A DNA stretch of 64,000 nucleotides from an uncultured Rhizobium sp. (GTDB taxonomy: Bacteria; Pseudomonadota; Alphaproteobacteria; Rickettsiales; UBA1997). The stretch covers positions 61,195-125,194 of the forward strand of contig CAZICL010000003.1 in assembly GCA_964537735.1 (NCBI GenBank), read 5' to 3'. The notes under the pieces are model-generated. The model was not told the origin of the DNA. It saw only the letters and a list, made by a program, of their open reading frames with translations, and did no database searches. Positions 1 to 64,000 of this stretch are shown piece by piece. Made by a program: the position numbers and the translations under genes. The number at the start of each line of letters is the position of its first letter. Position 1 is the first letter of the stretch.

Positions 1-1032
1 GATCGTTTTATCCATTTCGCAGTTGCTGCTGCTGATGAAGCAATTTCTGATTCTGGCTGGAAGGCTGAAACTGAAGAAGAAAAATATCGCACCGGAGTTA
101 TGATTGGATCTGGTATTGGCGGACTTCCAGCAATTGAAAGAACTGCTCATGGTATTAAAGAAAGAGGAATAAAAAAAGTTACTCCTTTCTTTATTCCGGC
201 AAGCTTAATCAATCTTGCCTCCGGTCAAGTTTCAATAAAACATGGTTATATGGGTCCAAATCACGCAGTTGTTACTGCGTGCGCTACTGGATCACATGCC
301 ATTGGAGACTCTGCCCGCATGATTGAATATGGTGATGTTGATGTCATGATTGCCGGTGGTGCTGAAGCAACAATTTGCGAAACTGGTGTTGGTGGTTTTG
401 CTGCCCTTCGTGCTCTTTCTACAAACTTCAATGATAATCCAACTGCCGGTTCAAGACCTTGGGATAAAGATCGCGATGGTTTTGTTATGGGTGAAGGTGC
501 TGGTGTTGTTGTGCTTGAAGAATATGAGCATGCCAAAAAACGCGGCGCTAAAATTTATGCCGAAGTTGTGGGTTACGGTCTTTCTGGTGATGCTTATCAC
601 ATCACTGCTCCTGAAAGCACCGGGCGTGGCTCAACTTATGCTATGCAACTGGCTTTAAAACATTCTGGTCTGAACAATGATCAAATTGACTATATCAATG
701 CCCACGGCACCTCAACTCCTTTGGGCGATGAAATTGAAGTCAATTCAGTGAAAAAAGTTTTTGGTGATCATGCTTATAAACTCTCCATGTCTTCTACCAA
801 ATCTGCCATTGGTCACTTGCTTGGTGCTGCTGGTGCAGTTGAAGCAATTTTCTCTGTTTTAGCAATTCGTGATAATATTGCTCCACCAACTTTGAATCTC
901 GACAATCCATCAGAAGGTTGTGACATCGATTTGGTTGCAAAAACTGCTAAACAAAAAAAGATCGATGTTGTGATGTCGAATTCTTTTGGCTTCGGTGGAA
1001 CCAATGCATGTCTCATTCTTAAGAGAATATAA
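1..1032 (+). CDS. fabF: 3-oxoacyl-[ACP] synthase II (KAS II), 5' end outside window
   Basis: Frame 1 is open from nt 1 (DRFIHFAVAAADEAI...), so the ATG at 100 is internal. KAS motifs present: ACATGSHAIGD (active-site Cys), NAHGTSTPLGD, KSAIGHLLGAAG, NSFGFGGTNA. Confidence 0.95.
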   Translation, partial: DRFIHFAVAAADEAISDSGWKAETEEEKYRTGVMIGSGIGGLPAIERTAHGIKERGIKKVTPFFIPASLINLASGQVSIKHGYMGPNHAVVTACATGSHAIGDSARMIEYGDVDVMIAGGAEATICETGVGGFAALRALSTNFNDNPTAGSRPWDKDRDGFVMGEGAGVVVLEEYEHAKKRGAKIYAEVVGYGLSGDAYHITAPESTGRGSTYAMQLALKHSGLNNDQIDYINAHGTSTPLGDEIEVNSVKKVFGDHAYKLSMSSTKSAIGHLLGAAGAVEAIFSVLAIRDNIAPPTLNLDNPSEGCDIDLVAKTAKQKKIDVVMSNSFGFGGTNACLILKRI

Positions 1033-1045
1033 AACCCAACAATAA

Positions 1046-2086
1046 ATGCGTAAAAAAATTTTCGCTAATATTTGCGCCGGATTTTCAGTCTTGGTGTTTT
1101 TATATTTAGTGGTCATTGTTAGCATCATCATGTACTTCAATGCGCCAAATAGCTATCATCGTGAAGATAAAAAATTCATTATTGAAAGCGGCCTGACATT
1201 TCGTCAAGTTGTACAAAAGCTGAATAAAGAAAATATCATTAAAAATCCTGAAGCTTTTTTATATCTATCACAACTGATCAAGGGCGTTGATCCAAAAGTG
1301 CGCTATGGCGAATATTTTTTCGAAAGAAATACTTCTTGCTATAAAATTCTACACAAGATGGTGCGCGGCAATATTTTCTTCCGTAAAGTTACTGCCGCAG
1401 AAGGTTTAACTTCTAACAGCATTTTAAAAATCATAGATAACTCTCCTGGGTTGATCGGACAACTTCCAGAAAAAGTCAAAGAAGGATCCTTATTACCGGA
1501 AACTTATTTTTATTCTTACAATGACACCAAAGCCAGCATCGTGAAAAGAATGCAGGACTCTATGGACAAGCATTTAAATGAATTGTGGGAAAAACGCGAT
1601 CTATCAACCCCTCTTAAAACAAAAGAACAGGCTTTAATTTTGGCTTCAATTGTTGAAAAAGAGACTGGCATTGCTTCAGAGCGACCATTAGTTGCATCAG
1701 TTTTTACTAACCGCTTAAAAAAAGGCATGAAGCTACAATCTGATCCCACCATTATTTATTCTTTCAGCATGGGCAATAAAAGCTTGGAACGCCCAATTCG
1801 ATTAAGTGACATTCGCAACAATTCTATTTACAACACTTACAATGTTTATGGCCTGCCTCCAACTCCAATTTGCAATCCGGGAATTGCCTCAATCAAAGCT
1901 GTGTTAAATCCACCGCAAACTGATTATTTATATTTCGTTGCCAGCGGCAGAAACGCGCATCATTTTTCTAAAAATATTAGTGAACATAATGAATATGTAG
2001 CACGTTACCGTAATTCAATAGCCCCTAAGCCTGCCGTTACGATAAATAATTCTACAGAACCAGCAGCAATTCCAACTGCACAATAA
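1046..2086 (+). CDS. mltG: endolytic murein transglycosylase MltG/YceG
   Basis: N-terminal membrane anchor (FSVLVFLYLVVIVSIIMYF). YceG-type motifs LILASIVEKE, VFTNRLKKGMKLQSDPT, YNTYNVYGLPPTPICNPG. The fabF-mltG adjacency is common. Confidence 0.9.
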   Translation: MRKKIFANICAGFSVLVFLYLVVIVSIIMYFNAPNSYHREDKKFIIESGLTFRQVVQKLNKENIIKNPEAFLYLSQLIKGVDPKVRYGEYFFERNTSCYKILHKMVRGNIFFRKVTAAEGLTSNSILKIIDNSPGLIGQLPEKVKEGSLLPETYFYSYNDTKASIVKRMQDSMDKHLNELWEKRDLSTPLKTKEQALILASIVEKETGIASERPLVASVFTNRLKKGMKLQSDPTIIYSFSMGNKSLERPIRLSDIRNNSIYNTYNVYGLPPTPICNPGIASIKAVLNPPQTDYLYFVASGRNAHHFSKNISEHNEYVARYRNSIAPKPAVTINNSTEPAAIPTAQ

Positions 2087-2098
2087 TGTTTCGCTATT

Positions 2099-5000
2099 GT
2101 GACCGACAATCTTGCGCAAACCATCAAACTTCAGCAATTTGCTTCCGATCCCAATAATTCGTGTTGGGTATTCGCCTCTGCCGGTTCTGGCAAAACCAAA
2201 GTTTTAACTGACCGAGTTTTAAGATTACTTTTAAGCGGCGTCACTCCCGATAAAATTCTTTGTCTCACTTTTACAAAAGTTGCCGCCACTGAAATGCAAA
2301 ATCGCATAAATAGTGAGCTGGCAAAATGGGTTATACTTAGTGACGGTGAACTTGAGCAAAAATTATTCAACTTAAGCGGCTTTAAACCAACAAATAACGA
2401 TCTCAAAAAAGCTCGTATTTTATTTTGTCAAACCATTGATTTTGAAAGCAAAATCAAAATTCAAACCATCCATTCTTTTTGCCAAGGGCTGGTAAAAATC
2501 TTTCCCTTTGAAGCAAAAATTAACCCTAATTTTGAAATTTTAGAGACCGCACAAGAAAAATTACTGCTGCAGAAATCTCAAAAAGAAGTCTTAAAAAATT
2601 GTTTCCAAAATCCTCAATTAAAAAATCTGGTTACAAAAATTAATGCCAAACTTCACGAAGAAAGTTTTTCTGAATTGATTGCGGATCTGCTTAATAAAAA
2701 AGAGCAATTGGCAATTTTAAAAGAAAATCTTTACGGAATTAACGGTATTATTGATGAAATTTTCAAAACATTTGTCGTTGATAAAAATCAAAATGAAGAA
2801 GAATTCGCTGCTAATTTTTTTACCAAAATTAACTTTCCACAACTATCCCAATTAGCTTCTGACCTTGAGCAAAGCGATTCATCAAAAAACCTGGAAAGTG
2901 CCAATAAAATTAGAAAATTTTTACAAAACCCTTCAGCAAAAACTTTTGATTTTTACCGCTCGGCTTTCTTTACCAACGAAAATGAACCGAGAAAATTCTA
3001 CAAAAAAATTGCCGCTAATACTGATTTTATTAAAGCTGTCGCCGATCAACTAACCTTAATTAGTGATTTTTCTGACTACATAAATTCTCTCAGAATCTGC
3101 ACTTCCACTTCCCTGCTCTTAAAATTTGTTGATGCTATTTTAGAAAATTACGCTCATTTAAAATCACAAAATGGCTTTCTAGATTATAACGATCTAATCG
3201 TTGAGACCAATCGTTTATTGGCTAATCCCAATTTTTCCGATTGGGTAAAGATGAAAATGGACGGACTATTTGACCATATTTTGATCGATGAATCACAAGA
3301 CACCAACCATCAACAATGGAACATTATCAAGGCTTTGACTGAAGATTTTTTTTCAGGAATTAGCTCCGCCAATAAAAATCGTACAATTTTTATTGTTGGT
3401 GATGAGAAGCAGTCAATTTATTCATTTCAAGGTGCTGACGCCAATATTAGTGAGGAAATTTTTTCTTATTTTTTCACAAAATTAAATGGTAATCCCATTC
3501 ACTTAAACAGAATTAATCTGGATAATTCCTTTCGCTCATTACCCATAATTTTAGAGGCAGTTGACAGCACTTTTGCTGGTGCCAAAGAAAAAGATGCAAT
3601 CAGCAGAATCAGTAACTTCCAAGGTCACAAAGCCATAAGACAAGGTCGCGGATTGGTTGAAATATGGCCACAAATCGCCACTAAGAAAATCAAAAAACCA
3701 GAGAGCAAAGATTTAAATTACGCATGGCAATTTGATTTTGTGCCGCAGCAAAACTATTCCGAAAAAGAATTTTTAGCCGAGAATATCGCCTTAAAAATTA
3801 AACAATTTATTGACGGTGGGGAAAATTTAGATGGTCGTCCAAATCCTGTAAAATACAGTGATTTCATGATTTTATTACGTCGCCGCACTGATGGTTTTGA
3901 CAAAATTTTGGGACAATTTTTTCACAAACATAATATTCCCTTTAACAGCCCAAGCAAAATTTCTTTTGCCGATAATTTAGTAATCCAAGATCTGCTTGCT
4001 GCAGCCAAATTTGCACTTGCCGATTATGACGATTTAAATCTGGCGGCACTTCTAAAATCTCCCATTTTTGCGGTAAGTGAAGAAGAACTTTTTGAAATAT
4101 TGGCTTTTAGAAATAGCCATAAACTCACCGTTTATGAGGCTTTACAACAATTAAAAAAGTTTTCACAACAGATAGATCTACTAAAAAAACTTAAAGAAAA
4201 CTCACAAATTCTTAACTGTTTTGAGTTTTTCAATTTTTTGCTGAGCGGTGGCAGAAGACAAAAAATTATCAATCATTTTGGCGCTGATAGCTCGGAAATA
4301 TTGGATAAATTTAGTTTAAAACTTTTCGATTTTTGCGAAACATTATCGCCAAATTTACAAAAATTTCTCGACTTCACCAATAAGCTCAACCCAGAAATAT
4401 CACTTGCCGGCGAAAATGATAATCGCGTTTTAATTACTACAATCCATTCAGCAAAAGGACTGCAAGCGCCGATTGTCATACTTCCAGATTGTTGCTTTGA
4501 CAGCAATAAATTGCGCAGTACTAAAGAAAAAATTTCCTGGATTAATGATCTTCCAATATGGTGTGCTGTGAAAGAAGATGAAAACCAGCTATTACGCAAA
4601 GTACGCGAATTAAAGAGAAACCAGGCTAAAGAGGAATATTTACGCCTGCTTTATGTGGCAATGACTCGAGCTGAGGATGTGCTTTATATTGCTGGCAGCG
4701 GCAATAGCTATGATGAGGAATGTTGGTATAATTTAATCAAAAAATCATTAGCCGACAAATGTCACAAAAGCCGGTTTTTGAATAAAACAACTGCGCCGAT
4801 TGCTGCTGATAAATTTGAAATCACCGATGAAATTTTGGTAATGGGAGAAAAAAATTGGCTACCTATGGCTGAAGATTCTTCAATAATTTCTGGTGCCCAA
4901 GATGTTTCTACTGATGTAAAATCTTCTGATACGACATTTCCCACAGCAGATTCTTCTCAGGCAATTTCGCAATTAAATACAACTCAGGAAGCATTATCTA

Positions 5001-5542
5001 AAGCTGATTCTTCTAAATCATTTGTTCTTTCTTCTCAGGTAATTACTAAAGAAATTGAAGCAATCCCTATCTCAAATTATTCCCTATCCAATAACGGACA
5101 AATAAAAGGTAAATTGCTTCATAAAATTCTGGAAATTTTTGGTAAAAATTCAGCTGCGGATAAGAGATGGCTGCAGCAGATTGCTCACAAGATCATCAAT
5201 CGCGAAGAGTTTTTAAATATAAAAGAGAAAAATCAAATCAGCTCTGAGATATCTGGTTTTCTTGATTCAACACAGTTTGAACAAATTTTTTCTGGCACCA
5301 TCAAGTGCGAATGCGAAATTGCCGGCGATTACAATCTTAAACGTATTGACCTTTTGATCGAGAAAGAAAACGAAGTTTTAATTATTGATTATAAATCAGA
5401 TGAAGTTTTACCACCAAACGTCCCACATCATTATCTGGCGCAACTACAAAATTACCAACAGCTTGTAAGTAAAATCTATCCTCACAAAAGAATCTCCACG
5501 GCAATTTTTTGGATAAAATTTTTACAGCTGGATTTTTGCTAA
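2099..5542 (+). CDS. addA: double-strand break repair helicase-nuclease AddA (UvrD-like helicase plus C-terminal PD-(D/E)XK nuclease)
   Basis: GTG start. Walker A ASAGSGKTKVLT, helicase motifs LIDESQDTN, VGDEKQSIYSFQGA, NSFRS, TIHSAKGLQAP, LLYVAMTRA. C-terminal nuclease-like RIDLLIEK...LIIDYKSD. Confidence 0.85.
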   Translation: MTDNLAQTIKLQQFASDPNNSCWVFASAGSGKTKVLTDRVLRLLLSGVTPDKILCLTFTKVAATEMQNRINSELAKWVILSDGELEQKLFNLSGFKPTNNDLKKARILFCQTIDFESKIKIQTIHSFCQGLVKIFPFEAKINPNFEILETAQEKLLLQKSQKEVLKNCFQNPQLKNLVTKINAKLHEESFSELIADLLNKKEQLAILKENLYGINGIIDEIFKTFVVDKNQNEEEFAANFFTKINFPQLSQLASDLEQSDSSKNLESANKIRKFLQNPSAKTFDFYRSAFFTNENEPRKFYKKIAANTDFIKAVADQLTLISDFSDYINSLRICTSTSLLLKFVDAILENYAHLKSQNGFLDYNDLIVETNRLLANPNFSDWVKMKMDGLFDHILIDESQDTNHQQWNIIKALTEDFFSGISSANKNRTIFIVGDEKQSIYSFQGADANISEEIFSYFFTKLNGNPIHLNRINLDNSFRSLPIILEAVDSTFAGAKEKDAISRISNFQGHKAIRQGRGLVEIWPQIATKKIKKPESKDLNYAWQFDFVPQQNYSEKEFLAENIALKIKQFIDGGENLDGRPNPVKYSDFMILLRRRTDGFDKILGQFFHKHNIPFNSPSKISFADNLVIQDLLAAAKFALADYDDLNLAALLKSPIFAVSEEELFEILAFRNSHKLTVYEALQQLKKFSQQIDLLKKLKENSQILNCFEFFNFLLSGGRRQKIINHFGADSSEILDKFSLKLFDFCETLSPNLQKFLDFTNKLNPEISLAGENDNRVLITTIHSAKGLQAPIVILPDCCFDSNKLRSTKEKISWINDLPIWCAVKEDENQLLRKVRELKRNQAKEEYLRLLYVAMTRAEDVLYIAGSGNSYDEECWYNLIKKSLADKCHKSRFLNKTTAPIAADKFEITDEILVMGEKNWLPMAEDSSIISGAQDVSTDVKSSDTTFPTADSSQAISQLNTTQEALSKADSSKSFVLSSQVITKEIEAIPISNYSLSNNGQIKGKLLHKILEIFGKNSAADKRWLQQIAHKIINREEFLNIKEKNQISSEISGFLDSTQFEQIFSGTIKCECEIAGDYNLKRIDLLIEKENEVLIIDYKSDEVLPPNVPHHYLAQLQNYQQLVSKIYPHKRISTAIFWIKFLQLDFC

Positions 5543-5561
5543 GGAATGCCGGAACTGCGAT

Positions 5562-6833
5562 TTAATACTCTAAAACTTGTTCTAAGCGCAACATTTCATC
5601 AAAAGTTGGGCGACGTCTAATGACGCTAAATTTATCGCCATCAACCAAAACTTCCGGAATCATCGGGCGACAATTATATTCATTGGACATTGAAGAGCCG
5701 TAAGCTCCGGCTGAACAGAACACTAATAAATCATCTGACCTGAGATCGATCAATTCACGACTTTGAGCCAAAATATCGGTGCTTTCGCAAACTGGTCCGG
5801 CTAAGTCATAAATAACTTTTGTACCGATTTTTTTATGCACCGGAAAAACTTCATGATAAGAACCATAAAGCCCCGGACGCATCAAGTCATTCATCGCTGC
5901 ATCAATGATAGCAAAATTTTTGACACCGCTTTCTTTCAGCAAAATGATTTTAGTAACTAACAATCCGGCATTTCCAACCATTGATCGACCAGGTGCGATG
6001 GTAATTTTTACATTTAGATCTTGGGTCATTTCTTTAATCAAAGCCGCATATTCATTAAACAGCAGCGTATTTTCATTTTTGTATAAAATACCAATTCCAC
6101 CGCCAAAATCGAGAGCGGAAATTTTGTGACCTTGACCGCGCAGCGTTAAACATAGTTCGCGCAATTTTCTGAATGCCAATTTAAAAGGATCAATTGTAGT
6201 AATTTGCGATCCGATATGCATGGCAATACCGTAAACTTCAAGTCCGGGAAGTTTTGCTGCTCGGGCATAAATTTCTTCAGCCATCTCAATATCCACGCCA
6301 AATTTATCGCCTTTACGACCGGTTGAAATTTTATCGTGAGTTTTTGCATCAACGTTGGGATTAACCCGTAAACTGAATTTAGCCTTTTTATGCATTGAAC
6401 AAGCTACTTCATTAAGCAAAAACATCTCAGCAATTGACTCAACAGAAAATTCTTCAACACCTTTTTCTAAAGCAAATTTTATTTCTTCGCGGGTTTTACC
6501 AACACCAGCAAAAACAATTTTTTGCGCATCAATTCCGGCTTTTACAGCACGAAAAACTTCACCAGCAGAAACTGCATCGATTCCAGATCCAAGCTGCGCA
6601 AGAATTTTAACCAAATGTAGGTTGTAATTGGCTTTAATGGCATAACAAATTTTGTAATCAGAAATTTTGGCTGCATTGAAAGCAGTAACAAAATTTTGGA
6701 AATTCTCAATTAAAGCTTTTTTGGAATAACAATAAAATGGCGTGCCTACAGATTTAGAGATTGTTGCAATCGCGACATTTTCAACAAACAATTCATCACG
6801 ATTTTTGACGTTTTTGTAAGCGAGATATTTCAT
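5562..6833 (-). CDS. lysA: diaminopimelate decarboxylase
   Basis: PLP-Lys motif YAIKAN, HIGSQ, GGGIGI, CESTD and the typical C-terminal EY...RP pattern of group IV decarboxylases. Confidence 0.9.
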   Translation of the reverse strand: MKYLAYKNVKNRDELFVENVAIATISKSVGTPFYCYSKKALIENFQNFVTAFNAAKISDYKICYAIKANYNLHLVKILAQLGSGIDAVSAGEVFRAVKAGIDAQKIVFAGVGKTREEIKFALEKGVEEFSVESIAEMFLLNEVACSMHKKAKFSLRVNPNVDAKTHDKISTGRKGDKFGVDIEMAEEIYARAAKLPGLEVYGIAMHIGSQITTIDPFKLAFRKLRELCLTLRGQGHKISALDFGGGIGILYKNENTLLFNEYAALIKEMTQDLNVKITIAPGRSMVGNAGLLVTKIILLKESGVKNFAIIDAAMNDLMRPGLYGSYHEVFPVHKKIGTKVIYDLAGPVCESTDILAQSRELIDLRSDDLLVFCSAGAYGSSMSNEYNCRPMIPEVLVDGDKFSVIRRRPTFDEMLRLEQVLEY

Positions 6834-6864
6834 TGGATGGATGTTTAGTTATTAAGCTCGCCTT

Positions 6865-8517
6865 CTAACTTTCGTAGCTAGAATACATATAAGGCGTAAC
6901 TGAATCAAACTCAGCAGCACAAGAATCCACACGTTTGTAAGATGGGTTGACGCCAAGAGCACAGCGCATCTCGCGCACTTCTTTCTCAGTTAAACCACTC
7001 AATTTACTCAAACGTTTATCGGAAAAACCCATGCGTTTTAGATTAAAGAAATTTTCCGCATCTTTTGGCAAACCTTCTTTCTTAACTTTTGCCTCAACAT
7101 CCAAAGCCGCTTTGATTTGTTCCAAAAACCATTTGTCATATTTGGTGATTGCCGCCACTTCCACAACAGACATACCTTCACGCAAAGCTTGAGCAATCAA
7201 TAATAAACGGTTTGGCGCTGCAATTTTTAACTTTTCCGTAATTATTTTAATGCGTTGTTCTGGATCTTCAGAGGCGATGGCAATATCATCCATACCGCTC
7301 AAATTTGATTCCATTGAGCGTAAAGCTTTTTGGAAAGATTCGATAAATGAGCGACCAATTCCCATCACTTCACCAACTGATTTCATTGAGCTTGATAAAG
7401 CTGTTTCGCTGCTTTTGAACTTTTCAAAAGTGAAGCGCGGAATTTTAGTAATGACATAATCAATTGTTGGTTCAAACGAAGCTGGAGTGACTCCACCGGT
7501 GATGTCATTTTTAATTTCATCTAAAGTATATCCCACAGCCAGTTTCGCTGCCACTTTAGCGATCGGAAAACCTGTAGCTTTCGAAGCCAAAGCTGAAGAA
7601 CGCGAAACGCGTGGATTCATTTCGATCACTACCAAATTGCCATTTTGTGGATTTACTGCAAATTGCACATTCGATCCACCAGTTTCAACGCCAATCTCGC
7701 GTAATACAGCAATTGAAGCGTTACGCATTTGCTGATATTCTTTGTCAGTCAAAGTTAAAGCCGGCGCAACGGTAATAGAATCGCCAGTGTGAACACCCAT
7801 CGGATCAACATTTTCAATTGAGCAAATAATGATAGTATTGTCATTTTTGTCGCGCACCACTTCCATCTCATATTCTTTCCAGCCAATAATTGACTCATCA
7901 ATCAGAACTTCATTAGTTGGTGAAATTGCCAATCCATATTCCACAATATCGCGATATTCTTCTTTGGTATATGCCACACCACCACCAGCTCCGCCCATAG
8001 TAAATGACGGACGAATGATTGCCGGAAGACCAATGCTTTCTAAGGCTTTCATACCATCTTCCAACGTTTGCACAATGGCATTTCTTGGTGTTTTTAAGCC
8101 AATTTTATCCATCGCTTTTTGAAAAAGTGCACGATCTTCTGCCTTGTGAATGGCTTCAATTGAAGCACCGATAAGCTCAACACCATATTTTTCTAATACA
8201 CCATTTTTTGCCAAACCAATTGCACAATTAAGAGCTGTTTGGCCACCAACTGTTGGTAATATTGCATCTGGACGCTCTTTGGCAATAATCTTTTCAACAA
8301 TATCTGGATTGATTGGTTCAATATAAGTACGATCGGCCAGGTTTGGATCGGTCATGATCGTTGCCGGATTGGAATTAATCAAAATCACTCTGTAGCCCTC
8401 TTCTTTTAGAGCTTTACAAGCTTGCGTTCCAGAATAATCAAATTCGCAGGCTTGACCGATAACAATCGGCCCAGCCCCAATAATTAGGACGGACTTAATA
8501 TCTGTTCTTTTTGGCAT
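6865..8517 (-). CDS. carB: carbamoyl-phosphate synthase large subunit, N-terminal half only (carboxyphosphate plus oligomerisation domains)
   Basis: The canonical CarB N-terminus [33 protein letters not shown] begins at the internal ATG 8517. The upstream ORF extension to 8601 is not conserved-looking. The ORF stops after ...[24 protein letters not shown], about 550 aa, where full-length CarB continues into its second ATP-grasp half. Confidence 0.85.
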
Positions 8518-8619
8518 TGTCTTTGGAAGGAAATTATAAATGAAAACTGGCGAAAAAATTTTGTCGTCATTAAAAAGCCCGCCTTTAATTAAGTCAACCA
8601 ATCAGCCGTCAAAATTTAA

Positions 8620-9147
8620 ATGAATATTCCGCATAAAAAAACAAAGCCAAACTATCGGCGCCGCACTTTAAGCCGTCTTGTTGCAATCCAAATTTTTTAC
8701 CAATTTGAGTTTCACGAACAGAAAATTCCTCTCGAAGAAATAAAAAATAATATCATCGATAATTATGTTTTAGAGCAGGATGCCGATATTTCTTCTTACC
8801 GCAAACATATTGATTTCAACCTTTTGGATAGTTTGCTAGCCGGCATTAGTCTTGGCACAGAAACTATTGATCACGAAATTTCCGGATTTTTAAAAGATGA
8901 TTGGAATTTAAATAAGTTACCTGACGTGATGCTCTACATCTTGCGCCTTGGCGCTTTTGAACTGAAATTTATGCAGGACATTCCGGTGAAAGTTGTGCTT
9001 GGCGAATATGTTGATATTGCCGCCTCATTTTTTGAAAATAAAAAAGTTACTTTCGTCAATGCAACGCTGGAAAGCCTTGCTCGCGAATATCGCACTGATG
9101 AATTACAAAAAGCCAAAGAACAGAAGGAAAATAGCCAAAATGTCTAA
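8620..9147 (+). CDS. nusB: transcription antitermination factor NusB
   Basis: RRTLSRLVAIQIFYQFEF start and LRLGAFEL...VVLGEYVDIA core, typical of NusB. About 175 aa. Confidence 0.85.
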   Translation: MNIPHKKTKPNYRRRTLSRLVAIQIFYQFEFHEQKIPLEEIKNNIIDNYVLEQDADISSYRKHIDFNLLDSLLAGISLGTETIDHEISGFLKDDWNLNKLPDVMLYILRLGAFELKFMQDIPVKVVLGEYVDIAASFFENKKVTFVNATLESLAREYRTDELQKAKEQKENSQNV

Positions 9148-9706
9148 AAAAATTGTTATTGCCAAAATTATTTCAGCCTTTGGAATCAAAGGTGAAGTCA
9201 AGATTGTAGCTTATTGCCAAGATCCTCTGCAAATTGAAAAATACCCACTTTTTGATGCCAAAGGTGCCGCATTAAAAATCAAGATTACTAACAAAAATAA
9301 AGCAGTGGTGGGTTCTAGTGGTTCTGGCGATCCGATTTTAATTGTAAAAATCGACACCATCAAAGACCGCAATGAAGCTGAATTGGCTCGTGGTTTAGAA
9401 ATTTTTGTCAATCGCGAAGATTTAAAAGAAACTGCTGCTGATGAGTTTTATTATAGCGACTTGATCGGACTTGCCGTGCAAACTGAAGATGGCACTAAAA
9501 TCGGCAAAGTGCTCAATGTACAAGATTTTGGTGCTGGCGGCATGTTGGAAATTGCGTTTGAAGAATCATTTACGCAAAGCACTGCCGGAGGAAATTTTGA
9601 TAAAATAGAGAATTTCCCTTTTAGCGGAAAAATTTTCCCGCAAGTAAACATCCAACAAGGTTTTATACAAATTGAACTGCCGGAAATTTTTAGCGATCAA
9701 AAATAA
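9140..9706 (+). CDS. rimM: 16S rRNA processing protein RimM
   Basis: The RimM N-terminus IAKIISAFGIKGEVKI starts at ATG 9140, overlapping the nusB stop by 8 nt. PRC-barrel-like C-terminus. The ORF-track start at 8993 lies inside nusB. Confidence 0.8.
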   Translation: MSKKIVIAKIISAFGIKGEVKIVAYCQDPLQIEKYPLFDAKGAALKIKITNKNKAVVGSSGSGDPILIVKIDTIKDRNEAELARGLEIFVNREDLKETAADEFYYSDLIGLAVQTEDGTKIGKVLNVQDFGAGGMLEIAFEESFTQSTAGGNFDKIENFPFSGKIFPQVNIQQGFIQIELPEIFSDQK

Positions 9707-9708
9707 TT

Positions 9709-10185
9709 ATGAAAATTTCTATAAATAAAGCGACAGTTCTGGATTTCGATAATGTTTACGAAATTCTGATGCATCAGAATGTAAACCCTTTCATGAATTA
9801 TCCGGTTTTAGAAAAAGAGGAATTTAGAAATATCTGGGAAGATATTTTGCCGCGTCTGCATTTATGGAAAGATGGCACGGAAATTATCGGACTTGCTGTT
9901 ATAAGCAAAGGCACTTACCGCGTAAAACACATCGCTTACATCGACAAATTGGCCATCAATCAGAATCTAACCAGCAAAGGGCTGGGCACAGTTTTTTTTA
10001 GCCAAATTATTGATTCTTTGGCGCAAGAAGGAATTACCAAAATCGAATTGGGAGTTGAAGTGGATAACGATCGCGCCGTGGCTTTTTACAAAAAACTGGG
10101 CTTTGAAATTGAAGGCATCCGCAAAAATTTGCTCAATCGCGAAGGCCAATTCATCGACAATTATTTTATGGCCAAAATGCTGTAA
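9709..10185 (+). CDS. GNAT-family N-acetyltransferase
   Basis: 158 aa. Acetyl-CoA binding-type segment LAINQNLTSKGLGTVFFSQII and AVAFYKKLGFE. Confidence 0.8.
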   Translation: MKISINKATVLDFDNVYEILMHQNVNPFMNYPVLEKEEFRNIWEDILPRLHLWKDGTEIIGLAVISKGTYRVKHIAYIDKLAINQNLTSKGLGTVFFSQIIDSLAQEGITKIELGVEVDNDRAVAFYKKLGFEIEGIRKNLLNREGQFIDNYFMAKML

Positions 10186-10529
10186 ACGCCAATGCGCTCT
10201 GCCGCACAGGCAGCTTAGAAATTGAACATACACGGCATCGATCGCCGATTAATTTCTTGGTCAACGCCATATCCTGCCAGGTCGCATACCAACTTCGAAA
10301 CAACAAAGCAAAAATCAAAAACTCATACTCTTGCCAGTAATCCTTCTGCGAAAGATTATTGGAGTTCTGTGAGATAAATTATTGAGGGACTTATCCGGAA
10401 TTGGCGTTTCAAGATAATTAATTGTTGGCGGAATGTTTGAATTTTTGAGATCGATTCGATCATCAATGTAAGTAAAATCCCCAGATTATTCTCCAGATTA
10501 CCTGTCCTGATTATTTGCTGTCTCCCCAC

Positions 10530-10790
10530 CTATTGTTTTTTTTCTGCTTCGTGAATGCTTTTTATCTCTTGGGCAATAAATCCTCCGGCTATTAAACCAC
10601 CTGGTTCACTACCTCCAACCATTGGCTGTGGTTTTGGCTTTATACTATCTCCACTTATTGGTTGCGACTTATTAGGGTGATTTTTGAGTTTCTTTGTTAT
10701 CGGATGTTTAGGTTCAATATAACCTGGATTAGCTAAGGCCGAAGTGGAAAATAAGGCGAGAATTGTAGTAAGTCTTAAAAAAGTTTTCAT
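10530..10790 (-). CDS. small putative secreted protein (86 aa) if translated from internal ATG 10790; otherwise the C-terminal part of a chimeric 187-aa ORF
   Basis: MKTFLRLTTILALFSTSALA|NPG looks like a Sec signal peptide with an AxA cleavage site, followed by a Pro/Lys/Gly-rich mature part. No obvious RBS. It is in frame with the upstream DJ-1/PfpI fragment. Confidence 0.35.
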   Translation of the reverse strand: MKTFLRLTTILALFSTSALANPGYIEPKHPITKKLKNHPNKSQPISGDSIKPKPQPMVGGSEPGGLIAGGFIAQEIKSIHEAEKKQ

Positions 10791-11093
10791 AGATGAAACT
10801 TGCGCGCCAATTAATTGGCGATTCGGATCCAGTTTAATGCGATTTAATGTTGATGAATCTTGCGCAATTTCTTTGGTATATATTCCACTTCCAAACATTA
10901 CTGCGTCTGACTCGGAAGCAGACTCTAGCATTTGAGTTGTTTCTATTGTCACACCATTCATTGAAGTTATTTTGGAAGATGGGTCGGTGATATGAACTTG
11001 CAAACCTTTGCTTCGTAAACGATTTAGAATTCCAAGGGCAATAAACGAATCTAATTCGTTAAAACCTTCAAATGTTAGAATTGAAACTTTCAT
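10791..11093 (-). pseudogene. DJ-1/PfpI-family (class I glutamine amidotransferase-like) gene fragment, N-terminal ~100 aa only
   Basis: MKVSILTFEGFNELDSFIALGIL...DAVMFGSG...NRQLIGAQ follows the DJ-1/PfpI fold up to the nucleophile elbow. The expected Cys is replaced (LIGAQ-V) and the rest of the domain is absent. Confidence 0.6.
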
Positions 11094-11112
11094 GATTTTA
11101 CGACTTATTTGG

Positions 11113-11616
11113 TTAGGAATGTTTTTTCAAAACATCTCGTAAAAAAACTGGTAGATCAGTTGATGGAGGAACCAATGGAACTTGATACATCATATCCGAA
11201 ACTAATCCTCGGTGATATGTTCCATGATTTACGATATGGAGAATGATTTCTTCACGAGTCATAGAACCTTTACCACCGCCGATAAAATCGAAATTTATAA
11301 TTTCCTTTAATTGCTCATCAGATAATTTATCACTCAGAGAAATATAATATTTATCAGTTATTTTTACCGCTTCCCAAAGTTCTTCAAGGGGTGGATGAGT
11401 TTCGGTATTTCTAGATTTAAAATTGTGCTTCTTTCCTTCAAGATGTGCCTGAAAAACCAGATCAATAACATATACATGGTTTAGAGTGTGAACCATATTT
11501 CTATATCTGGTTAAGCGTTTTTTTAAAGCCTCTCCTTCGGGCAATGTAGTAACGGTTGTGAAAATAATTTCATTTGCCCATGCCTTGTAGCGGGTTAATA
11601 TTTGAACAGTGTTCAT
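11113..11616 (-). CDS. DinB-family (DinB/YfiT-like) metalloenzyme
   Basis: 167 aa. YKAWANEII start and a His triad pattern (HTLNH ... HIVNHGTYHRG) typical of the DinB four-helix bundle. Confidence 0.75.
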   Translation of the reverse strand: MNTVQILTRYKAWANEIIFTTVTTLPEGEALKKRLTRYRNMVHTLNHVYVIDLVFQAHLEGKKHNFKSRNTETHPPLEELWEAVKITDKYYISLSDKLSDEQLKEIINFDFIGGGKGSMTREEIILHIVNHGTYHRGLVSDMMYQVPLVPPSTDLPVFLRDVLKKHS

Positions 11617-11639
11617 AATTTTGATATTTTTTCTCTGTT

Positions 11640-12335
11640 TTACGAAGCTATAATTTCCTCTACAATTCTTTGAATGTGAAGATTTGTCGTATCAAGAATT
11701 GGTAAGTTATGGTATTTTTCTTCTTTCAAAATCAAAGATAGTTCGGTTCCGCCAAGCACAATACCATCAATGCTATTTTGAGACTCTATATCGGAAATTA
11801 TTTGCAATAATTGTTGTTTTGTTTCTTGGCGCACGATTCCTTTGATCAACTCATCAAAATATATTTGATGGATATAGTTTTGTTGCTCTGCATTTGGCAC
11901 TACAACTTCAATGTTTTTTTGCGCAAATACTTTGGGATAAAAATCTCCCGTCATTGTAAACTTTGTTCCAAGTAACAGAATTTTTTTTAGACCAAGTTCG
12001 CTAGATTTCTCGCTGGTCACTTCTACGATACTGATAAGTCTTAAGGGAGATACAGATTGCAGCTTTTCAAAAACAGCGTGCGGTGTATTTGCGGCTAATA
12101 CACAAAAATCAATGCCAGAGTTTTTTAATTTATAAAGTTCGTCATTTAAATATTTGACCAACTCATCTTCATTCCTACTTAGGAGATTTAGCATTTTTGT
12201 GATGTCAATACTGTTGATGATTATTGAAGGCGAGCTTCCATCGGTTATTTTTTTCTTATAACCGCTAATAATATTTCTGTAATATTGTATTGTTGATTCA
12301 GGCCCGATGCCACCAATAATTCCAACGCTTTTCAT
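11640..12335 (-). CDS. Asp/Glu/hydantoin racemase-superfamily protein (aspartate racemase-like fold, catalytic Cys positions not conserved)
   Basis: MKSVGIIGGIGPESTIQYY N-terminus, AANTPH and LGGTELS at the positions of the CNTxH and GCTE motifs. Confidence 0.8.
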   Translation of the reverse strand: MKSVGIIGGIGPESTIQYYRNIISGYKKKITDGSSPSIIINSIDITKMLNLLSRNEDELVKYLNDELYKLKNSGIDFCVLAANTPHAVFEKLQSVSPLRLISIVEVTSEKSSELGLKKILLLGTKFTMTGDFYPKVFAQKNIEVVVPNAEQQNYIHQIYFDELIKGIVRQETKQQLLQIISDIESQNSIDGIVLGGTELSLILKEEKYHNLPILDTTNLHIQRIVEEIIAS

Positions 12336-12611
12336 GGATTACACCTTTATTATTCATGTTGTTTGATTTGCGACAGTCTCGTTAAGCAAAATCAGCAAAA
12401 TTTTATCCAGTAAATTTCTAACGAACAACCGATGACAAAAAAGTTTTAAACACAAGCCACCTACCAATTCATTTTTCGAACTAACCAACCCTTGATTTTA
12501 CTATTCCACGAGCGTGAATTGGTTAAATAGCAGTTGAAAGTAGACCGAGTTCGAAATTTTTTTTGCTCAGGCGGTTAAAAAAAAGATGAAGAAAAGAAGG
12601 AAGAACATTTA

Positions 12612-13991
12612 TTATTTTTTAGCCAGAAGACTATGGCGATAGCCGTAACCGAAGTAAACCAATAGACCAAGAATTGACCAGATCATAAAATAAATACCAC
12701 TTTCAACTAGTAAATCATAAGCCAAATAAGAACAGCTAATAATTGCCAAAGGTGCGACGATGTTAATTGCCGGACATTTGAAAGAGCGCGGTAATTCTGG
12801 ATGGCTGAATCGCAAAATCAAAACTCCAATCGCCACTACAATGAAAGAAACCAAAGTTCCCAAACTGGTTAAATGACTTAATGTTTTAAGCGGAAAAAAT
12901 CCCGAAACTAAAGCGACTACAATTGAAACTGCAACAACTGCAATATAAGGGGTGTTAAATTTCTTGTGCAACTTGCTGAAAGGTGCAGGAATCAGACCAT
13001 CACGCGACATGACAAAGAAAATGCGCGACTGCCCATAAATCAAAATTAATAAAACCGAAGTAATGCCGGCGATCGCTCCGGTAGCAACTAAAGCTGACCC
13101 AATATTGCTACCATTGTCTCTAAGAGCACGAGCTAAAGGCTCAGCGTTATTCAATGTGTCATAGCTGACGATTCCAGTCAGAACCAAAGACACGGCAACA
13201 TAAAGAACAGCACAAACCACTGCCGAAACAATAATTCCAATCGGCAAATCTCTTTTGGGATTTTTACATTCTTCTGCAGCAGTAGCCACCGCATCAAAGC
13301 CAATGTAAGCATAGAAAACCGTGGCCGCACCAATAAAAATTCCTGAAATACCAAAAGGAGCAAAATTAGACCAGTTCTCAACCTTCACCATGGGAACAGC
13401 AATAATTAAAAATAGAAAAATAACGCCAATTTTGATCGAAACTAAAATACGGTTAAAAGTGACGCTTTCTTTAGTACCGCGATAAAGCAAAAATCCGATA
13501 AAAAGTGCGATCAAAACTGCCGGCAAATTAATGATGCCACCATTTGCTGGTGAATTGGCTAAATAGGTTGGCAGATCAATTCCTCCCGTTTTTAAAATAC
13601 CCACCATATAGCCAGACCAACCTGAGGAAACCGTTGCCGCACCAATGGCATATTCAAGAATCAAACCCCAGCCAACTAACCAGGCCACAAATTCACCAAG
13701 AATGGCATAAGAATAAGTATAAGCGCTTCCGGCAACTGGAACCATCGATGCCAATTCAGCATAAGCCAGACCAGCAAAAATACAGGCCATAGCTGCTAAA
13801 AAATATGATATTGCGATAGCTGGACCAGCATAATTGGCAGCAGCAATTCCGGTAACCACAAAAATTCCGGTACCAATTGTACAACCAACGCCAATCATTA
13901 CTAAATCAAAAGCGCCGAGAGTTTTCTTAAGCGTGTTTTTTTCAGCATTAGCTAAAATTTCTTGAATAGTTTTTTTGCGCAGAAGGGACAT
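12612..13991 (-). CDS. APC-superfamily amino acid permease (cationic amino acid transporter-like), paralog 1
   Basis: 459 aa with about 12 predicted TM segments. Motifs GCTIGTGIFV, AGSAYTYSY, FDAVATAAEECKNPKRDLP. Confidence 0.9.
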   Translation of the reverse strand: MSLLRKKTIQEILANAEKNTLKKTLGAFDLVMIGVGCTIGTGIFVVTGIAAANYAGPAIAISYFLAAMACIFAGLAYAELASMVPVAGSAYTYSYAILGEFVAWLVGWGLILEYAIGAATVSSGWSGYMVGILKTGGIDLPTYLANSPANGGIINLPAVLIALFIGFLLYRGTKESVTFNRILVSIKIGVIFLFLIIAVPMVKVENWSNFAPFGISGIFIGAATVFYAYIGFDAVATAAEECKNPKRDLPIGIIVSAVVCAVLYVAVSLVLTGIVSYDTLNNAEPLARALRDNGSNIGSALVATGAIAGITSVLLILIYGQSRIFFVMSRDGLIPAPFSKLHKKFNTPYIAVVAVSIVVALVSGFFPLKTLSHLTSLGTLVSFIVVAIGVLILRFSHPELPRSFKCPAINIVAPLAIISCSYLAYDLLVESGIYFMIWSILGLLVYFGYGYRHSLLAKK

Positions 13992-14175
13992 GAGAACTAA
14001 TTATTAGTTGGTGAGAACTTGTTCTAAATCTCATTATAACTAGTTTATGGCATGATTTTTGAAGCATCTCAGCACCACCTATAAAGCAATAGGCGAGCCA
14101 AGAGCGGGAAAAGCATGCTACACAGAGTAAATGACTAGAGATTTAGGATAGGTTCTAAAAGTGCGATCTTTTGAT

Positions 14176-15552
14176 TTATTTGAGAGGGCTTTTTCTATAA
14201 CCGTAAAAAATATAAACCAAAATGCCGATAGCAAACCAGATGGCGAAAGGAATACCGGTTTTAAGCAATAAATCATACATCAAATAACCACAGCTTAATA
14301 TGGCCATTGGAGCAACAAAGAAAACTGCCGGACATCTAAATGATCTGTTAAGTTCTGGCTTCTTGATGCGCAATATCAAGACCCCAAAAGACACTATCAC
14401 GAAAGCAAATAAAATACCCAAACTACTCATATTTCCCATAGTATGAATTGGTGTAAAACCAGCAACCAACATCACGGCGATAGTTACAAAAATGCATCCC
14501 AAATATGGAGTACCATATTTTTTATGTAATTTGCCGAAAGATTGAGGAATCAAACCATCACGCGCCATCACGAAAAAAATACGTGACTGACCATACATTA
14601 AGACCAATAAAACGGCCAACATACCAGCAATAGCTCCGGTTCCGACCAATGCCGATCCAACATTGCTGCCATTAACACGTAAAGCATAAGCCATAGGTTC
14701 AGGGCTATCCAATTCTGAAAAATGAACAATCCCAGTTAGAACCAAAGAAACAATTACGTAAAGCACTGCACATACAGATAAACCACCGATGATTCCAATC
14801 GGTAAATCTCTTTTTGGATTTTTACATTCCTCAGCAGTGGTTGCTACCGCATCAAAACCAAGATAAGCGAAGAAAATAGCCGCTGCTCCAGCACCGACAC
14901 CCTGCCAACCAAAAGGCATAAAATTAGAATAATTTTCCATTTTCACATGAGGTGCAGCAATAATCAAAAATAGGAAAATCACCGCCAGTTTAATTGCCAC
15001 TAAAATACGGTTTACCATCACGCTCTCTTTAGTTCCAACCGTCAATAAAGAACCGATAAATAGAGCAACGCAAACTGCCGGAAGATTGATAATGCCACCA
15101 TCAGAAGGAACTCTGGTTAAAGATTCTGGGAGATGAATTCCACCCTCACCTAACAAACCCACTAAATATCCTGACCAACCAGCTGAAACAGTAGAAGCAG
15201 CAACAGTATATTCTAAAATCAAACCCCAGGCAACCAACCAGGCAACAAACTCTCCCATAGTTGCATAAGAATATGTATAAGCACTTCCGGCGACCGGAAC
15301 CATAGCTGCAAGCTCAGTGTAGGCCAAAGCCGCAAACATACAGGCAATACCAGCTAAAACATAAGAAATAGAAATTGCCGGACCAGCATATTTTGCTGCG
15401 GCGATTCCAGTTAAAACAAAAATTCCAGTACCAATAGTACAACCAATGCCGAACAAGATAAGATCAAGTGGCCCAAGGGTTTTTTTCAAAGAGTTTTTCT
15501 TAGCTCCAGCAATAATGCTCTCAATACTTTTTGTACGAAGTGATAGTTTCAT
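14176..15552 (-). CDS. APC-superfamily amino acid permease, paralog 2
   Basis: 458 aa, colinear with the neighbouring permease. Roughly two-thirds identical by eye and carries the same motifs. Confidence 0.9.
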   Translation of the reverse strand: MKLSLRTKSIESIIAGAKKNSLKKTLGPLDLILFGIGCTIGTGIFVLTGIAAAKYAGPAISISYVLAGIACMFAALAYTELAAMVPVAGSAYTYSYATMGEFVAWLVAWGLILEYTVAASTVSAGWSGYLVGLLGEGGIHLPESLTRVPSDGGIINLPAVCVALFIGSLLTVGTKESVMVNRILVAIKLAVIFLFLIIAAPHVKMENYSNFMPFGWQGVGAGAAAIFFAYLGFDAVATTAEECKNPKRDLPIGIIGGLSVCAVLYVIVSLVLTGIVHFSELDSPEPMAYALRVNGSNVGSALVGTGAIAGMLAVLLVLMYGQSRIFFVMARDGLIPQSFGKLHKKYGTPYLGCIFVTIAVMLVAGFTPIHTMGNMSSLGILFAFVIVSFGVLILRIKKPELNRSFRCPAVFFVAPMAILSCGYLMYDLLLKTGIPFAIWFAIGILVYIFYGYRKSPLK

Positions 15553-15590
15553 TTGAATGTATTTTAAGATTTTAGATTTAGAAATGTGGT

Positions 15591-16643
15591 TTATTCGCTT
15601 GCTAATTGGGCTTCTTCAGCAGTTTCTTTTGAGATGAAGCCTCGATCAAACAATTCTTTAATTGAATCTTTCATGGTGCACATACCGGATTTTTTTCCCA
15701 GTTCCATGATAGAGTGAATTTGTGGAATTTTATCTTCGCGGATTAAGTTGCGGATTGAAACATTAGCCAGCATAACTTCATAAGCAGCGCATCTGCCGCC
15801 ACCTTCTTTTTTTAGCAATCTTTGCGAAATAACGGCTCGCAGTGAGGAAGAAAGAATATTACGCACCACGGTCTTATCTTCTGAGGGGAATACATCAATA
15901 ATACGATTTATGGTTTGAGCTGCCGAATTAGTGTGCAAAGTTGCCAACACCAAATGGCCTGTTTCTGCAGCTGTTAGCGCCAACTGAATTGTTTCAACAT
16001 CACGCAACTCACCAACCAAAATGACATCAGGATCTTCACGTAAAGCACTTTTTAAGGCGCTAGCAAAAGAGGAAGTACTGCTGCCAACCTCACGCTGATT
16101 AACTAAAGCTTTTTTATTTTTATGAACAAACTCAACCGGATCTTCAATGGTAATGATATGAACTTTGCGCGTGCTGTTAATGTGGTCAATCAGGGCCGAC
16201 AGAGTTGTAGATTTACCGCTTCCGGTTGGACCAACAACTAAAATCAAACCTTTACTACAGCTTGACAAACTGCGCACTGCTTCTGGAGTATGTAGATCAG
16301 ATAATGTTTTAATGCCATTGGGAATTTCACGAAAAGCTGCTGCTGGACCGTTAATGGTACGAAAAGCATTAACCCTAAAACGCAAATCTTCACCAATTTG
16401 AATGGAGAAATCTAATTCGGATTTTTCATCATAAATTTTTCTTTGAGCTTCAGTCATAACTGAATAAACCATCTCATAAACTTGAGATTCAGGAAGAGGA
16501 GAAGTTCCTGGCACCGCAACCATATCACCATCAACGCGTAACATTGGCACTGAACCAGTGGAGATATGAACATCTGAACAACCTTGTTTTTTGGCGTAGT
16601 TCAAAATTTTTTCAATGGCATAGGCCAAAATTTTTTCAATCAT
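15591..16643 (-). CDS. pilT: type IV pilus retraction ATPase PilT family
   Basis: Walker A GPTGSGKST, Asp box/Walker B ILVGELRD, His box HLVLATLHTNSA, PilT-type C-terminus SIRNLIREDKIPQIHSIM. Confidence 0.85.
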   Translation of the reverse strand: MIEKILAYAIEKILNYAKKQGCSDVHISTGSVPMLRVDGDMVAVPGTSPLPESQVYEMVYSVMTEAQRKIYDEKSELDFSIQIGEDLRFRVNAFRTINGPAAAFREIPNGIKTLSDLHTPEAVRSLSSCSKGLILVVGPTGSGKSTTLSALIDHINSTRKVHIITIEDPVEFVHKNKKALVNQREVGSSTSSFASALKSALREDPDVILVGELRDVETIQLALTAAETGHLVLATLHTNSAAQTINRIIDVFPSEDKTVVRNILSSSLRAVISQRLLKKEGGGRCAAYEVMLANVSIRNLIREDKIPQIHSIMELGKKSGMCTMKDSIKELFDRGFISKETAEEAQLASE

Positions 16644-16645
16644 CT

Positions 16646-17539
16646 CTAAACCTCACTTGGATATAATTTACCGCGGATAAACTCGATCCTATTCTTTATC
16701 TGATCAAGCGGGATATTTTGTTCAACGCCGTTACTGAGGCGAACGACTTCAGAATAAGCATCAATAGCATTGGCATAGTCAGATCTTTTATCATAAAGCA
16801 CTGCCAAATTATATTTATATTCCACACAAGTTGGATCATTGGCGACCGCCCTTTCTAATAATTCAGTTGCTCTGTCATAACTTTTGATTTTGTCATAAGC
16901 CAAAGCTGCTTGCGACAGAATGTAAGAAGATTGCGGATTTTCAATAACCAATCTGGAGAGCAAATAAAAAGCATCTTTTGGTGATTCTGCAACGAGGATA
17001 GTAAGTAAGTTGCCCACAATTTCTTCTTTATTATCCACATCACTTTTCAGCAATCCATAATAGCTAGTTTTAGCCTGACGATTTTGCCCCAATTTTTGGT
17101 ACACCACCGCCAGAGAAAACTTGGCGTAAAGATTATCTGGTTCAAGGGCTATAACTTGTTTATAAAGTTCAACTGAGGCTTCATATTGGCCGACCAAAGC
17201 AGCATTATAAGCCATCTTTTCTTTTATTCTGGCATCGGCATTGACAGTTTTGTTTGAATCCACCACCACAATATCAATTTCCGCACTACGATCACTTTCT
17301 CTGTCATCATGCTTGATTGCCAGATTATTTTCTTTTTTCTTGATCACCTCTTTTTGCTTGTAGAAATCAAGCTGTTGGCGGGAACTCTTATCAAATAATA
17401 GTGTTTTTTCGATCTCTTTAACCAAATCAGTAGTTGTAACATAATCCTCGGCAACAGCATTATTTACCGAAAGGACAAAACCCAGAATCAAGAAAAATGG
17501 TAAAAAGTAAGAACGTAAAATGGAGGGCCTTAAAAACAT
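16646..17539 (-). CDS. exported tetratricopeptide (TPR) repeat protein
   Basis: N-terminal signal-like segment FLPFFLILGFVLSVNNAVA|ED. Several TPR-like units, e.g. AYNAALVGQYEASVELYKQVIALEPDN and YNLAVLYDKRSDYANAIDAYSEVV. Confidence 0.7.
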   Translation of the reverse strand: MFLRPSILRSYFLPFFLILGFVLSVNNAVAEDYVTTTDLVKEIEKTLLFDKSSRQQLDFYKQKEVIKKKENNLAIKHDDRESDRSAEIDIVVVDSNKTVNADARIKEKMAYNAALVGQYEASVELYKQVIALEPDNLYAKFSLAVVYQKLGQNRQAKTSYYGLLKSDVDNKEEIVGNLLTILVAESPKDAFYLLSRLVIENPQSSYILSQAALAYDKIKSYDRATELLERAVANDPTCVEYKYNLAVLYDKRSDYANAIDAYSEVVRLSNGVEQNIPLDQIKNRIEFIRGKLYPSEV

Positions 17540-17544
17540 TTAGG

Positions 17545-19434
17545 TTAATTTTCCTGAGTATTTTTGTAATTATTTTTAATATAAATCATCACCGCCATCA
17601 TCGAAGCAGGCGTGATTCCTTGAATCCTAAAAGCGGCGCTGATTGTTACTGGTCGCGCTTTCTGAAGCTTTTCCCTTACTTCGCTTGAGAGACTTTGGAT
17701 GTTGTTATAATCAAGATCAAGCGGAATTTTCATGTTCTCATCCTTGCGGAAAATCTGCAAATCCTGTTCCTGACGCTTCAAGTAAGAACTATAGAGTGAA
17801 TTGATTGCAATTTGATTTTTTATCTGCGGATCAATTCGAGACTTTTCTTCTGTAAGTTCAGGCCAAATCCGTTCTAAAACTGCAAAGTCAATTTCTTGAA
17901 AAGATAAAAGTTGTAAGGCGCTACGCACCACACCATCTTGTTTAATATTGATGCCAAATTCAGCCAATTTGCTGGGCGAGATTTTTAACGAAGATAATAA
18001 TTCTTCGCCCTGCAAAATTTTATTTTTTTTGACAGCAAAAAATTCGGCGCGTTCTTTTTTAACACAACCAATATTAATTCCCCTTTCCGTCAAACGCATG
18101 TCAGCATTATCAGCACGCAAACTCAAACGATATTCCGCCCGCGACGTAAGCATACGATAAGGCTCAGACGTGCCCAGCGTGGTAAGATCATCAATCATCA
18201 CGCCAATATAGCTTGTGGAACGATCCAGAATAAAATCCTGATCAACATCCACACGCGCTTTCAAAGCGGCATTAATTCCTGCAACCAAACCCTGCCCGGC
18301 AGCTTCTTCATATCCAGTGGTTCCGTTAATTTGTCCGGCAAAAAATAATCCACGAATTTTTTTGGTTTCCAGTGTCGGCATTAATTCGCGCGGATCGACA
18401 AAATCATATTCAATAGCATAACCTGGTTGGGTTACCACACAATTTTCAAGTCCCGGAATGGTTTTTAAAAATTCAAGCTGCACATCTGAAGGCAGTGAAG
18501 TTGAAATGCCGTTGGGATAAATCAAATCACTATCCAATCCTTCTGGCTCCAAAAAAATCTGGTGACGTTCTTTGTCAAAAAAGCGATGAACTTTATCTTC
18601 AATTGACGGGCAATAACGCGGACCAACACCGGAAATATAGCCGCCATACATTGCCGATTTGTGCAAATTATTTTTTATAACTTCATGGGTTTTGCTGTTG
18701 GTGTAAGTGATGTAGCAACAAGTTTGCGCAACCGAAATTTTATCGTTTAAGTAGGAAAAAGGCTGCGGCGGATTATCACCCGGTTGTGCTTCCAGCTGTG
18801 AAAAATCTATCGAACTTTTTAAAATACGCGGCGGAGTTCCGGTTTTAAGGCGCGCCAGTGCAAAATTATGACGTTCCAGAGTTTGTGATAATCCGTAAGA
18901 TGGCTCTTCGCCAACTCGTCCGGCAGAAATTTTTTGATCGCCAATGTGAATAACACCCCGCAAGAAAGTACCGGTGGTTAAGATTACTGAAGAAGCAGCG
19001 ATAGATGAATTATTATTAGCCAGTAAAACCGCCTTTACTTTGCCATCTGTAATTAAAATATCTTCAACGCTGTCAAATCTGATTTCGAGGTTTTCGTAAT
19101 CTTTTAAAATGTGATTAATGGCTTTTTTATAAAGTGTGCGATCAGCTTGAGCGCGTGGAGAGTGAACTGCAGCACCTTTGGAAGCATTTAAAATACGAAA
19201 ATGAATTCCCGCCATGTCAATGGCCTTACCCATCACACCATCAAGCGCATCAACTTCTTTAACGATGGTGCCTTTGGCAACTCCGCCAATTGCCGGATTG
19301 CACGACATCTCACCAAGATTTTTGGGATTTTTAGTCAATAACAGCGTTTTAGCACCCATACGCGCCGCAGCACATGCCGCCTCAACCCCGGCATGGCCAG
19401 CGCCGATTACGATAACGTCGAATTTATCTGACAT
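17545..19434 (-). CDS. mnmG: tRNA uridine 5-carboxymethylaminomethyl modification enzyme MnmG (GidA)
   Basis: FAD motif [14 protein letters not shown], then [37 protein letters not shown]. 629 aa. Confidence 0.95.
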
Positions 19435-19439
19435 AGTTT

Positions 19440-30041: not shown

Positions 30042-31357
30042 AAAAGGGCAATTAATTTTTCAACATCACGACGCAAATCAGGCACAGAAGTGCATTCAAA
30101 ATCTTTACCGATATTTAAACCGCCGAGAAGATGAATATCGCAATTATTTGATTGAGCCATCATTAAATCAGACTCAAGCAAACCACAAGAAATCATCTGA
30201 TTGAGCAGCGGATATTTTTTGGCGCTCAATTCAAAACCCAAACAATTCACCACGTAGTCAGCAACAATCTCACCATTTCTGGTTTTGATAATAATTTTAT
30301 CAGCGACTTCTGATAATCCCAAAACGCCGCCATTTTTTAACTCAAGCTGTTTTGAAGCCACCATATTGGCAATCAACGTCATTGATTTTTGTGGAGCACG
30401 ATGACGAAAAATATTCCAATAGCAAAAAAAACGTGAGAATAATTTTTTGTTTTTTTGATCAAAATTATGCCACAGCTCTTGTGATGTTAACTTTACAGAA
30501 TCAACGACGTGGCGCAGATCAAACTGTGGATTATCACGCAAAAATTTTCGCACTTTTAAGCATAAAAACAGCACGCCTTTTTTAGCGTCAGCAACCGAAA
30601 TAAAATTGGGATTTATCTGTAAATTTCCAAAATGTGCTTGAGGAAAATTGCCGCGGCGCGAAATGACAAAAATTTTACCAGCAAAATTTCTATTTTTTAA
30701 ACCAACTATAACATCAACAGCGGTAAGGCCAGAACCAATTAGACAAATTGTTTCTTGGTCAAAATTTCTTTGATGAAAATCCAAATAATTTGCACTCCAC
30801 AAGTTTTTAATCAAATTTTTGGCAGCAAATTTCCAAGGCAATTCACTTTGTTTAAAACTGGTCGCCACAATAATTTTATCACTGTGAAATTTTTGATTGA
30901 ATGTTGTTGTCAGTGAAAAATTTGTCGCACCACAATCTTTCTTAATCGCGGCGATCTCTTGATTTATCAGCTCAAAATCAATGTTACTTTCTTGCGCTAA
31001 AGCAAAAGTTTCAGCAATAATTTGTTGTAAATATTCACCATAAATTTGCCGCGGTGCAAAACCGTCTGGGCCAATTTCTTTTAAGATCTGCGGATATTTC
31101 TTTTCTAAAAAACGACAAAAATCTTGCTCATCGTCACCAAAGGCACTCATTTTATGGGCCGGAACATTTAAAATGTAATGCGGCGAAAAATGTGCGAAAG
31201 CTGAGCTAACAAATCCTTCAAAGGATTTATCAAAAATTAATATTTTAAATTTTTTGTCACACTGACCATCTTTTCTGTCTCGACAAAATTTTTTGACAAG
31301 ATTGACAAAGGTCATCTTACCACAAAAACCAAAACCAATAATCGCGATTGTTTTCAT
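30029..31357 (-). CDS. FAD/NAD(P)-binding oxidoreductase-like protein of unknown specificity
   Basis: N-terminal dinucleotide fold MKTIAIIGFGFCGKMT and a second one at ICLIGSGLTAVDVIVGL. Overlaps the downstream MFS gene by 13 nt. Confidence 0.65.
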   Translation of the reverse strand: MKTIAIIGFGFCGKMTFVNLVKKFCRDRKDGQCDKKFKILIFDKSFEGFVSSAFAHFSPHYILNVPAHKMSAFGDDEQDFCRFLEKKYPQILKEIGPDGFAPRQIYGEYLQQIIAETFALAQESNIDFELINQEIAAIKKDCGATNFSLTTTFNQKFHSDKIIVATSFKQSELPWKFAAKNLIKNLWSANYLDFHQRNFDQETICLIGSGLTAVDVIVGLKNRNFAGKIFVISRRGNFPQAHFGNLQINPNFISVADAKKGVLFLCLKVRKFLRDNPQFDLRHVVDSVKLTSQELWHNFDQKNKKLFSRFFCYWNIFRHRAPQKSMTLIANMVASKQLELKNGGVLGLSEVADKIIIKTRNGEIVADYVVNCLGFELSAKKYPLLNQMISCGLLESDLMMAQSNNCDIHLLGGLNIGKDFECTSVPDLRRDVEKLIALLCLD

Positions 31358-31379
31358 TCTGCTGATTTACTGATTACTC

Positions 31380-31637
31380 TTACTTAGTTAGAGCTTCTTT
31401 ATTACGATCTTCAATTCTCTTGGCCAAAACCGCCCTTCTTTTTTGCATCACCTCATTAACTTTTCTAATACTTGTGCTAGAAGTCACACAGAATAAAAAC
31501 GGACAAATTGAGTGAACAACCAGAATCGCTCCGGTGATCAAAATCCACATCGCGGTAGCAAAAGCAAAAAGAAAATGCTCGAAATAATTTTCACCGGTTT
31601 CAACTAAATGGCGATTAAAAAAATTGATTTTTTCCAT
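31380..31637 (-). CDS. small two-TM membrane protein, unknown function
   Basis: 85 aa with hydrophobic segments FAFATAMWILITGAILVV and ICPFLFCV. Co-directional with, and 22 nt upstream of, the FAD/NAD(P)-binding gene. Confidence 0.5.
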   Translation of the reverse strand: MEKINFFNRHLVETGENYFEHFLFAFATAMWILITGAILVVHSICPFLFCVTSSTSIRKVNEVMQKRRAVLAKRIEDRNKEALTK

Positions 31638-31652
31638 ATAAAAATTCTTTGA

Positions 31653-31742
31653 TTTAGCATTTAACCTTTATGAGACTGTCGCAAATCAAACTTTTCGTCG
31701 AATCTGGTTTTACACGATTCTAAATGATAAAGGTTAAATGCT
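31653..31742. repeat. inverted repeat carrying the TTAGCATTTAAC / GTTAAATGCT motif
   Basis: AGCATTTAACCTTTAT (31656-31671) and ATAAAGGTTAAATGCT (31727-31742) are perfect reverse complements separated by 55 nt. They lie between the spoT stop and the start of the 85-aa membrane ORF. Confidence 0.75.
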
Positions 31743-31745
31743 GGA

Positions 31746-33911
31746 TTAGCCTGATACTCTTTGCACTGCGGTAATTTTTTTTGAAACACGCAATGCCGAG
31801 ATAATTTCTTCCAGATGATCAACACTTCGAACTTCAACATCAATCATTAATTCAAAATAATCAGCAGAGTGATTCATGGTTTTGATGTGAGTGATATTGA
31901 CTTTTTTCTTGGCAATCATGCTGGTCACATCAGCAAGACTTCCGGTTCTATTTTGAACTACAACTTGCAACTTGCTGAGATAAATTTCTTCACCCAATTC
32001 TTCATTTTCTTTCCAACAAACATCTAAAATTGCGTTAGAATTTATCGCCAAATTTTTAAGATTGTGACAGGTTTGATTATGAATTGTCACACCAGTTCCG
32101 GTGTTAATTACGCCAATAATTGGATCGCCTGGAATTGGGTTACAGCAGCCTCCGTATCGCATTGCCATGCCATTAACCAAACCTTTAATAGGCATAGCAT
32201 GTGTGGTTTTAATTTTCCTTTCCGCAACTGCTAAGGCTTTGCCCTGTTTGCTTTCTTCTTTAAAATCAGGATAAGCGGCTTTGACAACATCTTGGCGCGC
32301 AATTATGCCTTCGGCAACTTTAACGTATAAATCAGCAACTGATTTTCGTCCAAAATTTGTTAAAGTTTTTTCAAGAATTTTTTCGCTTACTTCAAGATTT
32401 TTAGCAGCAAAAAATTTAGTCAAAATCGCACGTCCTAAAGCGTGATATTCGGCAAATTTTTCATTACGCAGAAAATTTTTAATACCGTATTTGGCTTTTG
32501 ACGTGACCACAAATTGTAGCCAATTCAAAGATGGTTTAGCACTTTTCGAAGTATTAATTTCAACTTGATCGCCATTTTCCAACTTCTGGCGCAACGGCAC
32601 AATAACTCCATTAATCTTGGCCGAAACACAATTATTTCCCACCTGTGAATGCACTTCATAAGCAAAATCAACAACCGTTGAACCCAGTGGTAAATTAAAA
32701 ATATCGCCACCTGGCGTGAAGCAGAAAACTTTATTTTTATGAGCGGAAACTTTGTGCTGTGTTAAAACTTCGCTGAAGTTTTCTGAAGTTTCGAATAAAT
32801 TTAAAAGCTCGCGAATCCACTGATATTGAACTCTCTCAGACTTACTAATGGGCTGACCCTTTTTTGATTTGGCAAATTGTGCTTTATAATTTGAGTGTGC
32901 TGCAATGCCAACTTCAGCAACTTCGTGCATTTCGCGATCGCGAATCTGAATTTCAATTTTCTTGTTAAATGGCCCCAGAATTGCCATATGCAAAGAGCGA
33001 TAACCATTTTCTTTCGGCGTGCTGATGTAATCTTTGAAAGTGCCAGGAATCATGTTATAGCTTGAGTTAATGATGCCAAGAACACGATAACATTCACCGA
33101 TATTTTTTGTGATCACACGAAATGCCATGATGTCGTGCAGATGATGAAAGCCGATGTTTTTTTTCTTCATATTCATCCAAATTGAATATGGCTTTTTCTC
33201 GCGACCCGACACTTCAAATTCAACATTTTCTGCCGTCAGCAATTCTTGCAGATCAGAGATTATTTTTTCGACCAAGTCTTTGCGCTTCTCTTTTAAATCA
33301 TTCAAGCCATCAACTATGAAATTTCTGTTTTCTGGATCAATGATAGCAAAAGATAGTTCCTGCAATTCATCTTTAATTTTGTTAAGTCCGATTCCTGCAG
33401 CCAAAGGTGCAAAAATATCCAAACTTTCTTGAGCCTTTTTGATTCTTTTTTCTTTTGACGGCACATAAGCCAAGGTGCGCATATTGTGCAAACGATCAGC
33501 TAATTTCACCAACAGCACACGAATATCTTCCGACATCGCCAAAGCCAGTTTACGGAAATTTTCCGCTACTCTCTCATTGGAAGGAATAGATTCAATTATT
33601 CCAAGTTTGGTAACACCATCAACTAACTTGGCAATTTCTTCGCCAAAATCTTTTTCAATTTCTTCAATTGTAACGTCAGTATCTTCAACAACATCATGCA
33701 GCAAAGCAGTAATGATTGATTGTTGATCAAGTTTTAAATCGATGAGAATTTCTGCAACGGCCAGCGGGTGGATAAAATAAGGATCGCCAGAATGTCTTTT
33801 TTGGTTGCCGTGAGAGGTTTTGGAAAGAATGTAAGCCTTTTGTATTAAAGGCTCATTCAGGTTTGGGTGATAGGAACGGATTTTAGATAGAAGCTCGGAA
33901 GCGGAGAGCAT
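31746..33911 (-). CDS. spoT: bifunctional (p)ppGpp synthetase/hydrolase, RelA/SpoT homolog
   Basis: HD hydrolase motifs (HPLAVAEIL, LHDVVEDT), synthetase segment (YRSLHMAI, EIQIRD), then TGS and C-terminal ACT-like regions. 721 aa. Confidence 0.9.
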   Translation of the reverse strand: MLSASELLSKIRSYHPNLNEPLIQKAYILSKTSHGNQKRHSGDPYFIHPLAVAEILIDLKLDQQSIITALLHDVVEDTDVTIEEIEKDFGEEIAKLVDGVTKLGIIESIPSNERVAENFRKLALAMSEDIRVLLVKLADRLHNMRTLAYVPSKEKRIKKAQESLDIFAPLAAGIGLNKIKDELQELSFAIIDPENRNFIVDGLNDLKEKRKDLVEKIISDLQELLTAENVEFEVSGREKKPYSIWMNMKKKNIGFHHLHDIMAFRVITKNIGECYRVLGIINSSYNMIPGTFKDYISTPKENGYRSLHMAILGPFNKKIEIQIRDREMHEVAEVGIAAHSNYKAQFAKSKKGQPISKSERVQYQWIRELLNLFETSENFSEVLTQHKVSAHKNKVFCFTPGGDIFNLPLGSTVVDFAYEVHSQVGNNCVSAKINGVIVPLRQKLENGDQVEINTSKSAKPSLNWLQFVVTSKAKYGIKNFLRNEKFAEYHALGRAILTKFFAAKNLEVSEKILEKTLTNFGRKSVADLYVKVAEGIIARQDVVKAAYPDFKEESKQGKALAVAERKIKTTHAMPIKGLVNGMAMRYGGCCNPIPGDPIIGVINTGTGVTIHNQTCHNLKNLAINSNAILDVCWKENEELGEEIYLSKLQVVVQNRTGSLADVTSMIAKKKVNITHIKTMNHSADYFELMIDVEVRSVDHLEEIISALRVSKKITAVQRVSG

Positions 33912-33927
33912 TATGCGAAATTTAACA

Positions 33928-33986
33928 TTGATGATTTCACATTTAGCAATTCATCAAATGTGAGATGATCAAATGCTAAATGCTAA
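33928..33986. repeat. imperfect 17-bp hairpin plus AAATGCTAAATGCTAA heptamer copies in the rpoZ-spoT spacer
   Basis: TTGATGATTTCACATTT (33928-33944) pairs with AAATGTGAGATGATCAA (33956-33972), 15 of 17 positions. This is followed by AAATGCTAAATGCTAA (33971-33986). Confidence 0.65.
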
Positions 33987-33992
33987 CTCAAC

Positions 33993-34337
33993 TTAATCGT
34001 CAACTACGATATTTTCGTCAACAAAAGCAGTGTCTTTTAAAACTAGATTTTGTGATTGAATTTCTTCTTCAACAAGATCGCTGATTTCGCTGTTATTTTG
34101 AATATTTTCAGCAGAGCTGCGGTTTTTAATGGTGCGAACGATATTTGATTTAATGCCTTCAACATCAACTAAGCCATCAGCAATTTCTCTGAGGGAAATA
34201 ACCGCTGGTTTTTCTTTGCGATCAAGCTGAGTTGCAGCACCAGACAAAATGCTTTTAGCGCGATTGCTGGCAACTAAACAAAGTTCAAAACGATTAGGTA
34301 CAACTGTTACGCAGTCTTCAACTGTAATTCTTGCCAT
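33993..34337 (-). CDS. rpoZ: DNA-directed RNA polymerase subunit omega
   Basis: MARITVEDCVTVVPNRFELCLVASNRAKSI is the classic RpoZ N-terminus. The rpoZ-spoT order is conserved in proteobacteria. Confidence 0.85.
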   Translation of the reverse strand: MARITVEDCVTVVPNRFELCLVASNRAKSILSGAATQLDRKEKPAVISLREIADGLVDVEGIKSNIVRTIKNRSSAENIQNNSEISDLVEEEIQSQNLVLKDTAFVDENIVVDD

Positions 34338-34414
34338 TGTGAAATTGGAATTGGTTGGGGAAAATTAAGGCTGCACAAGCTATAAAGACATTTTCTCTAA
34401 ATCAACAAATTTAT

Positions 34415-34446
34415 CATTTAGCATTAACATTTAGCATTTAACATTT
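34415..34446. repeat. tandem CATTTAGCATT(T)AA copies in the rpoZ/map divergent intergenic region
   Basis: The sequence catttagcattaacatttagcatttaacattt reads (YTAAATG)n toward rpoZ, about 80-110 nt upstream of its ATG. Confidence 0.65.
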
Positions 34447-34499
34447 TTTGATCTAACTGCGCTGAAAAATCAGCAACTAAAAAACTAAATTAAAAATTA

Positions 34500-35291
34500 A
34501 TGACTGTTACCATTCATAAATCTGAAGACTTTGCAAAAATGCGTGCCGCTGGAAAATTAGCGGCCGAAGTTCTCGACTTCATTATTCCTTACGTAAAGCC
34601 CGGCGTTACTACTGAATCATTGGACAAATTATGCCACGCTAAAATAGTCGAAAACGGCGCTATTCCTGCCCCGCTAAATTATAAAGGTTTTCCCAAATCA
34701 ATCTGCACTTCAATTAACCACGTGGTCTGTCACGGCATTCCTGGAAATAAGGAATTAAAAAATGGCGATATTTTAAATATCGACGTCACAGTGATTGTTG
34801 ATGGCTGGCACGGCGACACCAGCCGTATGTACTATGTTGGAGAACCACAACTTAAAGCCAAAAGATTATGTCAGACTACTTTTGACTGCATGATGTTAGG
34901 CATTGAACAAGTTAAACCAGGCAACACTTTGGGCGATATCGGATATGCCATTCAATCTTACGCCGAGAAACAAGGATTTTCAGTAGTGCGCGATTATTGC
35001 GGACACGGCATCGGCAGAATTTTTCACTCTGAACCAAGTGTAGTGCATTACGGCAAAAAAGGTACAGGACTGGTTTTGGAAGAAGGCATGTTTTTTACAA
35101 TTGAACCCATGATCAATGTTGGCCGCTATGAAACTCTTTTAAGTAAGCATGATGGTTGGACGGTTACTACCCGTGATAAATCACTATCGGCACAGTTTGA
35201 ACACAGCGTTGCAGTTACAAAAGACGGTGTCGAAATTTTCACCGCCTCACCGGCCGGATTAGATTTTCCACCTTATAAAATTAGCGTTTAA
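34500..35291 (+). CDS. map: type I methionine aminopeptidase
   Basis: Metal ligand pattern NIDVTV..DGWHGD, GHGIGRIFHSEP, FTIEPM, EHSVAVT. Confidence 0.95.
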   Translation: MTVTIHKSEDFAKMRAAGKLAAEVLDFIIPYVKPGVTTESLDKLCHAKIVENGAIPAPLNYKGFPKSICTSINHVVCHGIPGNKELKNGDILNIDVTVIVDGWHGDTSRMYYVGEPQLKAKRLCQTTFDCMMLGIEQVKPGNTLGDIGYAIQSYAEKQGFSVVRDYCGHGIGRIFHSEPSVVHYGKKGTGLVLEEGMFFTIEPMINVGRYETLLSKHDGWTVTTRDKSLSAQFEHSVAVTKDGVEIFTASPAGLDFPPYKISV

Positions 35292-35399
35292 TTAGGTATG
35301 CCTCTTAAAAAAGCTCTGTCATCGTTTGCCATCCAATAACAAAAAAACATTATGATGGCACAAATACACTCTTAAACCAGCAACTTTTTCATTGCTATT

Positions 35400-36887
35400 T
35401 TGCCTCTCTTTCCTAGATTGCGCCGCTTTCAAATTTCCTCCACAAAACTTCAATTTAATCAAATCGCAGGAGATCTCGCTTTGCTGAAATCAATAAAATC
35501 TTACAATATTTCTGGAACTCAGTGCCTGCCAATTATCGAAGGCGGAAAAGGCGTTGGCGTTACCACCGGTGTTACTGCTGGACATTTTGCCAAAGCCGGT
35601 GCAGTGGGAACATTCTCCGGTGTTAATGCCGACTGGATTGATGAAAATGGCAAACTTATTGCACTTGAATATCGCACTCACACCCGCCGCGAAAAACATG
35701 AGGAACTGATAGCTTACTCAATCGGAGGCGGTATTGCACAAGCAAAAATTGCCCATGATATTGCTGGTGGCAATGGTCGCATCCACATGAACGTGTTGTG
35801 GGAAATGGGTGGTGCTGAAAAAGTTTTACATGGTATTTTGGAAGGATCAAAAGGCTTAATTCATGGCATCACTTGTGGTGCAGGCATGCCTTATCGCTTA
35901 TCTGAAATTGCCGAAAAATATAATGTTTATTATTACCCCATAGTTTCTTCCATGCGCGCTTTTCGTGCCTTGTGGAAAAGAAGTTATCACAAAGCAATTC
36001 CACTTCTTGGCGGCGTAGTTTACGAATGCCCTTGGCGTGCCGGCGGACATAATGGCTTGTCTAATGCTGAAAGCCCAGATGCTTACGAAGATCCATATCC
36101 AAGAGTTGCTGAAATTCGCACTTTTATGAATTCAGTTGGCTTAAATGAAGTGCCAATCGTCATGGCTGGCGGCGTGTGGAATTTATCTGAGTTCGAACAT
36201 TGGCTTGATAATCCTGAAATTGGACCGGTAGTTTTCCAGTTCGGTACTCGTCCAATAGTCACTCAAGAATATCCGGTTCCTGACGCTTGGAAGAAAAAAC
36301 TACTCACTTTGAAAGAAGGCGATGTTTATCTAAACCGTTTCAGCCCAACTGGCTTTTATTCTTCCGCAGTTGAAAACGATTTCATCCGTGAATTAAAAGG
36401 CCGCGAAATCAGACAAGTTGAATATCGCGCTAAATCTGTCGATGATTTCACTTGTGAAATTCCTTTCGGACAACGCGGACGCGTCGTTTTCATCAAAGCA
36501 GAAGATAAATCAAAAGTTGATAGCTGGATTGCTCAAGGCCATGTTGAAAGCATGAAAACACCGGATGAAACCTTGATGTTTGTTGATAAAGCAAAAGCAG
36601 CACAAATTGTCACTGACCAAATTGATTGCATGGGATGTTTAAGCCAATGCCGCTTCAGTAACTGGTCTGACAAAGCTGAAATGAATTACACAACCGATCG
36701 CAAAGCAGACCCACGCAGTTTCTGTATTCAAAAAACTTTACAGGATATTCGCCAAGGCATCGATATTGAAAATCAACTTATGTTCTCCGGTCACAGCGCC
36801 TATCGTTTTGCCACTGATTCATTCTACGATAATGGATTTGTGCCTACGATTCAGCAGCTGGTAGATCGGATTATGCAGGGAAAATAA
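35400..36887 (+). CDS. nitronate monooxygenase / NAD(P)H-dependent flavin oxidoreductase-like TIM-barrel protein with C-terminal extension
   Basis: LPIIEGGKGVGV, ITCGAGMPY, AGGHNG, VMAGGVW. There is no ATG near the 5' end. The ORF-track start is TTG 35400. An in-frame TTG at 35481 preceded by AGGAG (8-nt spacer) is an equally plausible start. Confidence 0.7.
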   Translation: MPLFPRLRRFQISSTKLQFNQIAGDLALLKSIKSYNISGTQCLPIIEGGKGVGVTTGVTAGHFAKAGAVGTFSGVNADWIDENGKLIALEYRTHTRREKHEELIAYSIGGGIAQAKIAHDIAGGNGRIHMNVLWEMGGAEKVLHGILEGSKGLIHGITCGAGMPYRLSEIAEKYNVYYYPIVSSMRAFRALWKRSYHKAIPLLGGVVYECPWRAGGHNGLSNAESPDAYEDPYPRVAEIRTFMNSVGLNEVPIVMAGGVWNLSEFEHWLDNPEIGPVVFQFGTRPIVTQEYPVPDAWKKKLLTLKEGDVYLNRFSPTGFYSSAVENDFIRELKGREIRQVEYRAKSVDDFTCEIPFGQRGRVVFIKAEDKSKVDSWIAQGHVESMKTPDETLMFVDKAKAAQIVTDQIDCMGCLSQCRFSNWSDKAEMNYTTDRKADPRSFCIQKTLQDIRQGIDIENQLMFSGHSAYRFATDSFYDNGFVPTIQQLVDRIMQGK

Positions 36888-37045
36888 AACTATCTTCTCA
36901 AACAACGCATCTATTGGCGATGGACACTTGACACAGCGAGATTTAAGAAAAGTGAGTTTGCACAACAAAATCCGTTTATGATCATCTCCAATACATGCCA
37001 GAGAATCCACTTTTGGGAACCTCAGCTATTTATCATACTTTAATA

Positions 37046-38659
37046 ATGACCAGATTCATCTTCATTACCGGCGGTGTAGTTTCTTCTCTTGGAAAAGGCC
37101 TCGCTTCCGCTTCTCTTGCCGCTTTATTACAAGCTCGCGGCTATTCTGTAAAATTGCGCAAACTTGATCCTTACTTAAATGTGGATCCCGGCACCATGAG
37201 CCCTACACAACATGGTGAGGTTTTTGTTACCGAAGATGGTGCTGAAACTGACCTTGATTTAGGACATTACGAACGCTTCACCGGTGTTGATGCCAAGAAA
37301 TCAGACAATGTCACGGCTGGACAAATTTACTCCAACCTGTTATCAAAAGAACGCAAAGGTGATTATCTTGGCGGCACAGTACAAGTGATTCCACACGTTA
37401 CTGATTTGATTAAAGAATTTATTTTAAATGACGTTAAAGGTATTGATTTTGCTCTTTGCGAAATTGGTGGAACCGTTGGCGATATTGAAGCCCTGCCATT
37501 TTTCGAAGCCATTCGTCAGTTGGGTTATGAATATGGTCAAGATCGCTGTGCTTTTTTACACCTCACCTTGCTGCCTTATATTGAAAGCGCCAATGAGCTT
37601 AAAACAAAACCAACACAACATTCTGTAAAAGAATTACGTTCCATTGGCATTCAACCAAGCGTTTTATTATGCCGCGCCGAACGTCCGGTGACTAAATCAC
37701 ATTTAGAAAAAATTGCTAAAATGTGTTCAGTTCCAACTTCATCAGTTATCGCTGCACCAAATGCTTCCAGCATTTACGAAGTTCCAATGATTTATCACAA
37801 AAATGGTTTGGATACTGAAATCTTAAAATTCTTCAAACTTGATCACAAAAAGAAACCGGACCTGACTAAATGGCTCAAAATCAAAGATGCCATCGAAAAT
37901 CCACAGCATAAAGTCAATATTGCCATTGTCGGGAAATATAATGACTATCGCGATTCTTATAAATCACTTCTTGAAGCTATTGATCACGCTTCTTTTTCAT
38001 TAAAAGCACAGGCCAACATTATTTGGGTTAATGCCCGCGATGGTAAAAATGCTTTACCAAAAAATATTGATGCGGTGCTTGTTCCTGGAGGCTTCGGTGA
38101 ATCAGGCGTGGAAGGAAAAATCGACATGATCAAACAAGCGCGTTTGCAAAAGATTCCTTGCCTGGGAATTTGCTACGGAATGCAAATGGCAGTTATTGAA
38201 TATGCTCGCAATGTTCTTGAAATAAAGGATGCCACTTCCAGTGAATTTTCCAAAAAAGGTACTTTTGTTATTGGCATGATGCACGAATGGCAAGATGTTA
38301 GCGGCAAAAAAACTAAAAAAGCCGGCTCTAATATGGGTGGAACTATGCGACTTGGAGCCTATCCTTGCGCTATTTCCAAAGGCAGTTTGGCTGAGAAAAT
38401 TTACGGTAAAACTAAAATTTCTGAACGTCATCGCCATCGTTATGAAGTCAACGTTAACTACAAAAATGGTTTAGAAAAAGCCGGATTAAAATTCTCTGGC
38501 ATGTCGCCAGATGGTAAATTGCCCGAAATTGTCGAGATTAAAGATCATCCATTTTTTGTCGGAGTACAATTTCATCCCGAGCTAAAATCAAAACCATTTG
38601 CAGCTCATCCACTGTTTGTTTCTTTTATCGCCAGCGCCATCAAAAATAAGAATGTTTAA
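37046..38659 (+). CDS. pyrG: CTP synthase
   Basis: The conserved N-terminus [18 protein letters not shown] begins at ATG 37046. Glutaminase triad region GICYGMQ ... HRHRYEVN ... QFHPE. Confidence 0.95.
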
Positions 38660-39272
38660 ATTCTTCCTGCAAAAATCTATAATCATACTACTAGCATTCA
38701 CCCTTTATTCCTGTGGCTTTCAAGTAGTTTACGATGAAAGAAATAAACAGGCTGAATTTGATTATGAAAAAGAATTAGCAGCAATAATTATTAAAAAAAC
38801 CCGCGCAAAAGTTGATCAAAATTTGAAAAGCAATCTCTACGATTTGCTTAATCCAGACTATGTCAAAGTTGAGCCCAAATATTTTCTGGTCATTAACTTA
38901 AAGAAACTCACCTCTTCTACTTTTACCACTTCAAGCGGTGCTTCGGGACGTAATCGCGTTATTTTAAATGCCAATTATGAACTATTTTCTCTTGAAAGTG
39001 GTGAACTAATTGCAATCGGTTCATCAACTATCAATGACAACTATGATGTAACTTCAAACCGTTTTGCTTCTTATTCCGCCGATGAATATATTTCGACAAA
39101 TCTTACCAAGGTTTTGGCACAAAATATCCGTAATGCACTGATTAATGATCTAGTTGAAATGCATAGAAAATCTCTCAAGAAAAATGAGGAAGACAATGAT
39201 TCTGCGAAGGACAATTCATCTACAAACAAAGCTACGCTTGCCAAAAAAGCAAAAATCCGGACCAAAAATTAA
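38652..39272 (+). CDS. lptE: outer-membrane lipoprotein, probably LPS-assembly lipoprotein LptE
   Basis: Internal ATG 38652 gives [20 protein letters not shown]|CGF, a signal peptide plus lipobox. The size and beta-rich pattern resemble LptE/RlpB. The family call is tentative. Confidence 0.5.
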
Positions 39273-39343
39273 GGTATAATAAGTACCACTTCAAGCCTGG
39301 ATCATCCTATTTTTTCATTATGCCTAGTAGAGCTAGGACTCTT

Positions 39344-40021
39344 TTAACCGATAAGGCTTTCAAACATTGTAAGACCATCTCGTGAGCCATTTTTATCAGC
39401 AGCTCTTTCCGGATGCGGCATCATGCCTAAAACATTCTTTTTATCATTAAAAATTCCCGCAATATTAAGCGCTGATCCATTGGGATTGGCTTCATCAGTG
39501 ACATTTCCATTAACGTCAACATAGCGGAAAGCTACATTTCCATTACCTTCGATTTTTTTTAGCGTTTCAGTATCCGCAAAAAAATTACCGTCCATATGAG
39601 CAATTGGCACTCGAATCACCTGGTTCTTTTTATATTTTGCAGTGAAGCAACTATTACTATCTTCAACACGCAATAACATCTCACGACAAATAAATTTTCC
39701 CTTTTGATTACGCATCAAAACGCCGTCAAGCAATCCGGCTTCGGTCAAAATTTGAAAGCCGTTACAAATTCCTAAAATTTTCGTGCCCCGTTCTGCAATT
39801 CTTTTTACTTCCTGCATCACTGAAGAAATTGAGGCCATAGCGCCACTGCGCAAATAATCGCCATAAGAAAATCCACCCGGAACCACGATTAAATCGAAAT
39901 CATTTTCAATTGAAGTTTCCTGATGCCAGATTTTTGTAACTTTAGCACCAACTTTTTGCAAAGTGGTAACCGCATCGCGATCACAATTTGAGCCGGGAAA
40001 AACGATAACTGCTGCTTTCAT
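39344..40021 (-). CDS. purQ: phosphoribosylformylglycinamidine synthase, glutaminase subunit PurQ
   Basis: [19 protein letters not shown] (nucleophile Cys), MPHPER. Confidence 0.9.
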
Positions 40022-40032
40022 GCCTAAAAAAT

Positions 40033-40278
40033 TTAAGAGATAACTTCGTATTTATAGTCTTCGATAACTTTGTTAACGAGTAACTTGTCACAAATTTCAT
40101 CAACAATATTTTGAATTTTAGTTGAATCAGTTTCGCTAATATCAAGTTCTACAACCTTACCTTGCCTAACTTGCGATATTTGTGCAAAGCCAAGATTTTT
40201 TTGCAAAGAAGTTTCAATCGCTTTGCCTTGAGTGTCCAAAACGCCTTTTTTCAGCGTTATAATTATTCTGATTTTCAT
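40033..40278 (-). CDS. purS: phosphoribosylformylglycinamidine synthase subunit PurS
   Basis: 81 aa, KKGVLDTQGKAIE motif, located between purC and purQ. Confidence 0.8.
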   Translation of the reverse strand: MKIRIIITLKKGVLDTQGKAIETSLQKNLGFAQISQVRQGKVVELDISETDSTKIQNIVDEICDKLLVNKVIEDYKYEVIS

Positions 40279-40280
40279 GA

Positions 40281-41000
40281 TTAATTAATTTTAATTCCCA
40301 AACGAGAGGCCACGTCAGAGTAAACCTCAACCAAATCTCCCAGATCTCTTCTGAAAACATCTTTGTCAAGTTTTTGCGCGGTTTTCTCGTCCCAAAGCCT
40401 ACAGCTATCAGGACTTATCTCGTCAGCAAGGGTAATCTTTTCGCGCGCATCAAATCCAAACTCTATCTTAAAATCAACCAATTTAATACCGATATTTTTA
40501 AAAATTTGTTGCAGCACTTGATTGATTTTAAGCGCGTATTTTTTGATCTCATCAAGCTGTTCTTTTGTTACAACTTGCAAAACATTAATGGCGTGATCGT
40601 CATTAATTAGTGGATCACCAAGCGCATCATCTTTGTAACAAATTTCAAAAATAGGCGCTAATAATTCAACACCTTCTTCAATTCCCAAACGCTTAGCCAT
40701 TGATCCGGCAGCCACATTGCGAATAATTACTTCCAGTGGAATAATCTTCATCTTACGCACCAACTGTTCGCGTTCATTCAACCTTTTTTCAAAATGAGTT
40801 GGAATGCCGACCTTGGCCATTTCCAACATAATATGTTCGGAAATAAAATTATTCAAAACTCCTTTGCCACCAATGACTGCCTTCTTTTGTGCATTAAATG
40901 CCGTGGCATCATCTTTGAAATATTGAATCAAAAGATTATCGTCTGCAGTTTTAAAAAGTTGCTTGGCTTTGCCTTCGTAAATTTTTTCTAATTTGTTCAT
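40281..41000 (-). CDS. purC: phosphoribosylaminoimidazole-succinocarboxamide (SAICAR) synthase
   Basis: YEGKAKQLF, PLEVIIRN, LVDFKIEFG, ADEISPDSCRLWD. Confidence 0.9.
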   Translation of the reverse strand: MNKLEKIYEGKAKQLFKTADDNLLIQYFKDDATAFNAQKKAVIGGKGVLNNFISEHIMLEMAKVGIPTHFEKRLNEREQLVRKMKIIPLEVIIRNVAAGSMAKRLGIEEGVELLAPIFEICYKDDALGDPLINDDHAINVLQVVTKEQLDEIKKYALKINQVLQQIFKNIGIKLVDFKIEFGFDAREKITLADEISPDSCRLWDEKTAQKLDKDVFRRDLGDLVEVYSDVASRLGIKIN

Positions 41001-41026
41001 TTTTGTTTAATTTATTTTTACTAGTA

Positions 41027-41214
41027 AACCGACACCTCGCTTTTCTCACTTGTAATATCGGACGATGCGTCACCTGGGCTTGCGTCGCTTCGCTCCTGAG
41101 CCCGATTAAAGCTAGGTTGCTAAGACTGAACCTCGACACATCGCTTTTCTCACTGCGTTCGAAGACGATGCGTCGCCTGGGCTTGCGTCGCTTCGCTCCT
41201 GAGCCCGATTAAAG
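41027..41214. repeat. two tandem copies of a GC-rich ~82-bp element (about 41027-41111 and 41129-41214)
   Basis: Direct comparison of the two copies. The 5' ~21 nt (cgacacNtcgcttttctcact) and the 3' 51 nt (gacgatgcgtcRcctgggcttgcgtcgcttcgctcctgagcccgattaaag) differ by one base each. A central 9-10 nt is unrelated between copies. Confidence 0.85.
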
Positions 41215-41251
41215 ATAAAAACGTGCGTTTAGCACGTTTTTATCTTTAATC
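41207..41251 (-). terminator. strong hairpin, probable intrinsic (bidirectional) terminator after hemF
   Basis: gattaaagataaaaacgtgc / gcacgtttttatctttaatc form a perfect 20-bp inverted repeat with a 5-nt loop. The GC core (ACGTGC/GCACGT) is flanked by T-runs on both strands. The right arm overlaps the hemF stop codon. Confidence 0.7.
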
Positions 41252-42106
41252 CCACTTAGCAACTGGTGGTAATGACATCAGAATCGCTTCAGTATTTCCA
41301 CCAGTCATCAAGCCAAATTTAGTGCCACGGTCATATACCAAATTAAATTCAGCATATAATCCGCGTTTTCTTAATTGGTGTTCACGCTGCTCGTCACTCC
41401 ATTTTTCAAACATGTGACGGCGCACTAGCTTCGGGAAAATTTCCAAGAAAGCCAAACCTACATCTTTGGTAAAATCAAAGTCAGCAGAAAAATTTTCCGA
41501 ATTTAAATAATCAAAAAAAATCCCGCCGACTCCACGAGCACAATTTCTATGTTTGATGAAAAAATATTCATCACACCACTTTTTATATTTATCATAATAT
41601 TGAGGAGAAGCTTTGTCACAAGCCACTTTGAAGGCATTGTGAAAATCTTTTGTATCTTCTTCATTTTCAAACATCGGGTTTAAATCAGCACCACCACCAA
41701 ACCAATTTTTTGTAGTACAAATAAAACGAGTATTCATGTGAATGGCCGGAACTAAAGGCGATTGCATATGCGCCACCAAAGAAATTCCACTAGCCCAAAA
41801 TGCTGGGTTTTCTTCAGCTCCCGGAATTTGTTTTTTAAATTCTTCTGAAAAATTACCAAAAACCTTAGAAAAATTCACCCCAACTTTTTCAAAGACATTA
41901 CCTTTCATAAGCGAAATTTCACCGCTGCCACCATCAACTCCCGCAATATCTTGGCGATTCCAATTTTTGCGCTGAAATTTCCCTGGATTATTTAAGTTAT
42001 TTGTCGCCGCAAATTCTGCTTCAATTTTTTCAAATTCGGCACAAATTTTATCGCGCAAATCACCAAACCATTGCGAGGTAATTTGCTGTTTTTCTTCAAG
42101 ATTCAT
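41246..42106 (-). CDS. hemF: oxygen-dependent coproporphyrinogen III oxidase
   Basis: The conserved body starts at internal ATG 42106 (MNLEEKQQITSQWF...). Motifs GGGADLNP, RGVGGIFFDY, RRGLYAEFNLVYDRGTKFGL. The longer ORF (to 42274) would overlap tyrS. Confidence 0.9.
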   Translation of the reverse strand: MNLEEKQQITSQWFGDLRDKICAEFEKIEAEFAATNNLNNPGKFQRKNWNRQDIAGVDGGSGEISLMKGNVFEKVGVNFSKVFGNFSEEFKKQIPGAEENPAFWASGISLVAHMQSPLVPAIHMNTRFICTTKNWFGGGADLNPMFENEEDTKDFHNAFKVACDKASPQYYDKYKKWCDEYFFIKHRNCARGVGGIFFDYLNSENFSADFDFTKDVGLAFLEIFPKLVRRHMFEKWSDEQREHQLRKRGLYAEFNLVYDRGTKFGLMTGGNTEAILMSLPPVAKWD

Positions 42107-42185
42107 TAATAAAATGGATTGCTTAATTGAGGCGCGATTTCGATAATTCGGCCATGATTTATTGTCATTAAAATAACTTCTTAAA

Positions 42186-43421
42186 ATGAATTTCAAATCA
42201 AATTTTCTACAAGATTTTTTTGAGCGCGGATTTTTGGCGCAATGCACCCATTTAAACGAGCTTGACCAGCTCATGGAAGAAGAATCTGTGACCGCTTACA
42301 TTGGTTTTGACTGCACCGCCAAATCACTACATGCCGGCAGCTTAATTCAAATTATGATTTTACGTCTGCTGCAAAAACATGGCCACAAACCTTTAGTTTT
42401 ACTTGGTGGCGGCACTACAAAAATTGGTGATCCTTCAGGAAAAGATGAAGCGCGCCAGGTTTTAACCGACGAAAAAATTACTGAAAATCTTACTGGCATC
42501 AAAAAAACTTTAGAAAAATTTATCAGTTTTGAAGGCGATAACAAAGCGGAATTAGTCAATAATGATGATTGGCTAAAAGATCTGAATTACATCAAATTTT
42601 TGCGCGCCATCGGTCGTCATTTTTCAATCAACCGCATGTTAACTTTCGATTCGGTAAAAACTCGCTTGGAACGTGAACAGCCACTTAGCTTTCTTGAATT
42701 CAATTACATGATTTTGCAAGCCTATGATTTTTACGAACTGAACAGAACGCAAGGTTGTCGTCTACAAATTGGTGGTTCAGATCAATGGGGAAATATCGTA
42801 AATGGTGTAGAACTGACCAGAAAAATTAATGCTGATTTGCCGTCACAGCAAAGATCCCAAACTTTCGGACTCACCTCACCTTTACTTACAACCGCCGACG
42901 GTAAAAAAATGGGAAAAAGCGCTGACGGCGCAATTTGGCTTGATGCAGAGATGTTATCACCTTTTGATTATTTTCAATATTTCCGCAATACTCACGATGC
43001 TGACGTTGTAAAATTCTTAAAACTTTTTACCGATGTAGAGCTTTCTGAAATTGAAAAACTGTCACATTTAAAAGATCAGGAAATCAACAAAGCCAAAGAA
43101 ATTTTAGCTTTTGAAGCTACAAAAATATGTCACGGCGAAACTGCCGCAAATGATGCTCTACAAAAAGCGCGTGAAATTTTTATTGCTAAAAACTCAGCTG
43201 CTTTTGCAGAAAAAGAAATCGCCATTAATGCAAAATTAACCGATGTTATTTTTGAAATTAATGCCGCTGAATCGAAAGGAGCAGCCAAGAAATTAATTGA
43301 GGGCAAGGCCGTTAAAATCAATACTGCAACTGTATTGGACTTGAATTATATCTTTGCCCAAAATGGTGAATTTGAAATGTCAGTGGGTAAGAAAAAATTT
43401 TTTAAAATTATCGTAAAATGA
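42186..43421 (+). CDS. tyrS: tyrosine--tRNA ligase
   Basis: HIGH-region variant GFDCTAKSLHAGSL, GGSDQWGNI, KMSKS-variant KKMGKS, C-terminal S4-like domain. Confidence 0.9.
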   Translation: MNFKSNFLQDFFERGFLAQCTHLNELDQLMEEESVTAYIGFDCTAKSLHAGSLIQIMILRLLQKHGHKPLVLLGGGTTKIGDPSGKDEARQVLTDEKITENLTGIKKTLEKFISFEGDNKAELVNNDDWLKDLNYIKFLRAIGRHFSINRMLTFDSVKTRLEREQPLSFLEFNYMILQAYDFYELNRTQGCRLQIGGSDQWGNIVNGVELTRKINADLPSQQRSQTFGLTSPLLTTADGKKMGKSADGAIWLDAEMLSPFDYFQYFRNTHDADVVKFLKLFTDVELSEIEKLSHLKDQEINKAKEILAFEATKICHGETAANDALQKAREIFIAKNSAAFAEKEIAINAKLTDVIFEINAAESKGAAKKLIEGKAVKINTATVLDLNYIFAQNGEFEMSVGKKKFFKIIVK

Positions 43422-44380
43422 AGAAAAAAATTATCGGAATCGGCAATGCTATTGTCGATATCTTATGCAAAATTGATGAAGAATTTTTGCTAAAAAATGA
43501 TCTCAAAAAAAATTCCATGTCGCTGATTTTTGATGAGTCAGTAGCAAATAAATTTTCCGCGCTACAGTCAGAAAAAATAACTTCCGGAGGATCGGCCGGA
43601 AACACGATTGCAGCTCTATCTCAACTTGGCGTTACGACCAACTTTATCGGCAAAGTTGGTCAAGATGAGCTGGGCCAAAAATTTATCAGCGAGATTGAAA
43701 AAACCGGCAGCACCTATTTAAGCAAAAATAATCATCAGAATCCTTCGGCGAAATCCTTTATTTTAGTGACACCAGACGCCGCCAGAACCATGTGTACATA
43801 TCTTGGTTGTGCTTCACAAATAACTGAAAATGACATTGATGATAACACCTTTAAAGATGCTGCGATTCTTTATTTAGAAGGTTATTTGTGGGATGAACCA
43901 CAAACAATTCTAGCGCTAAAAAAAGCCATTTCCTGCGCTAAAAAAAATAACGTCAAAATTGCTTTTTCGCTTTCAGATTCTTTTTGTGTTTTGCGCCATC
44001 GCGAAGAATTTTTAGAACTGATCAAAAATGATCTCGATATTCTATTTGCCAATGAAAGTGAGGCTTTACAACTATCTGAAAATTACCCAGAACTCTTTAA
44101 ACAAAATTCAAAATTAATCGCTGCTATCACCAAGTCTGAAAAGGGTTGCGAAGTTATCAGCAAAGACAAAATTTTTACAAAACCAGCAGTAAAAATTTCA
44201 CAATTAACTGATACCACCGGAGCTGGCGATTGTTTTGCCGCCGGCTTTTTATATGCTCTCATCAATGATTGTGATTTAGAAAAATGCGCTGAAATGGGGA
44301 ATATTCTAGCCGCCGAAATTATCCAAAAATTTGGCGCCCGCTTTGAAGAAACTGAAATTAAATCTTTAAAAATTTTATGA
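43418..44380 (+). CDS. PfkB-family carbohydrate/nucleoside kinase (adenosine kinase-like)
   Basis: GIGNAIVDIL, GGSAGNT, DTTGAGDCFAAGFLYAL. Overlaps tyrS and murF by 4 nt each. Confidence 0.8.
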   Translation: MKKKIIGIGNAIVDILCKIDEEFLLKNDLKKNSMSLIFDESVANKFSALQSEKITSGGSAGNTIAALSQLGVTTNFIGKVGQDELGQKFISEIEKTGSTYLSKNNHQNPSAKSFILVTPDAARTMCTYLGCASQITENDIDDNTFKDAAILYLEGYLWDEPQTILALKKAISCAKKNNVKIAFSLSDSFCVLRHREEFLELIKNDLDILFANESEALQLSENYPELFKQNSKLIAAITKSEKGCEVISKDKIFTKPAVKISQLTDTTGAGDCFAAGFLYALINDCDLEKCAEMGNILAAEIIQKFGARFEETEIKSLKIL

Positions 44381-45786
44381 CTTTGTGGACCAAACAAGAA
44401 TTAATCAGTGCTTTATCAGATGAACTCTTAGAACAAAATCTCCCCGATAATTTAGTCATTGATGAAGTGGTAATTGACAGCCGCAAAAATATCACAAATG
44501 GCCTCTTCATTGCCATAATCGGCGACAATAATGACGGACATAAGTTTCTCGACCAAGCCTTTGAAAATGGCTGTGTTGCAGCAATAGCCCAAGAAAAATC
44601 CGCAACCCGCCCCACTCTGCTGGTTAAAGACAGCTTTAAAGCTCTTTACAAACTCGCCGAATTTTCTCGCGCCAGAAGCACGGCTAAAATTATTGCCATC
44701 ACTGGCTCAGTTGGAAAAACCGGCACTAAAGAAATGCTCAAGTTAGCTTTCTCAGCCCTGGGCAAAACTTTTGCCACGCCGGGAAATTTAAATAATCACT
44801 TTGGTGTACCACTTTGTTTGAGTAATTTTGCCGCCGATTGTGATTTCGGAATTTTTGAGATGGGCATGAACCATTTAAATGAGATTGAACCTTTATCACG
44901 CTTAGTAAGACCTCATTTAGCGATCATAACTAATGTTGGTCCAGTGCATATTGAGTTTTTTAAAAATGAAGAAGAGATCGCTTTGGCCAAGTCTGAAATA
45001 TTATTAGGCCTTGAAAATGAAGGCATGGCGCTGATCAATCACGATAATAAACATTTTGATTTTTTAAAAAATCGCGCTGCCTTTTTGGGTAAAAAAATTA
45101 TCACTTTCGGAAAAAATACACAAAGCGATTACTGCCTCAAATACTCTAAAATAAAGAGTGTCAATGGCGCAGATGTTTTCTTCACAAAACCGACCAATAA
45201 ATGTGATGTTGAAAGTTTTGCAATTGCCACTGCCAATAAATCAACAATCTTTAATTCTATAATCATTGCAGCAACGCTAGATCTTCTAACCAAAAATCCA
45301 CATCAAGGCCTGTCACAACTAACAAAACTTGAAAATACTTTGGGACGTGGCAAAGCCTTTGAGATAAACCTTGCCGGCAAAAACATCACCATTATTGACG
45401 ACAGCTACAATGCCAGCGTACTATCAATTGAAGCCGGTCTTGAATATGCTATTGAATTAAAAACAGCTCTTAACAAAAAACGGGTTATTGCCGCACTTGG
45501 TGACATGTTAGAACTTGGCGAAAAATCTATTGAATTACACGAAGAAGTGGCGAATTATCTAGCACTACTCCACATTAATTTTGCGATTCTGGTTGGAAAA
45601 AACATGACTGAAGCCGCTAAAAAATTACCCAATAATTCTTACAAAACTTTTTCTGATTCAGCAACCGCAAGTCTTGAAATTCAAGACTTGGTGCAAGATG
45701 GTGACATTATTTATGTTAAAGGATCGCGCGGCACTAAAATGGAAAAAATTATTGAAAATCTAACTAAAGAAAAAAGTGCTCACTAG
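44377..45786 (+). CDS. murF: UDP-N-acetylmuramoyl-tripeptide--D-alanyl-D-alanine ligase
   Basis: ITGSVGKTGTKEM P-loop, FEMGMNH, IIDDSYNAS, VKGSRG. Confidence 0.9.
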   Translation: MTLWTKQELISALSDELLEQNLPDNLVIDEVVIDSRKNITNGLFIAIIGDNNDGHKFLDQAFENGCVAAIAQEKSATRPTLLVKDSFKALYKLAEFSRARSTAKIIAITGSVGKTGTKEMLKLAFSALGKTFATPGNLNNHFGVPLCLSNFAADCDFGIFEMGMNHLNEIEPLSRLVRPHLAIITNVGPVHIEFFKNEEEIALAKSEILLGLENEGMALINHDNKHFDFLKNRAAFLGKKIITFGKNTQSDYCLKYSKIKSVNGADVFFTKPTNKCDVESFAIATANKSTIFNSIIIAATLDLLTKNPHQGLSQLTKLENTLGRGKAFEINLAGKNITIIDDSYNASVLSIEAGLEYAIELKTALNKKRVIAALGDMLELGEKSIELHEEVANYLALLHINFAILVGKNMTEAAKKLPNNSYKTFSDSATASLEIQDLVQDGDIIYVKGSRGTKMEKIIENLTKEKSAH

Positions 45787-46831
45787 TCTGTTAGCTTTAC
45801 AAAGTTTGTGGCTTAAATCCCTTATTTGTCTGACCTCATCTTACATCATCGGATTTTTCAGTATCAAAAAATATATCAAATTTGCCCACGCTAATCCGCA
45901 ATATTTTCAACCCATTCGCGATTGCGGTCCAGCAACACATTTAGCCACCAAACAAAAAACCCCCACCATGGGCGGAATTTTTATCGTGCTGGCTACGCTG
46001 ATAACCACTCTACTTTTCGTTGATATTAGCAATCGCTACATCTTAGTGGTCAGCGTTGTTATGATTACTTTTGCCGCCATCGGTTTAACCGACGATTTGA
46101 TGAAAGTTCTCTACAAAAACACCAAGGGTTTTCGCGGCAGTATTAAGCTTATCATTCAATTTAGTGTTATCGGCATCGCTTTTCTGTGGCTAGGAATGAT
46201 TGATGATTTGCACTTCAAAAATCGTGTCTTTTTCCCTTTAGGACATGGCTATTACATCGCTCTAGGAATTGTACTTTACGTGCTTTTTGTAAATGTTGTA
46301 ATAGTTGGCACTTCCAATTCTGTTAACCTGACTGACGGTCTTGATGGCTTAGTTTCAGTGCCAGTTATCATTAATCTTTGTTGTTTAATTTTGTTAATTC
46401 ACGCTTCTTCAACCCCAGAATTAGCCGACAGAATTAACGTTCCCCAAGTGAAATTTTCCGGCGAACTGATCTTCTTTTGCCTCTCATTAATTGGCGCGAT
46501 CTTGGCATTTCTGACTTTCAACTTAAAGCCCGCCAAAATTTTTATGGGTGATGTTGGAAGTTTGTCAATTGGCTCTGTTCTTGGCTTAATTGCCATCATC
46601 ATCAAACAAGAATTCGTTTTTTTCGTCATTTCAATTTTATTTGTCGCCGAAGCTGTATCGGTAATTTTACAAGTTGGATCTTACAAATTACGCAAAAAAA
46701 GAATTTTCTTGATGGCACCACTACATCACCATTTTGAAAAACTGGGCTGGTCGGAACAAAAAGTTGTAAGATGCTTTTGGGCTGCTTCCGCACTGTTTGC
46801 GACAATTGGAATGTTAATCTTTTTATTTTAG
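45776..46831 (+). CDS. mraY: phospho-N-acetylmuramoyl-pentapeptide transferase
   Basis: GTG start overlapping murF. KQKTPTMGG, DDLMKV, NSVNLTDGLDGL, FMGDVGSL, APLHHHFE. Confidence 0.9.
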   Translation: MLTSLLALQSLWLKSLICLTSSYIIGFFSIKKYIKFAHANPQYFQPIRDCGPATHLATKQKTPTMGGIFIVLATLITTLLFVDISNRYILVVSVVMITFAAIGLTDDLMKVLYKNTKGFRGSIKLIIQFSVIGIAFLWLGMIDDLHFKNRVFFPLGHGYYIALGIVLYVLFVNVVIVGTSNSVNLTDGLDGLVSVPVIINLCCLILLIHASSTPELADRINVPQVKFSGELIFFCLSLIGAILAFLTFNLKPAKIFMGDVGSLSIGSVLGLIAIIIKQEFVFFVISILFVAEAVSVILQVGSYKLRKKRIFLMAPLHHHFEKLGWSEQKVVRCFWAASALFATIGMLIFLF

Positions 46832-46833
46832 GA

Positions 46834-48432
46834 ATGGTCAAAAAACCTCGCGTTTATCTTTACGACTCGACTTTGCGTGATGGTGCACAAACCAGCACCG
46901 TAAATTTTTCCGTTCGCGACAAAATTGAAATTGCCAAAATGATCGATGCGCTTGGTATTGACTATGTTGAGGGTGGTTGGCCAGGAGCTAATCCAACTGA
47001 TGATGAGTTTTTTGCTGATTTGCCAAAATTAAAAAAATCTAACTTTACCGCTTTTGGCATGACCCGGCGCAATGGTGTTTCTGCTGCTAATGACGCTGCT
47101 TTAAACGCTTTAACCAATGCCAATGTAAAGTCAGTTTGTATCGTTGGCAAAAGCTGGGATTTCCATTTGGAGCACGCGCTGCATATTTCCGAAGCCGAAA
47201 ATCTGGCCATGATTTCCGACTCAATCAAACATATCGTGAAGAAAAAAAAGGAAGCGATGTTTGATGCTGAACATTTTTTTGACGGTTACAAAACCAATGC
47301 AAAATTTGCTTTGCGCACTGTAAAAGCCGCTTTCGAAGCTGGTGCACGCTGGATTGTTTTGTGCGACACCAATGGCGGTAGCTTGCCTAGCGAAGTTTCC
47401 AGAATCGTCAAAGAAGTTACCAAACATATTCCCGGCGAAAATTTGGGTATTCACTGCCATAATGATACTGGTAATGCTATTGCCAATTCAATTGCCGCCG
47501 TTGAATCGGGAGCGCGTCAAGTGCAAGGAACTATCAACGGCCTTGGCGAACGCTGTGGTAACGCTAATTTGGTCAGCATCATTCCCACCTTGTGTTTAAA
47601 GATGGGATTTGATGTCGGAATTGATGAAAAACATCTGAAGAATTTGGTTCACGTTTCAAATTTTCTTGATGATTTGCTGAATAAAGAACGGGACAAATTT
47701 GCGCCTTATGTTGGCAAATATGCTTTTGCTCACAAAGGTGGTTTGCATGTTTCGGCAGTTGCTAAAAATCCCTCATCTTATGAACATGTCGATCCCTCCA
47801 AGATTGGCAATCAGCGTCAAATCATGATTTCAGATCAAGCCGGACGTTCCAACATTCTGGCACGCCTGAAAGAAATCGGCATTGAATTACGCGATGAATT
47901 AAAAGTTAGCCAAGTTGCTGACCTGGTAAATCAAGTTAAAGAACTTGAGGCTAAAGGTTACGCTTACGATGCCGCTGACGCCTCTTTCGAAATTCTCGCC
48001 AAAAAATCACTTTCTTCCGTTCCAAACTTTTTTGATTTAATCGGATTCAGAGTTTTGGACGAACGCAAATTTGATTCTCGCGGACGTGTTATCACAATTG
48101 CCGAAGCTACCATCAAAATAAAAATTGGTAATAAAGTCACTTTGGCCGTGGCTGAAGGTAATGGTCCGGTAAATGCTCTCGACAAAGCTTTGCGTAAAGC
48201 CTTGTCACGCAAATACCCCACTTTGAAAAATGTGCGCTTAACTGATTATAAAGTTAGAATTTTGACACCTTCCGATGGCACACAAGCTGTGACGCGTGTT
48301 CAAATTGAATCTGGCGATGAAACTGGCACAAAGTGGACAACCATCGGTGTTTCAGAAAATATTGTTGATGCCTCTTTTTGTGCCCTGCGCGATAGTATTA
48401 CTTACAAATTAATGAGAGATTCTAGTGACTAA
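46834..48432 (+). CDS. cimA: citramalate synthase / LeuA-family (DRE-TIM) synthase
   Basis: Conserved start MVKKPRVYLYDSTLRDGAQ at ATG 46834. HCHNDTGNAIANS, GTINGLGERCGNA, and a C-terminal LeuA-type regulatory domain. Confidence 0.8.
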   Translation: MVKKPRVYLYDSTLRDGAQTSTVNFSVRDKIEIAKMIDALGIDYVEGGWPGANPTDDEFFADLPKLKKSNFTAFGMTRRNGVSAANDAALNALTNANVKSVCIVGKSWDFHLEHALHISEAENLAMISDSIKHIVKKKKEAMFDAEHFFDGYKTNAKFALRTVKAAFEAGARWIVLCDTNGGSLPSEVSRIVKEVTKHIPGENLGIHCHNDTGNAIANSIAAVESGARQVQGTINGLGERCGNANLVSIIPTLCLKMGFDVGIDEKHLKNLVHVSNFLDDLLNKERDKFAPYVGKYAFAHKGGLHVSAVAKNPSSYEHVDPSKIGNQRQIMISDQAGRSNILARLKEIGIELRDELKVSQVADLVNQVKELEAKGYAYDAADASFEILAKKSLSSVPNFFDLIGFRVLDERKFDSRGRVITIAEATIKIKIGNKVTLAVAEGNGPVNALDKALRKALSRKYPTLKNVRLTDYKVRILTPSDGTQAVTRVQIESGDETGTKWTTIGVSENIVDASFCALRDSITYKLMRDSSD

Positions 48433-49588
48433 AATCATTGCTTTGATCAATAAGCGAAATGCTGGAGATGACGCAGCAGCGATCTCCACAGCTAAAGAAA
48501 CACAAAATCAATGTGGTGGTACTGTTGAAGAAATTAACATCTCTGAACCCGGCTGCTTCGAAAATCTTAGTCTTGATGACAATTCTATCGTCATTGGATC
48601 CGGCAGCCACATGTTAGATGCGCTACGCGATCTTAAACAAAAAAACAGCAAAATTATAACTTGTTTTGCATCACACCAAGTTCCGCAACACTTTATTAGT
48701 AATCTTATTGACCTTGATTTGGTTGCCTTTCCCAAACATGTTTTAACTGAAGAAAATGAAGCTGTTTTTGGCAATAAATTAGTAAAAACTATTGGCGTTG
48801 CCCACAATCTTACTGCCGAAGATCTGCAACAAGAATTTGCCAAACGACAAAATGCTATACCACTAAAGAGCAAATATCTTTTTGTAATTCTGGGTGGCGA
48901 TGCCCAATTACAAGGCACTCAATATCAATATTATAGCGCCGAAGAAGCTGCTGAAACTGCACGATATGTTGCAGATAAAGTAAAAAATGAGGAATATTTT
49001 TTACTAATAACAAATGGTCCACGCACAGGAATGCTGAATCCTCTGGATGGATCAAAGCTTGAAACTCACCGCATTTTACCAAATCAGGAATATAAAGTTG
49101 ACCCAGTTAGTCAGGCCTTTCTTGATGAGTTAAGCACACAAAAAATTTCCGCTGATTGCTTCAAATTTTACGATTTTAAATTTCTCGAGAAAGGTGTAGA
49201 TAGCGCCTACAAAGCACTGCTTTACAGCACAATAATCACTCCGGAAAGTTTGGTTTTGGTTCCCGGAGAATCAACGTCAATGATTTCTGAATGTTGTGAT
49301 ATGCTGCCTTACGAATCAATTTTAGTGGTACAAAACAAAGCAATGAATGACAACCACCATTCTCATGTTAGTTCCGTGATTGAAAGCGGCTATGCCAGAT
49401 CTCTTAATATTGAAAGCGCAGAAATAAGTGAAAATTTAACAACAACATCGCAAACAAGAAAATCAGCCGCAGCCACGATTGCAGATGGCATAAAACAGCT
49501 AGTTTATCAAAAGTTAACACCGTCAAAACTTTTAAACCCAAATTCCGCACAACAACTTCAGACAGAGCTAAATCAGCATACTGTCTAG
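48425..49588 (+). CDS. hypothetical protein, weak resemblance to ELM1/DUF1022-type proteins
   Basis: GTG start overlapping cimA by 8 nt. FVILGGDA, LLITNGPRTG and VPGESTSMISECC loosely recall the GG / SRRTP / DSVSMxSEA pattern of ELM1-family proteins. The family call has low confidence. Confidence 0.55.
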   Translation: MTKIIALINKRNAGDDAAAISTAKETQNQCGGTVEEINISEPGCFENLSLDDNSIVIGSGSHMLDALRDLKQKNSKIITCFASHQVPQHFISNLIDLDLVAFPKHVLTEENEAVFGNKLVKTIGVAHNLTAEDLQQEFAKRQNAIPLKSKYLFVILGGDAQLQGTQYQYYSAEEAAETARYVADKVKNEEYFLLITNGPRTGMLNPLDGSKLETHRILPNQEYKVDPVSQAFLDELSTQKISADCFKFYDFKFLEKGVDSAYKALLYSTIITPESLVLVPGESTSMISECCDMLPYESILVVQNKAMNDNHHSHVSSVIESGYARSLNIESAEISENLTTTSQTRKSAAATIADGIKQLVYQKLTPSKLLNPNSAQQLQTELNQHTV

Positions 49589-49599
49589 TGGTATCGCGC

Positions 49600-50394
49600 C
49601 TAAAAATGCTGTAAAACTCTGCTACCTTTTCCAACTTCTAGGTTTCTTAAAACCGAACAATAAACATATTGATTGGCATTTCTAACCGCTTGCACCAAAT
49701 CTTGCCCTTTTGCCAAATTACAGGCCAGCGCCGCGGCAAGAGTACATCCAGTTCCATGCAAACTTTCAGTTTTAACCTTGTTGTTGCTGATTTGATGAAT
49801 TTGATCTTCCTCATCAAGCAAAATTGAGTGAATCTTTCCATCAGAAAAATTCAAATGACCACCTTTTAATAAAACATTTTTTGCACCCAAAGACTTTATT
49901 TTGAAGGCTGCAATCTCCATATCAGACAAATTTGCAATTTTCATTTCGGCTAAAATTTCTGCCTCATCAATATTTGGCGTTACCACATAAGCACCATTAA
50001 CCAGCTTTGATTTCAAAGCCATCACGGCATTTTCTTTTAATAATAAATCACCCGAAGTTGCCACCATCACCGTATCTAACACCACAGGGATTTCTTGAGC
50101 TTCTTTCTGCAAAATATCAGCCACACAGTCAACAATTTCAACACTTCCCAGCATGCCAATTTTTATCACATCAATCTTAATATCCTCCAAAACCGCCGTG
50201 ATTTGCTGACGTAAAAAATCAATCGGAGATTCGTGAACGGCAAAAACTCTCTGGGTATTTTGCGCCGTCAAACAAGTGATCGCCGCTGCCGCATAAACCT
50301 TATGGGCCGTCGCTGTTTTAATATCGGCCTGAATTCCGGCCCCTCCCGAAGGATCAGAACCGGCAATAATGAGAATTTTTGGATTAGATTGCAT
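49600..50394 (-). CDS. thiD: hydroxymethylpyrimidine/phosphomethylpyrimidine kinase
   Basis: IAGSDPSGGAGIQADIKT, LLKGGH, HGTGCTLAAALA. Confidence 0.9.
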   Translation of the reverse strand: MQSNPKILIIAGSDPSGGAGIQADIKTATAHKVYAAAAITCLTAQNTQRVFAVHESPIDFLRQQITAVLEDIKIDVIKIGMLGSVEIVDCVADILQKEAQEIPVVLDTVMVATSGDLLLKENAVMALKSKLVNGAYVVTPNIDEAEILAEMKIANLSDMEIAAFKIKSLGAKNVLLKGGHLNFSDGKIHSILLDEEDQIHQISNNKVKTESLHGTGCTLAAALACNLAKGQDLVQAVRNANQYVYCSVLRNLEVGKGSRVLQHF

Positions 50395-51751
50395 AAACTG
50401 TTTTTCCAGCCACCACAGTTCTTACTGCGCGACCTTTTACTTTAAATCCGTCGAAAGGTGAATTTTTTGATTTTGAGTACAATTTTTGTGAATCGATCAA
50501 CCATTCCGCATCAAGATCAATTAGCACCAAATCAGCACGAGCGCCTTTGGCAATAACACCGCCATCGAAGTTAATTATTTCTGCCGCGTTGCAAGTCATT
50601 TTAGCTAGCAAGTCTTTCAAACTTAAAACACCTTGATGATAAAGCGCTAAAGACAGTGGCAACATAGTCTCGACGCCAACAATTCCAAATGAAGCCTCTT
50701 CCAAAGTTTTTTCTTTCGATGGCAAATCATGTGGCGCATGATCGGTTGCAATAGCGTCAATTAAACCACTGCGCAAACCTTCAATCAAAGCCAAACGATC
50801 CGCTTCTGATCGAAGTGGAGGATTCATTTTAGCATTAGTTCCTGATTTCAAAACTTGTGCATCAATCAAAGTAAAATGATGCGGCGATACTTCTACCGTG
50901 GCTTTCAAGCCTTTTTCTTTAGCACGTTTAATCGCTTCCAAAGCTTCACGAGTTGAAACATGTAGCAAGTGATAACGCCCGCCCGTGCTTTCAAGAATGG
51001 CCAAATCACGCTCTACAATCACACTTTCAGAAATATTTGGAATGCCACGCACACCAAGTTCAAGTGACACTTTTCCTTCGTTAATACATCCTTTATTAGT
51101 CAGATTTAAATCTTCGGCATGTTGTGCAATAACCACATCAAGATTGCGCGAATATTCAAAAGCTCGACGCATCACGTTAGCATTCATTACCGGCAAACCA
51201 TCATCAGTGAAACCAACGGCTCCGGCCTCTTTCAGCGAATGCATATCAGCCAACTCTTCACCTTTCATGCCTTTAGTAATGCAGCCGTAAGCTTTAACAT
51301 TACAATGTGCAACTTCTCGCGATTTAAGACGTAAATAATCAAAAGTTAAAACTGAATCAAGAGTTGGTGCAGTATTGGGCTGACAAACAACAGTTGTAAT
51401 GCCACCAGCAACTGCCGATTTTGAACCGCTGGCCAAATCTTCTTTGTGCGATTGTCCAGGATCACGAAAATGCACCTGAATATCAATCAAACCAGGAGCC
51501 AAAACATGACCTTTACAGTCAATAATTTCAGCATCTGCTGCCAAAACTTCGGCACCGAAATCAACAATTTTATCAGCGACCGTCAATAAATTTCCCACCT
51601 TGTCATAAGCTGACTTGGGGTCAATAATACGAGCATTTTTATAAAGAATTTTTTTGTCGGCGGCAATTTCTGGCAGATAAGGTAGATCGAATTTCGGCAT
51701 AAATTTGAGATGAAATATTTTTATAGGATTTGTTTTGATGCTGGCATTCAA
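50384..51751 (-). CDS. pyrC: dihydroorotase (amidohydrolase superfamily)
   Basis: LIDIQVHFRDPG (HxH), HAED, HLLHVST, ATDHAPH. The start is either ATG 51751 or internal ATG 51700 (MPKFDL...). Confidence 0.85.
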   Translation of the reverse strand: MNASIKTNPIKIFHLKFMPKFDLPYLPEIAADKKILYKNARIIDPKSAYDKVGNLLTVADKIVDFGAEVLAADAEIIDCKGHVLAPGLIDIQVHFRDPGQSHKEDLASGSKSAVAGGITTVVCQPNTAPTLDSVLTFDYLRLKSREVAHCNVKAYGCITKGMKGEELADMHSLKEAGAVGFTDDGLPVMNANVMRRAFEYSRNLDVVIAQHAEDLNLTNKGCINEGKVSLELGVRGIPNISESVIVERDLAILESTGGRYHLLHVSTREALEAIKRAKEKGLKATVEVSPHHFTLIDAQVLKSGTNAKMNPPLRSEADRLALIEGLRSGLIDAIATDHAPHDLPSKEKTLEEASFGIVGVETMLPLSLALYHQGVLSLKDLLAKMTCNAAEIINFDGGVIAKGARADLVLIDLDAEWLIDSQKLYSKSKNSPFDGFKVKGRAVRTVVAGKTVYAI

Positions 51752-51790
51752 AACAAATTTGGCAAAAGTTTTTTACACCTAAAGCACTCT

Positions 51791-53053
51791 TTATTTTTTT
51801 AACTCTGACTTAATTTTATCAAATCCGACAATGCCGGAAACTTTACCAATTGCTGCAAATGTTGGCTTTGATCCGCTAAAAATTTCTTCAGCCATTTTTA
51901 CCACATCAGATTTTTTTACGGCCAAAACCTGATTCATAATTTCTTTATCCAGAATCAAACGGTTAAACGATAAAATATCACCGCCGAGTTTTTGCATACG
52001 TGTACTGGTGCTTTCTTTAGACATCAACAAGCTTGCCTCAAACTGATTGCGCACTCTTTTTAATTCAGCATCGGAAACTTTTTCGCAGATCTTTTTTATC
52101 TCGCCACAAGTTGCACTAATAAGCTCGTTGGTCTTCTCCGGCGTGGTTCCAGCATAAATACCAAACAACCCGGAATCAAAATGCGAATAGTTAAAAGCAT
52201 AAACTGAATAAGCCAAACCGCGGTTTTCACGCACTTCTTGGAATAAACGCGATGACATGCCACCTCCCAAAACCATAGCCAAAATCTGTGCTGTGTAATA
52301 ATCTGAGTCGTTGTAGGACTTGCCTTTGAAGCCCATTACCAAGTTAATCTGCTCCAATTTTTTTTCTTTACGAAAATCGCCACTAATATATTTTGCTCGC
52401 TGCGGAAGTTTGATTTTACTATCTCCAAGCTGGTTAAAATATTTCTTCGACCATTTTACCAAATCACTTTGTTTAATATTGCCGGCAGCAACTACACACA
52501 TATTTTGGTAGTTATATTGCTTACCAATATAATCGACAAAATGCTGACGCGAGAATTTCTTAATATTTTTTATTGGCCCTAAAATTGAACGCCCCAGTGC
52601 CTGATCTGCATAAGCCGCCTCTTGAAAATAATCGAAAACAATATCGTCAGGAGTATCGTTAGTCATGGCAATTTCTTGCAAAATCACGCCGCGTTCTTTT
52701 TCCAATTCAACCTTGTCAAAAGTGGAATTTTGCAAAATATCGGCCAGAAATTCGACGGCAAATTCAGCATGTTTTTTCAACACCTTGGCGTAATAAACCG
52801 TTTTTTCTTTAGAAGTATAAGCATTGATACGACCGCCAATTCCTTCAAATTCTTCAGCAATTTGACGTGCTGATCTTTTAGCGGTGCCTTTAAAGGCCAT
52901 ATGCTCAAGGAAGTGTGAAATACCATTAATTTCAGGAGTTTCGTTGCGACTTCCAGTATTGACAAACACACCAACTGAAACCGTTTCAACATCTTTCATT
53001 TCATCAACCCCAACACGCAAACCGTTAGGTAAAGTAATTATTTCTTTGGTCAT
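51791..53053 (-). CDS. M16-family zinc peptidase (mitochondrial processing peptidase-like)
   Basis: Inverted zinc motif HFLEHMAFKGT, downstream E in REVILQEI-like VILQEI. 420 aa. Confidence 0.85.
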   Translation of the reverse strand: MTKEIITLPNGLRVGVDEMKDVETVSVGVFVNTGSRNETPEINGISHFLEHMAFKGTAKRSARQIAEEFEGIGGRINAYTSKEKTVYYAKVLKKHAEFAVEFLADILQNSTFDKVELEKERGVILQEIAMTNDTPDDIVFDYFQEAAYADQALGRSILGPIKNIKKFSRQHFVDYIGKQYNYQNMCVVAAGNIKQSDLVKWSKKYFNQLGDSKIKLPQRAKYISGDFRKEKKLEQINLVMGFKGKSYNDSDYYTAQILAMVLGGGMSSRLFQEVRENRGLAYSVYAFNYSHFDSGLFGIYAGTTPEKTNELISATCGEIKKICEKVSDAELKRVRNQFEASLLMSKESTSTRMQKLGGDILSFNRLILDKEIMNQVLAVKKSDVVKMAEEIFSGSKPTFAAIGKVSGIVGFDKIKSELKK

Positions 53054-53167
53054 TTAGCATTTAAGATTTAGCATTTAACATTTGGAAAATCTGAGTTGTC
53101 GGCTTCATTTCCAAGCCAATTTCACGATTAATCAAATGTTAAATGCTAAATGTTAAATGCTAAATGA
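53051..53167. promoter_or_regulatory. mirror-image (YTAAATG)n heptamer arrays bracketing a divergent intergenic region
   Basis: 53051-53083 CATTTAGCATTTAAGATTTAGCATTTAACATTT is the reverse complement of 53135-53167 AAATGTTAAATGCTAAATGTTAAATGCTAAATG with one mismatch. The outermost CAT/ATG are the start codons of the two flanking genes. Confidence 0.8.
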
Positions 53168-54978
53168 AATCTTCCCCGATTCTGTCAATTCGTGAAGCAA
53201 CAATTTCCTTCGCTAAGAAAATCCTCTTTGAAAATCTGCATCTTAATATTTTTCCCCGCGACCGTATTTGCTTAATCGGCAAAAACGGCGTCGGCAAAAC
53301 CACTTTGATGAATGCAATTGTTGGAAAATTTGAGATGGATCATGGCGAGCATTGGATGATGCCTGGTACTGTGATTGGCTATTTATCACAAAGCGAATTT
53401 TTGCCACCAAACCTGACGGTTTTTGATTTCATCATGACTGGTTTAAAAATTGACGAGCATAAATCTTACGTCATCGATATTGTCTGCGACCATTTACAAA
53501 TTGACCGCAACGCCCTCACCCACAATCTTTCCGGCGGCCAGAAACGCCGCGTCAATCTTGCCCGTGCTTTGGTTTTAGAACCCGATATTTTATTACTTGA
53601 TGAACCAACCAACCATCTTGATTTAGAAATTATTGAATGGTTGGAAAATTATTTACAATCCTTCCAAGGCTCTGTGATTGTGATTTCACACGATCGCAAA
53701 TTTCTCGAAAAAGTTTCTAACAAAGTTTTTTGGCTGCGCATGGGCCAGATTAAAATTAATCTTGATGGTTATAAAAACTTCGATGAATGGTCGCAAAACA
53801 TCATTGAACATGAACAGCGTGAAATGGAAAATTTACAGAAAAAAGTAACCTTGGAGAGTGGTTGGTTGCAGACTGGCGTAACTGGAAGACGCAAAAGAAA
53901 TATTGGTCGTTTGCATTATTTACAAGAGTTGCGACAAAAACTTGAGGCCCAAAAAAAACTGGTGCGCACCAATCAAAGCTACATCAAAATTCAGTCACAA
54001 AAAATTGAAGAAGATGCGCCGCAAGTGATTCTAAGCTTCAATAATGTTAGCAAAGGTTATGGCGAAAAGAAATTAATCGAAAAATTTTCACTTAAAATTT
54101 TGCGCGGTGAGCGCATCGGCATTATCGGCAAAAACGGTTCGGGAAAATCGACACTTTTAAAAATGATGGTTGGTGAAGTTACGCCCGATCAAGGCACAGT
54201 AAAACCAGCGCGCGACATCCATCTATCTTACTTCGATCAAGTACGCAGCAAAATCAAAGCTGGATCAACAATTCAGGATATTCTCTGCGAAACTGGCGGT
54301 GAATATGTAAATTTAGCCGGCGGCAAAACTGTGCATATTTGCGGTTATATGAAGAATTTTTTGTTTGATCCAAATGATCGTGAAGCTTTGGCTGGCACGC
54401 TTTCCGGCGGTCAACAAAATCGTTTACTTTTGGCAAAAACTTTAGCCAATCCCGGAAATTTTATGATTTTGGACGAACCAACAAATGACCTGGATATGGA
54501 TACGCTCGACATGTTGCAGGAATATTTAGAAAAGTATGAAGGCACGCTGATTATTGTGTCGCACGATCGCGATTTTCTGGATAATGTCGCAACTTCAATT
54601 TTAGCCTTTGAAGGAGATGGTGTGATTACTAATCATATTGGCGGCTATTCTGATTATTTGGCTTATTGTGAGAAACAGGGAAAATCAGTTGCTGCTAGTT
54701 TGAAGAATGGCCCCAATCTGAGAACAGCATTACAAATTTCTCCTCCCCAAAAAGAGGAGAAGAAATTTCTCTACAAACACCGTATCGAACTTGAAAAGCT
54801 GCCCGCCAAAATTGAAAAGCTGGAAAATAAAATCCGTGAATTAAGTGAAGAGTTAAGTGAAACAGATGATCGCAGCAGCGCAAATCTAGCACATATCGCC
54901 ATCGAAATTGCCAAACATCAAAAAGAATTGGATGAAGCTGAAAGCAGATGGCTTGAGCTGGAAGAGTTAAAATCCTAG
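53164..54978 (+). CDS. uup: ABC-F family ATPase (Uup-like, two ABC domains plus C-terminal coiled coil)
   Basis: Two Walker A sites (GKNGVGKTT, GKNGSGKST), two signature motifs (LSGGQKRR, LSGGQQNR), Walker B LLLDEPTNHLD / ILDEPTNDLD. No TM domain. Confidence 0.9.
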   Translation: MKSSPILSIREATISFAKKILFENLHLNIFPRDRICLIGKNGVGKTTLMNAIVGKFEMDHGEHWMMPGTVIGYLSQSEFLPPNLTVFDFIMTGLKIDEHKSYVIDIVCDHLQIDRNALTHNLSGGQKRRVNLARALVLEPDILLLDEPTNHLDLEIIEWLENYLQSFQGSVIVISHDRKFLEKVSNKVFWLRMGQIKINLDGYKNFDEWSQNIIEHEQREMENLQKKVTLESGWLQTGVTGRRKRNIGRLHYLQELRQKLEAQKKLVRTNQSYIKIQSQKIEEDAPQVILSFNNVSKGYGEKKLIEKFSLKILRGERIGIIGKNGSGKSTLLKMMVGEVTPDQGTVKPARDIHLSYFDQVRSKIKAGSTIQDILCETGGEYVNLAGGKTVHICGYMKNFLFDPNDREALAGTLSGGQQNRLLLAKTLANPGNFMILDEPTNDLDMDTLDMLQEYLEKYEGTLIIVSHDRDFLDNVATSILAFEGDGVITNHIGGYSDYLAYCEKQGKSVAASLKNGPNLRTALQISPPQKEEKKFLYKHRIELEKLPAKIEKLENKIRELSEELSETDDRSSANLAHIAIEIAKHQKELDEAESRWLELEELKS

Positions 54979-55089
54979 AATCAGCTGCATTTTAATTTCT
55001 ATTTTACAAAAACTTCTTGCGACTAAAGTCTCAGATGGTGATTTTAGAGGACAGTTTTGTTCAATTTTCAAACCAATTAAAAATCAAAA

Positions 55090-55731
55090 ATGTCCACTAT
55101 CGGAAAACTTATCAGCGGTTTCAGGGTTTTTAAAGCAACCACTTACCAACAAAAAAAAGATGTAATTCAACATTTAGTAAGACAGGGACAGAAACCTACA
55201 ACCATGGTTATTTCCTGTACTGATATTAGGCTGGCCCCAGCAGAAATTTTTGCCTCCAATCCAGGTGAACTTTACATCGTCAATAATATTGGCGGTTTAG
55301 TTCCTAAATATAGTTCTAAAGGTATTCATGGTATTCTATCTGCCATTGAACATGCCGTAACTGTGTTGCAGGTAGAAAATATTGTGATCTTGAGCCACGC
55401 CAAATGCGATGGTATTAGAATGATGATGTCGGATGAATTCACTGCTAAAAATAGCAAACTTTCTGAATCAATGATCACCTGGCTTTCAGTTGCATCAGAA
55501 GCGCGCGACGCCGTAAAAAAACAAATGTCAAATTGCAGTGCCGAAGAACAACAAACAGCTTGCGAGCATGAATCTCTCATAGTTTCAATCCGCAACCTTG
55601 TTGAATATCCCTATGTCGCTAAACGCATGAAAGAAAATAAACTCAATATTTTTGGCTGGCATTTTGACATTGAGAGCGGCGAAGTGATGGCTTTCAATCC
55701 TGATACAAAATTCTTCGAACCGATCATCTAA
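55090..55731 (+). CDS. beta-class carbonic anhydrase
   Basis: Zinc ligand motifs SCTDIR (CxDxR) and HAKCDG (HxxC). 213 aa. Confidence 0.8.
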   Translation: MSTIGKLISGFRVFKATTYQQKKDVIQHLVRQGQKPTTMVISCTDIRLAPAEIFASNPGELYIVNNIGGLVPKYSSKGIHGILSAIEHAVTVLQVENIVILSHAKCDGIRMMMSDEFTAKNSKLSESMITWLSVASEARDAVKKQMSNCSAEEQQTACEHESLIVSIRNLVEYPYVAKRMKENKLNIFGWHFDIESGEVMAFNPDTKFFEPII

Positions 55732-56100
55732 TCAGCGCACTGCAGAACAAGGCAGATAAGGCTGCAACATCATAAAATCGTTGGGCTTAAAAGGGTAAAG
55801 ATCATTGTCTTTATCCTTTTTTGAGCATGTTCCTTCCACCGCAAAAAGCTTAGAACCCTTGTCAAAAAAGAAGCAGATTTGCTCATCAATCAATCTTTGT
55901 GCTGCCTTAAAATCACCGCTATTGTAATATTTCTCTTCCTCACGAAATTTATCTTTCGACAAGCATCCAACCGCACCGTGCGGCGCGGTGATTACATATT
56001 CCACTTGTGCTTTTTCACTATCATTCAACCCGATCGCAATATTAATCATCTTAGCGATGGTAAAAGATGCGATGGTTAAAACCATTATTCGAAGCAACAT
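55732..56100 (-). CDS. small exported Cys-containing hypothetical protein
   Basis: 122 aa with a hydrophobic N-terminus MLLRIMVLTIASFTIA and four Cys in the mature part. No family recognised. Confidence 0.5.
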   Translation of the reverse strand: MLLRIMVLTIASFTIAKMINIAIGLNDSEKAQVEYVITAPHGAVGCLSKDKFREEEKYYNSGDFKAAQRLIDEQICFFFDKGSKLFAVEGTCSKKDKDNDLYPFKPNDFMMLQPYLPCSAVR

Positions 56101-56112
56101 TTCAGACTAAAT

Positions 56113-56448
56113 TTAGGAAAATTTTTTACCAAAAAATCTGCCGCTATAATAACAGAGAATAGTAGCTATTCCGAGGGCGAAAAAAATAACGCTATAAATT
56201 TTGAAGGAATCTTCCAGAGCAAAAAATTCAGCAACCATCCAAATTGAGTTGGCAACAATCCAAAAAATAATCGCTAAATTGTGAAATAATTCCGATTTGA
56301 TGTGACGCATTTTATAAGTGATGTAAATGGCAAAACCAAGAGTTGGAATAATCATAAACACACCAAAGGCCCGCCAACTCATCATCCAACTTAAATCTTT
56401 GAACAACCACAAAATGATGTGGAGATTCTCATATTTCCTGATGGGCAT
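56113..56448 (-). CDS. small integral membrane hypothetical protein
   Basis: 111 aa with 3-4 hydrophobic segments rich in Trp/Phe. Lies 37 nt downstream of ppdK on the same strand. Confidence 0.5.
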   Translation of the reverse strand: MPIRKYENLHIILWLFKDLSWMMSWRAFGVFMIIPTLGFAIYITYKMRHIKSELFHNLAIIFWIVANSIWMVAEFFALEDSFKIYSVIFFALGIATILCYYSGRFFGKKFS

Positions 56449-56485
56449 ATTTCAAAATGGTTGGTGGGCTTTTTTATTTTAAATC

Positions 56486-59149
56486 CTACTGCAAAGCAGC
56501 ACGAGCTGCAGCAAGTCTGGCAATTGGAACGCGATAAGGCGAACAAGAAACATAATTCAAACCAGTGCGATGACAAAACTCAATTGATGCCGGATTACCG
56601 CCATGTTCACCACAAATACCAAGCTTAATATCTTGGCGTGTAGCTCTGCCTTTTTCGGCAGCAATTTTAATCAATTGACCAACACCTTCTTGATCCAATT
56701 CTGCGAAAGGATCTTTTTCCAAAATTCCAGCTTTTTGGTAATGTCCCAAGAAGCTTGCTGAATCATCACGCGATAAACCAAAAGTTGTTTGAGTTAAATC
56801 GTTAGTACCAAAGCTAAAAAACTCTGCTTCTTGAGCAATTTGATCAGCCAATAAAGCAGCGCGTGGCAATTCTATCATTGTGCCAACCAGATAGTTCAAC
56901 TTCACACCCGATTCTTTTTCGACATCTTTTTGCGTTGCCACCATCAAATCTTTCAAGATTTGTAATTCTTTTTTGGTTGCCACCAACGGAATCATAATTT
57001 CTAAAAGCACTTCCTCACCAGTGCCTTTTTTAACGATTGTTGCTGCTTCAAAAATTGCCCGTGCCTGCATTTCATAGATTTCTGGATAAGAAATTCCCAG
57101 ACGGCAACCACGATGACCCAACATCGGATTTTGTTCCTGAAGTTGATGCGTTCTGTGTTTGACGTAAGAAACATCAACGCCAACCGCTTTTGCCACTTCA
57201 GCAACTTCACTTTCTTTATGCGGTAAAAACTCGTGTAAAGGTGGATCAAGCAAACGGATTGTAACCGGCAAACCAGCCATAATTTTAAAAATTTCAACAA
57301 AATCACGACGCTGCATCGGTAATAATTTTGCCAAAGCTTTTTTACGACCCTCAACCTCTTCAGCCAAAATCATTTCACGCACCGCAACAATACGATCTTC
57401 GCTGAAAAACATATGTTCCGTACGACACAAACCAATTCCTTCAGCACCAAAGTCGCGCGCAGTTTGACAATCAAGCGGAGTTTCAGCATTGGTGCGTACT
57501 TTCAAGACACGAACTTCATCAGCCCATTTCATGATTGTTTCAAAATCACCGGATAAATTTGGTTTTAAAGTTGGCACTAAACCCAGAATAACATCACCGT
57601 TTGAACCGTTAATGGTAATGGTTTCACCTTCTTTCACTTGCACACCATTAGCAGTAAAAAACTGATTTTGATGATCAACATGAAGACCTCCAGCACCAGA
57701 AACACAAGGTGTCCCCATGCCACGAGCCACAACAGCAGCATGTGAAGTCATACCGCCACGAGCTGTCAAAATACCTTGTGAAACATGCATACCTTTAATG
57801 TCTTCCGGGCTGGTTTCAACACGCACTAATATTACTTTGTCGCCATTTTCAAAACGTCTTTCAGCTTCAGCAGAAGAAAATACCACAATACCTGAAGCAG
57901 CGCCAGGAGATGCCGGAAGACCTTTAGCAATAATTTTTACCTTAGCTTTTGGATCAAGAGTTGGATGCAAAAGCTGATCTAAACTGGCCGGATCAATACG
58001 TTTCAAAGCTTCTTTTTTATCAATCAAACCTTCATGCACCATATCAACAGCAATCTTCACCGCTGCATGTGCCGTACGTTTGCCATTTCTGGTTTGCAAC
58101 ATCCATAATTTTTTATTCTGCACTGTAAATTCAATGTCTTGCATATCGCGATAATGCAGCTCAAGTGTTTTATAAATCTCAACCAATTCCACAAACACAT
58201 CTGGCATAGTCTCTTCCATTGACGGCAAAGTTGAACCCAACTGTTTTTTTCCAGAATTAGTGATTGATTGCGGAGTGCGAATTCCGGCAACAACGTCTTC
58301 GCCCTGGGCATTGATCAAATATTCGCCATATAATTCTTTGACACCGGTTGAAGGGTTGCGTGTGAAAGCAACGCCAGTTGCAGAAGTGTCACCCATATTG
58401 CCAAATACCATGGATTGTACATTTACAGCAGTTCCCCAAGAAGCTGGAATATCGTTAAGTTGACGATAAATAGTGGCACGTTCATTCATCCAAGAGGCAA
58501 ATACCGCTTCAACTGCGCCCCATAACTGTTCATTAACATCTTGCGGAAATTCACGACCCAATTCTTCTTTTACTTTTTCTTTGAACAATGTGGCAATTTC
58601 TTCCAGATTTTCTGCGCTTAAATCAGTATCTGCAGAAGCTCCAAATTCGTGCTTTTTCTCATCCAAAATCACTTCAAAATTATAGTGATCAACACCCAAA
58701 ACAACATCAGAATACATTTGAATGAAGCGACGATAAGAGTCGAAAGCAAATCTTTTATTACCCGATTTTTCTGCCAAACCCAGAACAGTTTTATCATTTA
58801 AACCAAGATTTAAAACCGTATCCATCATCCCAGGCATTGATGCTCTTGCACCCGAGCGCACTGAAAATAATAATGGATTTTTTTCATCACCAAATTTTGC
58901 ACCGATTTTTTCTTCGATTTGAGCAAGAGCCACAGCAACTTCTTGTTTTAAAGCGTCTGGAAATTTCTTAGCGTTTTTGTAATAAAAATCGCAAAATTCA
59001 GTTGTGATGGTAAATCCTGGAGGAACTGGCAAACCCATTTTAGACATTTCAGCCAAGTTAGCACCCTTACCTCCTAAAAGATTTTTCATCGAAGCATCAC
59101 CTTCTGATTTACCGTCTCCGAAAGAATAAACGAATTTTTGCGCTGTCAT
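56486..59149 (-). CDS. ppdK: pyruvate, phosphate dikinase
   Basis: 887 aa. GGKGANLAEM, phosphohistidine segment GGMTSHAAVVARG, PEP-utilising C-terminus GICGEHGG. Confidence 0.95.
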   Translation of the reverse strand: MTAQKFVYSFGDGKSEGDASMKNLLGGKGANLAEMSKMGLPVPPGFTITTEFCDFYYKNAKKFPDALKQEVAVALAQIEEKIGAKFGDEKNPLLFSVRSGARASMPGMMDTVLNLGLNDKTVLGLAEKSGNKRFAFDSYRRFIQMYSDVVLGVDHYNFEVILDEKKHEFGASADTDLSAENLEEIATLFKEKVKEELGREFPQDVNEQLWGAVEAVFASWMNERATIYRQLNDIPASWGTAVNVQSMVFGNMGDTSATGVAFTRNPSTGVKELYGEYLINAQGEDVVAGIRTPQSITNSGKKQLGSTLPSMEETMPDVFVELVEIYKTLELHYRDMQDIEFTVQNKKLWMLQTRNGKRTAHAAVKIAVDMVHEGLIDKKEALKRIDPASLDQLLHPTLDPKAKVKIIAKGLPASPGAASGIVVFSSAEAERRFENGDKVILVRVETSPEDIKGMHVSQGILTARGGMTSHAAVVARGMGTPCVSGAGGLHVDHQNQFFTANGVQVKEGETITINGSNGDVILGLVPTLKPNLSGDFETIMKWADEVRVLKVRTNAETPLDCQTARDFGAEGIGLCRTEHMFFSEDRIVAVREMILAEEVEGRKKALAKLLPMQRRDFVEIFKIMAGLPVTIRLLDPPLHEFLPHKESEVAEVAKAVGVDVSYVKHRTHQLQEQNPMLGHRGCRLGISYPEIYEMQARAIFEAATIVKKGTGEEVLLEIMIPLVATKKELQILKDLMVATQKDVEKESGVKLNYLVGTMIELPRAALLADQIAQEAEFFSFGTNDLTQTTFGLSRDDSASFLGHYQKAGILEKDPFAELDQEGVGQLIKIAAEKGRATRQDIKLGICGEHGGNPASIEFCHRTGLNYVSCSPYRVPIARLAAARAALQ

Positions 59150-64000: not shown

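Follow-up and report, generated by a model that had tools for sequence, protein, structure and literature searches.

Between hemF and purC, the 64-kb window (the whole stretch of DNA that was analysed) carries a GC-rich repeat for which an earlier note had considered three explanations: a small RNA with a defined structure, a palindromic element of the dispersed REP/RPE-like kind, or a module that binds protein. The question raised by this locus is which of these descriptions applies, on which strand the element acts and whether it has any bearing on the expression of the neighbouring genes.

Locus and duplicated units

The genes hemF (coproporphyrinogen III oxidase, 41246..42106), purC (SAICAR synthase, 40281..41000), purS (40033-40278) and purQ (39344-40021) are all carried by the minus strand, so that the relevant reading of the locus is the reverse complement. 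The assignment of hemF was based on a PF01218 call on the identical contig L001, the ORF list and the sequence, and that of the downstream gene purC on the ORF list and a PF01259 call; purS and then purQ follow, and the family calls PF01259, PF02700 and GATase cover purC, purS and purQ. The hemF stop codon is located at 41246-41248, the last codons (TGG GAT TAA) opening the 5' arm of the hairpin T described below, and its distance to the purC ATG in the sequence is 245 nt, the gap length given in the earlier note. A consensus promoter scan revealed no sigma-70-like promoter across this gap, including the AT-rich part that leads from the last hairpin to the purC ATG (41001..41029, minus strand), and the TTGCAG that follows the hairpin H2 in one subfamily is, by reading, without a -10 element at usable spacing. 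On the plus strand, no promoter-like site was found near 41000-41030. The GC skew of the plus strand is uniformly negative across the region and a skew switch is absent from the 64-kb window, indicating that the locus is neither an origin nor a terminus of replication.

The GC-rich tandem duplication upstream of purC was recovered by a repeat search at the place where it had been described. Units A and B are 85-86 nt each and lie 103/104 nt apart, which bears out the announced spacing of ~104 nt. They share a block of 54 nt (41061-41114 and 41164-41217; 96% identity, spacing 103) and a block of 21 nt (41030-41050 and 41134-41154; 95% identity, spacing 104), and the 9-10 nt between the two blocks are unalignable (tgtaatatcg versus gcgttcgaa on the plus strand), in agreement with the central difference noticed before. 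The G+C content amounts to 54.7% in unit A and 57.6% in unit B, compared to 38.3% for the window and 35-37% for the flanking genes, and these values are compatible with the previous estimate of ~58%. The duplicated segment starts within the 3' arm of hairpin T (CTTTAATC). Searches by patterns with up to 3 mismatches, nhmmer and blastn-short detected 2 copies only in the 64-kb window and 0 in shuffled sequence. A coding reading of the repeats was rejected: their periods, 103/104 nt here and ~68, 82 and 100 nt in relatives, do not keep to multiples of three, and the sole ATG-initiated mini-ORF, that of unit B, is lost in unit A. No tRNA- or tmRNA-like gene was detected by ARAGORN in 40800-41400.

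Hairpin modules of the spacer

Each unit is composed of two hairpins, H1 and H2, on the minus strand, preceded by a terminator-like hairpin T; all the coordinates below refer to this strand. T (GAUUAAAGAUAAAAACGUGC-UAAAC-GCACGUUUUUAUCUUUAAUC, 41207..41251), recognised as an inverted repeat, is a perfect 20-bp hairpin and is unique in the window. Its inner core (~41217-41241) has the look of a bidirectional intrinsic terminator (A5, CGUGC/GCACG, U5), while in its outer stem the linker is paired with the region of the hemF stop codon. The consensus terminator scan did not call T, although CGUGC-UAAAC-GCACG followed by U5 is readable in the sequence, probably because the A5 and U5 tracts were counted as, or absorbed into, the extended stem. 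The "hemF terminator" of the earlier note does exist as a hairpin, but it belongs to the element family as one of its modules, and it extends over the hemF stop codon.

H1 copy B (GGGCU-CAGGAGC-GAA-GCGACGCA-AGCCC, 41179..41206), delimited from the fold and the sequence, is closed by a 5-bp stem, above which come an asymmetric internal loop, tandem G.A pairs and a GC/GC stem capped by a GAA triloop (GCGAAGC motif). H2 copy B (41134..41175) is intact according to the covariance model R1 (65.9 bits), the fold and the covariation. It combines an 11-bp stem (CGACGCAUCGU/GCGAUGUGUCG), a bulged C and a 3-bp helix (UUC/GAA) with tandem G.A pairs, an AC/GU stem, a GCA triloop and a bulged AA on the 3' side. 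A non-repeated spacer of ~20 nt, defined by the sequence and the repeat search (41114..41133), separates unit B from unit A and is followed by a second copy of the linker (AGCUUUAAUC, 41104..41113), which repeats the end of the T 3' arm and forms the 5' edge of the duplicated unit. By pattern search and sequence, H1 copy A (41076..41103) is identical to H1 copy B, and GCGAAGC, which agrees in sequence with the GCGNAGC motif, stands at the apex of both. H2 copy A (41030..41072) is decaying: with 48.6 bits it is the lowest of the 22 R1 matches, another sequence (CGAUAUUACA) stands in for the 5' half of its apical helix, the tandem G.A has disappeared and an A.G mismatch interrupts the stem at one pair. 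The folding of unit A is no better than that of shuffled sequence (z = +0.09). The earlier description of conserved flanks around a hypervariable core does not hold, since what looked like a core is the 5' half of the helix at the H2 apex, which copy B and all the relatives keep intact and which is destroyed in copy A.

Covariation and strand of the fold

Folding of the hemF-purC gap as sense RNA gave -87.8 kcal/mol (z = -5.8). As the antisense RNA (z = -5.2) and a fold with DNA parameters (z = -6.3) also fall at about -5 to -6, the folding energy is uninformative for the strand, and the asymmetry of the G.U and G.A pairs was used instead.

Covariation analysis revealed compensatory changes in T, H1 and H2. 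By such changes, relatives maintain the pairing of the hairpins that make up the two halves of the unit, in support of the structured-element option of the earlier note. Across 9 lineages, 97.4% of the cells of T are paired and double changes occur in 7 of its 23 pairs; none of 500 shuffles reached these values and slid controls were 31-45% paired. The outer stem of T covaries with the hemF stop codon (GAUUGAUGCU/AGCAUCAAUC in L037, GAUUAAGGC/GCCUUAAUC in L038; L numbers designate loci). The closing stem of H1 is found in relatives as GGGGU/ACCCC, GGGAU/AUCCC, GGGCA/UGCCC, GGGCGA/UCGCCC and GGGCAG/CUGCCC. For H2, double changes were observed in 5 of 15 pairs, one pair being seen as GC, UA, CG and UG, and the apex reads GCGAAGC, GCGCAGC or GCAAAGC in relatives. 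The tandem GA/GA is kept in 12 of the 13 distinct H2 sequences, the single row without it being H2 copy A of the window, and the unpaired C and the AA are invariant. The H2 core contains 18 G.U pairs versus 1 A.C. These G.U pairs and the conserved tandem G.A pairs support a placement of the predicted fold on the strand that transcribes hemF and purC.

Distribution and copy number in relatives

T-H1-H2 modules are present in the same gap of relatives with 78-95% purC identity, where their sequences and arrangements differ, and the carriers belong to a clade of uncultured freshwater and groundwater Alphaproteobacteria. In 774,592 bases of window and related loci, all the matches of the covariance model (22/22) were located in the hemF-purC gap on the sense strand, and HMM matches were confined to the same gap in 897,525 bases. 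Given this restriction over 775-900 kb, the dispersed REP/RPE-like option of the earlier note finds no support in this lineage. Within the window and related loci covered, carrier genomes account for ~177 kb, in which a dispersed family of less than ~1 copy per 50 kb could escape.

Strains with identical PurC may carry unequal copies: L104 has 3 H2 and L105 has 2, and L108 has 1.5 units compared to 2.5 in L109. The duplicated linker is also found in L017 and L027. The hemF-purC gap is only 4-25 nt long in L022, L028, L043, L050-54 and L057, L040 carries a 5' remnant of T only, and T is absent from relatives keeping hemF beside purC. Carriers and non-carriers are interleaved in the purC tree, and the region from H2 to purC is not conserved among carriers. 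In some close relatives, the gap is occupied by unrelated palindromic repeats. These palindromes are themselves truly dispersed, with three copies in 7.4 kb of L026 and two in L037, and they occur in both L034 and L085.

The modules are folded, maintained by compensatory changes, restricted to one locus, variable in copy number and dispensable; their sharing among relatives, the compensatory changes and the short or replaced gaps indicate an element that is old as well. The regulation of purC implied by the earlier note finds no support in L022 and L028, in which the gap is merely 4-13 nt at 84-90% purC identity. The element is not a purine-sensing riboswitch and purC expression does not require it. 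The ancestral element is a single composite T-H1-H2.

Search for known families

The earlier statement that no known RNA family could be recognised is in agreement with the lack of any Rfam match in the gap at E <= 10. At the gathering score, no Rfam match was found at the element in the 64-kb window and in 7 carrier loci, and the 12 cross-phylum loci gave none either; the families concerned include the ZTP, purine and PRPP riboswitches and alphaproteobacterial sRNAs. Similarity searches against plasmids and phages gave no matches, and a scan of viral contigs with an 18-mer of the cap gave a single match, which does not indicate a phage link. Several resemblances were rejected. The plus-strand string CGCCTGGGC resembles the ZTP 3' consensus, but it stands on the wrong strand for purC and no model matched. 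The likeness to the Firmicute PurBox or the E. coli PurR box depends on a CGAAC core limited to the window and the L016 lineage. A boxA/nut-like reading of the linker GCUUUAAUC was abandoned: the linker does not preserve a boxA consensus but changes together with the hemF stop region (AGCAUCAAUC in L037). CsrA-type GGA sites and a likeness to SRP helix 8 in H1 are not conserved among the H1 variants of relatives. A kink-turn fits the 5' strand of H1 (GGGCU-CAG-GA-GC), but on the opposite strand 4 additional nt (CGCA) separate GA from the closing stem; H2 has Watson-Crick pairs on either side of its G.A pairs. A CRISPR array was discarded since the inter-repeat spacers are identical to one another in L104, L027 and L017 and the window contains only 2 units.

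Comparison with known repeat systems

REP/BIME elements are known to stabilise the mRNA that precedes them, to lower the expression of what follows and, when near a stop codon, to influence the termination of translation. The modules resemble the REP/BIME of enterobacteria, which are co-transcribed, in being GC-rich imperfect hairpins in intergenic or intercistronic position, often directly after a stop codon, and in forming mosaic tandem arrays with strain-variable copy number. They differ in that REP/BIME have hundreds of dispersed copies, a GTAG-type head and RAYT mobilisation, whereas the hemF-purC element is restricted to one locus and no GTAG adjoins H1 or H2 by reading of the sequences. 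Membership of REP/BIME by dispersal was rejected, the matches in 775-900 kb (~177 kb from carriers) being found in the gap only.

In Correia (CREE, Neisseria) and ERIC/IRU elements, the long hairpins formed in the mRNA serve as substrates of RNase III; they alter both the stability of the transcript and its termination. The likeness lies in palindromic inserts of ~100-150 nt within transcription units, T being here a perfect 20-bp RNA duplex. Correia elements number in the hundreds, end in terminal inverted repeats and are accompanied by a duplicated TA target; the hemF-purC element shows nothing of the kind. Rickettsia palindromic elements (RPE) are also palindromic repeats of ~100-150 nt in Alphaproteobacteria, but they are dispersed and typically in frame in coding genes, whereas the present element is intergenic and at a single locus. 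An assignment to MITE, Correia or RPE was rejected, as the T arms covary as an inverted pair (TTGA...TCAA in L037), not as a direct duplication, and dispersal is lacking.

By reading of the sequence, the core of T resembles intrinsic terminators in its 5-bp GC-rich stem, 5-nt loop, U5 tail and preceding A5 (bidirectional design). Unlike them, T continues into a 20-bp duplex in which the stop codon is contained, and it precedes more hairpins and then a co-oriented gene without detectable promoter. The C-G-closed GNA triloops, especially GCGAAGC, are classic hyperstable DNA mini-hairpins; the GCGAAGC/GCGNAGC motif (Hirao) was defined on DNA oligonucleotides and occurs at ssDNA initiation sites and origins (PMC13037366). 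The H1 and H2 caps are exactly GC-GAA-GC or GC-GCA-GC, beside tandem G.A pairs, but here they are carried by the transcribed strand between two genes and the likeness is at the sequence level only.

Proposed role of the array

We tentatively propose, with a confidence that falls just short of even, that the duplication of the window is a recent, strain-level tandem event inside a one-locus stem-loop array, and that this array is a structural RNA-level insert in the hemF-purCSQ transcript. In element-free relatives, hemF and purC are 4-25 nt apart, which implies one operon and makes an RNA-level insert the most likely status of the array. An array of sense-strand stem-loops would fill the hemF-purC intercistronic spacer in a lineage-specific manner. 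T could be responsible for partial (leaky) termination or could serve as a processing site, and H1 and H2, predicted to be very stable hairpins with tandem G.A pairs and GNA triloop caps, would mark the ends of the mRNA segments on either side and shield them, acting as an insulator and mRNA-end stabiliser. The pairing would be under selection because a long untranslated operon spacer that did not fold would be open to Rho-dependent polarity and to attack by RNases. The copy number may drift through slippage, or through unequal recombination of the direct repeats, and one of the two unit copies (copy A, beside purC) is already decaying. The function of the array may therefore be like that of REP/BIME or Correia elements, although these are dispersed and the hemF-purC element is not. 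RNA-level action, read-through of T and processing are all steps that we infer; the predicted folding energy fails to separate the strands (z = -5.8 for sense, -5.2 for antisense), and the repeated loss fits a neutral or selfish insert equally well.

Such an insert would be a selfish or neutral MITE/REP-like multi-hairpin sequence, landed once in the hemF-purC spacer, possibly by horizontal transfer, and without host function; local slippage would amplify it, repeated deletion would remove it and the hairpins would be kept by intrastrand templated repair or by the harm of unfolded inserts. The occupation of the same gap by unrelated, genuinely dispersed palindromes elsewhere (L026, L037, L034, L085), the presence of 26 identical nt of H1 in a dispersed ~120-nt Verrucomicrobiae repeat, the repeated losses and the decay of copy A in the window are all in agreement with this origin. 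A second locus was nevertheless not found in 775-900 kb and a target-site duplication is absent, the outer stem of T covarying with the hemF stop as an inverted pair and not as a direct repeat. Moreover, the invariance of the unpaired C, AA and GA/GA while the stems change points to constraint in place over ~20% purC divergence, and we regard this origin as unlikely, though with an appreciable chance of being correct. It is improbable that the hairpins act as ssDNA on the lagging-strand template, as a primase or primosome signal, a recombinase/HUH site or a hotspot of replication or slippage. The caps correspond exactly to the GCGAAGC and GCGCAGC hyperstable DNA mini-hairpins (PMC13037366), the structured strand is G-rich and, as the plus-strand GC skew is uniformly negative, is presumed to be the lagging-strand template, the DNA-parameter fold has a z of -6.3 and the copy number is unstable. 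This activity would leave the A-tract/stem/U-tract design of T without reason, since a transcription terminator is sensible for RNA only; the invariant U.G and other wobble pairs are better tolerated in RNA, no GC-skew switch occurs at the locus and no associated enzyme gene was identified.

The remaining possibilities concern regulation by, or transcription from, the spacer. Tandem architectures exist for some riboswitches, and the layout of the array, directly upstream of purCSQ and with structured, conserved unpaired nucleotides, recalls them. A tandem-duplicated cis-regulatory leader of purC (riboswitch, attenuator or RNA-binding-protein site sensing purines) is very improbable, however, as the element is wholly absent from close relatives with gaps of 4-25 nt, its copies vary among strains with identical PurC and the unit nearest purC is degenerate. 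The order of the modules is also wrong for a leader, with the terminator-like hairpin ahead of the other hairpins and not behind them, and the gap, in which Rfam had no match at E <= 10, contains simple hairpins only, with no multi-helix junction or pocket. A small RNA gene, either on the plus strand, where it would be antisense to the 5' end of purC with H2'-H1' ending at T, or released from the 3' UTR of hemF, could make use of the U-tract that T has in both orientations, and the antisense strand folds well (z = -5.2). The antisense reading turns the conserved G.A and G.U pairs into C.U and A.C mismatches; with no plus-strand promoter-like site near 41000-41030, an unconserved H2-purC region and a variable copy number, such a gene is scarcely to be expected. 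Equally slight is the chance that repeated palindromes such as GACGCATCGTC form a dsDNA operator array for a transcription factor of purC or hemF. Short palindromes do occur within the unit and the sites are repeated, but the palindromic halves are explained by covarying partners ~30 nt away, conserved G.A mismatches are meaningless in duplex DNA and GACGCATCGTC is not conserved in relatives (CGCGAGTCGTC, CGCAAGTTGTC).

If the RNA-level insert proposed above is correct, the locus would be a clean natural example of a one-locus intercistronic hairpin array, similar to REP/BIME or Correia elements in function and not dispersed. Its structure is held over ~20% divergence of the neighbouring protein, yet copies shift between near-identical strains and whole lineages have lost it. 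This combination would provide a useful test of whether pairing is selected for regulation or for keeping an untranslated operon spacer harmless. For annotation purposes, the GC-rich island upstream of purC should not be described as a riboswitch.

The H1 cap in other phyla

The 26 nt of the H1 cap (GGCTCAGGAGCGAAGCGACGCAAGCC) are identical to part of a dispersed repeat in the Verrucomicrobiae MAG CAVURW01. This multi-hairpin repeat of ~120 nt (loci L004, L008, L010, L013 and L014) is present in at least 6 copies on 5 contigs and in both orientations. It is similar to the hemF-purC element by the succession of the GGCTCAGGAGCGAAGCGACGCAAGCC hairpin and a AAAAAAGCGAC segment and by its GAA- and GAAA-capped hairpins, and it differs by its dispersal, by its outer stem (CCCAGGCU/AGCCUGGG) and by the lack of any match to the H2 covariance model. 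H1 and H2 share the cap form N-GA-GC-GNA-GC-GA-N', of which CAGGAGCGAAGCGACGCA is the H1 version. Over 20-26 nt, the CAGGAGCGAAGCGACGCA cap is identical in Alphaproteobacteria, Verrucomicrobiae, Bacteroidales, Lachnospira and Bradyrhizobium, and the enclosing stems differ each time.

It is conceivable, though improbable, that the cap is a portable recognition module for a conserved putative RNA- or ssDNA-binding factor and that the array is a copy-tunable domesticated attenuator setting the haem:purine expression ratio; these streamlined bacteria would then possess an attenuator acting on haem versus purine biosynthesis. A literature search on the GAGCGAAGCGA motif returned primer matches only. 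Independently of the role of the array, the identity of the H1 cap across phyla is a small separate lead, which points to a widespread, as yet undescribed cap motif of hairpins in the intergenic repeats of bacteria.

A duplicated GC-rich unit between hemF and purC

The segment 41027-41214 holds an 85-86-nt unit present in two copies. A repeat search of the window recovered two blocks, one of 54 nt (96% identity between the copies, spacing 103), the other of 21 nt (95% identity, spacing 104), with 9-10 nt that cannot be aligned between them. The units reach 54.7% and 57.6% G+C, whereas the whole window is at 38.3% and the flanking genes lie near 36%. The two-copy GC-rich duplication of the earlier note was accurately described. 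No third copy was found in the 64-kb window by searches with up to 3 mismatches, nhmmer or blastn-short, and shuffled sequence gave zero matches to the unit, so the duplicated element is real and not due to chance. On the minus strand the gene order is hemF (41246-42106, PF01218), a gap of 245 nt, purC (40281-41000, PF01259), purS and purQ. The window belongs to a 154.8-kb groundwater metagenome contig and the hemF-purC gap is identical in three further contigs. The PurC homologues are assigned by their source records to Alphaproteobacteria, Rickettsiales or Pelagibacterales MAGs.

Hairpins of the transcribed strand

On the transcribed (minus) strand, the gap is opened by a perfect 20-bp hairpin, T (41207-41251), whose 5' arm starts within the last hemF codons and takes in the hemF stop codon. 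Its core, A5-CGUGC-UAAAC-GCACG-U5, has the design of a predicted bidirectional intrinsic terminator. T is followed by the repeat units, each made of two hairpins, H1 and H2, and the duplicated segment opens with CUUUAAUC, a copy of the final 8 nt of the T 3' arm. H1 reads GGGCU-CAGGAGC-GAA-GCGACGCA-AGCCC. In copy B, the hemF-proximal unit, H2 has a stem of 11 bp followed by a bulged C, then a 3-bp helix and tandem G.A pairs, then a 2-bp helix with a GCA triloop; it also has an AA bulge. What the earlier note saw as a hypervariable core corresponds to the 5' half of the apical helix in H2, intact in copy B and replaced in copy A, which adjoins purC; it is not a programmed variable region. The replacement costs copy A three base pairs as well as the tandem G.A motif, and its folding does not surpass that of shuffled sequence (z = +0.09, versus -1.44 for copy B).

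Arrangement and copy number in relatives

Syntenic loci were retrieved via PurC homologues, a further 80 loci came from scanning metagenome contigs with protein guidance, and the hemF-purC gap was compared across about 45 lineages. T, a linker, H1 and H2 share this gap in lineages at 78-95% PurC identity, in varying arrangements: T-H1-H2-H1-H2 in the window, T-H1-H2-T-H1 in L016, T-H1-H2 in L102, T-(H1-H2)x2 in L017, T-H1-H2x3 in L104, T-H1-H2x2 in L105 and T-H1a-H2-H2-T'-H1b-H2 in L019. There are 2.5 units in L027 and L109 and 1.5 in L108, single composites with extras in L037 and L038, and T with a decayed H1 in L041. Since the number of units differs between contigs with exactly identical PurC (L104 vs L105; L108 vs L109), the tandem state of the window derives from an older single composite by a change in copy number. 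Four independent assemblies (L002, L018, L021 and L025) break inside the repeats, 102-105 nt upstream of purC, which fits k-mer assembly breaks at tandem repeats; in such contigs the repeat number may be collapsed.

In one subfamily an extra GC-rich hairpin is inserted in the T 5' arm, giving a branched T (L017:9755-9785; L019:9605-9625; L104:2690-2715; L038, about 1830-1850). Examples are ACGGC-UUCA-GCCGU, GCGGC-AAA-GCCGC and a longer one capped by GCA, and the stem covaries (A-U versus G-C).

Compensatory changes in the stems

The covariation analysis proposed in the earlier note revealed compensatory changes in T, H2 and H1. For T, 97.4% of the cells are paired across nine lineages and 7 of the 23 pairs show double-sided changes, values reached by none of 500 shuffles; sliding the partner cuts pairing to 31-45%. 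The outer stem of T covaries with the hemF stop codon, UAA/UUUAAUC becoming UGA/CAUCAAUC in L037. In H2, RNAalifold detected compensatory changes in 4 of 10 pairs and a covariance-model alignment (22 copies, 13 distinct) double changes in 5 of 15, one pair being found as GC, UA, CG and UG. The closing stem of H1 occurs as GGGCU/AGCCC, GGGGU/ACCCC, GGGAU/AUCCC, GGGCA/UGCCC, GGGCGA/UCGCCC and GGGCAG/CUGCCC. No variation occurs in the unpaired C, the AA bulge or the tandem GA/GA, with copy A of the window as the sole exception. On this comparative evidence, the structure of the element is taken to be under selection.

Identity of the element and nature of the folded strand

No Rfam family matched the gap even at E <= 10, or the window and 7 carrier loci at the gathering score, and neither a tRNA-like gene at the element, nor plasmid or phage similarity, nor a GC-skew switch, nor a sigma-70-like promoter on either strand of the gap was detected. 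A coding repeat was rejected because the repeat periods vary and are not divisible by three, leaving no consistent reading frame. A dispersed repeat was also rejected: a unit HMM (897,525 bases) and an H2 covariance model (774,592 bases) gave matches confined to the hemF-purC gap, every one of them on the sense strand. About 177 kb of the DNA searched comes from genomes carrying the element, which makes a density above about one copy per 50 kb unlikely, though there may be a low-copy family. Of the interpretation in the earlier note, the structured and palindromic character stands; the REP/RPE-like dispersal, for which the copy search of the window had also returned two copies only, does not, and a purC sensor or riboswitch was rejected.

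Folding energies do not separate the strands (z of -5.8 and -5.2 for sense and antisense RNA, -6.3 and -5.9 for DNA). The H2 core holds 18 G.U pairs against 1 A.C, and its conserved G.A pairs would read C.U on the opposite strand; this asymmetry identifies the folded strand as the one transcribed with hemF and purC. The hairpins may nevertheless act as single-stranded DNA, the GCGAAGC and GCGCAGC caps being classic hyperstable DNA mini-hairpins (PMC13037366) and the folded strand being the G-rich one, presumed to be the lagging-strand template, but the terminator design of T and an invariant U.G pair favour RNA.

Loss of the element and a possible role in the operon

Several close relatives are devoid of the element: hemF and purC are 13 nt apart in L022 (90% PurC identity) and 4 nt apart in L028, and 7-34 nt separate them in L032, L043, L050-54 and L057. 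These tight gaps indicate that hemF and purCSQ were ancestrally one operon. In a PurC neighbour-joining tree, carriers are interleaved with non-carriers, and all that is left in L040, the sister of the carrier L037, is the 5' part of T; this distribution is most simply explained if the ancestor had the element and it was lost repeatedly. In other relatives the gap is filled by unrelated palindromic repeats such as GTCATCCTGAGCGAAAGCGAAGGATC... and GGACCCCGTCA..., which are dispersed over the contigs they occur in, with three copies in 7.4 kb in L026 (3632-3703, 5882-5973, 6733-6804), two in L037 (4632-4710, 5874-5950), one family common to L034 (5843-5965) and L085 (51-215), and one repeat in L023 (3070-3160). 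The gap is thus a place where hairpin repeats have repeatedly landed or been retained. L106 (86% PurC identity) has no repeat between hemF and purC and carries there a 376-aa gene with a weak LRR match (1865-2995).

The otherwise tight operon, the terminator-like start, the lack of a detectable promoter after it and the fold on the mRNA strand lead us to propose, with confidence falling slightly short of even, that the element is an RNA-level structural insert in the hemF-purCSQ operon. T would give partial termination, possibly modulated by the ribosome terminating at the stop codon inside its 5' arm, and as a 20-bp duplex it could be a processing site; the mRNA pieces so formed would be capped at their ends by H1 and H2. 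Pairing might be kept only so that the long untranslated spacer stays folded, which would keep nucleases out and prevent Rho-dependent polarity. The number of copies would shift by slippage between direct repeats and surplus copies, such as copy A, would decay. REP/BIME and Correia elements behave in this way, but the element fits neither: it is not dispersed, no GTAG head of the REP/BIME kind is seen next to H1 or H2, and it lacks the terminal repeats plus target duplication of Correia elements. As a hairpin repeat between genes combined with a predicted intrinsic terminator, it belongs to a known kind of feature. That it is structured, locus-specific, variable, dispensable and not a riboswitch is much firmer than the mechanism.

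The H1 cap in other phyla

The cross-phylum distribution of the H1 cap, the hairpin apex with its GNA triloop and tandem G.A pairs, is the sole part of the finding that could prove more than ordinary. In a scan of one genome per species, its 20-mer CAGGAGCGAAGCGACGCAAG gave 12 exact matches in unrelated phyla, for a chance expectation estimated at roughly 1-3 in that collection. They lie in five contigs of the Verrucomicrobiae MAG CAVURW01 (L004, L008, L010, L013, L014), in Bacteroidales (2), Lachnospira (2), Bradyrhizobium (1), Acidimicrobiaceae (1) and Planctomycetota (1), with L005/L006, L011/L015 and L007 among the loci outside that MAG; the two high-G+C single matches may be due to chance. 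In most of the 12, a different complementary stem encloses the motif. The Verrucomicrobiae hairpin, 26 nt of which are identical to H1, belongs to a dispersed repeat of about 120 nt comprising several hairpins with GAA or GAAA caps, and the Lachnospira 20-mer is found about 65 nt downstream of a tRNA gene. The unrelated gap repeats of the relatives likewise hold GAGCGNAGCGA-type caps. No Rfam family was found at the cross-phylum sites and no mention of the motif in the literature searched. These data suggest one of two things: H1 is derived from a mobile repeat module, or the cap is reused widely as a hairpin end and may be recognised specifically.

Other repeats of the window

The AT-rich motif TTAACATTTAGCATTTAAC recurs in several intergenic places (31648-31670, 33922-33944, 34424-34446, 53047-53091 and 53126-53167) and forms an inverted repeat at 53050-53167, where the two arms of 42 nt are 90% complementary; the motif is a candidate shared operator or regulatory site. 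The tandem segments 12945-13788 and 14503-15346 share 72-80% identity, with the spacing constant at 1558 nt, and most likely mark a pair of tandem paralogous genes.

Follow-up and report, generated by a model that had tools for sequence, protein, structure and literature searches.

Mirrored arrays of a 7-base repeat carry the start codons of divergent M16 peptidase and ABC-F genes in a Shine-Dalgarno-poor alphaproteobacterial genome

In a 64,000-nucleotide stretch of alphaproteobacterial DNA (the window), the region between the divergent genes for an M16-family peptidase and an ABC-F (Uup-like) ATPase is bounded by two mirror-image arrays of the heptamer YTAAATG, and the outermost ATG of each array is the start codon of the adjacent gene. 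We read this spacer, with a probability of roughly 45%, as a home-grown mirror heptamer microsatellite that originated by slippage, serves at present as two leaders, and has kept its arms complementary. Arrays of 7-base repeats are widespread at the boundaries of bacterial genes and poorly understood, and the palindrome is one of this class rather than a unique device.

Results

Anatomy of the spacer

The M16-family peptidase gene lies on the minus strand (51791..53053; 420 amino acids, with Peptidase_M16 and M16_C domains) and the ABC-F ATPase gene on the plus strand (53164..54978; 604 amino acids, with two ABC_tran domains and an ABC_tran_CTD domain), with 110 nt between the two divergent open reading frames. 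By direct reading, the left arm (53051-53083, minus strand) is CATTTAGCATTTAAGATTTAGCATTTAACATTT and the right arm (53134-53166, plus strand) is AAATGTTAAATGCTAAATGTTAAATGCTAAATG. Each arm is 33 nt long, and reverse-complementing the right arm reproduces the left arm except at 53065, where the left arm has G instead of C. A repeat search recognised a longer inverted repeat, of 42 nt with 90% identity (53050-53091/53126-53167), and TRF assigned to both arms a period of 7 with 4.7 copies of YTAAATG, the left array reading towards the M16 gene. TRF also reported a period of 14 for the right arm (2.4 copies, 100% match), where T and C alternate to give a 14-nt super-unit. Reading, repeat search, and TRF therefore agree with the first-pass annotation, which had described near-perfect inverted arms of tandem YTAAATG units with a single mismatch.

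That annotation had also taken the outermost ATG of each arm as a gene start, and the N-termini of homologues support this assignment on both sides. The ABC-F start codon is backed by the N-termini MKSSPILSIREATISFAKK in more than 100 homologues and the M16 start codon (53053-53051) by the orthologue N-termini MTKEIITLPNGLRV. On the ABC-F side, ATGs are present at 53136, 53143, 53150, 53157, and 53164, the last of these being the start, and the reading frame that opens at 53143 encodes MLNVKC followed by a TAA that abuts the ATG at 53164, exactly as had been claimed. On the M16 side, the mismatched base (G at 53065) produces AAATC on the minus strand and abolishes the AUG at -14. The YTAAATG-type array contains stop codons in all six frames. 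A search for a Shine-Dalgarno core 5' of the M16 and ABC-F genes found one in front of neither, which confirms the earlier statement for these genes, and the genome is nearly free of such sequences, with a core at only 3 of the 47 open reading frames of the window. TAA is the main stop codon in the window (34/47 open reading frames), and start contexts are A/T-rich.

The 14-mer YTAAATGYTAAATG, with at most one mismatch, has 11 matches in the window when 0.67 are expected, and none of 100 shuffles reached 11. When 53045-53172 was folded as RNA, the free energy was -54.7 kcal/mol, compared with -19.5 +/- 3.2 for shuffled sequences (z = -11.2); as DNA it was -36.9 kcal/mol (z = -11.4). These values uphold the view that the repeat is not an artefact of composition. 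The accompanying picture of two arms around a spacer needs one correction in the central 50 nt (53084..53133), where part of the sequence is palindromic as well and forms an apical stem of GGCTT (53101-53105) and AAGCC (53113-53117) around a 7-nt loop. Arms and centre together make the entire region between the genes a single palindrome, capable of forming a hairpin or cruciform, and folding of the AT-rich, 118-nt spacer yields a single such structure.

A sigma-70 consensus scan of the spacer returned no promoter match, and a scan for terminator-like sites in the spacer also found none. A sigma-70 promoter within the arrays (TTAACA-N16-TAACAT, on the CATTTAA strand) was considered and rejected: the window arm matches at 8 of 12 positions, the scan is empty, and the putative -10 element is lost in a relative (L124, below). 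Likeness to CtrA, Fur, IHF, or H-NS sites was dismissed on by-eye inspection, as the spacings misfit.

Sibling sites in the window

The element had been presented as a one-off, a view that three sibling sites in the window and a cross-phylum class of intergenic heptamer arrays (below) contradict. Hairpin-type pairs or arrays of YTAAATG are present at three further intergenic sites, near 31.7, 33.9, and 34.4 kb, which makes four sites in the 64 kb examined. Site A (31651..31741, minus strand) lies between the stop of a spoT-like gene (31746) and the start of a DUF6356 gene (31637). Its arms (31651-31671 and 31720-31741) form a 15-bp perfect stem, GCATTTAACCTTTAT/ATAAAGGTTAAATGC, and a variant unit, ATAAAGG, is mirrored, being present in both arms. 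The spacer that holds site A is 108 nt long in the window, compared with 16-52 nt and no array in three relatives (L187, L188, and L189), and the site has the look of an array that expanded within an ancestral ...TAAATCAAA... stop context.

Site B (33920..33986, minus strand), flanked by the stop of rpoZ (33993) and the start of the spoT-like gene (33911), is built of degenerate CATTT/AAATG heptamers, and its mRNA-sense strand folds as a hairpin. The sense arrays of sites A and B stop 13 and 7 nt upstream of the start codon, respectively. Site C (34409..34446, minus strand), a single period-7 array of 5.6 copies with one indel, is located in the spacer between the divergent genes rpoZ(-) and map(+), at distances of 70 and 54 nt upstream of rpoZ and map, respectively. 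The four window sites have only the heptamer in common; their inter-arm cores and arm lengths are unrelated.

The arms as candidate leaders

When only one arm was included, the minimum free energy over positions -30 to +30 of the two genes was -1.0 and -1.3 kcal/mol, compared with a mean of -5.0 kcal/mol for 46 genes, and the ABC-F and M16 regions ranked 3rd and 5th, respectively, among the least structured of the 46. If transcription begins in the central 50 nt, these folds predict that the arms would give both genes initiation regions that are among the least structured in the window.

The reading that we prefer starts from the start contexts themselves. In a Shine-Dalgarno-poor, TAA-rich alphaproteobacterium, these contexts would be of the nTAAATG type, and two divergent starts would amount to a short inverted repeat, CATTTA...TAAATG. 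ABC-F orthologues that lack arrays still begin ...ATAAATGAAATCT, in line with a local origin. The unit would have been amplified by replication slippage, which would favour 7-nt units in bacteria, and the arms would have been held complementary by arm-to-arm templating or by selection. We infer that both promoters lie within the central ~50 nt, so that each arm would be the complete ~30-nt 5' leader of one gene, that is, an unstructured, A/U-rich, Shine-Dalgarno-less leader that presents the authentic AUG in an A-rich context. The arms now probably serve as two such unstructured, AU-rich leaders, and this role would account for the three start-adjacent units that are frozen in evolution (below). 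Arm complementarity is a second conserved property, which would be available as a hairpin in read-through RNA and as a cruciform in supercoiled DNA. In the co-directional spacers of the family, the base of the stem would juxtapose the upstream stop and the downstream start, and this may permit translational coupling or processing that is independent of the heptamer sequence.

Two features count against the leader reading. Transcripts that start outside the palindrome would lock the AUGs in the -54.7 kcal/mol stem, and, of the four AUGs that precede the ABC-F start, two open an out-of-frame reading frame across it, which sits awkwardly with an optimised leader.

Conservation of start-proximal units and of arm pairing

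The relative L124 has ABC-F and M16 proteins that are 83.8 and 90% identical, respectively, to those of the window at the amino-acid level, with 4-fold sites that are just 50-54% identical. Identity to the window nevertheless reaches 100% in the outer 18-23 nt of each arm (outer 18+ nt of the left arm, including the mismatch; outer 23 nt of the right arm), in the start codons, and in the first codons. These segments are the local conservation maxima, set against ~80-90% identity in the coding flanks and 60-70% in the spacer centre, the lowest value in the spacer. The central 50 nt nevertheless hold conserved blocks, ATCTGAGTT and CCAAnCCAATnTCAC. Because the arm mismatch is common to the window and L124, each arm is conserved on its own account. 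The inner left arm of L124 has decayed with no compensating change opposite; from this result, we conclude that full-arm pairing is not strictly required.

Other relatives have exchanged the unit en bloc. The M16/ABC-F spacer of L125 contains mirror arrays of YTAATTC/GAATTAR that can be aligned unit for unit with the window arms; 6 of its 28 predicted pairs are compensatory, and the start codon, TTG, is again part of the last unit. In L187, mirror arrays of GGTAAGT/ACTTACC occupy the rpoZ/spoT spacer in place of the YTAAATG type found in the window, and YTAAATG is retained at M16/ABC-F. When RNAalifold was applied to the rpoZ/spoT spacers of the window and L187, no alignment could be obtained, the heptamers being unrelated.

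These comparisons bear on the rival that survives best, in which structure alone matters and the heptamer and its AUGs are incidental. The palindrome would then act as a DNA cruciform, extruded when divergent promoters generate negative supercoiling between them, or, in read-through or long-leader transcripts, as an RNA hairpin such as an RNase III site, a start-codon mask, or a thermosensor. Among the roles put forward in the first-pass annotation, cruciform formation or long-range pairing is the one with the best comparative support. The whole spacer folds as one hairpin (z ~ -11 for RNA and DNA), the six compensatory pairs of L125 preserve its arms, unrelated heptamers adopt the same mirror architecture at orthologous spacers, variant units are mirrored, mirror pairs of 10 other heptamers are found in other phyla (below), and elements span spacers from stop codon to start codon. 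However, the mismatch left uncorrected in both genomes, the restriction of 100% conservation in L124 to the start-proximal units, and the uncompensated decay of its inner left arm all point to a primary-sequence constraint near the starts, and an RNA that covers both arms of a divergent pair requires promoters within the opposite gene. We therefore regard structure as the sole function of the palindrome as possible, if on the whole unlikely. Arm-to-arm templating, which is a mutational process, could also yield compensatory changes.

Heptamer arrays across phyla

A genome scan located YTAAATG arrays at at least 118 loci in many phyla, and mirror heptamer arrays of varied sequence adjoin gene boundaries in Acidobacteriota, Bacteroidota, Planctomycetota, and other phyla. 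Among the 118 loci listed, tandem repeats of period 7 account for 305 entries (168 of them other heptamers), compared with 6 of period 6 and 19 of period 8, and 26 mirror pairs are present among the loci listed, 10 of them made of other heptamers. Arm ends fall within 20 nt of an open reading frame boundary in 29 of 51 cases, including 15 of the 22 stop-codon boundaries. In other genomes, the heptamer differs from one spacer to the next, and mirrored variant units are seen there too.

In viral contigs, YTAAATG occurs at 83 loci, and three composition-matched control heptamers occur at 59, 36, and at least 120. Since these controls are about as frequent, we reject the idea that YTAAATG is a motif conserved across bacteria; its breadth reflects a general abundance of AT-rich heptamer arrays. 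A bias in orientation upstream of genes, proposed earlier as a check, did not appear: with crude gene calls (longest open reading frames), unpaired YTAAATG arrays in co-directional spacers across phyla were oriented sense in 27 cases and antisense in 25 relative to downstream genes, and single arrays were also found in convergent spacers. Based on these results, a leader role is unlikely to be the class-wide function.

The relatives of this locus speak to a second rival, in which the arrays are neutral or selfish by-products: heptamer slippage and quasi-palindrome templating would make and erase them at AT-rich junctions, harmlessly and without function. Most of the relatives in which the M16/ABC-F gene pair is adjacent lack arrays altogether, so the arrays are dispensable; the metagenome relatives of the locus are mostly more distant (60-81% identity) and array-free. 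Arrays are gained, lost, and replaced between close relatives, and the frequency of the control heptamers, the absence of orientation bias across phyla, and the polymerase-slippage bias hypothesis for 7-nt units (PMC4692102) all fit such a by-product. Against this account stands the complete identity of the outer arms in the window and L124 when 4-fold sites and the spacer centre have diverged so far. Copy number is also stable among the few sequences compared, the right arm being unchanged in the window, L001, and L002 (a second sample) and the number of units being equal in L124. In addition, inverted partners accompany 11 of 127 arrays in bacterial genomes and 0 of 84 in viral contigs, and paired arrays favour the CATTT...AAATG order by 10:1, a bias not obviously expected from mutation alone. 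We consider a wholly neutral origin and maintenance of the M16/ABC-F arms unlikely.

A bolder interpretation, which we hold to be decidedly doubtful, is that mirror heptamer arrays form a distinct cross-phylum class of cis-elements. These would be self-assembling palindromes that fill stop-to-start or start-to-start gaps, depend on arm pairing and a 7-nt period rather than on sequence, and are built by a mechanism either dedicated to them or intrinsic to the polymerase; their divergent-gene version would be the M16/ABC-F palindrome, one mirrored initiation module for two genes. Such a class would act, for example, by juxtaposing stop and start for Shine-Dalgarno-independent translational coupling or ribosome hand-over, or by cooperative binding of OB-fold or cold-shock-type proteins with ~7-nt footprints.

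Upstream reading frames, operators, and mobile elements

Control by nested mini-ORFs, another earlier suggestion, is very improbable. Ribosomes would translate the MLNVKC and MLNAK mini-ORFs and pass to the real AUG through UAA-AUG and AUGA overlaps, thereby tuning or coupling expression in the manner of the leader peptides that control some ABC-F genes. The reading frame from the AUG at -21 does end in a UAA that abuts the start, that from the AUG at -14 ends in a UGA that overlaps it, and this layout is kept in L124. However, L125 has the same architecture with TTC units, no internal starts, and a TTG at the end only; the start-proximal arm in L187 (CCACTTA) contains neither an AUG nor a stop; and the conserved mismatch in the M16 arm deletes one AUG. 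The spacer scan found no terminator or antiterminator, and no Rfam leader family matched at gathering score.

A shared, sequence-specific operator had also been proposed, and we give it very little credence. The omega repressor of pSM19035, a ribbon-helix-helix protein, binds 7-bp heptads in direct and inverted arrangements, and a regulator that likewise binds heptads, perhaps of the same protein type, would co-regulate M16, ABC-F, rpoZ, spoT, and map, in keeping with the presence of one heptamer in direct and inverted arrays at four intergenic window sites. This proposal is at odds with the wholesale exchange of the heptamer in close relatives, where L125 has YTAATTC and L187 combines GGTAAGT at rpoZ/spoT with YTAAATG at M16/ABC-F, and with the separate heptamers of neighbouring spacers in other genomes. 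A search for a small DNA-binding gene near the spacer found only two neighbouring small open reading frames without a Pfam hit.

Equally remote are a phase-variable contingency repeat and a mobile element of the MITE, REP, or REPIN-like kind: the arrays are dispersed, intergenic, and palindromic, acidobacterial copies have the inner units CATTTATC/GATAAATG in common, other palindromic inserts sit in the same M16/ABC-F spacer of some relatives, and site A is insertion-like relative to its counterparts and flanked by GCTAA(A)TC, but this possible target-site duplication is equally explicable by slippage, inter-arm spacers are unrelated between copies, even among three in one Pyrinomonadaceae MAG, no transposase or RAYT context and no GTAG/CGTC heads of the kind described for REPs (PMC3733652) were found in the window regions examined, copy number is equal in the window, L002, and L124, and the arrays are located on essential start codons.

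Discussion

Heptamer repeats are over-represented in bacterial intergenic regions, and their function has not been established (PMC4692102, PMC4679880). The M16/ABC-F palindrome adds that such arrays can be fused with authentic starts on both sides of a divergent gene pair, that start-proximal units can experience strong purifying selection, and that units can be exchanged en bloc at orthologous spacers without loss of the mirror architecture or of arm pairing. If the arms act as leaders, they offer a simple model of start-site presentation in Shine-Dalgarno-less genomes. If pairing is what matters, they would be gene-junction palindromes of several phyla that parallel the REP type but are self-generated and independent of sequence. 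If they are neutral, they provide a clean natural example of how 7-nt slippage and palindrome templating mould gene boundaries.

A literature search for the exact repeat strings returned one match, an irrelevant zebrafish primer. No known structured RNA leader (Rfam, including the uup motif, thermometers, and riboswitches) matched at gathering score anywhere in the window; below threshold, only plant miRNA-precursor models matched, as generic long AU hairpins. Leader-peptide attenuation of the ABC-F type is not indicated, as the spacer has no terminator-like site and the L125 leader is free of upstream reading frames. Phase-variable repeats are polymorphic in copy number, and the few sequences compared here are not. 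The operators bound by omega (a ribbon-helix-helix protein) of pSM19035 resemble the arrays in having contiguous 7-bp units, direct and inverted, beside promoters; they differ in that omega recognises a fixed heptad, WATCACW, through one protein, whereas orthologous spacers here differ in their heptamer and a search for a cognate protein gene nearby found none.

REP-type palindromes between cistrons are linked to mRNA stability or termination. Like the M16/ABC-F palindrome, REP/BIME and REPIN sequences are short, dispersed intergenic palindromes that form hairpins (PMC3116915, PMC3733652). REPs repeat a single conserved sequence with a GTAG/CGTC head tens to hundreds of times and are accompanied by a RAYT transposase, whereas the present arrays are locus- or genome-specific tandem heptamers that have no such head and no transposase-like open reading frame in the window regions examined. 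The unrelated cores between the arms of the four window sites also set them apart from MITEs.

The closest likenesses are found among heptameric simple sequence repeats, which are over-represented in bacteria and for which polymerase slippage has been hypothesised (PMC4692102). With tandem 7-nt units at four intergenic sites in 64 kb, the YTAAATG arrays have the properties of this group. The STRR heptamers of cyanobacteria and the GGGAATC/GGGGAYT repeats of Xanthomonas and Nostoc (Rehm et al. 2015, PMC4692102, citing Mrazek 2007) are likewise of period 7 and enriched in intergenic regions, and some occur as inverted pairs capable of forming stem-loops or cruciforms (PMC4692102). They are G-rich quadruplex candidates, whereas the YTAAATG arrays, from an alphaproteobacterial MAG, are AT-rich and fused to start codons.

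The TAACTGA repeats of marine Beggiatoaceae, also present in Cyanobacteria and Bacteroidetes (MacGregor 2015, PMC4679880), share with the M16/ABC-F arrays intergenic tandem 7-nt units in which TAA is followed by an NTG triplet; this is all that the two units have in common. They occur as many sets per genome, with 2-6 copies each, mostly face RBS-less start codons, ~1 nt upstream of which they end, and have been proposed to act in translation (PMC4679880). Both M16/ABC-F arms are likewise in forward orientation and end in an RBS-less start codon. In contrast to the TAACTGA repeats, of which 169 sets are direct and only one is inverted, the M16/ABC-F arrays are a near-perfect mirror pair that forms a palindrome, their last unit is itself the start codon, and the sequence of the unit turns over between close relatives.

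The M16/ABC-F spacer is a single hairpin-capable palindrome

The spacer that separates the divergent M16 peptidase gene on the minus strand (51791..53053) from the ABC-F ATPase gene on the plus strand (53164..54978) is bounded by a left arm, CATTTAGCATTTAAGATTTAGCATTTAACATTT (53051-53083), and a right arm, AAATGTTAAATGCTAAATGTTAAATGCTAAATG (53134-53166), whose sole departure from reverse complementarity is the G at 53065. An inverted-repeat search extended the repeat to 42 nt at 90%, TRF found 4.7 copies of a period of 7 in each arm (and a perfect 14-nt super-unit in the right one), and RNA and DNA folds showed that the 50-nt center is itself partly palindromic, so that the entire intergenic region is one hairpin-capable palindrome. 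The sequence and TRF bear out the first-pass annotation's description of 33-nt arms with one mismatch, five right-arm ATGs 7 nt apart (53136, 53143, 53150, 53157, and 53164), and a mini-ORF starting at 53143 (MLNVKC-TAA) whose stop codon immediately precedes the ATG at 53164.

Its claims that the arms are no composition artifact and end in true start codons also held. In the window, the 14-mer with at most one mismatch occurs 11 times versus 0.67 expected, and folding of region 53045-53172 gave z = -11.2 (RNA) and z = -11.4 (DNA); this excess and these scores exclude a chance origin of the arms. More than 100 ABC-F homologues share the N terminus MK(S/N/T)SP(I/L)LSIREATISFAKK at the same start position, and M16 orthologues begin MTK(E/K)IITLPNGLRV; because homologue N termini begin at these positions, the start codon of each gene is authentic.

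The window lies on a 154.8-kb contig from a groundwater metagenome; GC content is ∼38%, and homologues are labeled as Rickettsiales, Alphaproteobacteria, or Pseudomonadota MAGs. The genome is essentially without Shine-Dalgarno sequences: the core is present in only 3 of the window's 47 ORFs, start codons sit in A/T-rich contexts (...taaATG, ...aaaATG), and 34/47 ORFs end in TAA. With an arm as leader, the MFE over -30..+30 is -1.0 and -1.3 kcal/mol, versus -5.0 on average across 46 genes.

The YTAAATG heptamer also occurs at three further intergenic sites in the window: site A (31651-31741), which separates the stop of the spoT-like gene from the DUF6356 start and has a stem of 15 perfectly paired bp, with the variant unit ATAAAGG mirrored on the opposite arm; site B (33920-33986), which separates the rpoZ stop from the start of the spoT-like gene; and site C (34409-34446), where the divergent rpoZ/map spacer carries a single array. 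At sites A and B the hairpin folds on the mRNA-sense strand. In a second sample, the contig of a locus with an identical ABC-F protein (L002) ends within the right heptamer arm, probably through an assembly break caused at the repeat; L002 is without the 111-aa ORF present at window 56113-56448.

Start-proximal units are conserved in one relative, and the unit is replaced in another

In the relative L124 (amino acid identity to the window 83.8% for ABC-F and 90% for M16, with 4-fold sites merely 50-54% identical), the same arrays are present, with 100% identity over the outer 18-23 nt per arm, the start codons, and the first codons. Compared with 60-70% identity in the spacer center and ∼80-90% in the coding flanks, these stretches are local conservation maxima, and the start-proximal units are strongly conserved. 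Because the single arm mismatch is common to L124 and the window, each arm has been conserved individually. In its inner left arm, L124 shows decay with no compensating change. The divergent spacer between the homoserine dehydrogenase gene and ileS contains another conserved block, TTGACCTAWTTTCAAGGCCTTTGTTAT (window ∼63790-63820, L124 ∼20810-20845); this block is likely a promoter and would illustrate how a conserved promoter appears in this lineage.

In L125 (ABC-F ∼86%), the same gene pair flanks a 78-nt spacer with mirror arrays of another unit (...GGAATTA AGAATTA AGAATTA GGAATTA ... TTAATTC TTAATTC CTAATTC TTAATTG). MAFFT/RNAalifold aligned these arms unit for unit with those of the window (YTAAATG vs YTAATTC) and gave 28 pairs, 6 of them preserved by changes on both sides; the unit has been replaced en bloc, with compensation. 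At L125 1853-1884, the ABC-F start is the TTG closing the last unit, TTAATTG, and the internal units end in TTC, so the leader has no other start codon.

L187, which shares its sample with L124, carries a second heptamer family at three neighboring spacers: hairpin-type GGTAAGT/ACTTACC mirror arrays in its rpoZ/spoT spacer (9916-9989), related units in the map/rpoZ spacer (9420-9500), and an array in a third spacer (CTP synthase/NMO, 7007-7065) that has none in the window; that adjacent spacers seemingly share one unit hints at local spread. This genome retains YTAAATG arrays at M16/ABC-F. The counterpart of site A in L187 and two further relatives (L188 and L189) is a 16-52-nt array-free spacer.

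Arrays were absent from ∼25 more distant relatives (60-81% identity) that keep the M16/ABC-F adjacency with AT-rich spacers of 70-110 nt, some having GC-rich palindromic inserts in place of arrays. Array-free ABC-F orthologues nevertheless start ...ATAAATGAAATCT, which makes the YTAAATG heptamer similar to the ancestral start context. Near-perfect GC-rich palindromes of ∼100 nt (AAAAAACCCCCCGACCCCTACGGGGCCACC...; CTATAGACCCCGCAACAAGTGCGGGGTGAC...) that occupy the spacer upstream of ABC-F in L122 (∼9850-9960, = L130) and in L136/L137 resemble MITE/REP-type inserts. In L121 (7740-9940) and L122 (7634-9830), an inserted pair of genes, a CopA-like multicopper oxidase and CopB, separates M16 from ABC-F and breaks the divergent pair.

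Mirror-image heptamer arrays occur across phyla

A genome-collection scan with three perfect YTAAATG units as query returned at least 118 loci, isolates included, in Cyanobacteria, Bacteroidota, Ignavibacteria, Acidobacteriota, Planctomycetota, Verrucomicrobiota, CPR, and some Gammaproteobacteria, many with the layout (CATTTAA)n-spacer-(TTAAATG)n. The heptamer itself is nothing special: in viral contigs, composition-matched control heptamers gave 59, 36, and at least 120 loci versus 83 for YTAAATG, and because the three controls are about equally frequent, this breadth is no evidence of a conserved motif. For the bacterial loci listed, a period of 7 was by far the commonest among tandem repeats: TRF gave 305 rows at period 7 (168 for other heptamers), 6 at period 6, and 19 at period 8. 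Among the matches listed, 11/127 YTAAATG arrays in bacterial genomes have an inverted partner, compared with 0/84 in viral contigs, and the CATTT...AAATG order is preferred 10:1.

Mirror pairs were found for at least 10 other heptamers, with variant units mirrored too. By crude ORF calls, 29/51 mirror-pair arm ends lie within 20 nt of an ORF boundary (including 15/22 stop-codon ends), and the spacers are co-directional (19), divergent (5), or convergent (1). The orientation bias toward downstream genes that the first-pass annotation had proposed as a check was not seen in single arrays (27 sense vs 25 antisense). One Pyrinomonadaceae MAG (L090) carries three different mirror-pair heptamers inside 8 kb, AAAGTTC, YTAAATG, and AAAATCC, in three consecutive spacers (5170-5660 and 7360-7560), each filled by its own array from one gene boundary to the next; one of these spacers lies between a divergent pair with start codons abutting the arms, as at M16/ABC-F. 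The M16/ABC-F palindrome belongs to an intra-genomic family and to this cross-phylum class.

An extreme case of clustering is ∼700 nt of successive arrays of several heptamers (GGTATGT, GAGTTGT, TTTACAT/TTTAGCA, CTCTGTT, ATTCGAT...) in Kordia aestuariivivens (L119, 4850-5560). In a Cytophagales MAG (L079, 1867-2144), a GC-rich palindrome flanked by (CATTTAA)x11 and (CATTTAA)x8 lies directly upstream of a small ORF whose translation, by eye, resembles four-helix-bundle/23S rRNA intervening-sequence proteins; Coxiella has variable heptamer repeats upstream of an IVS ORF (PMC4990558).

Discussion

The observation that opened this analysis is confirmed, and its first interpretation is supported in part. 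In the account we favor, at a probability of roughly 45%, locally grown arrays serve as leaders of both genes, and the pairing of the arms is another conserved property. Arrays would grow from an nTAAATG start context through 7-nt slippage, two divergent nTAAATG starts would form an inverted repeat from the outset, and arm complementarity would be kept by templating or selection. Each arm would be the ∼30-nt leader of one gene if the promoters lie in the central 50 nt; the low structure of these leaders is consistent with Shine-Dalgarno-independent initiation and with the peak of conservation over -22..+25. Pairing between the arms might act through a cruciform, a read-through RNA hairpin, or, in co-directional spacers, stop/start codon juxtaposition.

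The foremost rival, an element that matters for its structure only, is unlikely, and a neutral mutational by-product is somewhat less probable again. Control by uORFs, which the first-pass annotation had listed as an option, or by reinitiation is improbable, being contradicted by L125 and L187. Very improbable are the sequence-specific shared operator it had also proposed, which heptamer turnover contradicts, and a mobile element or phase-variable repeat, against which stand the unrelated cores and stable copy number. Because its start-proximal units are frozen and unit replacement elsewhere is compensated, the locus offers a good experimental entry point.

A literature search for the window's repeat strings returned no paper containing them. 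Heptameric SSRs are over-represented in bacterial intergenic DNA, with polymerase slippage proposed as the cause, and the G-rich GGGAATC repeats of Xanthomonas include inverted pairs of reportedly unknown function (PMC4692102). TAACTGA repeats in Beggiatoaceae, Cyanobacteria, and Bacteroidetes are mostly oriented toward start codons, ending ∼1 nt upstream of starts that have no RBS, and a translational role has been suggested (PMC4679880). Intergenic heptamer repeat arrays are a known but unexplained kind of element; new here are arrays that are mirror-image, start codon-fused, and alphaproteobacterial.
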